A stretch of DNA of 63,450 bases, filler included. It is 13 parts of 13 records of this genome, joined end to end, with 100 filler letters (N's around TTAATTAATTAA, not from the genome) between each part and the next. Parts side by side here need not be neighbours in the genome. Positions count along the whole stretch, not along the records: positions 8,006 to 15,348 come from SRR7504441_56359; 12 more parts are not named here. One strand, given 5' to 3'. Positions 1 to 63,450 of this stretch are shown piece after piece (positions within the stretch are counted from its first letter, which is position 1; every line of letters begins with the position of its first letter). The position numbers were made by a program, and so were the translations under genes. The notes beneath the pieces were generated by a model. It had not been told where the DNA came from and ran no database searches. It saw only the letters and a program-made list of their open reading frames with translations.

Positions 1-418
1 GCTCCAACTGGAGTCGGGCTAGCTTCTGCTCGGCCTGCCGTTCGGGCTGCACCGCGCCCTGCTCCCCCGCCAACTGTCGCCGGCCGTCCTCGTCCACCCC
101 GCCGGCTTGCGCCGCCAGCATCTCGGCCCTGGCCAGCTCGCACTCGGCCAGACCAGGCGCCGGGCACTCCGGTTGGGCCATGCTGGCCAGCTCGGCCGCG
201 AACCGGTCCTCGTCCTCGTCGTCCATCAGGAAGGCGGCCTCCCCGAGCAGCGCGTCCAGCTTGGCCGTGACGGCCATCCCGGTGGGGCTCGGGGCAAGCC
301 CGGTGGCCGGGAAGCCATCCTGGAACATCTCGTGCACAAGCCGCCGCATCTGCATCCTGTGAGAGTCCTGCTGGTCTTCGTCAGAGTCCGACGACTCCAA
401 CTCCGCCGGCCGCCGCAT
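1..418 (-). CDS. Hypothetical acidic/coiled-coil protein, 3' end outside window
   Basis: Frame MRRPAELESSDSDEDQQDSHRMQMRRLVHEMFQDGF...QAEQKLARLQLE is open from ATG 418 to the window edge. Confidence 0.55.
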   Translation of the reverse strand, partial: MRRPAELESSDSDEDQQDSHRMQMRRLVHEMFQDGFPATGLAPSPTGMAVTAKLDALLGEAAFLMDDEDEDRFAAELASMAQPECPAPGLAECELARAEMLAAQAGGVDEDGRRQLAGEQGAVQPERQAEQKLARLQLE

Positions 419-560
419 CCACCAGTTCGTATCGTATCGCTTGACAAAAAATCTGACGGATCCGAAACTACGAGTACAGTAGTTCAGTACAGGTACCGGA
501 CTCCATTGATTAGCCGGAGTATAATTAACAGCTCGTTATTGGGCTCAGGCTCGAAAGGAG

Positions 561-1245
561 TCAAATACGCGTGACGAAGAAGGCGGTGCAGCCGTCCCAG
601 CAGCAATAGTTGTACAGTGTATCGTCATCGAGCACACTCTTCCACGGAAGCATCAGGCTCCGAATTTCTTTCCCGATGACCTCCTCGAGCATCGTCTTGG
701 CCTCCTCAACCGTGGTTCGCCCGGTCACCTCCAGAGGCACGACATCCCCGTTGAGACGGACGCACTGGAGCACGAAGGGCGTGTCCTCCGCCGGCACGCC
801 CGCCGGGTAGGCGTGGAGGACGTGGCCGCGGAAGATGGCGTAATCGGAGAGCGAGAGGGTCGCTGAAGCCGTAATGGTCGGATTGCAGCCGCACGTGCGA
901 GCCACCTTCACGCATGCGCTGGACCGCTGCTGGCGCGTCTGCATCCGCCGGCGGCAGCGCGGCCAGATGCTCACTCACGAGCTGCGCCAGCTCCTCAACA
1001 GTGGTGCTGCCCGAAACCTCGATCTTGAGCTTGCACGTCGACGGCTTCGGGGCCGTATCCGCGTCGAAGCTTTGGGCGAGGATGGTGACCTGGGTGGTGT
1101 CTGCAGCGCCCAGCGGGATCAGCTCGGTCTGGCCCTCAGCTGGCATGAGGCTGTACGTCAGCTGGGAGCTCAACGTGCCGGCCATCATCGCTTCCGCACC
1201 CATTCGGTGCGCCTCCGGGGTGGCAGCGAACTTCCGCGACTCCAT
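561..1245 (-). CDS. Protein with two ubiquitin-like domains (one probable intron near 863-905)
   Basis: Ubl-like strings KLKIEVSGSTTVEELAQLV..SLSDYAI and VVPLEVTGRTTVEEAKTMLEE..LDDDTLYNY; a 43-nt GT-AG intron joins the two ORF frames. Confidence 0.6.
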
Positions 1246-1426
1246 CGCCTCTGGCGCCCAGCGGCTTCACGCCGCCGGCACCGGTCACAGTGCACTGTGC
1301 AGGCCAGCAACGCCAACGGAAACGAAGCTTCGCGTATGGCGCAACCTCGCAACGAGGAGCTGGCCGGCCCCCCGGGTCGCAGGTAGCTCGGGGTTGCGAG
1401 TGGGCGGGCCGCGGAGGCGCACTGCG

Positions 1427-2112
1427 ATGGCCGAGCCGTTGGATACGGTCGCGTTCGCCGATGACGGGTCGGCCCATCCCCCGCCTGTGTGATCCTGGAG
1501 TTGTTGGGCGGGCCCCGCGTGATCCTGGAGGCGTGCAGTTCCTTCCTGCAACAAATGATGGCCATGCAAGCCCTCCAGGCCCGAGCACAGGCCGATCACG
1601 CCGCCGGTAGCACCGCCCGGCCGCCCGGCCCCTGACCGGCCGCAGTTGAGCCGCCCAAGTTCATCCCCTCCGGCCGGTTTCAGGGCCCCAAGCCGCGCTT
1701 CTACTTCGGCACCGGCCCGCAAGGAGTGGGCTACTACCTGGACCCACACCAGTCGGCCAGCAAGGTGCCCCCCGCCCGCCGGCCGCGCTCAGCCGGCCGC
1801 AGCGTAAGCGCGACGAGTCGGGCAAGCCCAACAAGACTGTCTACAACGCCAGCGCGGCCGCCAGCGGATTCAAGGCGCCCCGGCTGGGGCCGACTGGGGA
1901 GAGCTGCCGGCAGAAGAAGAAGCAGCAGCCAGTGGCTACCAAGCTGGAGCCGGAAGCTACAGAGGTGAAGGACGACAAGAAGAAGGCGCGTATGGACGCC
2001 TACCGCAAGAGCATGCAGGTCAGACCGGGCCCGGCCGGCCGACTAGCCGGGGCAGGATCACGATAGCGCGCACTGCGGCAGCGAACATAAACAAGGCGCC
2101 GTGTGCAACTAG
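1427..2112 (+). CDS. TRIR/C19orf43-like protein (5 introns)
   Basis: Spliced product has FADDGSFLQQM (cf. TRIR FANDGSFLE) and C-terminal DAYRKSMQDHDSAHCGSE (cf. AWAKYMAEVKKYKAHQCGDD); similarity judged from memory. Confidence 0.6.
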
Positions 2113-2260
2113 GCGCAGCTGATGGACGGTTGATATTTCATGGAGAAGATAGACAATCTCAATGCCGCATGTCATAATATAATCGCTCCGTTGGGTTAAT
2201 TCTTTTTTAGAATCATGATTAGAATAATGATGAGAATTCAAGCGGCTCCTCTAGAGCGGC

Positions 2261-3056
2261 TCAGAGCATCAGGCGCATCCCCCTCAGCTGGGCTGTCTCG
2301 ACCATCGACCTTCTCTCGTCCGACTCCTTGCCGGCTAGGTTGTCGCTCAGGTCGAGCAGCTCTAGCCTCTGGCCGGCCAGCCCGGCCCGCAGCACGCCAT
2401 CAACCCCTTTGGCAAACAGCCTGCAGCGAGCAGTCAGCCGGCCGGCTGGGCCGAGCGTCACATGTTGGACTTGAGTTTGAGGCTGGCCAGCACCTCCATC
2501 TGGGGGAGCAGTCCGGCCACGGCCAGCCCGCCCTCCTGCCCGAGGCAGTTGGACGACAGATCCAGCTCAACAAGCCCCGAGCACCCGGGCAGCGCCTGCG
2601 GCCGGGCTGGCCGGGCGGGGGCGGGGGCGCCACCTTGAGTATGGGCGCGACCTTGCTCGCGGTGAGCGAGGTGTTGAGCAGGGCTAGCCGGGCGATCGGG
2701 AAGGTCGGGAGCAGCCCGAGGAGCGCCTCCCTCTCGGAGGGCTGCAGCAGCATCCCGTGGTACTTTATGGCCACCTGCGCCTGCGGGAAAGTGCGGCATA
2801 TGGCATGCAGCCGAGCGCCCAGGCTCGACCAGAAGGCCGCCTGCCACTGGCTATCGTGCCGCTCGCTGGCCTTCATCACCCTGCCCGCGGTCGGAGCTGC
2901 CATTGCTGGGGCTCACCAGGTGTGACAGGAGGCCGAGACCAGCTCGCGCAGCCGAGGGCAGACCGCCCGGGCGCAGAGCACCAGCGGCTGCCAGCTCGGC
3001 TCCTCCGGGTCCAAACACTCCAGCACCAGCGACAGCGATTCGACCACCACAGCCAT
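2261..3056 (-). CDS. RNI-like leucine-rich repeat protein (3 introns)
   Basis: LVELDLSSNCLGQEGGLAVAGLL, LASLKLKSNML, LELLDLSDNL; GT-AG introns join the frames. Confidence 0.8.
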
Positions 3057-3241
3057 GAGAGCGGATGCGCACCGCGATTTATTTTATTTTTTTATTCGTC
3101 GGGTCACACCCACGGGGCCAAGCCGAGGACGCGGGCTGTCCGAGCTCAGGCTACAGGGGTCATCGGGCTGCTCGGTTGGTGACAGCGAGTGCACATCCGG
3201 CGGCAAAGCTGGGATCGAGCGGGTACACACCGGTCTCGTCG

Positions 3242-6200
3242 ATGGCGACCGAGCAGGACGAGCCTCCCTCGATTAAGTCGCCCGAGGCTCAGGCCGAGGC
3301 CGCCTCCCACTGCCTCAAGACAGAGCTCGGGATCGAGGTAAACGCCGGCCGGCCCCGCCCACTGCCGGCCAGGTGCCCACCCCAGTGGAGGAGCCGACGG
3401 CGCAGGGGCACATCGTGCCGTTGCTCGATAAGCTCACCTACGGGGCGCCGCAGCTGGTGACCATGGCGGCCACCTTCTTGCTCAACGTATACGGCAACCG
3501 GTTCTACTCGCTGCTCGGGGCCCCGCTATCCGCGCTGGCCTTTTACACCGCGCTGGCCCGGTCCCTGGATTGCCTAACGGACCCTGTGATGGGCTGGTGG
3601 TCCGATAGCACCCGATCGCCCAACGGGAGGCGCCGGCCGTACATCGCTGCCGGGTGCGGGGCTTACGCCATCGCGTTCGTGCTGCTGCTGAGCCCGCCCG
3701 ATTTCGGGGACCAAGAAACCGGCGGGGGCTACACTTCGGCCTGGTTTGGGGTGTTTTACATTCTTTTCTACCTGTGCGACACTCTGTCCAATATCCCGTA
3801 CTTCGCCTGGGGGCCGGAGCTCACCCCGGACTACCTGGAGCGGAACAGGGTCTTCTTCGTGGCCAAGGTACGCATCCGGCCCCTGGCCGCTCACCGGCCT
3901 GCCAGATCTTTTACTTCTTTGGGATGCTCATCTCTGCGATGGCGCCGCCGCTGGTCTACGGCTGGTTCAGGACAGCCGAGCAGGGCCAGCAGCCGTGCTC
4001 CAACGTGTGGGATCTGGATGCCGACGCGCTGCGGAGCCAGCCGCTGGAAGGCCAGAAGGTCGGCTGCAACGTGGTGCGGTGCTCGGCTGGCGGCTGGTGA
4101 GTCTTGCAAGGTGCTGGAGGACGGCTACTGCTTTGAGCTGGACAGCCATTGGTACGAGGCACAGGTCGAGCTGATTCAGGACGCCTGCCGAGCCCAGCCA
4201 GGCACCACCCAGTGCGCCCAGCCCTGGCTGGAGCCGAGTGGCCGGCAGGTACCCCTGTGATAACTACTCATACAGCCCAATCGGCGGGCAGCGCTGGTCG
4301 TTCACCATAGTGGTGCGCCGCGGCCATGGCCGGGGCGAGCTGGCGCAGGCGCTGTTCTTCGGGCTGTGGTATGTGCTTTCGATGGTCAATCTAGTCCGTA
4401 GGATGCGGGAGAAGCCACTCGAGGGCCTCAACGATCCAGTGCGCGCAGCTCTCGGCCGCCTGAGCACCGGGCAGGTGCCGCTCCTGCCGGCGATCATCCG
4501 GTCGCTCAAGAACATCGCCTTCCAGCCACTGATCATCGGGTGGGCGCTCGATGCCATCTCGCTCACTGCACTTGGCACTCTGTTCCCGTTCTTCATAGAA
4601 TACGTAATCAAGCCCAACGGCGAGGTGCCCTGCCACAAGCTCCCGGCCCCACCCCGCGGCAGGTGGCCAAGAGCAACGGGTTCGCGCTCACTGTGGAGAT
4701 GGCGCTTGGGTTTTGTATGCTGGCTCTCCTGCTCTCAGCACTCGTGTCAATGCCGCTGTGAGAGTGCCCATCGTCTGGCCCTGACCGTGCGCAGGTGGCT
4801 GTTCATGAGTCGGCACTTTGGCAAGTACAACTGCTTCACTGCGTTCAATCTAGTGAACGCAGTGACTGTGTTTCTCTTCTACTTTGCAAGCGAGGGCGAC
4901 GTCAAGTTTATTATATTCGTCTCTCTGCTGTCCGGGATCCCTGTGGGCGGCCAGTTCCTCACAGACTCGATCCTGGCGGACACGATCGACTACGACGAGT
5001 TCCTCAACGGCACCCGCTCCGAGGGATCGTACACGGTGCAGCCTGCTGCTCGCCTGCCCGAGCCAGCGCCAGGTATTTGCGACACTCATCCCAAAGTTTG
5101 TGTCGATCCCGTCCTCCGCCGTCCCGCTGGCGCTGCTGGCCGTTCTGGGCTTCAGGATGCCCGTGAACGGGGTGGCGGCTGTGCAGCCGAGCTCGGTGGA
5201 GACGTTCATCCGGATGACGTTTGTGTTTGTGCCATTCGTGTGCTGCTGCGTGAGCTTTGTTGTCAAGCTCTACTTCCCGATCAAGACAAAGGACATCTCA
5301 GACGCGATCAGCGCCGGAATACAGCTGCACGCGGACGGCGTCTCGGCACTGGACCCGATCACAGGTACAGCGCTGGGCTGGTGGGCGCTTGAGCCCAGGG
5401 GAAGGTCGGATGATCCATGTGATCAAGCTGTCTGAGGAGAACACCAATGCGCTGTGGAAGTACGAGTACTACTCATTCAAGGGGCTGGCGCTCTTCCTGC
5501 TCCAGGGGTACCGCCCGCTGATGGTCCAGATGCGCAAGCTCTCGCTGTTCTGCTATTTCGCTTTCACTGTCGGACTGACCCTCGCAATCTCGCTCTACCC
5601 GCAGCTGTCCAACGCGGGCGTGTCCATCATCCCAGGTGTCTATCGTCCCCGGGGGGGTCTTATGTGGGGCAGTGATCTCGATCATCGTGGTCGGAATCTC
5701 GCTGACCGGCTGCATCGTCAACACGGTGCGCTGGTACTCTGCAGCCTCGCTGGGCAAGCAGCCGCCCGAGCAAGCCAAGCACGAGCGAGCTTTGGTCCGA
5801 CAGCTGATCAAGGCTAAGGGCATCGGACTCGGCGTGGACGACACACAGGTATCCTGCCCCTGTCCACAGTCTTCGACTAAGCCCTGCCTGTACGACAGAG
5901 CCTCTCGGCCCAGATATCTCAGCGGATGTCGGTTCGGGCCCTGCAGTCGTCCAACGGGTTTCATATGGCGATGGCGGTGGTGCTCATTGCTTACGGATCG
6001 GCCACGATCTACTGGTGCGCCACCCCAGCCGGCCGCCTGCTGATATGGGGCTGCAGGTACCCGGATGCGTGGTTTGGAGTTGCTTCTGTGGTGTGCGGCA
6101 CAGTCGGGCTGAGTATAGCGATCTGGGGGTACGTGTGTGTCAACAAGAAGTGGCAGCTGGGCATGATGCTGCACTTCATCGGCGTCACCGGCACACTGAC

Positions 6201-7746
6201 CGCCGTGTTTGTGGTGTGCATGCTCTGCTTCATCTTCCAGAACAAGCTCAAGACCTACGTGCTCTACAACCCGGAGGAATTCCTCGGCTACTTCCCTGGC
6301 GACTTCTGCAGCTCCTCTGAGAGCTTCGCACAGATGAATCTAAGCCAGCGCCGGAGCTGCGCCAACAAGGTAACCTGCGCTAGATCCGCGCTGACTTGTG
6401 GTGCAGCTGTCGGACAAATGCTTTGAGATCATCGCCACGGTGGGGATATTCTGCCTGGTGGCCGTGATCGTGGGGCTGCTCACGGTGATGACGGAGTACC
6501 AACTGGTCAACTCCGAGAAGCTGGTCACCCCACTCACGCTGCTGTTCTCGGTGCTGATCGGCTCGTTCAACGTGCTGGTTCTAGTCTATTCGGTCGACAT
6601 CATCACCGACTTCCCGCAGATGATGGGCCTCACCATAGACGGGCTCCAGTTCCAGTCAGTGGTGATCACAGCTATAGTGAGCGCCGGCGTGGTGCTGATT
6701 CTCTCCATATTCACCATGTCGGTCATCCTTATCATCCACGTGCGCTCGAGGGGGATCCAGCTCAGGGATGTCTCGCCGCTCCGGGACACCCAGCGCGAGT
6801 CTGCTGTCAAGCGGCTCACAATCGCGATCACGCTCCAGCTTACTGCTCTGGCGCTCCTGATTGCCGTCTCTGCGGTCACGCTCTCGCTGGCAGGCAGCAT
6901 GGAAGGCTATGTGGACAACAACTTCGATAGGGGCGACCATATCTCCAATAAGTTGCGCGACACGTTCTGTAACCGAGACTCGACGTCGCACTACTCGCTC
7001 AGCTGTAGTGCGACCAACACGACTGGCTCTCTGAAGTACTACGAGGATGATCAGGAGACGCCACTGCAGGACGAGTGCCTGTATCGCAGCAATTGTGTCG
7101 ACAAACTAGTGTCGATGGTGATTGCGTCGGCCTCGGCCATAGGGTTCTTCACCTGCTGCGAGATGATATACACCGCGGGCATCGTCATGTGGCTGTTCAA
7201 GTTCCTCAGGAAGATCAAAGGCGGCGGCGAGGAAGAGGCCGTCCAGCTCGCATCGCTGCACGCCGAGTACCTAGAAGAGGTGCCTGCCGCACCACCCCCC
7301 GAGCCGCGAGCCCAGGGGCAGGAGGACGCGATAGCCCAGGAGGAGGGGGTGCAGCCGAACGGGTCGGCTGGCGAGAACGGGCCACAGGTAGACCTGCAGG
7401 GCCGGATTATTGAGTTGGAGGCGAGCGGCTGGCTGGGCTGGTCTGACTGGCGCTGCTGCAGGCGAGACTGCAGGAGGCGGTATCGCGTGAGCATTACATG
7501 CAGGCTGCTACAATTAAAGAGGAGCTAGATAAGTGCAGACTTGTGTGTGAAGGCAAGTACACCATGAGTCCCGCGGGGAGAATGCAGCGAGTGCATGGGA
7601 ATCCGTTTGAGACGCCACCAGTGAATAAACCAAAGGAAGACGGAGCAGCAGGCCCGACTGTTGAGATGATTGAAGAGACGTCTCCGCTGGCCCGCGATGC
7701 CCATAAGCGGAACTCAAGTGAAGCGACGCACGACGATATGGAATAA
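3242..7746 (+). CDS. MFS (GPH/MelB-like) transporter fused to two tetraspanin-like 4-TM modules and a C-terminal UVR-like coiled coil; many tiny introns
   Basis: DCLTDPVMGWWSDSTRSPNGRRRPYI, IPYFAWGPELTPDYLERN, SILADTIDYDEFLNGTRSEG; in-frame splicing across 5849-5898 continues into further TM blocks; LQEAVSREHYMQAATIKEEL. Confidence 0.8.
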
Positions 7747-7905
7747 GCTTACAACGATTGCATGTGTCTTGTTCATGAATGCAATCATTGTTTCAATTAT
7801 TTAATTAAACAATACAACTGTCGTCTTGACAATCATGATTAAATCGACATGCCTATTGTACAGACTACTAATACTTTAATAAACCTATAAGGTTTCTAGC
7901 TACCA

Positions 7906-8005
7906 NNNNNNNNNNNNNNNNNNNNNNNNNNNNNNNNNNNNNNNNNNNNTTAATTAATTAANNNNNNNNNNNNNNNNNNNNNNNNNNNNNNNNNNNNNNN
8001 NNNNN
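7906..8005. other. Artificial contig spacer (44 N + TTAATTAATTAA + 44 N); same spacer at 15349-15448, 20771-20870, 25514-25613, 29796-29895, 35274-35373, 39529-39628, 44326-44425, 47725-47824, 51157-51256, 54916-55015, 59912-60011
   Basis: Twelve identical 100-nt blocks; the core gives stops in all six frames; genes are cut at their edges. Confidence 0.99.
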
Positions 8006-8006
8006 A

Positions 8007-8411
8007 GTGGTCCAGATCCACACCGCCAGCCCGACTGAGGCTTACACGGCAATTCAAGCGCTGAGCACCACCTCAAGCAGCACTCTCACCCAGATGCTGG
8101 TCCAGCAGCTCCAGGCGACCAACCATGCTGGACCGATGCCCACCATGGTCACCATCGTGATCCAACAAGTCTCAGATGCAGGTGACGGCGGCAGCGGCAG
8201 TGAGAGCGAGAGCATTACACTCTTGATTGCGGTGTCGGTTGCGGTGTCGTTGCTCCTTGTCGCTGCGCTGGTTGTTGGGGCTCTGGCGTACCTGTGGAAG
8301 ACCAGCAAGAAGATGCCTGGCGCCGCGAATCAAGATGCGGCCCAGCCTGAGAGCCCGGACGTTGTTTCCGGAGTCGAGATCAATTGCAATCCGATGCATA
8401 CAAAGGAGTGA
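8007..8411 (+). CDS. C-terminal fragment of a single-pass membrane protein
   Basis: Hydrophobic LLIAVSVAVSLLLVAALVVGALAYLW followed by basic KTSKK; cut by spacer at 5' end. Confidence 0.65.
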   Translation: MVQIHTASPTEAYTAIQALSTTSSSTLTQMLVQQLQATNHAGPMPTMVTIVIQQVSDAGDGGSGSESESITLLIAVSVAVSLLLVAALVVGALAYLWKTSKKMPGAANQDAAQPESPDVVSGVEINCNPMHTKE

Positions 8412-8671
8412 GATGACCACCGGTCGGCCTGCGGCTGAACAACAGCAGCAACTCGGGGGAATCGACTCTCAATCAACTCGGTGATGATAGCTACTAGGCA
8501 TTACATGAGCACGGGTAACGGAGTAGTAATATTTATAAAATTTATGATGCCATGACTCTGCACAATTACAAGTACTTGAATAATTCTCCAAGAGTACATT
8601 GTATCATGAGCGAGGCGCTCAAGTCATAGCAAGCGCAACACGGCGCCTATCTTGTGTGCACTAAACTAATT

Positions 8672-11215
8672 CTACGACAACCACGAGGGCACGTTAGCCC
8701 GCACCGGCGATGCCATGAACTCCTCTTGGTTGATGATCTCCGGGGCGACTTGCCCGGAGCTAATCTCAGCGATCTTGTCTGTTGCATCATCAATCTCCTC
8801 TAGTGCACTGCCAAGCTCGGAATTGGCTTTGACCAAATCGACCCGCAGCGTCTCTTTCTCAAATTCAGCTTCGCGGGCCCGCCTGGCCTCCTTCTCCGAC
8901 AGTATCTCTAGCTGCTTAACTTGGGTCACAGACTTGGCTAGGTTATCCTTGGCGCTCATGGTCTGCTCGAGCATTGAGCCACGAACCTTCTCCAGCCGCA
9001 TCTTCCACAGGATCTCCACCTCATCGCACCGCTTCTCGCACGCAATGCACTGCTGCTTCTGGATCTCAATCTCCTTGAGTGCGCTCAGCAGCTCGCGCTG
9101 CGCCTTGCTGGTCTGCTGCTGCTGGACCTTGACTTTGTGCTGCTCAGTCACCAGCTCGGTGTGGTATTTGGTGCTCGCCTCACGCGCCGCCTGCAGGTCC
9201 CGCCGCAGCCGCAGCTCTACCTGGTCCTTCTCGTTCTGAGTCAGCTCTAGGCTCTGAGACAGAGCCTCGAGCTCAGCCGTGAATTGCTTGACTCTTGTCT
9301 CCTTCTCGTAGTTGGCGTTGTCAGTCATCAGCTGGCCCTCGTGCGCCGCCGAGCGGAGGTCGGCGATCTGCTTGAGATGGTGCTCCTTCTCGGTCTGGCT
9401 GTTCCGGCGGAGCATAACAAGGTCGTTGTTCAACTCGTCTTTTTGCTGCTCGGCCTGTGCCAAAACTTGCTCCATCTCGGAGAGCGTGCTGGTCGAGTCC
9501 TCGCGCAGCTTATCCAGCTGGCGGGTGAGCGCGTCGTTCTCCACCTCCAGCCGCTTGTTGGCCTGGAGCGCACCCTCGAGTTCGCCACGAAGCACAAGTT
9601 TCTCCATCTCGACTTCGTGAACAGACTTTTCGGCGTCTTGCTTAGTCTCAAACAGCTCATCCTGCACCAACCAGTCAGTATGTGAAAGGACTAGCAGCCT
9701 GGCAGCGACGGGGACACTGCGTAGGAGAATAAGCCCCAGACATTACTCTTGCAAGGAAAAAAATTGATCCCAGCCATGGCTACCCTCCTGATTCCAGAGA
9801 GGGGGGCTGGTAACAGAGTGTGTCTTGCAGCACAGACCCGCACGACTCCAAGCAGCGCACCTCTAGCTGGCCCTTGTGCTTGCGCAGCTCGCTGATGGTG
9901 CCCTCCAGCGACGCCACTTTCTCTGCATGCTCGTCAGCTGCAATCCTGTCCAGAGCCATCAGAAACCCAATCGAGGTCAACGCGCACTTGGCTTCGCCTC
10001 GCAGCTGGCTGGTCAGATTGTCCATCTCTAGCTCGTGAGCTCCACGCATCGCTGCGAGCTCAGCTTGCTTGAGCTCTTCTGCTGAGTCCACGTCCGCTGC
10101 ATGCGCTTCTTGAAGCAGAGCCTTGTCCTTCTTGGCATCGGCCTGCTCAGTCTCGCGAGCCGCCTCCGAGCTGCTCAGGTCATCCTCGAGCGCCTTAATC
10201 CGGAGCTGCGCGCTGCCCCCGCCTGTCAGCTGGCTGGCTGGCCTGGGAGCCACTTGAGGGTCTCCTCGTTCGTGTACTCCATGTGGGTGACCATCTGGCG
10301 GTTGTGTCGAATCACTTCGTCCAGCCTGCTCTGGAGCTCCTCGTTTGAAGTCATCACTCGATCCGTGTGCTCGTGAGCCAACTACCCGGCCCGATCGCCC
10401 GGCCTGATTGCACGGTGCGCACCTCGAGTCGGACGCCGAGGATTCCCTTCTCGCGATGGGCTGTCTTTACGACCTCATCGATCTTCTGAGTGGCCACCGC
10501 CAGCTTCTCGTCCTGCACTCGCCGCATGTGGTTGGCCCCGTCGACCGCCGACTTGAGAAGCTGTTTCTCTGCACTGGCGCAGTCCTCTGTCTGCTTCAGC
10601 TTGCGCTGCAGGGCCTCAGCCCGCTGCCTGCCGGCATCGTCTAGATCCTGCAGGTTTCGGCTGTACTCGTCTGCCCCCACGTTCGCCCCCGCCCGGCCCA
10701 GGGGGCGCACCCTGGGTCAGCTTAAGCCGCTGCTCGCTCGAGACCGACAGTTGCTCCAGATTGGACTCCAGCCGGTTGCGCTCGGCAACAAGCGCGTACG
10801 TGCTCGCCTTGTTGATCGCGTTCTCTCGGAGCATGCTGTCCTCCCGCTTGCGCGTGGCGGCCAGCTCTCCGGTCAGGTACTCGCAGCTGTTCTGGACCCC
10901 GGAGAGCTGATCCTGGACCTTGGACAGCTCGAACCGGGCCACGTTGGTGCCCTGGATGTCGCTATGCAGCGTCCGGAGCTGGTCCAGCGCCGCGTCCCGC
11001 TGGACGGTGGCCCGGGCCTCGGCGGCCATGTGGACCAGGCTCTGCTGCTCCACCTTGCTCCGCTCCATTTCCAGGTCGCGCGACTGAGTCTCGAGCTTGC
11101 TCCGCATCACCCGCAGCTCCTGCACCGCCTGCGGCGACGCCTCGCTCCCGGATGGCTCGCCAGCCGGGGCTCGGCGCTCCCGGCGCCGGTCCCGGAGCTC
11201 AGCGAGGAAGCTCAT
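8672..11215 (-). CDS. Long coiled-coil protein, multi-exon; snoRNA host gene
   Basis: E/K/Q/L heptad-rich ORFs joined by GT-AG introns, including 9662-9860. Confidence 0.75.
9678..9830 (-). ncRNA. Intronic box H/ACA snoRNA, putative 18S rRNA pseudouridylation guide
   Basis: Hairpin - H box AGAGUA (9744-9749) - hairpin - ACA (9681-9683) + 3 nt, inside a 199-nt intron; pocket 1 ACACUCU/UUUUUUC matches the 18S consensus GAAAAAA-UU-AGAGUGU. Confidence 0.75.
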
Positions 11216-11318
11216 CTTCGCAGGCCTGCGGTGGGTCCCGGCTGCAACGGCGTTCTCAAGTCTCAGCTGCGATTTTTATTATATTTTATAACGGCCCCGC
11301 CGGCTGGCTCTCATCAGT

Positions 11319-12578
11319 ATGCTGGGCTCTCGCGTGCCTCAACACAGCCCGACCACGCTGCAGCGGGCCTCCGGGGACATGTACCAGATCGAGAAGTGCT
11401 ACATCGACGAGGCGCCCAAGAAGGCCAGCGAGATCCTCCGGCTGATGGAGCAGGAGGACATCGCAAAGTGCAACCGGGTGCGCCCCCAGCCCGCCCGCTC
11501 GGCCGGACCGCCGGGCCAGGGGAGGCTGAGCTCGGCGGTGGTGCTTCCGGGGTTCGAGCCTGGCTCGGCCCACTGGGGCTGGTCCCCTCTCGCATGCCAC
11601 GGCCCGGAGCCGCCCCCGGTGCGCCCGCCCGCCGGCTGAGAGCTCGAGCGGACCGGGCAGGAGGGCAACGAGATCGGGCAGCCGGAGATGCTCGGACACA
11701 CCCACTCGGAGCTCAACATACGAACCGGTGCCGGGCGAGACCGGCGGCCGGCTGACCGGGCGGCAGCGGCCAAGTCGGTAGCGCAGTGCCGGAAGTACAT
11801 CGAGCTCGGGCTGGACCTGGACGCCCGGTGCCTGGCGGCCGGCCCCGGGGCGAGCCGGGCTGGCAGGGACACGTGCCACCACGGGTACGGGGTGCTGCAC
11901 TACGCGGCTAAATGGGACCGCGTGGAGGTGAGCGGCTGGGTGCCGGGGGCTGATTGGACGCAGGTCATCCAACTGGCTCTGGCACACGGGGCCGACCCCA
12001 ACCTGATTAACTGGGACGGCGAGACCGCAGCGGTGCAAGCCCGCAAGCGGGGCAACTACGCGGTGGTGCGCGCGATCGGAGAGTTCCTCGCGGCGCCAGA
12101 GGCGGCTGCTCGCAGAGGGGCAGCGTGAGGGGGGGCAGGCGCCGGAATGGGGGATGGAATTTGCGCCGCAGCAGCCCAAGGAGAAGCCGGCCGAGCAGAC
12201 GGGCGCGGGGTGGGAGCTCGGGGTGGAGCAGGTGATGCAACTGACAGAGCGGCACGGGCTGTCGCTTAGTCAGCTCGCCACGATTCAGAGCGGATTTAAC
12301 GGTATCTCTGGCCAGGGGCGGCGGGGTGACGGCCGACAGAGTGGGACCGGAGCAACACTGGTAGCATCTCTCGAGACGATATCCGACAAGTGGTCACCAA
12401 CGCCGGGCTACAGCTAGACTCTGCTGATATTGACGCAATTGTGGGCACAGCTGATCAGAATGGCGTGATCTCTTTCTCCTGCTTCATAGAGGCGGCGGCC
12501 AGCCGGATGAAGAAGCTGCGACCAGCTGATGAGGGGCTTGACTCCGAAAAATCGAAACTTCAGCGTACGGCAACTTGA
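11319..12578 (+). CDS. Ankyrin-repeat protein with degenerate C-terminal EF-hand-like region, multi-exon
   Basis: GYGVLHYAAKWDRVEVIQLALAHGADPNLINWDGETA; DIDAIVGTADQNGVISFSCFI. Confidence 0.7.
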
Positions 12579-12888
12579 ATTGTCCTCGACGGAGTATCGA
12601 CGGAGCGTGATCCGCTGCGTGATCAGTAGTCCCGTACAATTCAGTCTTCCAAGTACCGTTGTTCTCTGATTATGTTTATTACAAGTGTATGTTACATCTT
12701 CGGTATATCTTCGATTAAGTTGTGCAGCGTACATGATATCGTTCATGAGCTGTTACGTAGTACCGGCGGGTACTGGTCTACCGGTAGATGTACATAGAGT
12801 GGTTTATGCCATGCGAGAACGGCCTAGCATCGCCCCCGTCATGACCCCATACAGGGTGCATTTATAGTTTGAACGTATCGAGCTGAGT

Positions 12889-13923
12889 CTAAGGCAGAAA
12901 GCTTCCGTGCGTGTTTTGAATGAGCCACATTTCATCAATCACAGCCGGTGGCCCAATGCTTGCATTCTGGAAAACTACGCCGTCCTTAGACTTGCCCGGC
13001 CTGGTGACACTGAGCTGCTGCCATTTCAAGTGGGTTGCATTCAACACCTCGGCCCGCCCGTAAGTAAAGTCGGGACACTTTGGGAAATAGCCTGCAACAC
13101 AAATAGCCGTCAGGTAGGCCAACGAGCAGGCCACCGCTCTCACACTTTAGCCAGGGCGTGGCAGGAATTCGGGTGCAGTTGTCGGCCGGGTCCCAGGTGG
13201 TGCATTTGCTGACTGGCGGCTGTGGCATCTCCGGATTGCCCGCACCTCCTATGGTCAGGTACACGGTTGCCCTGTCCGCCCAGTTCACTGGCAGCCGGGC
13301 AATGGGGTCGCCTCGGGGTAATGCGAGAAGTTGTAATACGCCTCGTGATTGCCTGGAGCGACCATATACGGGACAAGACTCGCCACCGGCTCGATATCGG
13401 AACAGAACTCGTCGCCCACAGCCAGGTCGTGCAAATCGTAAGCTAGGTCGCCACCATGCAGGACCAGGTCGCAGCCGCCCTGGGCCACCTCCCGGCCGAT
13501 CTCACGCATCACGCCGCCGTGCCCGCCATCATTGATGGCTGCCGACATGTCGGCCAGCGCAATGAGCCGGACCGGGCCGTGCTGGGCTGGGCTGCTGAGC
13601 TGGTGCTGGACCGACCAGCCCTCCGGGTCTGACCCCACTCGGTAGCTGCAGGGGACCCCGGGGCTGGCCGGGATCAGAGCACGGTGGATGTGGGCCAGGT
13701 AACCGGTCTCAGTCGAGTTGAACAGCGTGCTTGTGGCAGCGGCCCGCCGGGCGGGGGCCGCGCCTGCGGGGCAGCTGTACTCGACGGCTGAGCCGGGGGC
13801 GGGCTCGGAGGTGGACCAGGTCACCCGGACGGCCCCGGCGTGCTCCGCCAGGCTCAGGTGCACGTGCCGCGGCGCAGCCCAGCTGGTGCCCAGCATGGCC
13901 GCCACCACCGCCACCAGGCGCAT
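12889..13923 (-). pseudogene. Purple acid phosphatase (ACP7-like) missing its central part (pseudogene or misassembly)
   Basis: Signal peptide, PRHVHLSL, ADM, GDLAYDL, APGNHE and VYLTIGGAG present; the GHRP and GHxH metal-ligand region is absent; frame breaks at about 13288-13317. Confidence 0.7.
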
Positions 13924-14100
13924 GCCTGTTGTCGCAGTGCTGTGGCAACCTGGATCCCGACAAAAAAACAACAACTTCATTCAGAACCGGTCTAGGCGGC
14001 GGTCACACGCCGACACTCAGAATTTCAGACCTTCCTTTTATGGGAAAACCGTAAACTGATTGGCCCTCCCTGTCTCACACCCGTGGTCCCAGACCGAGAG

Positions 14101-15348
14101 ATGCAGGAGGATCCGCCGGAGGATCCGCCGGAGGAGGCGGGCAGCGAGGCCCGGCTGCTCTATCGGGAGGACACCCCGCCCGCGCGCTCCGCGTGGCCCG
14201 CGCTGGCCGGCCTGGCCGCGCTGACCCTGGGGCTGGCCGGGCTCGGACTGGGCACGCTTGGCTGGCGGTGAGCACATGCCGAGCGCGTGTGGGCACCAGC
14301 GGGGGGCAGGCAATGCCTGAAGCTGTGGCCGGCACCGCTCGCTGCCGCGCTTGGAGGGCTGCTGGGCACGACAGCCCCAGTGGGCGCCGCCGACGTGGCT
14401 GTGGCCGCCGGTTTTGGCAAGCCGTTGGCCTGGGTGGTGCAAGCGGTCGGGATCGGGCTGTGCGGTGGGCTGGCCTGGGGGTTCCAGGTCTGGTCAGCTG
14501 CCCAGGGTTGTCTGACGCTCGGCAGGCGCCGGTCCTGTGCGTCCCGAGCGCGTGGCCACCAAGACTCATGCTACTCGCCGGGCTTCCAGGCGCCCTCTCC
14601 GGGCCGGTGGTTTTGTGGTACCGCTCGCTGATCGTAGGGCGCTGAGTTGTGCGAAGGTATTGGGGATCTAGTGAGGCTGCCGGGCTGCTCGGTCGGTGGG
14701 CCGGGCTTTTGCTGGTAGTTGCTGCAGCGGCAAGCACAGCGGGTTCCCAACTGTATTGGTAAGTACTGAGCTAGGGCTGCAGCGCTAGCAAAGAGCAAGA
14801 TACATGTGGAGACCGATGTACGCGAGTGCGAGACGTCATCTGGTTGGCGGCTGGGCTTGGTTGCTCTAGTGGCCAGTCTGGGAGGGTACGTCTAGGTTAA
14901 TTTATAGGGCTTGTCGGTTCACCAGCTGGGCTGCCAGTGCGGTGGCAGCGCTCACTGGCGCGGGCCTGGAGATGGCTACATACGCTGCGCTGGTTCAAAT
15001 CACCCGGTCTGAGATTTGCTATCATGAGGGCTGAACGGTTGCAGGCTGGACCCTAGGCAGGCCCTAATAATGAGCACAGCTGCTGCTGGGCTCAACTCAT
15101 TGGTTCTGTGGGTTACGTATGCTGCCATGCCTGGGTGACCATGGCCCAAGATGAACTGAACTGGTCTGCCTCAGGCGTACCATGCCGTATGATGTTTCTG
15201 TGGCTTCACTCTGGGGGGCGGTATTTGGCTCCTCAGTTGGACCAGCGTTGAGTGCTCTTATCATAGGCCGAAGAAAGGGGCTTGTATTGACGCTAGGGCT
15301 GCTTGCGCTGATTGTAATGCGACGAATCCTCGTTGATGATCTTGTTCA
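14101..15348 (+). CDS. Polytopic membrane protein, possibly TauE/SafE (TSUP)-like; multi-exon, 3' end cut
   Basis: Gly/Ala-rich TM segments after splicing (GAGLEMATYAAL; WGAVFGSSVGPALS); family call is tentative. Confidence 0.45.
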
Positions 15349-15516
15349 NNNNNNNNNNNNNNNNNNNNNNNNNNNNNNNNNNNNNNNNNNNNTTAATTAA
15401 TTAANNNNNNNNNNNNNNNNNNNNNNNNNNNNNNNNNNNNNNNNNNNNTGTAGGCAGTTCTATATGATAAATAGATCTATTTAATTTAAATTGACCAAGC
15501 CCAATCGATCAGCAGA

Positions 15517-16246
15517 TCACCATAAGACAACCGCGCCGACAATGACTAAGGCAAAACTAAATAAGCACATTGCACAAACCGAAACCGTGAAGACCACAAA
15601 CGTGCAGTGATTGTTTTGTGCAATCATCGTGCCAGTCCAGGGGCACACGTGATCCAATCCGTAGAACGGCACCCGGCAGACCGAACAGTACCGCGAGTCC
15701 TGTGGGTGGTAGATCTGGCCCGCCGAATTGTACACCCAGCCGGTCTCTTCATCGGGCGGCTGCTCTGCGAACGGTGCGATCCCCGGGTCTCGGCACGACG
15801 TGTAGCACAGCGAGGAGAGCATCACGAAGACCCCCACGAGGTACACGATCAGCACAGCCACGTGCAGGTGCCGCAGCACAAACCAGCCCACCTGCCACCC
15901 GATCACCGCCCGAGGCGGCGGCAGCAGGCACCAGCGTCGGTACGCCCAGCACCAGCGGCATTGTGATCAGAAGCCAGAACGGCCACACCGGCCCGGCCAC
16001 GCACCCGCAGGGCAGCCGCCACATGTTGCCCCGCCGTTCGGCGCATAGGCAGCCCTCGCACGCCGGCTGGGCCCACCCGACGCAGTCCGTGATCCCGTCC
16101 TTCCGCCACGGAACGGTCCGCGGTCCCTCAGCCGGCCGCTCGGCAGGGTCGGCGACCGGGGCGGGCTGGCCAGCGTCGGGCTGAGGCCCGGCGGTCGGCT
16201 GCGGGTCGAGTTGCATTTGAGGCACAGAAATCTCGGCAGCAGACAT
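15517..16246 (-). CDS. DHHC-type palmitoyltransferase (DHVC variant), 1 intron
   Basis: VAGPVWP, SCRDPGI, YCSVCRVPFYGLDHVCPWTGTMIAQNNH. Confidence 0.85.
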
Positions 16247-16358
16247 CAAGCCAGCCGGGCCGCGTTGGGATTCGATTTTTATTTTATAATTATAGAAGTC
16301 TGCTGACTTTTTGGCGGCTGTGAGAGCTTCAGCGCAGCGCGCCTCTTCAGAAGCTCCA

Positions 16359-16922
16359 ATGCCGCCCAGAAATCCAATGCCGCTTGGGCTGCAAGTGCGT
16401 CGGTTGATGAGCGTCGCCGAGGACACTGGTCGGGCTTGGTTGCTCCCCCTGGCCGCCACGCCAGGCGTGTACGCGGCCGCTGCCACCAGCTTGGGGGTGG
16501 GGCCAAGCCAAGAGACGGGCCGCCGAGCCGGGCGGCAGGTGCTGAAGCCGAGCTCGGAGCCGCTATACCCGTCGGTGGGCCAGTTGATGCGCGCCTCGGT
16601 GGCGTGCGGGGTGCAAGCCACGATGGAGGCCCTGATCACAAGGGGACTCAACAAGGGGTTCGCCGGCCTGCAGCTCAGCCTGCGAGCCGGATCGGAGGGG
16701 GACGCCCCGCCCCCGTGTACAAGGGTCGTAGAGTCCTGCAAGGCCGGGGATCCGACGGGGGCCGTAGAGTCCTCCGAGGCCGAACCGCTGCAGGAGAAGC
16801 TTCTGAAGCTACGCCAGGTTCAGTCCCCGGCCGGGCTGGCCTTGAAGCCCCGGGATGGGCAGGAGCAGTGGCGGGTACGGCAACTAATGGGGCAGGGCTA
16901 CCATGAGTACCCCCGGATGTAA
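16359..16922 (+). CDS. Hypothetical protein
   Basis: ORF facing away from the DHHC gene, with typical in-frame tiny introns; no family recognised. Confidence 0.45.
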   Translation: MPPRNPMPLGLQVRRLMSVAEDTGRAWLLPLAATPGVYAAAATSLGVGPSQETGRRAGRQVLKPSSEPLYPSVGQLMRASVACGVQATMEALITRGLNKGFAGLQLSLRAGSEGDAPPPCTRVVESCKAGDPTGAVESSEAEPLQEKLLKLRQVQSPAGLALKPRDGQEQWRVRQLMGQGYHEYPRM

Positions 16923-17133
16923 AGTCCTTGTAAAGTAATGACTCCCTGACCGGATTGGCCCAAGCAGCGGCTACTCGTCTCGTGGTGTGAAATGGGCTAA
17001 TGGCTGGAGGGCTCACAAGGGGACGCAATTAACAACTCCCCCGTAGTGTATAATACTTTTAATTAATTCATCATTAGTGCGCAAACACGTGATAAATGTA
17101 CAACACATGATTTATAAAGTTACAACTGTAGGT

Positions 17134-20100
17134 TTAGCTCGGGGGGTTGCGAGTCCTAATGTCTAGATGTTCGAGATCCGCCAGAGAGACCGCGCGATGA
17201 TAGAGCTCCGAGTCCGAGTCACCGGCACACTCGTCCCATCCCGGCATGCTGTTCAAGCGCGAGTCAATGTTTTCGGGGTCTACGCATTGCTGATCGTAGG
17301 GCTCCGGCACTGGAATGATCATATTGATGACCAACACACCAAGAGTCATCGCACAAGAAATTATTGGTAGGAAGCTCCACGCATGAGTCTTGTGCGACAC
17401 TTCCCAACCCCATAGATCAACTCCACCAGTAACGGTATCGGCAGTGCCAATGGATCTACTAATGAGTGTCTCTAGCAGAGGTGCCAGCTTAGAATAGCAC
17501 TGGTCGTACCTACAGAGTCGCAGAGTCAGTATGATCGCCTGGGCAGCAGTGTTACCATCGATTATAGGTGACAGCAGTTCCAACAAGCACAATGAGAGCA
17601 CATGGTATAACCATGAATTTGCGGATCCGCCCATCCAACGCGGCCGATGTTCTGAGCCTTGTCAGCCAAACCAGCGGCACCTGTATCAGAAGTGTGACAC
17701 CAGTGACTACAAATGTTTCAACTCCAGCCTCATAGCAACTCTCACACATTGCAGCTTCTAGGCCCTTGTTGCAGAATGGACTGTGCTTCTTCCAATAGCC
17801 TGCGGCATCTCGCACAGCCAAAAGTTCTGGTCCAATTTCCTTGCAGCCCTTGTAGTCAAACACGCAGTCTGGAAATTGGCCGGTGGGAAGCGGTTCGTCC
17901 CAAGCATTGCGAAAGAACCAGCAGTCGCCATATCTATCGAACCACGGCGATGGACATTCCTCAGACGTTCCCTGCTCGCGGCATTCGAAAAAGAAGTCCA
18001 GCCCCCCACCAGCTGCACCATTGTTCTGATACGCTGTTGACGAGGTGCCGTCCGCTATGAAGTTTCCATCCAGGCCTAGCACCGTTAGTTGTCCCGTGGT
18101 AGAGCAGGTAATCGAGCTAAAGCCATAAGTGAAGGTGCCATCTGAGAACAAGTAAGACCCGCCGTCTGCTATGCCAATCATGCCCCATACGTTGGAGGGA
18201 TAGGTGCTGGTGCTCGGCACGAGTACAGGCGTGGCACCTTGGTAGAGCCCGTCTTCGTTGGATACGGTTACCAGATCATTCCCAGTAAAGGTGAAGACCC
18301 GTGGTGAATACCAACCGGTTGCAGCCAGGTCCCGAAGCACAGAACCACAGGTCAACCGAAATCCCATAGAGACAGCTTTACCTGTGACCTCATGAATGTA
18401 CGTCACTGGATTGCACCCATCAGTAAACGTCCCGTTGTAATCGATGTAACCGTCGGCCCCATCCCCTGTTGCCGTGCGTGGGATTGTTTGGATGGTGAAG
18501 CCCTTGCTATGACAATTTGCACGGAACGCGAACATTGCGTCAGCTTGAGCATATACAATGAAAGCTAAGTCGCCAGCTTTCCCATAATTGAGGATCAACT
18601 TGCCCACATCCGCAAACACGTTTGTGCATGCAGCGTCGGTGTAAAATGCGACGTCCCCGGATTGGATGTAGCGCGTGTCTTCGGTTATTTGGACCCCGGT
18701 GTGACTGTAGGTTAGGATCCCGAGATCAACCTGGATCTGGGACGAGTTGAATGCAACATCCCACATGTGTGCGCCATTCACATTGTAAAGTTCCAGAACC
18801 CCAGCTGTAACAAAAAATCGGGTCAATGCAGGCGCAAGAGCCAGGCGATGCCACCTGCAAGTACTGACAAAGTCGTAGCTCTCTGCGGTACCGTAAATCA
18901 GGATGAACACACCAATCAGCAAACTGAGTGCTGCGAGCCCGTTCACAGCGTAACTGAAGCGCTCACGGTGTACACTAAATGCTCGAGGTCCGGTCTTGGC
19001 GACCCAGCCGCAAATCATACGGTCAGAGACGAATCTCGCGGTATCGCCCTTCTTACCGTGCGCTCCCTGCGTGTCCTCTTCTACATTTGTGATTATTTCG
19101 TCCAACTCGTCGGGGTCGCCGAGTTTGAGCACCGTTCGGAGGAGCTTAAGCATTCTCGGATCGGACGATACACCTCGGTGGTCGCAATCGGGTAACTCAA
19201 ACGTGGAGACTCGGCACGACTCACCACTCCACGTGCTCGCGAATCTAAGAGAATGGTAAGGGACAGTGCCATCGCCCGACAAGTAAACTTTTTCGCCAGT
19301 GTCGGGCTGGAACTGAGCCACTGAGCTTGTCTCATATGCCAGCCCATCGATAGCGACTAGTCCATCCACGTCACCCTCTTGGTCCAGTTCGAACGCCGCG
19401 GTCAGACTGCCTTGCAGCCCACCGCGACAGTACACAGCCCGGTGCTTCAGGAAGAGCGCTCTTACAGTTGGCTGGTTGACCCCATATATGCAGGTCACCC
19501 TAGAGACAGGCGGCGCCGCGCTATCGTCCACAAATTTGCCGGCCGGTGCTGGTACCTTCCACGAGGCCTCTGGCTGCTGGAAGATTCCTTCGAATTGATG
19601 GAGCGCTCGGGCCCGGCCTGGACTCCAGCTATACTGGCGCCTTGGGCCAGAAAGTCGGCATCGTGATTGGTCTGTATGCTGTCCACCGTTGTGTTGCGCG
19701 AGAGGGTGATTAGCCCGCGGTAGCACTTTCGAGTCCCACTGTGATAGAGCATCGCTCGATGTTAGACAAATTCTCAGCTGGACAGCTGCGACGACTTTTG
19801 ACGAGCTGGGGTCCTTCAACTGTAGGACAACGTCTTGCTCGGCCGTGCTTTGCCCATCGTCAAATCCAAACGGGTGCGCATACTCTGCTGCCGCGAGAGT
19901 AGTGCCATGCTCAAGCAGGAAATTTGAACTTGTCTCCAGGCCGATTTTGAGCGGGATCGATCTGAGAGCATCCGTATGCGTGACAGCGAATGTGACCGAT
20001 TCAGCATACGGAGCCTTGTGGTAGAATTCGAGGCCTTGCTTGAACCAGACCTTATGATCCAGGTATCGAACCCACAGCCGCGAGTCCGCGGACAGATCTC

Positions 20101-20770
20101 TCGTGCCCGGTTCTCCGGACGGCTCAACTGCTCCAAGCATGATCTGTAGGTAGGACTGCTCGCGTATGAACAGGAAAGGCATATCCAGCCCGTCGCGCCA
20201 GTCCCCTGTGGGCTGCCCACAGCCGATCAGCCCACACTGCCATCTAGCATGCACCTGCAAATACCGGCCCACAGGTACTGAACGAAGGATAGTTAGCATT
20301 TGTGACTGACTGAACAAGGCGTCCAGAGGTGGGAAGGTGCCGTCCTGACCCAGCCAGGTTGAGTCGGGAGAGTAGGCCAGGGCCGTTGTCACCACCATCA
20401 CGGCTTGCATCAACGCCACCGCTCCCAGGAACGGGCCGCCAAGAGCCACAAATTCTTGAATATGCGTCGACATCCAGCTCTCGCCCCTCTTTGCGTGACA
20501 AAAGTGCAAAAAGTACTGCAAAGCCACCGTCACTGCGATCCTAATCCCCACCACCAGGCACCTTGGCGATCCGGCAGCCCAGACTGAACCCGACCACCAC
20601 TGCTGGCCGGTGCTGTGGGTCCGCAGCCACCATCGCCTGCCCAGCCGATCTCGCCGAGTGAAGCAGTCTGGTCATGCCTCGGTCTGCTCCATCAGATCAC
20701 TGACGAGCCGATCTCGGCTCTCCAACTGGGGCGGGGTGATCCGCCAGTCATACGAGGCCCCGATCATGCT
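17134..20770 (-). CDS. LCAT/PDAT-family acyltransferase/lipase fused to a 4-TM protein with a large extracellular loop; 5' end cut
   Basis: ASYDWR, GFSLG nucleophile elbow, LGGPFLGA, CIYGVNQPT, GDGTVPYHSL, DHRGV; a 1000-aa ORF runs on into the TM part; an intron near 17510-17555 adds the last TM exon. Confidence 0.8.
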
Positions 20771-22558
20771 NNNNNNNNNNNNNNNNNNNNNNNNNNNNNN
20801 NNNNNNNNNNNNNNTTAATTAATTAANNNNNNNNNNNNNNNNNNNNNNNNNNNNNNNNNNNNNNNNNNNNGCGTACAGGCTATGGGTATATTTATTTCAA
20901 ATCTAAAGTATACACTAACTCTAGATCTTAACTATAGTATGAACAATTGTTTCTAAGAATGATGGAAAGCACAAGCGCACAAGGCCGCCTTCGAATCGTC
21001 GGAATTCTGCCGTAGTGTATGTATCATTACGGTCTGTACCGTATCAATGCCATGAGATCAAATGTCGTTGACATGAGTAGCTAGCTATTAATGTTGGCTC
21101 TTGGCCGCTTGAGGATCCACGTCTTCCGATCCAAGCAGCACAAAGGTATATACAATTTGATGTCATCGATCATGGTTCTGGGCGTGGTGTGCTAGGGGCC
21201 TTGCGCAATGCGTCCTCTAGGGTTGGGATGTGCTCCGGGTCTCTAGTTTTTGATAGAATGCTCTGGTGTAGGCTTTCCAGCTCCTCCAGTTGCTTGCAGG
21301 CCGCGGCAGTTGGCTCCGTCCCAAGACTGGCCGCACCAGTGGACGTGCCCCCGTGGATGCGGCACAGGGTCCTTGTGCCAGCGACCAGAGGGCAGAGTCT
21401 GATAGGAGCACGGCTGTGGAGGTCAAGAGTTCTGTTCTGGTCGTCGGTTCTGAGCTGCTGCCTGTGCGCACACTCAAAATAGAGCTTGAGACGGTTCATG
21501 ATGAGCTAGAGACCATCACTCAGTTCGAGCGTAGACGGAGTGACAGTGAGCGTGCAGCTCTCAGGTTGTAGTCCGGCAGTGGTGGCTTGCAGTGACTGGT
21601 TTGCATGCAGATACTTTGGTGCCTTGTCTCCACGCAGGTCAGTTGAGCCAGTGCCGACTGTTTTACCAGTAGCTACGCCACCGAGATCCGTAGAACCGGC
21701 CAACGATCAAAGCCACACGGGCGAGGAGGGGGCACGCGTAGTTGCGGACGAGGCAATGGGGGCGACTAATCAGAGTAGCCTCGATTGTATCACTGTTCCC
21801 CTTGATGAGAATCACGACATCAGAGTCTTATCAACCGAATCCTATACACTATTTTAAAATCACTGGACCTCATATACTCTTAGCAATCTTCGGATGGATT
21901 AGTTCGATAGTCAGCCTAGGTCAATTCTCGCCGTGCAGATGACTATGTACGAACTAACGAGTACGCAATAGGTTGATTGAACAACAATCTCGCGCAATAA
22001 AGGCATCGCTACAAATCGCCTGGGTTCGCCATTTGAGGATGAACGAATGTCGGTACAGGAGAGCACTAATGGACTGCCCGCATTATTGTTCGAGCGTCTT
22101 GACAAACTACACATACCCGCGGACTATACACTATTGAACACATCAGCTCGGCGTCGGTCCCCGCAATCGCCTAGCTGTCGCGTCGAAAGCCGCGTAACCT
22201 GCCAGCCCTGTGCCCGACCATCCCGCCAGCCTTCACACCTGTGGCCAGCCCGAATGCAGCCGAGGCGCCCACCACGAACGGCAGCACCACGTACCTCCCC
22301 ACGAACGAAGAGAACACCTGCAACACAGGTGCTCGCCTGCCCGGCCCGCTCGGCGCACCTGCATTCCCTCGCGCAGCAGCTCACCGGCCGCGGCCTGATC
22401 GTCGCCCTCCGGGCTGGGCCTCCGGAACGGCTGCTCGAGCCCGCTTGCCCGGCTGCTCGGGCTGGGCGCGGGGGCAGCGGCGTTCAGCATGCCCCAGCTG
22501 ATTTGTTTTTTGAGTGCGGTTTGGATTCAATGGCCTGAGGCTGCGGTGAGTAGAGCAA

Positions 22559-24931
22559 ATGGCCGACTCACGGATCTGGGCAATGGGTGGCCGCTGGGCC
22601 TCCGGCGACGGGCATTCCGAGGAGGCGGCGGAGGAACGGCCCAACCTGACCCGGCGGGCGATGGTGGGGTATGGCTACCAGGAGCGCAAGACGGCCCGCG
22701 AGCAGCTGTGGCGCGAATACAAGAGTTGCGGACTGGTGGAGGAGCAATTCGGCGGAGGCGACCGGACCATAAAGAGGTGGGCGCGGGTGCGGAAGGAGAA
22801 AGACTGCTTCTTGGCATTTCAGCTGCTCTGCCCTGCGCTGGACTGGCTGTTCAGCTACGATTTGCCCACAGCGATAGCCGACGGAATCGCCGGGGGCGTC
22901 ATGGGCCTGGTATCGGTCCCCCTGGGGTTCGCGCACTCACTGATTGCCGGAGTTTCGCCGCTGGTCGGGCTTTGGACCTGCTTCATACCCACAATCACCT
23001 ACGCGATGCTCGGTACCTCCCGGCACGCTTCTCAGGGCACCGACGCCACGCTGGCGCTGCTGACCCACGGGGCTGTGAAGCAGTACCCCGACAGCGAGGC
23101 TGATCAGATTGCGCAGATCCTGGCGCTGATGGTCGGGTGCGTGATGTTCCTGCTAGGACTCCTCCGGGCTGACTACGTGATGCACTACATCTCTAGGCCT
23201 ATCCTCTCCGGGTTTATTTCGGGCTGTACCGTGCTCGTGTTCCTCTCGCAGATCAAGTACCTGATTGGTGTGGACTATGACACTTCGAGGTACGGCGTAG
23301 TCAATTTCTATAGGTTCTGGGAGAATGTCGACGACACCCGGCTGGTGACTTCAGTTTACTCACTGAGTATACTCTTCATTTTGGTCACTGCAGTCGTGAT
23401 CAAAGCCTTCATGGTCGCTGGGGACGAACCTTATTCGTTTGGAGGGCCACATAACGTGTCGTCGAGCTGCGCGGAGGCCTGCCAGCGCACCAGCGGGGCC
23501 AGTATGTGCCGGGGAGTTATACTGTTTCTGCTCACCCTCATGCCTATCATCACCTGTGCATTGGCCACGGTAATCACATGGATTATATACAAGAGCAAAG
23601 ATGACGACAGCTGGCGGGTCGCTATCATCGACTTGTCGGACTTGAAGCTTCCGGTCCCAGGGATCAGTGGGGTCTCGGCCTCAAACAGTAACCTGATTGC
23701 GGAGCTGCTGCCGGAGGCCGCTCTGATTGCCATCATCTCGTACATCTCTTCCATGTCCCAGGCACTCACCTTCACCAGGGGACAGTACGAGGTTTCTGGG
23801 GTGGGTGAGCTCATAGCGCTGGGCGCCGCGTCGGCTCTTGGCAGCGTCTTTGGGTCCATGCCTCCCTCCACTGGACTCACGAGGACTGCAATGGCCGTCT
23901 CGGCGGGCCAACGAACCCAAATGACCTCTGCAATTTCATTCGGTGTGCTATTCGTTGTCATTGGCATCATGGATGGCGCGTTCAGGTACATGCCGCTGTG
24001 CTCGTTGGCGTGTATCGTGTGTGTGACCTCAGTGGCCATGTTCGACTGGAGGACTCCTCGTTGGCTGTATAAGATTCGCGCAAAGGAGGACTTGTCGTGT
24101 TGGTGCTTTGCGATGGTGGTCACGGTAGTGGCGGGCACGAGGTTTGGGTTGGGTGCATCGCTGGTGCTCTCTTTGGTGCTGATCATCCAGCGCATATCGC
24201 TCCCTGGAATGACCGCCTTGGGCCGGAATAAGCGAGATGGTGCCGAGAGCTTCGGTCCACTTTCTAATGTCGATCATGAGCTGATCCCAGGGATAATTAT
24301 CATTCATGTCAGAGACACTATCTTTTTCGTCAACGCTGGCCGTCTGAAAGATCAGCTGGTCGGGGTGGTGCAGGATGCTCGAGAGATCAATCAGCCGCTG
24401 CATGTAGTGATCCTTGACCTAAGCACTGTGAACTCGATTGATCCGACAGCACTAACGTCTCTCTCTGAAGCCAGTGTGCTGATGGAGCAGTTCAATGTGT
24501 CGATAATGCTAGCTGAGGTGCAGCCTGAAGTGTACATGTTCTTGCAGTCTTCTGGCTTCCAGCGGGAGCTGAAACAGGACTTGCATCTCCAAGCCAGTTT
24601 GAATGACGTCATGGAGACTGCCCTAAGCGCTGTTGACACGAAGGAGAAGATGATGCGAGAAGGGGCTAGGGCAGAAGGAGGGTCGAGCCATTCCGGCCGG
24701 GAAAATGTGAATGAGAGCATGCGCTCGGAGCCAGTGGGAGTTGCGGGAGTGAAGCTGGACAACCTAGCAGAGGAGGAAGCACCGGACGAGGCGCATCCCA
24801 GAGGCCCATCCGAGCAGCAACCGCTGACGCCCACCGAGCCTATGCGGAGCAACCGCTTCTTTAGTGACTCGGATAGTGACGATGACAATCAAAGTGTTGA
24901 TGTTATTCCGCGTTCGGAGGCACGATTGTGA
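22559..24931 (+). CDS. SLC26/SulP anion transporter with STAS domain, intronless
   Basis: DGIAGGVMGLVSVPLGFAHS, YAMLGTSRHASQG, GELIALGAA, TGLTRTA, IFFVNA, VILDLSTVNSIDPTA. Confidence 0.95.
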   Translation: MADSRIWAMGGRWASGDGHSEEAAEERPNLTRRAMVGYGYQERKTAREQLWREYKSCGLVEEQFGGGDRTIKRWARVRKEKDCFLAFQLLCPALDWLFSYDLPTAIADGIAGGVMGLVSVPLGFAHSLIAGVSPLVGLWTCFIPTITYAMLGTSRHASQGTDATLALLTHGAVKQYPDSEADQIAQILALMVGCVMFLLGLLRADYVMHYISRPILSGFISGCTVLVFLSQIKYLIGVDYDTSRYGVVNFYRFWENVDDTRLVTSVYSLSILFILVTAVVIKAFMVAGDEPYSFGGPHNVSSSCAEACQRTSGASMCRGVILFLLTLMPIITCALATVITWIIYKSKDDDSWRVAIIDLSDLKLPVPGISGVSASNSNLIAELLPEAALIAIISYISSMSQALTFTRGQYEVSGVGELIALGAASALGSVFGSMPPSTGLTRTAMAVSAGQRTQMTSAISFGVLFVVIGIMDGAFRYMPLCSLACIVCVTSVAMFDWRTPRWLYKIRAKEDLSCWCFAMVVTVVAGTRFGLGASLVLSLVLIIQRISLPGMTALGRNKRDGAESFGPLSNVDHELIPGIIIIHVRDTIFFVNAGRLKDQLVGVVQDAREINQPLHVVILDLSTVNSIDPTALTSLSEASVLMEQFNVSIMLAEVQPEVYMFLQSSGFQRELKQDLHLQASLNDVMETALSAVDTKEKMMREGARAEGGSSHSGRENVNESMRSEPVGVAGVKLDNLAEEEAPDEAHPRGPSEQQPLTPTEPMRSNRFFSDSDSDDDNQSVDVIPRSEARL

Positions 24932-25152
24932 CGATATAATCTCAACATCGGGCATGTATATTTCTAGGTAAGTATCATGATCAAAGGCCATTTATATGAA
25001 TTTTGCATGAACTAACTCCAACCTCAGGGTAGACTTACTATAGACTCATGGTCATGAATCGAGATCATGATTGGGCAGGACGATTACAGAACGATCGCCA
25101 TTTATGATTACATGTTTAATCATTGCTGTCAGCCGCGATGTTCTGCATGCAA

Positions 25153-25513
25153 TCAAATCGCATAGTTATAGAATGCATGCAAATGGTGAGTAGAAAAGAC
25201 AGCGTCTTCGTGATGAAGCGCCGCCTTTGGTGATATTAAAACAGGCTCGAAATGTTCGCTCTCTTGGCCAGCAGCAAGTGCGGCTGTTCCATTAAACAAC
25301 ATCTTGCGGACTGGCCATTCTTGCGGACATGTTGGCTGCATATTTGGGCCCATCTGGACCTCGAGCAGCCATGGCTTTAGGCCCTCGTCGACAACAAAAT
25401 CAATCCCGTACAGCGCGAGGCACTGTTTGTGCACCTGAAACGAGCCTAAGCCACCTGGCAAGTTATCTTTGTCCCGGCGTTTTACAATGTTTGAAAGCAG
25501 ATACTCTGAGTTA
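25153..25513 (-). CDS. Tubulin-tyrosine ligase-like (ATP-grasp) C-terminal fragment
   Basis: CLALYGIDFVVDEGLKPWLLEVQMGPNM. Confidence 0.75.
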
Positions 25514-25613
25514 NNNNNNNNNNNNNNNNNNNNNNNNNNNNNNNNNNNNNNNNNNNNTTAATTAATTAANNNNNNNNNNNNNNNNNNNNNNNNNNNNNNN
25601 NNNNNNNNNNNNN

Positions 25614-26316
25614 CCGGCGAGCTTCTGCGCTGCGCATGCTGGTACGTGGAGCAGGGGTGTGGCTGTGCGTATGAGTACACAGCGAGGGCCAACGAGAAGT
25701 TTGAGCCTCGACAGCCCGAGCCGTGGCTTGATCAGATAACCGAAGCAGTGATGGGATTGCTCCAGGCTGGGCCCGGGAGTCGGCGCCGGTTCTCGTCAGT
25801 GGTGCTCAATTACTACGAGGACGGGGAGAGCGGCACGGGTGGGCAAGGTTGGTGAGGGCGGCTTAGATGGGGCAGGATGGCATGCGGACGATGAGGACTT
25901 ATTCGGGGCTAAGCAAGAGGATGTGAGCATTGTGAGCCTCTCGCTGGGCGCCTCGCGCCGTTTTTGCCTGCGCCGCAAGGTGGTACCGTGGTGCCGCTGA
26001 TGACTGAGCAGAGCTTTAGGACAGAGGGGTGCAGCAGGAAGCAACGAGTACGGACACGGTGCCTCCAGCGGGGGAGGGCGAGGCTCTGATTGGGGCTCGA
26101 GTTCAGGTCATCTGGTTGCACGATGGCGATGTGGCGGTGATGGACGGCCGATTCCAGCGGGACTATCTTCACCAGCTGAGGAAAGAGCCTGGCACAAGTA
26201 GTTGTGATTGCCTTTTTAGCTTGCTCATTGGGTTGGGCACAGACGAACCGCGAGTGAATTTGACGTGGCGTTGGATTGTGAACCATGGCGCGAGCTGCCC
26301 AATGTCACTATGCTAA
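25614..26316 (+). CDS. AlkB-family 2OG-Fe(II) dioxygenase (ALKBH2/3-like); 5' end cut, multi-exon
   Basis: SVVLNYYEDG, GWHADDE, IVSLSLGASRRF, GDVAVMDG, YLHQL, RVNLTWR. Confidence 0.9.
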
Positions 26317-26432
26317 CATTTGGACTCCCGTGTATGATAACAAACGTAATATTCAAATGAGCGCTTGCGTACATGTACCCACGATAATTAAATTAAAATT
26401 GACCTCTGGAGAGCCGACCTCGCGACCTCGTC

Positions 26433-27059
26433 TCAGTAGACGTCCAGCCTCTTCATCTCTTCGTCCATGGCGCGCGTTTGGCGGTTCTCCTGATTCCACT
26501 TCGCAATATACTTCTGAGCATAGTATTTGTACGCCCCTGGGCTGCACGGACTGCCGGGAGGCGCCGGCATGGCCGCCGCCGCCCCGCCACCCGGCTGGCT
26601 GCTCACTCTGTCCACGGCTTGCTGCTCCATCGCGCCAAGCTGTGCGTCCAGCGCCTCCACTTTCTCCGCAAACCCGCGAACCTTAAACATGAGCCGGGCA
26701 GGGTCGCTCCGTTCGGCAGGCTTCCGCTCCACCGGAACCTCGCCCGCAGCCTTCCGCAGGGCCACCACCTCGGCCTTACTTGCCTCAGCGCGCTGCCGGG
26801 TTGCGGCTATCATCGCGTCGGCACGTACCACCGCCTCCGCCGCGAGCTCGGCCGCTGCGACGTCCTGGGCGACCCGTCGCTCGGCGAGGCGGTCGGCCCG
26901 GGCCTTGGCGGCCTCGGCCTCGGCACGGAGGGCGACCAGGCTGGCGTGCGACTGCTTCAGATCCGACTCGGCGGCTTCGGCTGGGTCGAAACGACTGGCG
27001 CAGCGGCGCTGGAAGGCCTGCAGTGACAGCAGGAGCGGGGCGGGCTCCGGCGACGACAT
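26433..27059 (-). CDS. Hypothetical Ala-rich coiled-coil protein
   Basis: About 208-aa ORF facing away from Hsp10. Confidence 0.6.
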   Translation of the reverse strand: MSSPEPAPLLLSLQAFQRRCASRFDPAEAAESDLKQSHASLVALRAEAEAAKARADRLAERRVAQDVAAAELAAEAVVRADAMIAATRQRAEASKAEVVALRKAAGEVPVERKPAERSDPARLMFKVRGFAEKVEALDAQLGAMEQQAVDRVSSQPGGGAAAAMPAPPGSPCSPGAYKYYAQKYIAKWNQENRQTRAMDEEMKRLDVY

Positions 27060-27180
27060 TGCGCCCCGCGTCCACCTGGCCACGCCGCAAGGCGTTTGTC
27101 TTGAAGGAATTTTTGGTCAGCCCAACGTACATCATCGCACGATTCCCGCGCTCGATCGCGAGGACCGACTTCTTCTTCAC

Positions 27181-27719
27181 ATGGTGCGCGTCAGCACGTA
27201 GCTGGCGGTCTAGCTTGGCGCGGTGATTGCGGGGGCGGGGCCGGCTTGTAGCCCCAAAGCCGCTTGCTCCTCACCCCGGCTGCGGCAGGCGAAACGCGCA
27301 GTAGCCAGCTTCGTGCCGTTGCTCGACCGCGTGCTGGTTCAACGCACAGTGGCGGTCGGCCGGCCCAGACGCCGGAGGTCCTGAGGCGTGGGGGCAGCAA
27401 AGCAAGACCGCCGGGGGGATTCTGCTCCCTGAGTCAGTCCAGAGCAAAGTCAACGAGGGCACTGTGATCGCAGTCGGGCCCGGCGGGAGGACCCGGGACG
27501 GGGCGGCGATCCCGATGGTGGGCCCGGGCTCTGGGCTCGGCCGAGCCGTTGGGGCAGTCGGTAGCACAGGGGGACACAGTAATGCTTCCGGAGTATGGCG
27601 GCACTTCCGTCAAGTTCGATGATGAAGTGGAGTGAGCTGACGAGCCGGGGCCGGCCGGCGAGCCCAGGGGCAGGTACCACATCTTCAGGGATGAAGACAT
27701 CCTCGGCAAGCTCAAGTAG
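27181..27719 (+). CDS. HSP10: 10 kDa chaperonin (Hsp10/Cpn10), 4 or more introns; missed by the ORF track
   Basis: Spliced: M..FVPLLDRVLVQR..KTAGGILLPES..EGTVIAVGPG..GDTVMLPEYGGTSVK..YHIFRDEDILGKL*. Confidence 0.93.
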
Positions 27720-28125
27720 ATTTATTTCCGGGCGGCTTGAGGCACCCTCGAGTGTCGGCTGAAGAGAGCGAGTGGAATGCTCTTGGTTCTTTATGAGATT
27801 AATTAGGTAAGCGATTTAGGTTTAATGAAGTCGGGATTCGTCCTAGATCAATGTTGCCTGGACAATGCGGCGGTGCCTCCGTCATGAGAACGCACCCTCT
27901 TGACCATTGAGCGTATCAAGTGTCCTAGCGATCGCCTTTTGAAAAAGCACAGGTGCGACTGTATACTGTTATAATAACCGTATCATACAGAGTCTGCCAA
28001 GCAATTGCTCTACGTGCCAAAATTTGCTAGCTCATGTTGTCTGCATACAGCCCAGCCGGTGCTAGCCTAGCGCTAGCATCAGCTCGTTAGTCAATCAGCC
28101 CTCAGGGCGTGCATCAGCTCATTGA

Positions 28126-29085
28126 TCAGTCCTCCGGGTACTTGTCCCTCAAAGCTTGGGCCGGCACGTACCTGCCCCAGCTCTCGCCCAGCCGCTGACC
28201 GCCCGGTCACCGGCCCTCCAACGGCAGAAACTGGCTCAGGTAGCTCTCGACCATCGGATTATGGATAGGCTCCGCCTCTCCCCCGGACCTGCCTCCCAGC
28301 TCGGGCCCCGGCTAGGCGATCAGCCGTCACACTAGGTCCAGGTTCTCCTGGGCCGCGTAGCAGGTCTGTTCGCTCCACCAACAGGCTTGCCCGCCGTTCC
28401 GGTCGCGCAGGTCCACCAAAACTTCATAGAAAGGTTGATTCGCTCCTCCGGGTAGGCTGCAACAGAACTCAGCTGACCCGCAAGGCCGACCCACTCGTGC
28501 ACGTGCATCGAGCGCTGCCACTCGGCGCTCTGCAGGCAGCGCTGGTCCCACCCGACCACAACGCCGCGGTACTGGTACTTGCGGTGCTTTACCTGCCTCG
28601 GCCGGTCGGCCCGACCGGCCCTCGGCCGCACCAACTGCCCTACATGCAGCTCCACTTCGGTTGGCCGGGCCGCCCATTCGGGCGAGCTGCCCCCCGTCGG
28701 CCCCGCCCGGCCGGTTGACCCACTCAAGCTGGGCCACGCGCTTGGAGAGCTGCTGCATGGCTGAGAATCCTAGAGACTGCAGCTCGTAAAGGTCGGCCGG
28801 ATCGGTGAACGATCTGATCGGACGGTGGGCACTGGAGGCAGGCGGGGCGGGCACCTGTGCAGCTGCACCTGCCGGATCAGCTCGGCGGCCGGGCGCAGTC
28901 CGCGCGGGTCCGGGGAGGTGGGCCAGACGAACTTTGTGGCCTCCTGCGGCCGCCTGGGGTGAGTCGGGACTGGGGCGGTGGGCTGCCTTGGCCGGCGAGA
29001 GCTGACGGGCGGTGCATCGGGCCTCAAGCCGATGCGCGAGCCGCAGGAGCCCCCGCACGAGCGCCAGCGAGACTCTGTCCTGCAT
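28126..29085 (-). CDS. HspQ/YccV-like (hemimethylated DNA-binding domain) protein, multi-exon
   Basis: VGQLVKHRKYQYRGVVVGWD, NQPFYEVLVD, YAAQENL, IHNPMVESYL, LRDKYPED*. Confidence 0.85.
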
Positions 29086-29180
29086 TAGCGCGCGCCCACT
29101 TCAAGCAACGTGGCAATCCGTTGCTGGGAGGAGACTGGAGGACGTTACTCTGCCAGCAGCGGCTTGGACAGCTCAGGGCG

Positions 29181-29795
29181 ATGCGCATCCAAACCGAGGG
29201 TGGGCCCGGCGGTGGCGGGCGGGGCGATCCGGGGAGGCAGGCACCGAGCTCACCCCAGAGCAGATCGAACTGTTCAGCGAGACCTTCAAGCTCTTCGACA
29301 AGGACGGCAGGTCGGCTGGGCCCATCCGGCCACCAGACTGAGCCGGGCCGCAGCGGCACCATCGACGTCCAGGAGTTTAGGTCGGTCTGTGAGACGATCG
29401 GGATGCGCCCGACCGACACGGAGCTTCAGCTGATGGTCAGTCCGCCGCCCCATCCGCTCCCCGCGGGCAGCGGTCGGTTGGAGCCTGTGCTGACTGGTGC
29501 TGCGGCAGCTGATGGATGTAGACAAGGACAACTCGGGCGACATCGACCTGCAGGAGTTCATTGAGGCGATGCGCACTAAGTACGTCGACAACGAGGGCCC
29601 CGAGGTTGCCGCCCGGCCCGGCCGGTACGCGAGCCTGCGGCAGCTCATGAAGTCGGCCTTTGAGATTTTCGACACGGATGGGAGCGGGACCCTGTCGTAT
29701 GAGGTGGGCGCGGGCTGGTGCTGGCGGGCTGATCCGGGCGGGCAGGAGATGACAGATGTGCTAATGAACCTTGGGCAGGACATGGATCACACCAC
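29181..29795 (+). CDS. Calmodulin/centrin-like EF-hand protein; 3' end cut, multi-exon
   Basis: ELTPEQIELFSETFKLFDKDGSGTIDVQEF; DKDNSGDIDLQEF; FDTDGSGTLSYEE. Confidence 0.9.
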
Positions 29796-29895
29796 NNNNN
29801 NNNNNNNNNNNNNNNNNNNNNNNNNNNNNNNNNNNNNNNTTAATTAATTAANNNNNNNNNNNNNNNNNNNNNNNNNNNNNNNNNNNNNNNNNNNN

Positions 29896-31071
29896 GGGGG
29901 GGGGGCGCACACTCAGCCTTTCTATCTCCTTGATCAGCACCCGTGCCTCTGAGTGGTACAGGTCCCGCAATCCGAGACACGCGGCGTGCTTGCGCTCGAG
30001 CAGCCCAGTCTTCTGCTCCTTCCACAGGATCTTCTGGAGCGTCTCGCTCTTCACCTGCCGCTTGGCTCAGCCGCAGCCCATTGGATCTGCTTGCCTCTTT
30101 GATCTTGCCACAGAGTTCCTCCTGCAGCTCCTTGCTCTCCTTTGTGACTGCGTCCAATCGCTCTGCCCCGCCCGGTCAGCCGCTGGCCCGGCTGTGGCCC
30201 ACCCTGCTCGTCGCTCAGCTCATGGTCGAGCCGTTCCTTCAGCATGGTCTGGAACTGCACCTAGCATAAGAGCCGAACCCCCCCCCCCCCACGGGGCCAC
30301 CTGAGCTGCAGCCTCCGCGCCCACCAGCCCCTTGCCCGCACACTCTGCCCGCACCCGCTCGCACTCCTGCAGCCCCGTCAGCCGCCCGCACGCGCCAGCC
30401 GGCTGCCTGCTGCTTAGCAAACAGAGTGCTCTCCACCACTGTGGCCCGCTGCTGTCTCATCTCCTCCTCTTCACTCAGAGAGGCCCGGAGCCCCCCCTGC
30501 CGCCCAGGAATGAGCATAAAGCCCCGGCACCAGCGGTCGCCTCCTTGGCCGAGATCTCTTCTTCCTCCTGCCGGATCGTCTTCTCCAGTTTATTCAGCAC
30601 GGCCTCCTTGGCGTCAACTGCACCGGGCTCAGCCCGGCCGCGGCAAACCCACCGTCGTCGTCGGCCTTGTCGATGTCTCGGTTGAACTTGTCGATCTGGG
30701 CCTCGAGCGCCTTCTCGTTCAGGTCGGTGTTGACCACCTTCATCTTCTTGGCCTCCAGCTCTGTCCGGAGCGCGATGATCTCCGCGTCCAGACTGGCCAG
30801 CGACTTCTGGAGCACCAGGATTGTGCTCTGGCACTCTGACCCGCCGCTCGCCCCGGCCGGGCCGGCCGGGCACCCTTGGCGTGCACGGTCATGTTGCAGC
30901 AATGGCAGGCTGGCTCGCCCATGTTCTCGGCCCGGAACTGCTCGACGTATGCATCCCCGCCGAGGTTGTAGTCCACCTTGACGATCTGCCTCAGACGGTT
31001 AGCTGCCCGCCCCGCCGGCTGCCCACGTCATCGGTCCCCTTCTTCTTCCCATCGGTCCCCTTCTTGCCCAT
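29896..31071 (-). CDS. Coiled-coil protein starting MGKKG, multi-exon, 3' end cut
   Basis: Heptad-rich exons joined by GT-AG and GC-AG tiny introns. Confidence 0.65.
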
Positions 31072-31143
31072 CGCAACTCCTTGTGGCCCTCACCTCTCCA
31101 TTGTGCCGTTGGCCTGAAAATTCACATCGATTCGCTCCGAATC

Positions 31144-31983
31144 ATGGGCGCGGAGCAGTCGCGTCGCTGGGGCGCGCAGCGGGAGGGCGACCTGCTGCAC
31201 GCCGCCGCGGATGAGGTTCTGGACAGCGCCTTCCGGAGTCCATCCCCGGGGCTCGAGGCCGTGCTGGCCGCGTCCGGTGGGCCAAGGGACCGGCTACCGG
31301 CCCGGTGTATCCACGCGCTCGAGCTGCTCGAGAAAGCCAGGATCCGACTGCTGGTGGTCCGGCACCTGAGCCCGACCAGCCGGTTCGTGCTCACCTGCCG
31401 GGCGCTGCGCTGTGCCGCCGACGACGATTACTGGCGCGGCTGGCTGGCGGGGGCCCTGGAGGCGCAGTACGCCCCGCCCCAGAGCCCGCCCATGTCCCTG
31501 TTCAACCCGTCGCTGGTCCAGACTCGGAGCGGGGTGCTCCGGGCCCAGCAGCTCCAGCTCGAGTTCCCGGAGACCTCGCCCGCCGAGCTCTACCGGCACA
31601 TCTACCGTCTGGCCCGGCTGCGGCAGACCGACGGATGGCTCCCGTTCGTGCTCTCTTGGGACGGTGAGAGTGACGGCGAGTTGAGTCCAACCAGCCTGCT
31701 CCGGCGGCTGGGGGCCCCCGACAGCGGCCAGGCCCACCTGGATGCGGACGGGAAGCACGTGGAGCGCCAGTTTTCACAGGGCGCGCTGGCCAGCCGGCGA
31801 AAGGCGTACCTGAACGGCCAGCAGGGATCCAAGCCGCTGATGGCGAGCGCCCGTACGCTCGGGCTGTGGCTCGGGCAGTGCGAGCCGGGCAAGGGGCATC
31901 AGTTTGTCAACATGTTCGCCGCGGTCCGGTCACATCCGAGGCTGGTCACTGGGTTCACCAGCGGCACGTTCGAAGCGGCCTGA
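31144..31983 (+). CDS. Hypothetical protein with possible F-box-like segment and MG-x-x-x-S myristoylation-type start
   Basis: Intronless ORF MGAEQS...; RLLVVRHLS..FVLTCRALRCAADDDYW. Confidence 0.5.
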   Translation: MGAEQSRRWGAQREGDLLHAAADEVLDSAFRSPSPGLEAVLAASGGPRDRLPARCIHALELLEKARIRLLVVRHLSPTSRFVLTCRALRCAADDDYWRGWLAGALEAQYAPPQSPPMSLFNPSLVQTRSGVLRAQQLQLEFPETSPAELYRHIYRLARLRQTDGWLPFVLSWDGESDGELSPTSLLRRLGAPDSGQAHLDADGKHVERQFSQGALASRRKAYLNGQQGSKPLMASARTLGLWLGQCEPGKGHQFVNMFAAVRSHPRLVTGFTSGTFEAA

Positions 31984-32161
31984 TCTGCCGCGGCCTGCGG
32001 GCGAGGATAGATACGTGTACAATGGATGGTCGGCTACCGGTAATGCTAAGCTATAAATCGATTTCCTCGTAATACAATGCGATAGTACGTGCAGTTCATT
32101 CATCAGCGAGTACTCGTACGAGTATGATGAAGCATGTTACAAGGCATCCTCTTGGCCGGCC

Positions 32162-32560
32162 TCAGAACAGCTGCGGCGGTCTCGGGTAGACTCGGTCTCG
32201 CAGGTGCACCACCGGCAGCGGCTCCTGCCACCGGCCCCGCGGCCACATCCCGCCCGGTCTGAACAGCACCCCCGGTCCCAGCCCGCCAGTTTGCTCAAAG
32301 AACGGATGCAGCCGGCGGCAGTCAGCCAGCTCGCCCCGTGGCACCCGCTGGGCCGTGGTCGACCCGCCCGGCAGCGGCTCGGGGTCCACCCGCGGCGGCT
32401 GGGGCTCCATCCTTGGCCCTATCGCCGCCTCACCCGGGCCCGGCCAGCCGTTGGCTTCCCCGGCGGGGGCGGCCGGTCGGAGAATCGCCCGGCGCCAGTG
32501 CGGCCGCCGGGTCGGCACCCTGGGGCCCCCACGCTGGGGTGCCGCTGACAGCCACGACAT
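32162..32560 (-). CDS. Small Pro-rich hypothetical protein
   Basis: ORF facing away from anoctamin; no homology recognised. Confidence 0.3.
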   Translation of the reverse strand: MSWLSAAPQRGGPRVPTRRPHWRRAILRPAAPAGEANGWPGPGEAAIGPRMEPQPPRVDPEPLPGGSTTAQRVPRGELADCRRLHPFFEQTGGLGPGVLFRPGGMWPRGRWQEPLPVVHLRDRVYPRPPQLF

Positions 32561-32702
32561 GTCAGCCGACTGTTGCGCCAACCTCCCTGGATTGACGTGA
32601 AGGCTGCCGTTGCAGAATTTTCTTGATTTGCTCTCAACAGGTTGCCTTGGTACGGCAGGGTAAGCACGCAAGGAGCAGGGAGGGCCGTGTGCTTGTGTGG
32701 CG

Positions 32703-35273
32703 ATGGCGGGGGAGCCTTCAGGCATGGTCTCGGTCTCACTCGAGCCCAAACCGCCGGCGGCCCAAGTTGGAGTCTCCAAGCAGGGCGAAGCGGCCGGTGA
32801 TCAGTCTGGCGGGGCGGGGCGAGCCGGGGGCAGATGAGATGGCTTGGGTGGACGCTTACAAGGAGGGCACGTCGAGCGGCAACTACGACCCGGACTACAT
32901 CTTCGTCATGGTCTTCGAGTGGGAAGAGGCCTGGAGTGCCTGGCCTCTAGAGTCAGAGGCCGACTTCGCAGAGCGCAAGAAGGCGCATAAGGAGTATAGG
33001 ACCGAGCTGTGCAGCCGTCTGGTCCGGTGCGGGCTGCTGCTCAACAAGCACCTGTCGCGCGACCAGGACGAGTGCATTGTCAAGATCTCGGCCCCGCAGG
33101 CGCTGCTCGAGGAGATCGCCGAGGCCACAGAGCACAAGATCGTCCTCAAGACCGAATGCATCCAGGAGGTGATGGACCAGGCCGTCCAGGAGCAGGACAA
33201 GCAGCAGATCGCCAGCGGGTGCCGGCGCTGCCGGTCCTGGCTCAGACTGGGGCAGATTCACCAAGTTTAAGAAGGCTGATGCGGCGCGCGGTTTCTATTC
33301 AGCTAGCCTCGCACGACCAGCACCCGGGCAGTCGCCTCGGTCCACTCAGTCAGAGCTCGGGGGCTTTGTGTTCCGGTCCAAGGACGCGATGCAGCTCATC
33401 CTGCACAGGATGGAGATCCCCATCGAAGCGGGTGGGGCCAACGTGTGCCCTGGGATGGAGGTACGCGCAGGCAACATAGTCAAGTACGCCGCTGTGAGGC
33501 GGGCGGGGGGCTGATGGAGCGGGGCAGGTTTTTCCCTGTGCACCAGAAGGCCTCACTGAACCAGCTCCGTCAGGAATGGGCGAGCTTCAAGCTGATGTTC
33601 TGTGACGGACTGTGGCAGCCGATTAATCTAGTCCGAGACTACTTTGGAGCCGAAATAGCCATGTACTTCGCATACCTCGCGCTGTACTCCTGGTGGCTGC
33701 TCTGGCCGGCCATCATCGGAGCCGGAGTGTTCGCGTATCAGACAGTAATCGCAGATCACGACGCTCGGGGCGCCATCCTTGGATACGCATGCTTGATGAT
33801 CCTGTGGAGCACGGTGTTCCTCGAGCGCTGGAAGCGGGAGCAGATCAGCCTGGCCAACGAGTGGGGCACGCTCGGAGTGGAGCAGCAGGAGCGGGACCGG
33901 CCAGAGTTCATCGAGATGTCCACAGAGGTCAGAAACAAGTTCACGAACGAGGTCGATTACGAGTACCACTCGGGCAAGAAATGGAGCGGGTACCTGCTCA
34001 CTTGGGTGCTCCCGCTGTTCCTGATTCTGATAGCGCTGTGTGGGATTGTGGGCATATTCATGCTGAGGTACTGGCTCGAGGTAGAGCATGGGCTTGGGGT
34101 GCTCGCAGGGGTTGCCAACGGGGTCTGCATCAACGGATTCAACGAAGCGTACAAGGAGCTCGCGCTCTGCCTCACCAACATGGAGCCGCACCGGACCGAC
34201 ACGATGTTCCGGGACGCGCTGATCGCCAAGGTGTTTCTGTTCCAGTTCATCAATTCGTACTTCCCACTGTACTTGGTCGCCTTCATCAAGTCGAACGCGG
34301 TACCTCTGGGCGTGGACCGCTGGATCGGCGAGTGCAAGTGCACACAGTTCTCGCTGCTAAGCGGCGGGATCAGCTACGGATACACCAACTCGGACCAATG
34401 CATCGAGAGCGACCTGCACACAGACCCGCAGAGGTGCGAATGCGACACGCCAGACTGTGTCTATGAGCTTGCTTACCTGCTGCTCTCGATTTTCGGGGTC
34501 CAGCTGGTGATTGGGAACGTGCTGGAGTTCGTGGTGCCCTGGTTCCAGGCCAAGCTCGAGATTTGGGGCGAGGAGAAGATGATGGACCCCAGGTTTGCGG
34601 GCAAGGAGCTCACTGTTGCGGAGGCAGAGGCCAAACTGCACTACTACGAGCGGCTGGAGATATTCAACGATTACAACGAGATGATCCTGCAGCTCGGTTA
34701 CATCACTCTTTTCTCGCCAGTGTTTCCTATAGTGGCGCTGATGGGTTTGGTCAACAATCTGGTCGAGCTGCGATCCGACTCCAACAAGCTGTGCCAGGTC
34801 TACCAACGGCCTCTGGCAATCGCGGTGGAGGACATCGGAACCTGGGAAACAATCATCGAAATCATGACCTTCATCTCAGTGGCCACCAACTGCGCGCTGG
34901 TTTGGTTTGTTACCGATTTTGGCAAGCAGTACCCGATGAAGACTCAGATTTGGGGGTTTGTGATCTCGGAGCACGTGTTCCTGCTCATTAAGGTTTGGGT
35001 CGCCTGGGCCATCCCGGATGTTCCCGAGGCGGTGCAGCAGCGGATTGAAGCTCAGGACAAGCTCACTACTCGGGCGCTCAAGCAAGAGCTTGTTGACGAG
35101 TATCACCCAGACCAAGACCCGTTCTTCAGGTGCGGGCATCTCTGTGCCAAACAGCTGATTTCATGTGTGTTCCAGGCCGGACTTGCAAGATGATGACATC
35201 TACGCAGAGGCAGACCCTGCCGACATGGGGCTGCCTGTCCAGAAGCTTCAGATGAACGAGAATCCTATGGTAT
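32703..35273 (+). CDS. Anoctamin/TMEM16 channel-scramblase, 3' end cut
   Basis: QPINLVRDYFGAEIAMYFAYL, FLERWKR, EPHRT, KVFLFQFINSY, DYNEMILQLGYITLFSPVFP, NNLVELRSD, DIGTW, IPDVP. Confidence 0.95.
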
Positions 35274-35484
35274 NNNNNNNNNNNNNNNNNNNNNNNNNNN
35301 NNNNNNNNNNNNNNNNNTTAATTAATTAANNNNNNNNNNNNNNNNNNNNNNNNNNNNNNNNNNNNNNNNNNNNCGGGACTGGTTCGTGATGCTGCTAGGA
35401 GTGCAGCTGTCTCTAACGGATCCAAAAGGCTCGGACGTGTCGCAGGGCCGCGTCGCACAACCAAGCAGAAGCGAAGCGACAGCA

Positions 35485-37160
35485 ATGCCTCCGTTCCCAC
35501 TGACGAGCGAGCGGCCCAAGAACGTGGGGATCCACGCGATGGAGGTGTACTTCCCCAAGACGGCAGTGCGACAGTCCGACCTGGAGCAGCACGCCGGAGT
35601 GTCCAAGGGCAAGTTCACCATCGGACTGGGCCAGCAGACCATGGCGTTCGCCTCCAGCGAGGAGGACATCAACTCGATCATGATGACCGCGATGCAGTCG
35701 CTGTTCGAAAAGTACGAGGTCGGGCCTCTGGACATCGGCCGGCTGGAGGTGGGCACCGAGACTCTGATCGACAAGTCCAAGAGCGTCAAGACCACCCTGT
35801 GCCAGCTGCTCAGCTCGCACGGCAACTTCGACGTCGAGGGCGTCGACAACATCAACGCCTGCTACGGTGCCGCCCGGGCCGACCGGCCGGCCAGTCGGCG
35901 CGGGCAGGCGGAACTGCCGCGCTGCTGAACACGGTTTCCTGGGTGGAGTCGTCGGCGTACGACGGCCGTTACGGACTGGTGGTGTGCGGTGACATCGCAG
36001 TGTACGAGGAGGGCCCGGCTCGGCCGACTGGGGGCTGCGCGGCTGTGGCGATGCTGGTCGGGCCAGATGCTCCTATTCACCTCACTGGCGCCCGCGCTTC
36101 ACACATGGGTGCGTGCCGGCTCAGCTGCGACTGAGGCTCTCGGGCTGCAGAGGACGCGTACGACTTCTACAAGCCCAACCTGGACAGCGAGTATCCTGTG
36201 GTCTTTGGACACGACAGCAACATCTGCTACATGCGCGCACTCGACGGCTGCTACCGTCGGTTCGCAACTAAGTACGAGAGGGAATACCAGGAGGCGTTCA
36301 CGCTGGCCTCGGTGGACCACGTCATCCTGCACTCGCCGTACAACAAGCTCGTGAAGAAGAGCGGGGCTCGTATGCTGTAAGCTCTGCGGCTGGTGGGCGC
36401 ACTCAAGCCGGGGCAGATATAACGATTTCATGCGCTACCCCGAGCTGCCCATCTTCAAAGCCGAGCAGGACCAGACCGTGCTCCGCAAGTTCCTGGATAT
36501 CCCACTCGAGGAGACCATCGGTAACAAGGAGGTTGAGACCACTTTTGCTGCGCTCGCCCGCCCCATGTACAGCGGAAAGGTTGAAGTCGGCACCCGTCTG
36601 CCTTCGGAACTCGGGTGCCTCCCCGTGTGAGGGCCACGGCTGAGCGGCAATTTCACAGGAATTCGTACACGGCCAACTGCTACACTGGCCTTGTCTCGTT
36701 GATTGACGGTCTAGAGGATTCTCTCCACCGATCGGTGAGCTGCTCCCTCCGATCATGCTGAGCTGACTGTGCGGTGCAGATCGGTAAGCGCGTGCTCATG
36801 TTTTCTTACGGCTCTGGGCTGGCGGCCACCATGTTCATGCTGCACATCCGTGGGGACATCAGCCACATTGCTCGCGTGGTCGATCTGAAGAATCGGCTGC
36901 CCAAGCGCACCTTTGCGACCCCGGAGCAATACTCGCAGGCAATGCTCGAGCGAGAGAAGAGGTACAACCAGAAGGGATACACCAACCCAGAGCCACCGGC
37001 CGGCAAGCTGTTCCCGGGGACCTTCTATTTGGCCACCAACGATGAGTTTGGCCGGCGGAGCTACCGGAGAGTGGGGCACGAGGACGAGGTGGTGATGTCG
37101 CACGGTACCGCTAAGCGAGATCCTGGAATTGTAATGGCCAACACAACGAGCAAGCTGTAG
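35485..37160 (+). CDS. HMGS: Hydroxymethylglutaryl-CoA synthase, 5 introns
   Basis: [45 protein letters not shown] (catalytic Cys), [29 protein letters not shown]. Confidence 0.97.
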
Positions 37161-37449
37161 CCGCTGGGCTGGGCTCCGATAGATCTCCTAATTAACGCGC
37201 CTTTGCGTACTTGCTTTGTTACTGCCCTCTACTGTACAGTACCGGTAGATGACATGGCACCCCGAGGTTGTTACGACAGTTCGGCAGTTGCCTTCAGGAA
37301 ATGATATACAATGCGCTCTAGAGTAAAGGATCTTGAAAATGATATACTTTAACGACTTGAGATTGTCTCTTAGTCACCTTGTCTTCCATGAGCCAGATTC
37401 TACAAGCATAACAATGAATCTACATACGAGTTCGTACAGCTTAGACAGC

Positions 37450-39450
37450 TTAGAGCGAGCGCGTGAACAACGGCAGGACACTGATCGGCGCATCCACCGT
37501 CTTCCATTGCCCGCCCGGAATCACTTCTCCGGTCCAAAAGTCTGACCAGACTGCGCCCTTCGGAAAGTAAAGCCGGCGCTCGACGGCGCCTTGCTCCACC
37601 ACAGGGGCCACCAAGTACTTTGGCCCGAGCAGGAACTGGTCTTTGATCCCCAAGCACTCGTCGTCCAGCGGGAACTCGAATGACAGCGAGCGCATGGTGA
37701 CCGCTCCGTACTTGGTTACGTTTCGAGCCAGCTCGAGGAGATAAGGCCGGAGCAGCACGTTCCTCAGGTGAATGTACTTGAGCAGCACAGGCTGGACGGA
37801 CTCGCCATAGCTCCACACCTCGTTAGGCCCACACGCGCCGTTCGGGCCTTGTCCTTTCAGGCAGTAGCTCGTGTTGGGCAAGCTGGGCGGGATGATAGGA
37901 GAAGACCCGGCACGGCAGCCGTGAGTCCTGAATATGGGGCAGAGCGCTCCAAATTGGTACCATCTCTGGATCAGCTCCTGCATGTACGGCGAGGAGTTGT
38001 TGTAAGGGGAGGTCGGGCAACCGAACCCGCCCACGTCGGTGGTCCACCAGGGCACCCCGGAAAGCCCGGCCGCGATCCCCTCGGGCACCTGAGCCTTGAG
38101 CTCATCCCAGGTCGACATGATATCGCTGCTCCAGAGCACAGCACCGTGCCGCTGCGCCCCCAGCCAGTACCCGCGGGTGAGGATCAGCGGCCGGATCCCT
38201 TCCGATTTGAGCCCGTCGGCGAAGGTCTGGAGCCATGTGTTGAGCCACCAGCGGCCGCACGAGCTCGCAGAGCCGCAGTGCAGTTTATCTTTCATAAAGT
38301 CAGTCTCGTCCAGCCAGAAGGCGTGCACCCCTTGGTCCACATAATTAGGCTTGATGTAACGGCTCCACATCAGCTCCCGACAGGCCGCGCTGGTAGGGTC
38401 TACAAATGACCCTCCGTACCCAGGCACCCCGCCAGCGATGCATTTGTTCTCTGCCATCACCGCGTGCGAGATTGAAGACTGCTCCACATTCGGCCACAGA
38501 CTGACCATCGTCTGGGCACCAGTACTTCCGCGGATCGTCTGCACCATCTGCGAGACGTTGGGGTAGCACTCCGGGTTCATCTTGAAATCTCCGTTTACTT
38601 TCTGATTGAAGAAATCAATAACAAAAACACCTACACTTACATTGAGCTTGCCATACCCAGCAGCAACGCTCTCGGCCTCGGCGCTCGTCCGGTACCGCAG
38701 CCGGCACTGCCAGAACAGCGTGGCCGTGTCTGGGAGCAGCGGAGCGTGCCCTGTGGCGTCTGCGTAGTGCCGGTAGAGGCTGTCGAGCCTGCCTGGCGGC
38801 GCGTCGGCGACCGTGGTCGTCACAAGCAAGTCGAGCTGTACCGTGTCGTTGACCTGCCACTCGGAGCCTCCGACCGCCGGGACGCTCACCGCGCCGCTGC
38901 CCGGGTGGTTCACCATCAGCCCGTACCCGCGCGACGAGACCAGCCACGGAATGGACACCTTGAACTTGCCAGTGGACAGGTCAAAACTCTGGTTGTTCCG
39001 TATCAACGCGAGCCCCCGCTGCTGCCCGTCCACTGGGCAGCCGTGCGCCGGTCCGCCTTCGATCTGGCCCAGCCCGTATATGTATTCCTTCTCGGGCGGT
39101 CGGACGATCAGACTAGCCCCGGGCAGAGAGCCGTTCAGCCTCTGCAGCTGGGCGGTGAAGAGGCTGGCCCCATCGCTCTGCCGGCTGACCAGCAGGCCAG
39201 CGTCTGTGATCTCCGCCCGCAGGTTGCCGCTGCTCACCGCCCGGCCAGGCAGCGCACGCTGGCCGCACGAGGCTCCGAGCGCCCCGGGCAGCTCGTCTGA
39301 GATAGGGCCGCCGGCCGGGCGCCACCGGAGCCGGATCGAGTGGTTGCACCAGGGCTCCAGCTGCACTGTCCCGGGCCAGCCGCGGGCCAGCCCCAGCACG
39401 CAGCACAGGAGCCAGCGGCTTCGCTGCATCTCTCCCGAAACTGAAGCCAT
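37450..39450 (-). CDS. Secreted GH31 glycosidase (alpha-xylosidase-like), intronless
   Basis: Signal peptide; IPWLVSSRGYG, TGHAP, FWQCRLRY, FWLDETD, WSSDI, WWTTDVGGF, RWYQFG, FRTHG, DQFLLG. Confidence 0.93.
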   Translation of the reverse strand: MASVSGEMQRSRWLLCCVLGLARGWPGTVQLEPWCNHSIRLRWRPAGGPISDELPGALGASCGQRALPGRAVSSGNLRAEITDAGLLVSRQSDGASLFTAQLQRLNGSLPGASLIVRPPEKEYIYGLGQIEGGPAHGCPVDGQQRGLALIRNNQSFDLSTGKFKVSIPWLVSSRGYGLMVNHPGSGAVSVPAVGGSEWQVNDTVQLDLLVTTTVADAPPGRLDSLYRHYADATGHAPLLPDTATLFWQCRLRYRTSAEAESVAAGYGKLNVSVGVFVIDFFNQKVNGDFKMNPECYPNVSQMVQTIRGSTGAQTMVSLWPNVEQSSISHAVMAENKCIAGGVPGYGGSFVDPTSAACRELMWSRYIKPNYVDQGVHAFWLDETDFMKDKLHCGSASSCGRWWLNTWLQTFADGLKSEGIRPLILTRGYWLGAQRHGAVLWSSDIMSTWDELKAQVPEGIAAGLSGVPWWTTDVGGFGCPTSPYNNSSPYMQELIQRWYQFGALCPIFRTHGCRAGSSPIIPPSLPNTSYCLKGQGPNGACGPNEVWSYGESVQPVLLKYIHLRNVLLRPYLLELARNVTKYGAVTMRSLSFEFPLDDECLGIKDQFLLGPKYLVAPVVEQGAVERRLYFPKGAVWSDFWTGEVIPGGQWKTVDAPISVLPLFTRSL

Positions 39451-39628
39451 AACGGACCTAGATCTGCTGGACAGACGCTAACGCCGAGCAGCCCGTCGCT
39501 CCGCCCGCCGAGCTGGCCCCGCCCACTGNNNNNNNNNNNNNNNNNNNNNNNNNNNNNNNNNNNNNNNNNNNNTTAATTAATTAANNNNNNNNNNNNNNNN
39601 NNNNNNNNNNNNNNNNNNNNNNNNNNNN

Positions 39629-39880
39629 GGGGGGGGGGGGGGCGAGCCGGGGGCAGTGCACTGGCCGGAGCTCTTCACGCCGCTGTGCGAGACTCTGGGC
39701 GAGGTGGTAGGCCCAGGGACCGAGTGCCTGATCAGCTACGAGGAGCGGAACAGCCAGGTCGAGGCGGCCTTCTTCAAAGAGCTCAACGGCCGGTTTCGAG
39801 TGGAGGAGGTGCCTGAGGAGCAGCTCGAGCCGCAGTACCGCGCTGACGAGATCCACATCTTCCGAGTGACCCACGCCTGA
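39629..39880 (+). CDS. METTL21-like (family 16) lysine methyltransferase, C-terminal fragment
   Basis: LFTPLCETL..CLISYEERN..FFKELNGRFRVEEVPEEQLEPQY..IHIF. Confidence 0.7.
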   Translation, partial: GGGGGEPGAVHWPELFTPLCETLGEVVGPGTECLISYEERNSQVEAAFFKELNGRFRVEEVPEEQLEPQYRADEIHIFRVTHA

Positions 39881-39976
39881 TCAATCGTGTTATCCGTTAA
39901 ACCGGTATTTAATGTTGGATATTCTTTCATGGTCAGCTGCAAATCTCTGATACCGGCAGCAACTTACCTCATCCGA

Positions 39977-40800
39977 TTACTTCTCGACATTTGCAAGAAA
40001 GCGCTTCGCCTTCGCGCCGCGAATCCCGACACTCTCCAAGTCCTCCGATGTAAGAAAAGGCAAGTCCGCTGGCTCCGTCACTCCGAGCTGGTCTTGAAAC
40101 TGGCGCTCCCATCTCTCAGGATCCAGCCCTAGCCTGTACAGCGCGGTGCCCAATTCGGAGCCCTCGAGAGGCGGCTCATCGTCACTCTCCAACGAGTCCA
40201 GTGAGCACGCCTCGGACGAGTCGATCGGGACTACTGTAACCGTGCTCAGGAAATCGTGCTCCACACGAGCCAAGTCGGCCGCGGCCCAGTTGGTCGCTGT
40301 GAAGTCGCCGTGGAATTCGAGAGGCATCGCGTCGCGCTCGCTGTAGACTGCGCGCAGCCAGGAGCCGTCGGTAGTGAACGATATCCACTTGCCTTCCTCG
40401 CCCGGCCACATGTTGGCCATTTTGAACGTGTTGACTGACGGGTCCATGTTGGGCACTCGCTTCAGCCTCACAGGCATTGCGTGATCACGGTCCGTGCAGC
40501 TGGCATACAGCCACTTGTCTCCTTCGTTGAACGTGATCCAGTTGTTCTCGGCCCCCGCGTCCTGGGCACCGCTGTACTTGTTTTGCATCAAATAGACGCC
40601 CGGTGCGACCTTGTGGAATTTAACCGGCATTGCAGACCGGTTATCGTACTGCATCCGCAGCGCCAAGTCCGTGGTCCTGAAGCTCATGAACAGCCTGCCC
40701 CAGCCCTGACCCAGTCAACCAGCAATAGTGCGCACCTGTCGCTCCCGGGGTAGGCGTTCTGCAGCTTGTAGCATTGGCCGTCCTTTACGACCCCAGGCAT
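39977..40800 (-). CDS. Three-repeat (beta-trefoil-like) domain plus C-terminal SAM domain, 1 intron
   Basis: Three units of the form (Y/F)x(L/M)xN...(W/F)(I/M)(S/T)F...L....AMP(V/L)x(F/L); SAM-like LYRLGL..WERQF..DLPFLTSEDLESVGI. Confidence 0.65.
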
Positions 40801-40872
40801 GCTCGCAACTCCGCACCGGTCGTCGAGTAAAAATAACGGAATTGCATCGAGCGGGTAGCGGGCGTAGGGGGT

Positions 40873-42576
40873 ATGATGAAGTGGATCCTCGTGTTGGCCG
40901 TGCTCGGGACAACGGGAGCCGCTGGGCCGCCGCCGCTCCAGCGAATGCCGCAGGTGCACTTCACCCCTCCGTGCTACCGAGCGGCGTCGCCTCCGCATGA
41001 CATAGCGGCGGCGCTGTGGGATCCGTCAACTGGGACCTACACCGTGATGCCCGGGTGCTGGCACGCCAGGCCGGGCGGGTGGCAGCAGCTGGCCACCAAG
41101 GACCTGGTCTCCTACGACCTGATCGGGCTGCCCAGGCCGCTGGGCGGGTCCGGCGGGCTGCTGATAGACCAGGCCGGGGACATGGTGGCATACTCCGGCT
41201 CGGTCTCCTTCTGGCGAGCGAACGCCTCCCAGTTCTACTTGCCCACCGACAGCTGGAAGCAGGAGCCTGGATTTGCCCAGCCGGGCGGCGGTGACCCGGT
41301 GATTTGGCTGGACGAACGGGACGGGCGGTACTACGCGATCACCGCCAATGGCCGCGGCGGGGCAGCGGCCAACCCGGGAGGGACGGGACTCGAGCCGATC
41401 TGGAGCTCGCCCGCGCTGTACGGCAATCGATCAGACTGGCGGCCGCTGCCGGGCCCATTCCTGCGGATCAGGGAGACGTTGATCGACCGGGTCGGCAATT
41501 GGACCCGGCCGCGCGAGTTTGTGACGCCTGACTTCTTCCCGCTGGGCGAGCCGAGCGACGCCCCGGCCTGGGTGTTCCTGACTACCGACTATGGCCGCTG
41601 CGGCTCGACCATGGGTGCCGACTTGCCAGGATGCGGGCACGGGCAGCCATCCAACTTCAGCCGCACGTTTGATTATGCCTCGTACTATATTGGCCCGAGA
41701 CCTGACCCAGGAAAGCCGTTTGTTCCTCAGACATTAGCCGCCGGAGTGTGGGACTGGAGCCCGTTCGTGCCGGCAGCCGACGGTGGCAACGGCCTGGCTT
41801 TCGCTACGTCAAAGGGGATGGAGCAATTCGGGTGCTGCCCCAAGACCTCGGCAGGTCCAAACGGACGGCGTGTTCTGTTCGGCTGGATCAACAACGGGTG
41901 GGATCAAGGGCCTCCCGAGCCGCACGGGCTCGAACCGGACCGGCCGCGCCCGGGCCCCGGTGCCTGGCTCACAAACAACACGATGTCGCTCCCGCGCGAC
42001 CTCTCGTATGCCGGCAGCGGGATTGTGGCCCAGGCTTTCGCCCCCGAGCTGCAGAAGCTGCGGCGTGGTCACACGTCCATCCAGGATGTGGGTCTGGATC
42101 ACACTGTGGAGCAGCCGCTCTTCTTGCCGGGCTCAGCGTTTGGGCCTCAGCTCGAGATTCTCGCGACTTTCCAGTTTCGACCGGGCAACTTGACTGCTGA
42201 TCGGTTTGGGCTGCTGGTCCTGGCCAGCAACGCTTCGGCAAACTTGCCAGCTGAGCGGACCGCGATTGGCTTCGATATGCAGCGCACGATGGTGTTGTTG
42301 GATCGGACCCATTCAGGCGCCAATTTGGACGCCGATGTGCGGGCGGGGCCGCTCCCAGCCGCCAAGGTGGGCGCCGACGGCTCACGCCAGATTTCTGTTC
42401 ATATTTATGTTGATCACGCGGTAGTGAGCCTTATTGCGGCCAACCAGACTGCAATCAGCGCGTGGGTCGCGCCGCAACGGGCCGAGTCAATCGGGGTTGC
42501 TGCATTCGGGGGGAGCGGTGTTTCTGCTAGCGTGCAGGTGTGGCAACTTTCGACTCCTAGCCATCGCCGGATTTAG
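40873..42576 (+). CDS. Secreted GH32-like glycosidase with altered catalytic motifs, intronless
   Basis: VHFTPP, TKDLV, SGG, GGDP, PDFFPLG, GRRVLFGWI, MSLPRDL, PELQKLR, LDRTHSG, IYVDHAVV. Confidence 0.8.
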   Translation: MMKWILVLAVLGTTGAAGPPPLQRMPQVHFTPPCYRAASPPHDIAAALWDPSTGTYTVMPGCWHARPGGWQQLATKDLVSYDLIGLPRPLGGSGGLLIDQAGDMVAYSGSVSFWRANASQFYLPTDSWKQEPGFAQPGGGDPVIWLDERDGRYYAITANGRGGAAANPGGTGLEPIWSSPALYGNRSDWRPLPGPFLRIRETLIDRVGNWTRPREFVTPDFFPLGEPSDAPAWVFLTTDYGRCGSTMGADLPGCGHGQPSNFSRTFDYASYYIGPRPDPGKPFVPQTLAAGVWDWSPFVPAADGGNGLAFATSKGMEQFGCCPKTSAGPNGRRVLFGWINNGWDQGPPEPHGLEPDRPRPGPGAWLTNNTMSLPRDLSYAGSGIVAQAFAPELQKLRRGHTSIQDVGLDHTVEQPLFLPGSAFGPQLEILATFQFRPGNLTADRFGLLVLASNASANLPAERTAIGFDMQRTMVLLDRTHSGANLDADVRAGPLPAAKVGADGSRQISVHIYVDHAVVSLIAANQTAISAWVAPQRAESIGVAAFGGSGVSASVQVWQLSTPSHRRI

Positions 42577-42654
42577 CGCAAACTAAAAATGTTTATAGCA
42601 GACCGGGAGGTAAGTACTATTCGTATTTCACTAGTTAATTGACTGTTTGAAAGC

Positions 42655-44199
42655 TCAGCTCAGCCCGGAGTGCTGGGCCTCGGTCGGTGTGAGCTGATCC
42701 GATTCGGTCGACTCGGGTTCAACCGGCGCCTCCTCTGGCACGCTCTCCGGCAGCCCAGACGGGGGAGCCCAGTGCCGCAGCCGGTGCGCCCCGAGCAGCG
42801 TGCCACGGGCCTTCTTCCACAGCCGGGTCCGGCCCGGGTGCAGCCCAGTTGGTTGCATCTCCATCGAGGGCTGGATGCTCGACTCGCGCATCCTCGTGTC
42901 CCATTCGGGCCTAGCCGCCCGGTGAGCCCCCCGGCCACCGGCGGGACTCACGCAATGCTGCGCGCCCGGAAAAGCTGCCCGGAGCTCGAGGGCTGCTCTC
43001 CGGGCACTGGGTCGTCGAATGAGCTGCTCGAGGTGCTGCTGGCCAGCGAGCCGGAACCCCTCCGCCGGTGAAACCTGCCCATGGTTGGCGGATGGCGGGC
43101 GGCGGGCGGTGACCGGCTCTCAGTGCTGAGCACCTCGGAGAGCGTGCCGCTGGACCAGACCTCGATGTCGTCTAGGCATCGGTCGAGCTCGCCCTCCACG
43201 TCCAGGTCGATCGAAGAATCGTCACCTGCTGCTCGTGAGCCGCACCAGCCAGGGAGACGGACCGAACGGGCACTCAATCAGGGATCCTATTGAGTCCACA
43301 GAGAAGACCAGCACGCCGAGCATGTAGGCGGCCAGCGGGGTGAACCAGCTGACCTCAGGCTGAGTCGGCCGCCAGCCAGGCGGGCACCGGAAGAAGGGGC
43401 AGAAGGCGAACGGTGCGACCGCTGTGTAGACCATGAGCGTCAGCTTCATCAACTGGGCGTACTGGAACGGGACTGGCACGAACCTGTGGAAGCAGACCGA
43501 CTGGAACGCGTCGAGATAATGGGTGATAGAGCTGTCGAGCGGTATCATCGCCACTGGGTGCGCGAGCAGGCCGGACTTGAGCATGTCTGTGAGCCTCAGC
43601 CGCATCCAGAAGGCGACTACCATCGGGCGCTTCTCAACAGTACTGAGCACCTGCATCTCGTGCTTGGTTATCAGCCCGTCCTCCAGCAGCGAGCGCAGCC
43701 CGTCCTCGGACTCCTCCTTGATGTGCTGCTTGATCGTGATGCTGCCCCCAGCTGACCAGCACCCGGCAGCCCACACACCACATGAGCACGCACAGCCGCA
43801 TCAGCTGGCGCAGCCCGCACGCTTCGCCATCGCCCTTGGGCACGTAGCAGCAGATCTGGGTGCTGCCCCGGCCGTGAGTCTGCCGGGGTCCGGCCGGCAC
43901 CCGATGTCGTGCGCCCGAGTGATCATTGTGTTGAACGCTGTGACGCTCTTGATGTAGGCCTCGTAGCTGGCGTTGGTCCGGAACACCAGCAGCAGCGAGA
44001 CCAGCAGGGTGGTGTACGCGTGCAGGTCCAGGTCGCCGTACCCGGACAGGTCCACGTGCGTCTCGCTCAGGTAGGAGGCCAGCCCCCCAAACCCGGCGGC
44101 CACCAGCGCCGGCAGCTGGACCTGCAGCCGCCACAGGACCGCGTCCTGGCACTGGCACATGATCCAGAACAGGTTCCGCCGCCGGTCGTACAGCTTCAT
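42655..44199 (-). CDS. Bestrophin-family anion channel (bacterial/plant type), multi-exon
   Basis: LLLVFRTNASY, PVPFQYAQL, IGSLIECPFG. Confidence 0.88.
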
Positions 44200-44425
44200 C
44201 GCGCCCCAACCCCGCGGTGTCAGCCCCCTTGCGGGCTGGCTGTTCGCTCCGCAATCGCAGCCGGCGACAATTCCGCGGAAGAGGCGAGATTCCGGGTAGG
44301 GATCAACGTAACTCACCGTCTGAGGNNNNNNNNNNNNNNNNNNNNNNNNNNNNNNNNNNNNNNNNNNNNTTAATTAATTAANNNNNNNNNNNNNNNNNNN
44401 NNNNNNNNNNNNNNNNNNNNNNNNN

Positions 44426-45222
44426 GGGGCCTGCCGCCCTGTGATCTCTGTAGCCGCCTGGATCAGCCCAGCAGGGCTATCGGCGTGCAGCACAGTCATG
44501 TTGAGCTCGGTGCTGAGCACCTGCACTGTGCTTGTGTTGTCGGCTGTGAAGTCAAAAACAGATGGCTGCGGGCTTGTCACCATAACGCTGGTCAGCCTAG
44601 AGGTAAGGTAGTGCGGCGCAAAGGCATACGTGGTCTGCCAGCTGCCGCCAGCCCCGGCCTCTATCCTGTCCAGCACGGCGGTCAGCGGCTGGACACCACG
44701 GCCGATCCCCTGCTCGCTGCTCATCGCGAGCACCGCAGACCCCTTCAGGTTGTACCGGGTGTATTGCTCGCCGAGCCCAACGATCGCCTCGTCCCGAACC
44801 GAGTCCAAGTGCAGGCTCACCCGATTGTAGCCGCCCCCAGACACTCTGACGGCCAGCGCCAGCCGCTGGGCCGAGTCTTGCCTGATGAGCAGCTCGGCAC
44901 TCGCGTCGCACAGCTTTACAACGAAACCGCCTGGGATGCTGCGGGGCGGACCCGGCTGGGTGCAGCTGCCCGTTTGGTTCTCGGTCCGGCTGAACATGCC
45001 GTCGGCTTCCTGCCAGGTGGTCTCGACTCGCTCGGCGGACAGCCAGCTCGACTCCCGGCTCGACTCGATCACAACTCGGGCACCGCTGGTCACACGGAGC
45101 GACCGGTCGGACACCGTCACCTCGAACGACCCAGTGCGGAAGGTAGCGCCCGCAACCAGCCCAAGGCTGCACAGCAAAGCGAGCGCTGCACAGGTCGTGT
45201 TCAAACACGCTCGCGCCGCCAT
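44426..45222 (-). CDS. GH31 glycosidase N-terminal part, YihQ/sulfoquinovosidase-like; 3' end cut
   Basis: Signal peptide; EAIVGLGEQYTRYNLKG, SEQGIGRG, TTYAFAPHYLTS, ITGRQ. Confidence 0.75.
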
Positions 45223-45385
45223 CGCGGTGTTTTTTCGAGCAAAGAAACGCTTAACTGCATGGGTTCAAATAATGATTTTTAGACCAACTTTTATTGCATC
45301 TTGAGGACTTAAACCACCCACGGGAAGTAGTAGTACCACCCAGGGGGGCACAAGCAAAACTTGTTAAAATCATTGAACGGCTCGA

Positions 45386-46360
45386 TCACACCGCGATCCC
45401 TGAGCATTGCGGAAGCGCAAACTCGCTCGCCGCCTTGCCCTTGTCGCTATCATCAAAGAAGATCTCCGCGATCCAGCCTGGGGCCTCGCTCCCGTGCTTG
45501 CTCATCAGCTCAGCCTCAGCCTCGTGCTCCCTCAGCTGCAGCTCTATCTCGCTTGAGGGCATCCCCGCCATCACCATCTTGCGCTTGGCCTGCACCATCT
45601 GGGCCTCCCGCCGCTGGCGCTGGACCCGCTTGATCACGTCCCGGTAGAACTTGCCGGTGGCAAAAAAGTAAACGTGCACTGCGGCGTACCCGGCTGCTAC
45701 TAAGCCAAGCGGCACAAACAGCACAATCGCAACTGAATGCGTCAAGCTAAGCCGCAGCCGCTGCTCGTACGAGTAGCCGCCAAACGCCGCATAATCGGCC
45801 GAGGCCGCCACCAGCGTGCAGTAGGCCAGGGCCGAGAGGGCCAGCCCGGCCGAGCTGAGTGTAGCCACAAACAGCCGCCGGTTCTTTGCCCCAACGCACA
45901 CCCCCACGATGAAGCAGTGGTGGTCGTGCTGCAGCACGCACACCCCGCAGGTGCGGCAGTGGTGCGCCCCCGCCGGCTTGGCCGGCCTGCCCTCGCAGAA
46001 CTCGCACCGCCGGTCGTCGGACTCGATCAGCGGCCCGTCTGCGGGCACCACAACGCCTGGGTCCACCACGCGAAGCCGCCACGTCCCGGCTATAGCCAGC
46101 GCCCCGAGCCCGTACCCGAGCCCGTATCCCCAGGGCACCAGCCCGGCCCGGCCGTGGTTCCGGAGGGCGGTGACGATCGCGAGCTGAATGTACCCCACGA
46201 ACAGGCCCCCGAACACGGCCACCCGGACCGGCAGCCGGAGCCGGGAGGGCAGCGCCCGGTTGAGTCGGTGCAACGGGCGGATCAGCAGGGCCTTGCCGCA
46301 CGAGAGCAGCCCGCATGAGACCAAGGGCAGCGCCAGCAGCCAGCGCCAGTGCGGGCCCAT
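45386..46360 (-). CDS. DHHC palmitoyltransferase, intronless
   Basis: DPG, CEFC..KPAGAHHCRTCGVCVLQHDHHCFIVGVCVGAKNRRLF. Confidence 0.93.
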   Translation of the reverse strand: MGPHWRWLLALPLVSCGLLSCGKALLIRPLHRLNRALPSRLRLPVRVAVFGGLFVGYIQLAIVTALRNHGRAGLVPWGYGLGYGLGALAIAGTWRLRVVDPGVVVPADGPLIESDDRRCEFCEGRPAKPAGAHHCRTCGVCVLQHDHHCFIVGVCVGAKNRRLFVATLSSAGLALSALAYCTLVAASADYAAFGGYSYEQRLRLSLTHSVAIVLFVPLGLVAAGYAAVHVYFFATGKFYRDVIKRVQRQRREAQMVQAKRKMVMAGMPSSEIELQLREHEAEAELMSKHGSEAPGWIAEIFFDDSDKGKAASEFALPQCSGIAV

Positions 46361-46446
46361 TTCCGCCGAATATTTTTTATTCGACCGCCGGTAATCGCGC
46401 GGTAATAATATTAGTGTCAGAGGCGCTCCGGTGACAGTCACCGAGC

Positions 46447-47724
46447 ATGGGATGCGGGGCCTCATCTCAGCCGGCCGACCAGGTCCCCTCGACCAGCACG
46501 CCGCCTTCCGTCAACCAGCCCAACCCAGCCCCGAATCTCGCGGTAAACCCGGGGCCGGTGGGCCTCGACGAGCCCACCCCGGCTCCGAAGCCCGCAGCGC
46601 CCGATGTGCGGGCTGTCAGCGTGGAGCCAGTGGAGCTGAGCTGGGCGGGGGTGAAGGACCTGTGGTTCACCACGGGGGACATGTCCCGCGGGCAGGCGCT
46701 GGTCCGGCTAAAGGACAAGGTCGACAGCTTCGGGCCTGTGCTCCGCGAGCTTTACCAGCGGTACAGCCAGGAGGACAAGCCATCCCCTGACCTACAGGGC
46801 TTCCGCCGGCTAGTGACCAACTCAGGGCTGGAGATATACGAGGATGAGGTGACCAACCATTACCTCGAGGTGTGCGGATATCCGACCGATCAGGACGGGG
46901 ACCCCACCGAAGACGAGCAGGCCTGCGCGATGGTGCCGTGCTCGCTCGGCCAGTTTGCGGCTGTGCTGGTTCGGCTGGCGAACGCCTATCTGTTAGCTAA
47001 CGTCGGGCACTGCGAGATGTCGCTTGACGAACAGTTCTCCCGAGTGTTGGCGCAGCACCTGCCCGCACTCGGGATCGAACCAGCCGCGATAGCGGCCGCC
47101 ACAGCTGCCCCGTGCGCCCCCGACTGCCGCTGGTGGCTTATCGCGGGCCAGGGGGCGAGGGGACGAGTTCTTCAAGCCGCCAGAGGGGTTCGAGACTCTG
47201 GATTCGCCGGAGTGCTTTCTGGAGTTTGGGGACGGCAGCAGCAGCTGGGGGAGGGTACGGGTCAAACTGGATAACCGGCGGGCTCCCAAGACAGCGTATA
47301 ATTTTGCAATGCTGTGCACGGGGGTGCCCCATGGCGCTGTTGACCACTGAGGCTGGCAGCAGGAGCGGGGTAAAGGTGTGCTGTGTGGCAAGCCACTGCA
47401 TTTCAAGGGCTGTCCAGTGCACCGGGTGGTGCCAGGGATGTGCATACAGTCGGGAGACATAGATGCTGGCAACGGATTCGGTGGGCCTGCCAGCAGAGTC
47501 CCGCCTGAGTTGAGCTCAGGCGGTGAGAGTATCTACGGAGGTGAATTTGAGGACGAGAGTTTTGAGATGAAACACGACCAGCCAGGCGTGCTCAGCATGG
47601 CCAATAACGGACCCCACAGCAATAGCTCGCAGGTTAGATCCTGGGCGAGCTTTATGGTGCTGAACGTGGGGCAGTTTTTTATTACGACTGCGGCGGCCCC
47701 GAGCTTAGACGGGGAAAATTGTGG
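46447..47724 (+). CDS. Cyclophilin-type PPIase with long N-terminal extension starting MGCGAS; 3' end cut
   Basis: [63 protein letters not shown]. Confidence 0.92.
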
Positions 47725-48096
47725 NNNNNNNNNNNNNNNNNNNNNNNNNNNNNNNNNNNNNNNNNNNNTTAATTAATTAANNNNNNNNNNNNNNNNNNNN
47801 NNNNNNNNNNNNNNNNNNNNNNNNGGCTGCTCTGGGCCGTCTGGACTTGTGCCCCGCACTCGGGTGCGGCAAGATGGGCCTCGGTGGTGGCCCGGCTATC
47901 GGATCCGAGGTTTCCGAGCCTCAACCCGCCGGTCTACGCGCCGACCCGAGCGGATTGAGCGGCGGCGACCACCCGTAACTCAATTCACGTTATTATAATA
48001 GTAAAACCTGCCGGCAGTACAGTTCTCGTAAGCATGAAAGCCGTCACTACACGCACTAACAACGTGTGTGCTGATACGAGTACGTATCGTACGTAA

Positions 48097-50536
48097 TCAC
48101 AGACCTTTTTCTAACATGAAAGCGACTTCCTCAGCTAGCGACATCTTTGCAAAGAACGCCCCATCGTTCTTCTTGACCGCCAGATAGGCCGGTCCGAGCT
48201 TTGGCCCAAGCGTGTCCAGCAAGACGCTGTCTGCCTGAAGCGACTCAATCGCAGCATCCAAAGAGGCCGGGAGCGATCGGCATCCCGCGGCCGCCGGGTC
48301 CCCCTCCACCTACAAGATCCAAATAAACACAAATCCGGGCAGCAATCGACCTGCTCGCACAGCTCCAGATGTCTTGAAAGCCCGTCCAAGCCCGCAGCAA
48401 GCACCATCGCAACGGCCAGGTAAGGGTTGGTCATCCCATCGACAGTCTTGACCTCAAAATGCGGCTCGCGCCCAGCCACAAGCCGGATCGCGGCCTCCTT
48501 GTTCTCCACTCCCCAGCACTGATATGCTCCAGCCCAGCAGCCGGGCGCGATTCGGGCAAACGAGTTGTTCGTGGGGCAACTCACTGCAAGCAAACCTGGG
48601 AGGTGCTCGAGCACTCCGGCGATGAACTCGCGGCCCGGCGCGGAGAGCCCGCCATGCCCGTCCCCGAGCTGTCGGCCGTCATCCGAAGTGAAGCTCCAGT
48701 GCATGTGCATCCCACTCCCGGCATGCTCCTCTGACAGCTTTGGGACAAAGGTCGCCCGCAGCCCTCGACGGCTGCCCGCGCTGTCAGCGAGTGGGTCTAA
48801 GGCTGGCGCCTGGCTGCGGCTTGAATCGTCTCCTTGGCCGCCACCACCCGGTCTGCCGCCTCAACCGGCGAGCAATGCTGGAGCACCACCTGACGGCCGA
48901 TCAGCCGGATCGAGGCTCGGGACGCCTCAAACTGCCCAGGCGCCGACTCGGCATGCAGCAGCTCCACACAGACCCTCTGCTGCTCAAGCTGGGTCGAGAT
49001 CTGCCGGCACACTCACCCGACTGCGGCCAGCCAGCGACACCTCGAGCAGTAGCTCGTGCTGGCCATCCATGCTCGCCCCACTCGCCCAGTTGAGCCGATC
49101 CACCGGCTCTCCACTCCGCGCGTCCAACAGACAGAACTCAAGCTCCACTCCCACACGCGCACACAACCCGCTCGCAGCCGCTCTGGCGACCACCGACCGC
49201 ATGATCGAGCGCGGACAGAGCAGCCGATCACTCAGCTCGCCCATCACCGCGGCGTGCCCAGGCGCAAAGGGGAGCACCCGCAGAGTGGCGAGCGCCGGCC
49301 TGAGCTGGAGTGTGCCCGTAGGAGTGAGTCCCGAGCCGGGAGCAGGCCCGTCTTTGTGCAGCGGCAGTGCGAGCGCGCAGGTGCACATGCCCACGCCAGC
49401 CAGCAGCGCCCTGTAGCCTCGGGCGACCGGCACGGCCTTGGTGCGCAGCTGGCCGCCGGAGTCAACCATGCTCACTCGGACAAGTTTGACGCCGGCAGCC
49501 TCGAGCGCCACCGCCATCGCCGCCGCCGCCGCCTCCAGCGAGACAACATCATCCAGCGGTGGATCGGGCACAGCAGTGGCCACAGGGCCGGCCTCTCCCG
49601 GCGCCGGTGAGCCCTTAGGGCTGGTGAGCTCTGCGACCGCTTGCTCGCACGATGAGGCCGGCGCCAGTGAGGGCTGAGGGCTGGTGAGCTCTGCAACTGC
49701 TTGCTCGCACGTTATGCACCTGCGTACCCGCTCGAGCGGGGCAGGCCGGCGGGACCTGCTGAAGCCGCTCATCCCCGCGAGCCCCGCCGCGTGCTCCGAG
49801 GCCGAATTGGCCGCCGACCTGTCGCCCACTCATCATACTGACCAGCCAGTGCGGCGCACCCGTCCTCGAGGACCGTGACTAAGAAGCCCAGGTCGGCTGC
49901 GTCACGCACAGCCGACTCCACACATTGGTTGGTCCTGCCGTCAGGCTCAACAGCATCAGCGGAAGCGGGCGGCCCACAGCTGCCCGGCCACCACCAGCTG
50001 GCGCACCCCGAGGTTGCGGAGCACGTAGTTGATGTTAGTCGAGTTGAACACGGAGCAGCTCGTTTTTGGGAAGATAAGGTCGTCCGTCTCTGGCTGCAGA
50101 CTCGGGAGCACCTGACCCCGTGTCGGGCAAGCGGCCTGCATCTGTACCTGAGCGTCCGGGCTGCCCTTGGGCACGTGTAGCGGGCCCGACAGCTTGTAGT
50201 CTAGCGAGGCGTCCCGGCCGTCGTGCGTCATGGCCTCGATGACAGTGTAAAGCACCTGACCAGGCGCTCAGCCGCTGGCACAGCCACGGCCGATGCCTGC
50301 GCGCCTGCCAACCGTGCAGCGGCCAGCACCGGGGGCAGTGTGCGGCAGATCAGGTCGATCCGATCGAAAAAGTACTCCATTTCGCCCCGGGTTACCTCCG
50401 CGTGGCAGCCGCGGCCAGGCACGGAAGCGTACTGCTGCACGTCGACGATTAGCACCCCGGTCCGGGCTGGGTCCAGCGGCAGGTCGCGCGAGGCCTCAGG
50501 TGGCACCGTGTGCGGGTGCCCGAAAGCCTCCGCCAT
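48097..50536 (-). CDS. Isochorismatase-family cysteine hydrolase fused to a glutamine synthetase-like (gamma-glutamyl ligase) domain, multi-exon
   Basis: IVDVQ / FPKT / TNQCVESAVRDAADLG triad, then no stop into GVELEF, HAESAPGQFE, GSGMHMHWS, WGVENKEAAIR, FEVKTVDG, NPYLA. Confidence 0.87.
49617..49711. repeat. 35-bp direct repeat, 60-bp period, 2 mismatches, encoding CEQAVAELTSP twice
   Basis: 49617-49651 versus 49677-49711. Confidence 0.9.
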
Positions 50537-50817
50537 GAGCAAGTAACCGGCCTGCTCACAAAAGGAAGGTGGCTGTTACATCGGACACAAGATCAGTCTC
50601 GGCAAGGCTTCCAGGGCGAAGGTGGCTATTTCCAAAATAGTAACAATTGCGAGTTTATGGGAGCAAGGATCAATTCTTAGTTGGAGGTCGGCCTGGGGTG
50701 AGGCCAAGCAACTTCACTCTACAACATCTTCATCTACGGCTGTACGCGGACTCTGTATTCTCCTCGGCAGAATTTTATTTGTTTTTGTTTTCGAGTTTCC
50801 CGAAGTGAGACGGGATC

Positions 50818-51156
50818 ATGAGCAGCGGGACACCGAGCAGGCGGGGCGCCCCAGGCAAGCCGGAGTGGGATGCCGAGCGAGAGTACACCCAGAAGCTATC
50901 GGATAAGATCCAGAGCCAGGCCCGCGAGCTGCAGCTCCAGGTGCACCAGCTGGCCGAGCACGAGGGTTACAAGCAGATCGTCGAGGCCCGGCTGCTCCAG
51001 CTCAGCCCCAGCCACCCACTCCCGGTCACACAGCGGCATCTGGTCTCCGGGGCCGCCAAAAACGCCACCCCCAAAGCCGGCCGGCTGGAGAGCAAGCTGA
51101 AGGAGGCCGAGGACGAGCTCGAGCGGCGAGCCGATCAGATTGCCACGCTCGAGGCC
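50818..51156 (+). CDS. Coiled-coil protein, 3' end cut
   Basis: KIQSQARELQ..YKQIVEARLLQLSPSHPLPV. Confidence 0.65.
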
Positions 51157-51256
51157 NNNNNNNNNNNNNNNNNNNNNNNNNNNNNNNNNNNNNNNNNNNN
51201 TTAATTAATTAANNNNNNNNNNNNNNNNNNNNNNNNNNNNNNNNNNNNNNNNNNNN

Positions 51257-51808
51257 CTCCTCCAGTTTGGCCACGGAGCTCCCACACAGCTCCTTGGACC
51301 GGTGCAGACCCCTTCTCAGCACATCGATCCGGGACCTCCACTTGCCCGGCAACCGCCCGCCCACCCGTGCGCTGTGCTCGCTCAGTCGGTGCTCCAGCCG
51401 ACCGATCCTCTCCCGCAGCATCCCGCTCTCCAGTCCGTGCGCCTCGCCCGCCCGCTTGGTCCATCTGCGCTCGCTGGCCTCCACAGCCTTGGTCAGTCTT
51501 TCCCCAGCCGTCCCGGCCCGCCAGGCCGACAAAGCTCGGCCCAGCCCGGTCGGCCGCTCTAGCACCGCACACACCAGCGCCCCTGGCCGCCAGGCTGCCC
51601 CGACCGCCTCAGCCCGCCGGTTGATCCTGTCGACGTACTGATCGAGAACCGGTGCGGGCCGCGGTCGGGCTAACTCCAGCTCGAGCCGCTTGACTTGGGC
51701 GGCCAGCGCCTCGTTCTCGATGATCGCCCGGCTCAGTGCCGGGGCCGCCGACCAGCGCTCAAACGCCCAGCCCAGCCGGCCGGCCAGAGCCGATCCCTTC
51801 CGGCGCAT
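51257..51808 (-). CDS. Hypothetical coiled-coil protein, 3' end cut
   Basis: ORF open to the spacer; ENEALAAQVKRLELEL, LRERIGRLEHRL. Confidence 0.5.
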
Positions 51809-51834
51809 TCCAGCCGAGCTGCTGAAAGTCCGTT

Positions 51835-53562
51835 ATGATCCAAATGGTGCTGCTGCCGGCGTTGCTCGGCCTTCTCGTCGGTGGGGCGGCCCAGCCGATG
51901 GCCCGCACCTCGGGCGGGGCGGTGCTCGGAGTCCAGCTTCCGGGCGGGGAGGAGGGCGCCGTGCCGGTCCATCAGTTCCTCGGACTGCCCTTCGCCACTG
52001 CCAGGCGCTGGGAGCCGCCCGAGGACTTCAAGGGGCGGTACCCACACCAGCCGCTCAACGGCACGATGTGGGGCCGGGCCTGCCTGCAGGTGGGTGACGA
52101 CCCGTCCACCACCTACGGGGCCGAGCGCGACTGCCTGGTGGCCAACGTCTGGACGCCCGCGGTCCGGGCGGCAGAGCGGCTGCCGGTGCTGGTTTTCATC
52201 TTCGGAGGCTCCAATCAGTTCGGAGAGGCTGAGCCTTACAACATGTCCGGGCTGGCTGCGTTCCACCAGACCGTGTGTGTCAGCTTCAACTACCGGACCG
52301 GTCCCATCGGCTGGATGGCGTTCGAGGAGGATGTCCGGGCCAACAGGAGTACGGGCAACTGGGGCATGCTCGACATCCAGTCGGCGCTACGCTGGGTGCA
52401 GCGCGAGGCGGCCAGCTTTGGCGGCGACAAGAGCAAGGTGGCCATCCACGGCCAGTCATCGGGTGGCGGCCTGGTTGAGCTGCAGTATGTCTCGCCTGGG
52501 GCCAGTGGTCTTTTCAGGGGCGCAATCTCGGAGAGTGGCAGCCTGGGGTCCACGCCTCTAGCTGAGGCGCTGGCGAATGGCCGGGCGGCGGCGGCTTCAG
52601 TGGGCTGCTCCGGGTCCGGTGCCAAGCAGTGCATGGCGCAGCTTGGGGGACTCGCGATCACAAACTTGACCTACCCATTCAGCTGGGGGCCAGTGACTGA
52701 CGGTGTAGTGCTGCCCTACGACCCCATGCTCATGCTCAAGCACGGGCGTGTCAATCCGGCTCGGGTGATCCTCGGGGCCCAGACCAACGATTCTTTCTAC
52801 TTTCTCTCCCAAGACTACACGAGGGGTGGTGCAGGACAGCCGAATGATTACCCCGACGGGCACCTCCGCCCGATCGGGGCTCGAGAGTACCGGCAGGCGG
52901 TGAAGCAGGCGGCGGGCGGTGGGCTGCTCCGGCGGGCGCTCGAGCTCTACCCAGCTGACCAGTTTGCAAGTATACGGAATGTGCACTCGCTGGGGAGGAT
53001 CCAATCCGACCAGATGCATTGCGGGGCACGGGCGCGGGCCCGGCTGGTGAGCAAGGTGACGGGCGGGTTTGTGTACCGGTTCAATTACTGGTACCAGTCA
53101 AACCCTCAGTGCACCGCCGTCCCAAACTTTCACCTGGACTACCTGGGTGCTGTGCACCAGGACGAGGTAACTTTCGTGCTCGGACAGCCCAACTTTATGA
53201 ACGATGGCTCGTGTTGTGGCGTGTGGGGGCTCTCCCAGGGCCAAGAGAGCTGCTCGAAACAGCCGCGGTGCACCCGCTGCTACAACACCAGCCTGGGACT
53301 GGGCTACCGGGCATACTTTGATCAGAAGGAGTTTGATTTCGCGCGAGTTGTCGGGCGATTCTGGACCAACTTTGCGGCTTCCGGCGACCCCAACACTCGA
53401 GATGGAGGCAGTGCCAGCCGAGTGGCGTGGCCGGCCATCCAAGAGGGTGGGATTGTGCTCGATGCCAACTTGGAGCACGGCGCTGAGCCGGAGGCCGAGC
53501 TGTACGGCAAGCCGGCCGTGTGCAAACTCTGGGCCGCTGTGAACCGAGAGCAAGGAGTGTAA
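51835..53562 (+). CDS. Secreted type-B carboxylesterase/cholinesterase-family protein, intronless
   Basis: FLGLPFA, DCLVANVWTP, PVLVFIFGG, NYRTG, GNWGMLD, FGGD, GQSSGG, AISESG, HQDE, WTNFAASGDPN. Confidence 0.95.
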   Translation: MIQMVLLPALLGLLVGGAAQPMARTSGGAVLGVQLPGGEEGAVPVHQFLGLPFATARRWEPPEDFKGRYPHQPLNGTMWGRACLQVGDDPSTTYGAERDCLVANVWTPAVRAAERLPVLVFIFGGSNQFGEAEPYNMSGLAAFHQTVCVSFNYRTGPIGWMAFEEDVRANRSTGNWGMLDIQSALRWVQREAASFGGDKSKVAIHGQSSGGGLVELQYVSPGASGLFRGAISESGSLGSTPLAEALANGRAAAASVGCSGSGAKQCMAQLGGLAITNLTYPFSWGPVTDGVVLPYDPMLMLKHGRVNPARVILGAQTNDSFYFLSQDYTRGGAGQPNDYPDGHLRPIGAREYRQAVKQAAGGGLLRRALELYPADQFASIRNVHSLGRIQSDQMHCGARARARLVSKVTGGFVYRFNYWYQSNPQCTAVPNFHLDYLGAVHQDEVTFVLGQPNFMNDGSCCGVWGLSQGQESCSKQPRCTRCYNTSLGLGYRAYFDQKEFDFARVVGRFWTNFAASGDPNTRDGGSASRVAWPAIQEGGIVLDANLEHGAEPEAELYGKPAVCKLWAAVNREQGV

Positions 53563-54082
53563 CTTATTGAGTACTTGTAGGGTGCCCTTCACAGTGCCGC
53601 TTGGACGACTCATTGACGAAATCTGTCAAACTACGAGGTACTTGTACTAACTTGTAACCAGCCGGTTTCAGCCGGAGATAGACTCTACGAGTATGGCATT
53701 ACAAGTAGTCTATACTTAGCACAATCAATAATTATATGCTCGAAGTAAACTAGTTGTGAATGATATCTTTTATTGGCTCAACGGCTTGGTGTGGTTGTAA
53801 GCTTATACGATCGCAGCAAATCTTAATGTAGCACATATTGAATTAATAGGATTTAGAATCTATTCTACAACGTTCACCGCTATCTCAAGTATTCAAGGGC
53901 ATTCATCTCTCCTTCATTGAGATAGGTGTTACGGTATACGTACGGCTTGCGCTTTATGACGTAAGAGCGGATTTTATTCGCACTGCCCGGACGATCTAAC
54001 GTGTAGCGCGCCGCGGGTGGTCGTAAGCCGTCACCAGCGACCTACCAGCGACCAGTCCAGGCATCGGTCGCGCAGATTTTCG

Positions 54083-54915
54083 CTAAGCACTATCCGCAGC
54101 ATAGTCCAAGTTGAACAGAAACAGTCCGTATCTGATCCCTGCAATGTGTTGGCTCACCCCATGAGGGATGGTGTTGTCGTGGATCGTGCAGCTGCCTGGC
54201 TTCCTCGATGGACACATGAACCCATTCCGCGTGGCATATACGAGCTGACCACCGGTGCACTCGCCTAACTGGTTCAGCGGCACTTGCATCGTCTTGTGAC
54301 TGACGTCGGTGTGGAAGTTGATACACTGCGGCGCTTCTGTGCATGGGGCCACACGCCTCAACTTGATCTCATGCACCGGGGCACCTGAGCAGCAACCACA
54401 TTCAACAAGAAGCCTCTGTTAACACTCACCGAACAGGTTGTACAGCGAGCGGAGCTGATCCAGGTCGACTAGCTCCTCGAGATCCTGTGGGGGCAACACA
54501 ATCTTGTCGTCCTTCACACCTCGAGAGTGCAACTGCTCTGCACGATCTATCAGTCTCTCTATGGACCGCTGGTCCAAAACAGGCTCCTCATGCTTGCGGA
54601 AGTCGTTATGACCTTCTGCCTGCAACGCACGTACGACCATGAGCGAGTCCTCAATCGATGCCTCGCTACAGTTGCACGAGCCATCCAAGAACTCAGTGCC
54701 GACTTCACCAGAATGTATGCCCCAGGTACCGATGTCGTCGTCGTCCGAGAGTGGGTCTGGTCGATCACCAGTCTGGACGTCGTCCGACCCGGTCCTATGA
54801 CCTGCGGGCCTTCGGTGAACCTTGGTCTCCCGCTTGGCCCCCGAGACTAGGTGCCAGCGACCGTTTCCGTCCAGCTCCTGCCCTCCCCGTTGAGTAACCC
54901 GCCCTGGCTGGCCGC
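54083..54915 (-). CDS. 2OG-Fe(II) oxygenase (prolyl-hydroxylase-like), 5' end cut, multi-exon
   Basis: INFHTD, TMQVPLN, GGQLVY, HGVS, RYGLF. Confidence 0.8.
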
Positions 54916-55087
54916 NNNNNNNNNNNNNNNNNNNNNNNNNNNNNNNNNNNNNNNNNNNNTTAATTAATTAANNNNNNNNNNNNNNNNNNNNNNNNNNNNN
55001 NNNNNNNNNNNNNNNAAAGGTATAATAAATACACAAGATACAGAATGCGTTTATTAAGGCCACTGGTACAGTAACTCTGCAACTCTC

Positions 55088-57690
55088 TTATTTCTGTACT
55101 TGATTCTGACATTGAAGATGAATCGACCAGAGATACCGATTGAGCCTGGCGGCAAGAATCGCGATCGAAAGCAGAGCGCCCATACAGATAATATGAATGT
55201 CCACAAACATGCCAAAGATGTCCACCCCGACAGCGCGCCGGAGCCAGCCTGTCCAGTCGTGTAGCTTAACCGTGGCATTGCACAGCGCGTGAGGCAGCTC
55301 GACGGCGAGCAGCCTGGTGGCCTCGCGTCGCAGGGCCCGGTGCCACGGCTGAGACGAATCCTCAGGCAGCTTGGGCCGCCAGCAGAGCTTGCCTTGCTTC
55401 TTCTTTGCGACGATCCTAACCTGCGGCCGATGGTGGGGTGATGTGCGCCCAGTGTACCTGCTGCAAGATTTTCTTGAGCTGGCCGTCCGCCTTCACTTCA
55501 GGGATATACTGCCCTGCATGCCGCCGCTGCCAGTACGGGCCGTTGCCCCAGGCAGACGGCACTATCTCCACGCCAGGAGTCCGCCTGCCCGCCGTGAGCC
55601 ACGCACGAGCCACAGTGCCCAGCCCCAGATGGCTCTTATTACAAGTACTAGTACGGAGAGTAGTATCAAAATAAGTGCTAGCACTAGTGTCAAGCCACCT
55701 GGCCCAGCTCGTGTTGGCCCTGGTGAAATCGTAATGCCACAGCGAGGCTCGCACCACGGCGGGCGGCTTGTCCCGGAACTGGTACTTGTCGGTGTCCAGC
55801 AAGTCAATCACCTCAGGCACGCCTGCCGACCAGATCTGGCAGAGCAATGGCCACGCCACCGTCCATGATCTTGTCCACAAGATTGAGCAGCCACGGGTTC
55901 GAGTTGTAGCTCCCAAGCGCCGCGAACCACATCTGTCCGCACCGCAGTGAGTGGAGAAGCCGTTACATGCCGTTGGACCTGCCAGTCCAGCCGAGGCTGG
56001 TGGGGTGCTGTCCGGCGAGGCGCGACTGTCGGGTCACCCGGCTTGTAACGGAACTCGATCTCGTGCCTAGCTGTGCTCAGATAGCCCCGGGCAGGCCCCC
56101 ACCAGGTGCGGGCGTCGTGTGAGGCTTCGATCACCACCACGGGCGTCTGCACGATCGCAGGCGGCAGCCCTGCCCATCGGTCTCGCCCAATGCAGCTATC
56201 GCTCAAACCTCCCCAGCCGTACTTATCTAAGCTGCCTCGCGGGGACGGCCCGACACCTGCCCCAGCCGGAGCTCGCCCGGGCCAGAGCTCGCACAGGACC
56301 CGTCATCGACCGGAATAAGCCGTAGCTGGCCGCAAGGTGCCAGTGGGCACTCGCATGGTACTCGCGAGTCGCCCAACCCATCACCAGCCCGTCGGGCGCT
56401 CTGTTGAGAAGCGAGTGCTCGAACGGGACGGCGCTGACTAGAATCCACCAGAGGGCCGCGGCGCTGGTTACAGCGGCCCACACAGCGTGCAAGCCTCGTT
56501 TGCTCTGCACGAACCAAAACGTCTCGAGTACGAACCAACAGAGATAGATGGGCAGCACCACATCAAACGCCTGCGGGCGGTCACAGCATGGATCGGCTGG
56601 CGGGGCGCCTGTCTGGTCCAGTGCAGCGCGTGCTGCTCCGTGTACTGCATGCTCACCAGCACGGCCTTGGGGTCCTGCCCATTAATCGTCACGGCACGGC
56701 AGGCCAGGCCACCGTGAACCAGCTAAGAGGGTCGAGCAAGTCGAGTCGAACCGTGAACATGTGCGCCCACACCCAGCCGGCCGCGGCCAGCCACAGTGCG
56801 GCGTGCACTGGGCGGGTGGCCTGGGGCTGGTCGCCCCAGACTGGAATCATCAGCGCTGCGTAGTGGAGGTTGAACCAATTGTAGTTTCCAGAGAGCATTA
56901 TCACCGCCATCAGCGCCAGCTGCAGCAGGACGGCCATCCGTCGGGGGGTGGCCAGCGGGAGCAGGAACAGGAAGACCACGGGGATCTCGCTGAAGAAGGT
57001 GATAGCCGTAGATAACCTGTGATAGCGGGTCTCAGCTGCAGGGTCGAGGGGAGGCAGCCGCCTGAGCATCCAGGGCGGCATGTTGTGGAAGTACCAAGCC
57101 TCGTAGGTGGGCAGGCAGGTGGTGGCAAAATGGTACTCCATTGCAGTCAGCTGGGTCCAGCTGCTGTCTCTCGCAGTCAGCTTGACCACTCCGGAGCTCA
57201 GCATGAACTTGAATGCGAGCCACCGGAGCGCCATCGCCACCGGCGGGTTGGCGCCCTTGGCCCCAGCCCCGGCCCCGGCATACCATATCGAAATGAACCC
57301 GGTCTCCAGGATGAAAATGTCCCACTGGAAGTGTAAGAAGGTCTCGCCGGCGGTCATCAGCGACAGGTAGAGCAGCCACATTCCAGCGAAGACCGTCACA
57401 TGCAACAGCCCCGCCACGGCCAGCAGGGCCAGCCCCGCACCGGCCAGCGCCGAGAGTTCCATGATCGCGTCCACGTGCATCCCTAGCGGGGCGGCGAAGA
57501 CGGCCAGGCAGGGCTGCCCGGTGTACTGCGCGAACGCGGCGGGTAGCGAGCTGGCTGGGACGAACTTGTTGCTGACCGGCATCAGCCCGCGCCAGCCGTA
57601 CAGCCCGGGGTACTGCAGGTAGTACGAGCTGAACGCCATCAGGTAGATCGCCCCCAGGCAGCGCAGGTACAGCTCCCGGCCACCGGCCAT
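55088..57690 (-). CDS. Lipase maturation factor (LMF1/LMF2-like), multi-exon
   Basis: YLRCLGAIYLMAF, FLHFQWDIFILETGF, RWLAFKFMLSSGVVKL, YHFATTCLP, SGNYNWFN, SYGLFR, FRYKPG, PHQPRLDWQMWFAALG. Confidence 0.93.
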
Positions 57691-57745
57691 GTTGCGTGCC
57701 CCAACGGCAAAAACTCTGCGCCTTGTGTTGAGGCGCAAAGGCGGC
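57691..57745. promoter_or_regulatory. Putative bidirectional promoter, 55 bp between the LMF and PEX11 start codons
   Basis: Divergent ATGs at 57690 and 57746; the arrangement recurs across the window. Confidence 0.5.
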
Positions 57746-59531
57746 ATGAGCTCCGAGAACTGGGCCGAGGTGTGCGCCGCCGCCTCACAGGCCGCACCGG
57801 CCGGGGCGACCGCCTCCTCCGGTGTGTCGGGCCTCTCCTCGTTCTCGCCGCCGGAGAGCTTGATGGGCCGGCGGGTAAAGAGCTGCGAGCCGCTTGAGCC
57901 GCCGCCCCAGCGACGGCTGGAGCGGCACCGGTTCCGGCGGCACTCGCTGTACATCCCCCGGGTGCCGTCGGTGGCCTCGCTCACCGTGCTGCTCGAATCC
58001 TTCACCCGGCGGGCCCGGCGGACCTCTTCTCAGGACCTGTTCTCTGGGCTGCTCGGCATCTCCAAGATGCCCTCGATCGGGGACCTGCTGCCCTCCCCCA
58101 CCAAGGACCCGGCCCCCAGCGGCCCGCGCTGGTTCAGGCGCCCCGCCTCCAGCGGCCAGGGCTGACCGGCCGCAGCCCGCAGTATTGGCTCACTTCGATC
58201 ATCCTCCTCACCTCCAGCTCGGCTGGCCGGGACAAGGCGCCTCGCCCTGACCCTGCTGCGCGAGCCCGGCCGCAGGTGACTGGATTCTTCCAGTACGCCA
58301 CCCAGTTGGCCGCGCTGCTCCTGGCCAAGCGATCGTGCCCCGCTCTCGGCGCGCTTCGCTGAGCCGGCAATGCAGGGTAGAAGATCCAAAGACCCGGTTC
58401 CGACTGGTCGTCTGCGCGGGTTTTGCAGCCAACCTCAGGCGACCGGCTCGCTGCCCACGGCCCTCAGCGGTCGGCCGCAGCAACTGCCGGAAAGTGCTCC
58501 GATTCGGGAGGTCGCTCGATGAATTCGAAAAAATCAAATTCCTCGTGTGGTTAGCAGCACCGTCGCGGCCTAGGCCCGACCGGGGGCGGCAGGCGGATGG
58601 CCGGGGATCCAGTGATGCGCGGGGCGTCGGCGGTGGCACACTGGTTCTCGCTTCTGTATTATTTATTTGACAATTATGTGTTTACTCTCAAGGCATGTGG
58701 ACTGGCCCGGCGTTGCTGACCCGATCACAGGTGCAGCTCCAATCGGTGAAGAATATCAGCCGGGCCACTAAGTACGACCCGCACAGCGATGCCAAGCTAG
58801 CTGAGCTCACCGCCTCCACCAAGATGGTCGGAGTGTACAATCAAGCCAAGGCATTGTGCCAGGCCCAGCCGGTTCTCAGCAGGGCCCAGGAGCTCCCCGG
58901 GCGTCTGCATCACTGGACTCAAGTGCGGAACAGCTGCTCACTGGCTCGGCTTGTGATCGCGCTGGCGGTCGAGAGCTGCCGGCTCTATGAGGTCTATCGT
59001 CCAGGAGTCGGAGTGACTGTTTTGGGTGCAGTTAGGTATCGAGCTGCAGCGGGCGAGCGAGCTCGAGCAGAGCATCGAAGGGCTGCTGGGCAAGCTGCGG
59101 GTGTCGGTCCTCAAGCTAGTCCAGGCCCCACCGCTGCTCGCGCCGGTGTGAGCCGACTTGGCAGGACGGCGCCAGTTTCATGAAGCTCTGCTCAGCGTTC
59201 CGAGGGGTCTGGTGGCTGCCATTTGTCGATGACATCGAGTCGGCCGTGTTCGGGATGGTGAGAGTCCAGCCCGAGCTGGGGCTGAGCCGGGCCCCGGCAG
59301 ATCAACTGTGCGCTGGGGGTTTACAGGAACTGGCCGGAGGCCTCGGTCGTCTCGAAGCAGCGAAGCTTTTGGAGTGGCACCAAGAAGAAGGCAGCTGACG
59401 CAGCTGAGCATGATGTCGGTGAGGTGGAAATGGAGGAGCCGAATGGAGCGACGCAGCCAGGCTTGGCCCCAAGCCCGGAGCCTAAGGTGACGTACGTGAG
59501 CGACCCGAACTCTGTAACGACCGAACATTAA
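57746..59531 (+). CDS. PEX11: Peroxisomal biogenesis factor 11-like protein, about 10 tiny introns; not visible in the ORF track
   Basis: Spliced: SAGRDKVTGFFQY, NLSNCRKVLRFGR, LYYLFDNYVFTLK, AVFGMINCALGVYRNW. Confidence 0.75.
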
Positions 59532-60177
59532 TTCTAAAGTACCGGTACGCATACTCCCGATCACTCATTGATCGATTGACCCAAATATCAAGCCAAACTG
59601 GCGAGCGACCTGTAGACATCATGCTGCAAAGCCAGCTTGATAAATTTGCCGGTATCTCTATGGATAGAGGATAGCATTGCATTATTGTTGATCCGATCAA
59701 GTACTAGCCTATGCAAATGATACGTATGGCCTATGGTTTTCCTAAGATTGAATAAAGTTAACTGATTCTTGGCTGCTTGACGGTCAATGCCTCATTGGTA
59801 CCTCATTGCATGTATCAAGGCACCCTAAGCCCATCAACCTTTTGAGAAATTGAGCTCCCCGAGCCGTGCCCCACGTGCCCCAGCTGGCCTTCATTGCCCC
59901 GCCCGAAGGTGNNNNNNNNNNNNNNNNNNNNNNNNNNNNNNNNNNNNNNNNNNNNTTAATTAATTAANNNNNNNNNNNNNNNNNNNNNNNNNNNNNNNNN
60001 NNNNNNNNNNNCCGGGGGGGGGGGGTAGAGATTTTTTTTCTGAGGAGCAGCCCGGCTCGGGCGACGAAGAGGAGGAGGCCGGTGTCGCACTTCCTAGCGG
60101 ATTGACTCGAAAACCACCCGCAATAAACTTAAGATAAACCTTGTCGAGCTCTGAAGAGCAACCCGACTCCCGAAGCA

Positions 60178-63100
60178 ATGTCGAGAGTGCGGGCGTGGCT
60201 CGTGTGCAGCTTTGCGCTGCAGTTGGCGTCGGGGGCGGCTCGCTTGGTGCGCCCGGACCAGCTGCCGCTCCGGACCCGCTCGCGCTGGATCGTCGACTCG
60301 GCCGGCTCACGCGTCAAACTGAGCTGCGTCAACTGGTCGGGCGGGGCCCAGAAAGACGGCGTCCCAGGAGGGCTGCAACACCAGCCGGCGGGTGCGATCG
60401 CCCAGCGGTTCGCCCGGATGGGCTTCAACTGCGTCCGGTTGCCCTGGAGCGTGGCCACGGTGCTGGCGCCGCATCGAGTGGCCAACCAGAGCCTCTTAGC
60501 GGCCAATCCCGGGCTGCTCGGGAAGAGCACGGCGGCGGTGCTTGACGCGGTGGTGACGGCATGCGCCGCGGCCCGGCTGATGGTGGTGCTCGACTGCCAC
60601 ATGTCAGACCCAGACTGGTGCTGCTCGGAGGAGGATTCGAACGGTCTGTGGTACAACGATCACTGGAGCGAAGCCTCCTGGATCCGAGCCCACACCGCCT
60701 TGGCTGAACGGTACAACGACCAGCCTTACGTGGTGGCCGGCGAACTGAGGAACGAGCTGCGCCAAAGCACAGTCGGCGGGCGTAAGCTGGCACCGAGCTG
60801 GGGCGACGGGCACAACGCGACTGACTGGAAGGCTGCTGCTGAGAGGGCGGCGGCGGCTATACTGAAGGTGCGGCCTGAGGGCTATTTGATAGTTGTGGAC
60901 GGGCTGGCGTACTCCACGGACTTCCGGAAGGCGTTTGCGGAGCCGATCAGGCTGAGCGTGCCCGATCGGCTTGTGTACTCTGCTCACGATTACAGCTGGT
61001 CGCAGCCGGCTGGGACCGGAGCACAGCTGGATGCGCGGCTGGGCGATTACTGGGGCTTCCTGGTGAGCCAACGGCACAGCTTCACCGCCCCGGTCTGGGT
61101 TTCGGAGTTTGGCACGTGGCACGACGGTCGGGACCTCGCCAACGGTTGGTGGCCCGAGTTAATGGACTATTTAGAGCAGGCCGATTTCGACTGGGCGTAC
61201 TGGCGGGGGGACGGGACAGAGTCGCGAGGCACCGGCCGGAGCTTTGGGGCCCCGGCTGGGTTCGGGGTGCTGAATGCCAGCTGGGATGGCCCGGCCGCCG
61301 ACGGGGAGTTGCTGCGGCAGCTGCAGCGGATTCAGAAAGCGACGCAAGGCCCCGGAATCGACAGGCCGTCAGTGCCGTTTTCAGCGGCTCATAAAGCCTC
61401 TCGGCCAGATGTGACTGTGTTGGTGGGGGATTTGCTCCCGGAGAGCGAGTCTGTGGCGCCTAATTTCGTAGGGCTGTCGATCGAGGTCGGGTCGGTCTTG
61501 CGAATGATTGGGATGGATGGCACAAACCGCCCGTTGGCCGCCCTCATCGGGCACCTTTACCAGCTCACGGCCGGGCCCCACCCCGGGGCGACCCTCCGGC
61601 TGGGTGGAAACTCTGCCGACGACTCAGCCTATCTGAACAGCTCCGGTCCCCTTCCGCCCGGGATCAAGTACAGCATAGGCGAGCGTGATCTCAAAGCGTA
61701 TGTTCGGTTCGCGAGCGATACAGCGCGGGCCGCCAACGTTTCGTTCGTCATCGACACCAATTTTGGGACATCGTCGGATCCTCGAAAGTTTGCGCTGAGG
61801 CACGTGGAGGCTGTGACCAAAATGGCGGGCCTGATGCAGCATGTGAGCGGCGTGGAGGTGGGCAATGAGATGGACCTCTATCACGAGCATAGTATAATAT
61901 AGTGTAGTATAGTATAGTATAGTGACAGGCGGGTAGGTGGGCAATGAGATGGACCTCTACCACGAGCAGAAACCTGGCGGGCCGCTCCACCGCAACGCGA
62001 GCTACACTGAGGCGGAGTACGAGGCCGAATTCGGCGCCTTCGTCGAGGCGTTTGAGCGCGAGGGCGGGCTGCCTCGCGGGATGATACAGGGCTGCGTTTA
62101 TGCCACCGACCGCGGAGACTGGGGCTCACGGTTTGGCGAGCTAGTTGAGCGCTGGTCGGGCCACATGTCGGCTGTGAGCTTGCATCGGTACGCGACGACC
62201 ACCTGCGGCGGGAAGGTGAGCACTGCCGCCGAGCTGCTCTCAGACGCCAAATCCAGTGGCACAGTCGACGCATACCGCAGGCACATCCGGGCTGCGATCG
62301 ACGCCGGGGTGCCGTTTGTTATTGGCGAGGGCAACACGGCTAGTTGTGGCGGGCAGGCCGGGGTGAGTGACACCATGGCGGCAGCGATTTGGTCGCTGGA
62401 TTTCTTACCGACGCTCTCAAAGGCGGGATGCCGCAGAATGAACTTCCACGGTGGCCCGGGCGGGGCGTACCCTCCCATTTCTTTTCTGGAGAATGGCACG
62501 CTGCAGACTCGGCCGTTGTATTATGGCCTCTTTATGTTCTCGGAATTGGTGGCCAACCATTCACGATGGCTGCAGACAAATGTTTCAGGCAAAGGGCTGC
62601 CGCCCTCGCCCTCACCGTCAGCTGATTCCCTGTGCAAAGAGGGGATTCTAGGCGCGGGTGCGTGCTGCGAAAAGCAATGCGGTTCTTGTGGCGGCCCGAG
62701 CTGCGGACACAAGCCAGGCGGGTCGAAGGGCTGCTGTGAGGGCGCTATCTTGGCTGCGAACGCCTCGTGCGACGAGCATTTGGCACCATGTGTTGTCAGC
62801 CGATCTGCAGCCACCAGTTCTATTGTAGCGCACGCTACGAGCACGCGTACTGGCATGAAAGTGCTGGTAGCACGCAAGACAGCCGGAGAAGACATGGTGG
62901 TAGAGGTCTGTGGCAAGTTTTCACAGGCTCAGAAAGCTGGCAGACAAAGCGCGATCAAGGCCGAGCTGCTGAGGCTGTCCGGGTCTGAGGGTCTCGAGAC
63001 CACGGCGACTAACGGCAAGATCGAGCTCGCTGGCCAGTCGCTGGCCGGCAGCACCGACGGCGAATGGAAAGGCACAAGAGCGCCAGAGATTGTCACTTCA

Positions 63101-63184
63101 AGACCAGGCGGGCGTGAATGGCAGCTCTGCTTTGATGTTAGTATTGGAAGCTACTCTGCAGTGTTGTTGGTCATGGGCCGGTGA
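60178..63184 (+). CDS. Secreted GH5-GH79 double glycosidase with Cys-rich insert; one intron (61858-61936)
   Basis: GH5: GFNCVRLPWS, LDCH, ELRNELR, VWVSEFG. GH79: GLSIE, LRLGGNSAD, EVGNE, SLHRY, IGEGNTASCGGQAGVSDT, NFHGG, RPLYYG. Confidence 0.9.
61856..61968 (+). repeat. 34-bp direct repeat (1 mismatch) flanking TAGTA-rich filler
   Basis: AGGTGGGCAATGAGATGGACCTCTA(T/C)CACGAGCA at 61856-61889 and 61935-61968. Confidence 0.95.
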
Positions 63185-63450
63185 TGCAGCCCAGACAGCC
63201 CAGAGGCGTGGTCTGACTCAACCCGGCAAGCTCGCTGAATGAGGTGCCGTGTCTCAGTCAACTGTTCAATACAAGGACCTTAGGTGATACCGTGATAGAC
63301 CTATACTGGTACAATCATGTACATGATTGTACATGATTGTACGCATACGGGCAATAATGCACCCGTGAGCACTCAGTGAGTACTACAGTGAGTCGCGGCT
63401 CCCGGCACGCCCCATCCTGATCGCTCCGCCCCCGCTTGCTGCGACTGGAG

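What the first reader, a model, noticed from the sequence alone, without database searches (positions are those of the whole stretch)
9678..9830. Box H/ACA snoRNA filling the longest intron found, with both pockets matching conserved 18S rRNA sites
Seen: most introns here are about 30-45 nt, but intron 9662-9860 (minus) is 199 nt. It folds as hairpin 1 (lower stem UGCAAG/CUUGCA, upper stem CCAGCC/GGCUGG), H box AGAGUA, hairpin 2 (GGGGCU/AGUCCU, GCAGUG/CGCUGC), then ACA + 3 nt, followed by the branch motif CUGAC and the 3' splice site. Pocket 1 (ACACUCU ... UUUUUUC) pairs perfectly with the eukaryotic 18S consensus GAAAAAA-UU-AGAGUGU. Pocket 2 (CUGC starting 14 nt before ACA; GCUUAUU on the 5' side) resembles GCAG-UU-AAAAAGC, with a mismatch and partial overlap of the lower stem, so it is weaker. 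From memory, these are yeast 18S Psi766 and Psi632 (snR161) and human Psi822 and Psi686 (SNORA44). Inference: a likely functional counterpart of that dual guide, hosted in a coiled-coil gene. Intron length could be used to screen this genome for ncRNAs.
Basis: partly seen in the sequence, partly recalled or inferred. Interest (0 to 1): 0.75.

Follow-up and report, generated by a model that had tools for sequence, protein, structure and literature searches.

The report
Intron-hosted H/ACA snoRNA, target reassigned

Summary
The sequence features are all present as described. A 199-nt GT..AG phase-0 intron (9860-9662, minus strand) contains a 153-nt hairpin / AGAGUA / hairpin / ACA+3 unit. Three neighbouring introns of the same gene are 40, 41 and 41 nt. 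A Telonema subtile transcript protein aligns ungapped across the splice junction, so the intron is real.

A structure filter found this unit as the only hit in the window. It found 12 hits in 64 shuffled windows, none with both hairpins as stable.

Pocket 1 pairs 7+7 with 18S GAAAAAA-UU-AGAGUGU. Published numbering places that UU at human Psi814/815, Arabidopsis Psi761/762 and yeast U758/Psi759 (snR80). It is not Psi822/Psi766, which lies 7 nt downstream.

That pairing also carries a mismatch in all 45 18S sequences tested. A better pocket-2 match (7+6) is AUUAGCA-UG-GAAUAA, but it is not significant.

No Rfam H/ACA family matches. I obtained no orthologous DNA and not the organism's own 18S. 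RNA contigs hold the region but do not delimit a small RNA.

Verdict: a probable new member of a known class. The SNORA44/snR161 reading is rejected.

The parts
9662..9860 (-). 199-nt spliceosomal intron, phase 0, GTGCGC...CUGAC...CAG
   Evidence: Read. Removing it together with the three small introns gives an open 760-aa frame. Telonema subtile protein P0016 and protein P0019 align ungapped across the junction at aa 431/432. It is single-copy in the window.
9678..9830 (-). Predicted 153-nt box H/ACA snoRNA. RNA position i corresponds to window position 9831-i. The mature ends are not mapped.
   Evidence: Minimum-free-energy fold. Only hit of the architecture filter in the window, against 12 hits in 64 shuffles.
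9750..9829 (-). Hairpin 1 (RNA 2-81): lower stem 2-7/76-81, pocket, upper stem 21-26/56-61 with an extension at 17/65
   Evidence: -27 kcal/mol
9815..9821 (-). Pocket 1, 5' guide ACACUCU (RNA 10-16). It pairs with 18S AGAGUGU, 3' of the UU.
9756..9764 (-). Pocket 1, 3' guide A-U7-C (RNA 67-75). UUUUUUC pairs with 18S GAAAAAA and, through G-U pairs, with GARRAAA. The target U lies 14 nt (first U) or 16 nt (second U) from the H box.
9744..9749 (-). H box AGAGUA (RNA 82-87), which fits ANANNA
   Evidence: One RNA-library contig (run X3) reads AAAGUA here (window 9748, RNA 83), which still fits ANANNA.
9687..9737 (-). Hairpin 2 (RNA 94-144): lower stem 94-99/139-144, pocket 100-105/134-138, upper stem 106-108/131-133 plus 111-116/124-129
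   Evidence: -17.7 kcal/mol for the 60-nt segment that holds it; -17.2 for the hairpin alone
9727..9732 (-). Pocket 2, 5' strand UUAUUC (RNA 99-104). Candidate guide for 18S GAAUAA.
9690..9697 (-). Pocket 2, 3' strand C-UGCUAGU (RNA 134-141). UGCUAGU pairs with 18S AUUAGCA.
9681..9683 (-). ACA box (RNA 148-150), 3 nt after hairpin 2. The predicted 3' end is 3 nt further on, at 9678.
9674..9678 (-). Branch-site-like CUGAC. Its A at 9675 lies 13 nt before the last intron base, the same spacing as in the 41-nt intron 10253-10213.
9861..10212 (-). Upstream exon of the coiled-coil host gene
8672..9661 (-). Last exon of the host gene (329 codons plus stop)
10671..10710 (-). 40-nt intron of the same gene, GTGCGC..CAG
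10382..10422 (-). 41-nt intron of the same gene, GTGCGC..TAG
10213..10253 (-). 41-nt intron of the same gene, GTGGCT..CTGAC..CAG

Best explanation
The 199-nt intron is a normal-sized intron of this genome (30 nt at the 5' end plus 16 nt at the 3' end, 46 nt in all) into which a 153-nt box H/ACA snoRNA is set. After splicing and debranching, exonucleases would trim the intron back to the RNA protected by the H/ACA proteins; this step is inferred from how intronic snoRNAs are made in other eukaryotes.

The 5' hairpin's pocket binds 18S rRNA at GAAAAAA-UU-AGAGUGU. It leaves the UU unpaired 14-16 nt from the H box, so the bound pseudouridine synthase converts one or both of these uridines. These are the positions known as human Psi814/815, Arabidopsis Psi761/762 and yeast Psi759.

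The 3' hairpin has a small pocket whose target is uncertain. The best candidate is the U of 18S AUUAGCA-UG-GAAUAA, about 41-42 nt downstream of the first site.

Shown here: the intron, the fold, the boxes and the complementarity to 18S sequences of other eukaryotes. Inferred: accumulation of the RNA, the mature ends, and the modification itself.
For: (1) The intron is real. Three of the gene's four introns begin GTGCGC, this one among them (the fourth begins GTGGCT), and the CUGAC-to-3' end spacing equals that of a neighbouring intron. The spliced frame is open for 760 aa. A Telonema subtile transcript protein gives one alignment of 45% identity (E = 8e-125) that runs ungapped over the junction, and P0019 does the same.

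(2) The intron is about five times longer than the other three introns of the gene (40, 41, 41 nt). Its excess length equals the folded unit.

(3) The unconstrained fold gives two hairpins, an unpaired AGAGUA hinge, and ACA 3 nt after hairpin 2.

(4) The architecture filter gave 1 hit in 63,450 bases on both strands, at exactly this place and on the sense strand of the host gene. It gave 12 hits in 64 shuffles, none with both hairpins as stable.

(5) In each full-length or near-full 18S scanned, pocket 1's best small-subunit match is the same site. The scores were 13.0 in L042, 12.5 in L047, and 14 (7+7 Watson-Crick pairs) in L019 and L020. The U-run tolerates the A/G variation seen there. Of 39 18S loci, 16 pair without a mismatch, 19 have one mismatch and 4 have two or more.

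(6) That site is pseudouridylated in human, Arabidopsis and yeast.

(7) The only variant seen inside the unit falls on an N position of ANANNA.

(8) Contigs of three polyA metatranscriptome runs from three studies hold the intron sequence.
Against: - The fold is not more stable than shuffles (z = -1.29; whole intron z = -0.72).
- No Rfam H/ACA family matches, even at E <= 10.
- I could obtain no orthologous DNA, so there is no covariation test.
- Under my liberal scan, complementarity alone is weak. Shuffled pocket-1 strands reach the observed score in 44 of 300 trials (score 13.0) and in 18 of 400 (score 14). Pocket 2 is matched in 96 of 300 and 62 of 400.
- The organism's own 18S is unknown.
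- In the first-U register, three guide bases (RNA 66-68) stay unpaired between the guide helix and the upper stem.
- The better pocket-2 pairing invades the lower stem by 3 nt on the 3' side and 1 nt on the 5' side.
- The RNA-library contigs do not delimit a 153-nt RNA, two of them run unspliced over a splice site, and DNA carry-over cannot be excluded.
- The architecture filter was tuned after I had seen the candidate.
Confidence: 0.7

Rival explanations
1. The unit is a real H/ACA-type RNA, but pocket 1's match to 18S is fortuitous. It would then be an orphan, or a guide for another RNA such as an snRNA, the large-subunit rRNA, or an organism-specific site.
For: Shuffled guide strands often reach similar scores. 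Pocket 1 also gives an 8+8 match, with 7 G-U pairs, to a large-subunit site in L049. Pocket 2 has a conserved large-subunit match, CUAGUAGC-UG-GUUCC, in 3 of 3 large-subunit sequences. No snRNA sequences were available to scan.
Against: The best small-subunit hit falls on a uridine pair that is modified in three distant eukaryotes. It pairs with 14 Watson-Crick pairs at the canonical box distance. The apical loops (GAAU, UCCCCGU) lack the Cajal-body UGAG signal; that motif is recalled, not taken from a call, and the loops were read.
Confidence: 0.13
2. There is no snoRNA. The intron is merely long, and its hairpins and boxes arise by chance in G+C-rich sequence.
For: z-scores of -1.29 and -0.72. 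No Rfam hit. No conservation data. 11 of 64 shuffled windows give at least one architecture hit.
Against: Such a hit would have to fall by chance inside the only outsized intron of the gene, on the sense strand. It would also have to fill exactly the excess length, have both hairpins more stable than any of the 12 shuffle hits, and have its best 18S match on a known Psi site.
Confidence: 0.13
3. One reading: a functional counterpart of the dual guide snR161/SNORA44, modifying the equivalents of yeast Psi766 and Psi632.
For: The two snoRNAs do guide those pairs of sites. The candidate's pockets are complementary to sequences in the same two 18S regions.
Against: The uridine equivalent to Psi766/822 lies 7 nt downstream of the unpaired UU and is itself base-paired to the 5' guide. 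The pocket-2 pairing has a mismatch in 45 of 45 18S loci. Without invading the lower stem it has only 4+2 contiguous pairs (and read). There is no Rfam match to either family.
Confidence: 0.03

Closest known systems
Guides for the same 18S uridine pair: vertebrate ACA25/ACA63 (Psi814) and ACA28 (Psi815), yeast snR80 (Psi759), plant snoR91
   Same: Box H/ACA class. The same target dinucleotide is reached by bipartite pairing. In chicken the homologues use the 5' hairpin for this site and sit in introns (PMC2653536 table passage). The 7+7 or 8+6 pairing is comparable to the chicken 6+5 and 8+5.
   Different: No sequence or structure match to any Rfam family. The second pocket does not show the partner targets of those guides: 25S Psi776 for snR80, and 18S Psi866 for ACA28 and Psi801 for ACA25 (both read from the chicken table; the human numbers are recalled). 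A single U7 tract could serve either uridine.
Yeast snR161 / human SNORA44 (ACA44)
   Same: A two-pocket H/ACA guide acting on the same two regions of 18S. SNORA44 is also intronic (SNHG12).
   Different: Their sites (Psi766/Psi822 and Psi632/Psi686) are 7 nt and at least 15 nt away from the uridines presented by this RNA. A fungal survey reports the snR161 family as specific to Saccharomycotina (PMC5824354 passage). No Rfam match.
Outsized introns that host snoRNA-like RNAs in compact genomes
   Same: A single long intron among very short ones, its excess length taken up by a folded H/ACA-like RNA.
   Different: A different lineage and host gene. Those notes report conservation across relatives, which I could not test here.

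Membership tests
Box H/ACA snoRNA (class) | Hairpin-hinge-hairpin-tail secondary structure | tested here: met
   Minimum-free-energy fold of 9830-9678. Separate folds of each half. Passes the architecture filter.
Box H/ACA snoRNA (class) | H box ANANNA, single-stranded, in the hinge | tested here: met
   AGAGUA at RNA 82-87, unpaired in the fold. A natural variant, AAAGUA, keeps the motif.
Box H/ACA snoRNA (class) | ACA located 3 nt from the mature 3' end | tested here: inconclusive
   ACA lies 3 nt after hairpin 2, but the mature 3' end is not mapped. The contigs cannot show ends.
Box H/ACA snoRNA (class) | Internal-loop pocket with bipartite complementarity flanking an unpaired U-N, 14-16 nt from the H or ACA box | tested here: met
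   Pocket 1 pairs 7+7 (first U, 14 nt) or 8+6 (second U, 16 nt) with 18S sequences of other eukaryotes. The organism's own 18S was not available.
Box H/ACA snoRNA (class) | Accumulates as a stable small RNA bound by Cbf5/dyskerin, Nop10, Nhp2 and Gar1 | not testable with these tools
   Only contigs of polyA metatranscriptomes were available.
snR161 / SNORA44 | Similarity to the curated family models | tested here: not met
   cmscan against all Rfam 15 families gave no H/ACA family at the gathering score or at E <= 10.
snR161 / SNORA44 | Guides the uridine equivalent to yeast Psi766 / human Psi822 | tested here: not met
   The unpaired UU is Arabidopsis 761/762 = human 814/815. The 766/822 position is 7 nt downstream and lies inside the guide duplex.
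snR161 / SNORA44 | Guides the uridine equivalent to yeast Psi632 (human Psi686 for SNORA44) | tested here: not met
Offset 574 is the only one that fits five yeast modified positions, in 7 of the 9 loci tested (none fitted in the other two). The human 686 position was not mapped here.
snR80 / ACA28 / ACA25 / ACA63 / snoR91 (guides of the same UU) | Pocket presenting the UU of GAAAAAA-UU-AGAGUG | tested here: met
   together with the mapping
snR80 / ACA28 / ACA25 / ACA63 / snoR91 (guides of the same UU) | Sequence homology to those families | tested here: not met
   No Rfam hit. This supports a functional analogy only, not membership.
snR80 / ACA28 / ACA25 / ACA63 / snoR91 (guides of the same UU) | Second pocket directed at that family's partner site | tested here: inconclusive
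   Pocket 2's best hits lie elsewhere. The partner sites were not placed exactly on the fetched rRNAs.

The most novel reading that the evidence does not exclude
The single A-U7-C guide strand lets one pocket present either of the two adjacent uridines by a one-base slip: 7+7 pairs at 14 nt from the H box, or 8+6 pairs at 16 nt. One hairpin would then make both pseudouridines, which other eukaryotes make with separate snoRNAs.

In addition, the ACA box lies only 6 nt from the branch adenosine of a minimal intron. snoRNP assembly and branch-site recognition could therefore compete, which would fit the unspliced RNA-library contigs over both splice sites.
Probability: 0.12. Interest if true: 0.5.

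Novelty: new member of a known kind. Interest (0 to 1): 0.3.

Why it matters
If real, this is an ordinary rRNA pseudouridylation guide. It comes from an uncultured marine protist whose closest named relative in the protein collection is Telonema subtile. A full-text search for the two terms Telonema and snoRNA found no paper holding both.

In a genome with 40-nt introns, an outsized intron whose excess length equals a folded unit is a cheap flag for intron-hosted non-coding RNAs.

It also shows the risk of assigning guide targets from remembered position numbers. The complementarity was real, but the site was a different known pseudouridine pair, served in other eukaryotes by other snoRNA families.

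Tried and rejected
- Whole genome of the window: none is held, so I could not fetch the organism's own 18S.

- Orthologous loci: the search for related loci with the last exon in metagenome contigs found 227 pattern matches, but none was a relative by tblastn.

- Guide-based DNA pattern (5' guide, gap, 3' guide, 6 N, ANANNA, gap, UUAUUC) in metagenome contigs gave 20 hits. On reading them, all are unrelated, mostly A+T-rich sequence without the fold, and the organism itself is not among them.

- Viral contigs with the 18S primer: 0 hits.

- Earlier findings by place and by sequence: nothing.

- RNA evidence. Run X3's single laid contig (160 nt, 9665-9824) lies wholly inside the intron, and no X3 contig covers the flanking exons. 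Contigs cannot rank parts of a gene, and missing cover proves nothing, so I do not use this as evidence of a stable small RNA. No spliced joint was seen in any of the four runs. X4 (9735-9946) and X6 (9574-9748) cross the 5' and 3' splice sites unspliced. That could be pre-mRNA, intron retention or DNA carry-over.

- Statistical support from guide complementarity alone: rejected as insufficient.

- Anchoring yeast 759/766/796 directly on fungal-like loci failed, because the variable region differs in length (second column). I used the Arabidopsis anchors instead.

- Repeat or mobile-element origin of the long intron: no second copy in the window.

- Whether the pocket-2 candidate uridine (Arabidopsis position 803 by my offset) is a known or predicted Psi: it is not in the main text of PMC8351944. 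That paper's Supplementary Table 3 could not be opened.

- A multi-source Rfam call failed internally. I repeated it with four loci.
Full report
**What is there**

On the minus strand the host gene reads ...KHKGQLE, then GTGCGC... at 9860. The interruption ends ...CUGAC-12 nt-CAG at 9662, and the frame resumes in phase 0 with DELFETKQ.... It is 199 nt long.

Reading the same gene upstream, I found three more introns:
- 10710-10671 (40 nt, GTGCGC..CAG);
- 10422-10382 (41 nt, GTGCGC..TAG);
- 10253-10213 (41 nt, GTGGCT..CTGAC..CAG).

An earlier count gave 50 nt for the first of these. That was a ruler slip, corrected and in note 3.

Removing all four introns gives an open 760-aa frame. In both the 41-nt intron 10253-10213 and the 199-nt intron, the A of CUGAC lies 13 nt before the last intron base.

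**The intron is real**

I searched the protein collection with the last exon. It returned a 529-aa protein from the Telonema subtile transcriptome (P0016; EukProt accession) and several unnamed metagenome proteins.

P0016 aligns to the spliced model in one segment: residues 5-529 to model 220-758, 45% identity, E = 8e-125. This crosses three junctions. At the junction left by the 199-nt intron (aa 431/432) the alignment is ungapped, and P0019 behaves the same way. The 199 nt are therefore non-coding and absent from the orthologue's mRNA.

The intron sequence occurs only once in the window.

**The folded unit**

The 153 nt from 9830 to 9678 fold without constraints into:
- hairpin 1 (RNA 2-81);
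- an unpaired AGAGUA (82-87);
- hairpin 2 (94-144);
- ACA (148-150) plus 3 nt.

What remains of the intron is 30 nt on the 5' side and 16 nt on the 3' side. That is 46 nt, about the size of an ordinary intron of this gene.

Stability alone is unremarkable: z = -1.29 for the unit and -0.72 for the intron.

I wrote a filter for the full architecture. It requires ANANNA 45-80 nt before an ACA, two unbranched hairpins closing next to the boxes, and in each an internal loop of at least 4+4 nt whose 3' strand starts 13-17 nt from its box. In the real window, on both strands, it gives one hit, and that hit is this unit. In 64 block-wise dinucleotide shuffles it gives 12 hits. Eleven shuffles had at least one hit, and none of the 12 hits had both hairpins as stable as -27.0 and -17.2 kcal/mol. 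The filter's tolerances were chosen after I had seen the candidate, so this is a generous estimate.

**Known families**

Rfam 15 has no match in the window at gathering thresholds. At E <= 10 on the intron or on the unit, only four unrelated weak hits appear and none is an H/ACA family.

**Targets**

No genome is held for the window. I therefore fetched eukaryotic 18S fragments that contaminate prokaryote assemblies, using a universal 18S primer: 51 loci, of which at least 3 are chance primer hits. Rfam mapped complete small-subunit rRNAs in L047, L042 and L049, and a complete large-subunit rRNA in L049.

My bipartite scan places pocket 1's best small-subunit match at G-A-R-R-A-A-A / UU / AGAGUG(U) in L042 and L047. 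In L019 and L020 it is 7+7 Watson-Crick pairs. Across the 39 loci that carry the site, 16 pair without a mismatch, 19 have one mismatch and 4 have two or more. The U-run absorbs the A/G variation through G-U pairs. A one-base shifted register (A67 plus seven U, 8+6 pairs) presents the second U instead. The two registers place the target 14 and 16 nt from the H box.

**Which site is it?**

The literature confirms that snR161 guides Psi632 and Psi766 (PMC5699541, table passage) and that SNORA44 guides Psi686 and Psi822 (PMC13507652, Table 1 passage).

However, PMC8351944 (passage read) states that Arabidopsis Psi761/Psi762 correspond to human Psi814/Psi815, and that Am799 corresponds to yeast Am796. 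The plant-like L047 small-subunit rRNA (1808 nt) has the UU at 762/763 and an A at 800, which is one constant +1 offset. So the UU is human 814/815, and its second U is yeast 759, the snR80 site.

The chicken table (PMC2653536 passage) lists 18S-774 (ACA25/63), 18S-775 (snR80, snoR91, ACA28) and 18S-782 (snR161, ACA44). The snR161/ACA44 uridine is therefore 7 nt downstream, inside the stretch that pairs with the 5' guide.

For the second site I tested all offsets from 540 to 619 against five yeast modified positions. Only 574 fits (541A, 562G, 578U, 619A, 632U), and it does so in 7 of the 9 loci tested; the other two had no fitting offset, one of them holding only 15 nt upstream of the primer.

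The snR161/SNORA44 reading therefore fails on both sites.

**Pocket 2**

The scan's best small-subunit hit is AUUAGCA-UG-GAAUAA. UGCUAGU (RNA 135-141) and UUAUUC (99-104) pair with it, giving 7+6 pairs with one G-U, 14 nt from the ACA, and 41-42 nt downstream of site 1. It is fully paired in 27 of 37 loci. It invades the lower stem by 3 nt on the 3' side and 1 nt on the 5' side. I found no record that this uridine is modified (supplements closed).

**Controls on complementarity**

I shuffled the pocket strands and rescanned. Pocket 1's score was equalled in 44 of 300 trials (observed 13.0) and in 18 of 400 (observed 14). Pocket 2's score was equalled in 96 of 300 and 62 of 400.

Complementarity alone therefore does not prove either target. 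The weight for pocket 1 comes from its best hit landing on a uridine pair known to be modified in three distant eukaryotes. Pocket 2 remains unassigned.

**RNA and DNA in public runs**

The intron's sampled words are held by three DNA runs from two studies and by three polyA metatranscriptome runs from three studies, all marine. When laid on the window, the RNA-library contigs cover 9665-9824 (X3), 9735-9946 (X4) and 9574-9748 (X6). No spliced joint appears. These are contigs, so they show presence only. Two of them cross a splice site unspliced. X3 carries one difference, at 9748, which turns AGAGUA into AAAGUA and keeps ANANNA.

**Lineage**

A neighbouring anoctamin gene and the host gene both have their best named match in Telonema subtile, at 52% and 45-49% identity. 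This is a lead that the organism is a telonemid relative, not a proof.

**Comparative data**

Both metagenome scans failed to return orthologous DNA. No covariation test was possible.

**Verdict**

This is a probable intron-encoded box H/ACA snoRNA (about 0.8 for the class). I put about 0.7 on the full statement that its 5' pocket guides pseudouridylation of the 18S UU known as human 814/815.

It is a new member of a known kind. It is a functional analogue of ACA25/63, ACA28, snR80 and snoR91, but not a demonstrable member of any of those families, and it is not a counterpart of snR161/SNORA44.

Noticed in passing
window 8672-11275, minus strand: The host gene can be modelled as five exons giving a 760-aa coiled-coil protein with no Pfam family for its last exon. 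It has a clear orthologue in the Telonema subtile transcriptome. The first exon's true start was not determined.
   Followed up: partly
window, whole: GTGCGC, which is the 5' splice-site hexamer of three of the four introns read, occurs 35 times on the plus strand and 25 times on the minus strand. It could seed an intron survey of this genome.
   Followed up: no
window 9748: An RNA-library contig of run X3 differs from the window at one base inside the unit. The change is G to A at the second position of the H box, which keeps ANANNA.
   Followed up: partly
window about 7962-8010: A run of N (translated as X in several frames) marks an assembly gap just downstream of the host gene.
   Followed up: no
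window 17552-61902: Neighbouring long ORFs carry SulP/STAS, anoctamin, GH31, GH32 C-terminal, GH5 cellulase, carboxylesterase, LMF1 and LCAT-like domains. This gene set fits a heterotrophic protist.
   Followed up: no
L001-L051 (genome contigs): A universal eukaryotic 18S primer hits at least 51 contigs filed under bacterial or archaeal genome records. Most are eukaryotic rDNA fragments, i.e. contamination. L049 and L039 carry group I introns in the 18S.
   Followed up: partly
proteins P0015, P0020, P0021 against the spliced model: Three gene calls from related metagenome contigs begin at model residues 430-434, at or within 3 residues of the junction left by the 199-nt intron (aa 431/432). 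This suggests that those relatives also have an intron there. Their DNA could not be fetched.
   Followed up: no
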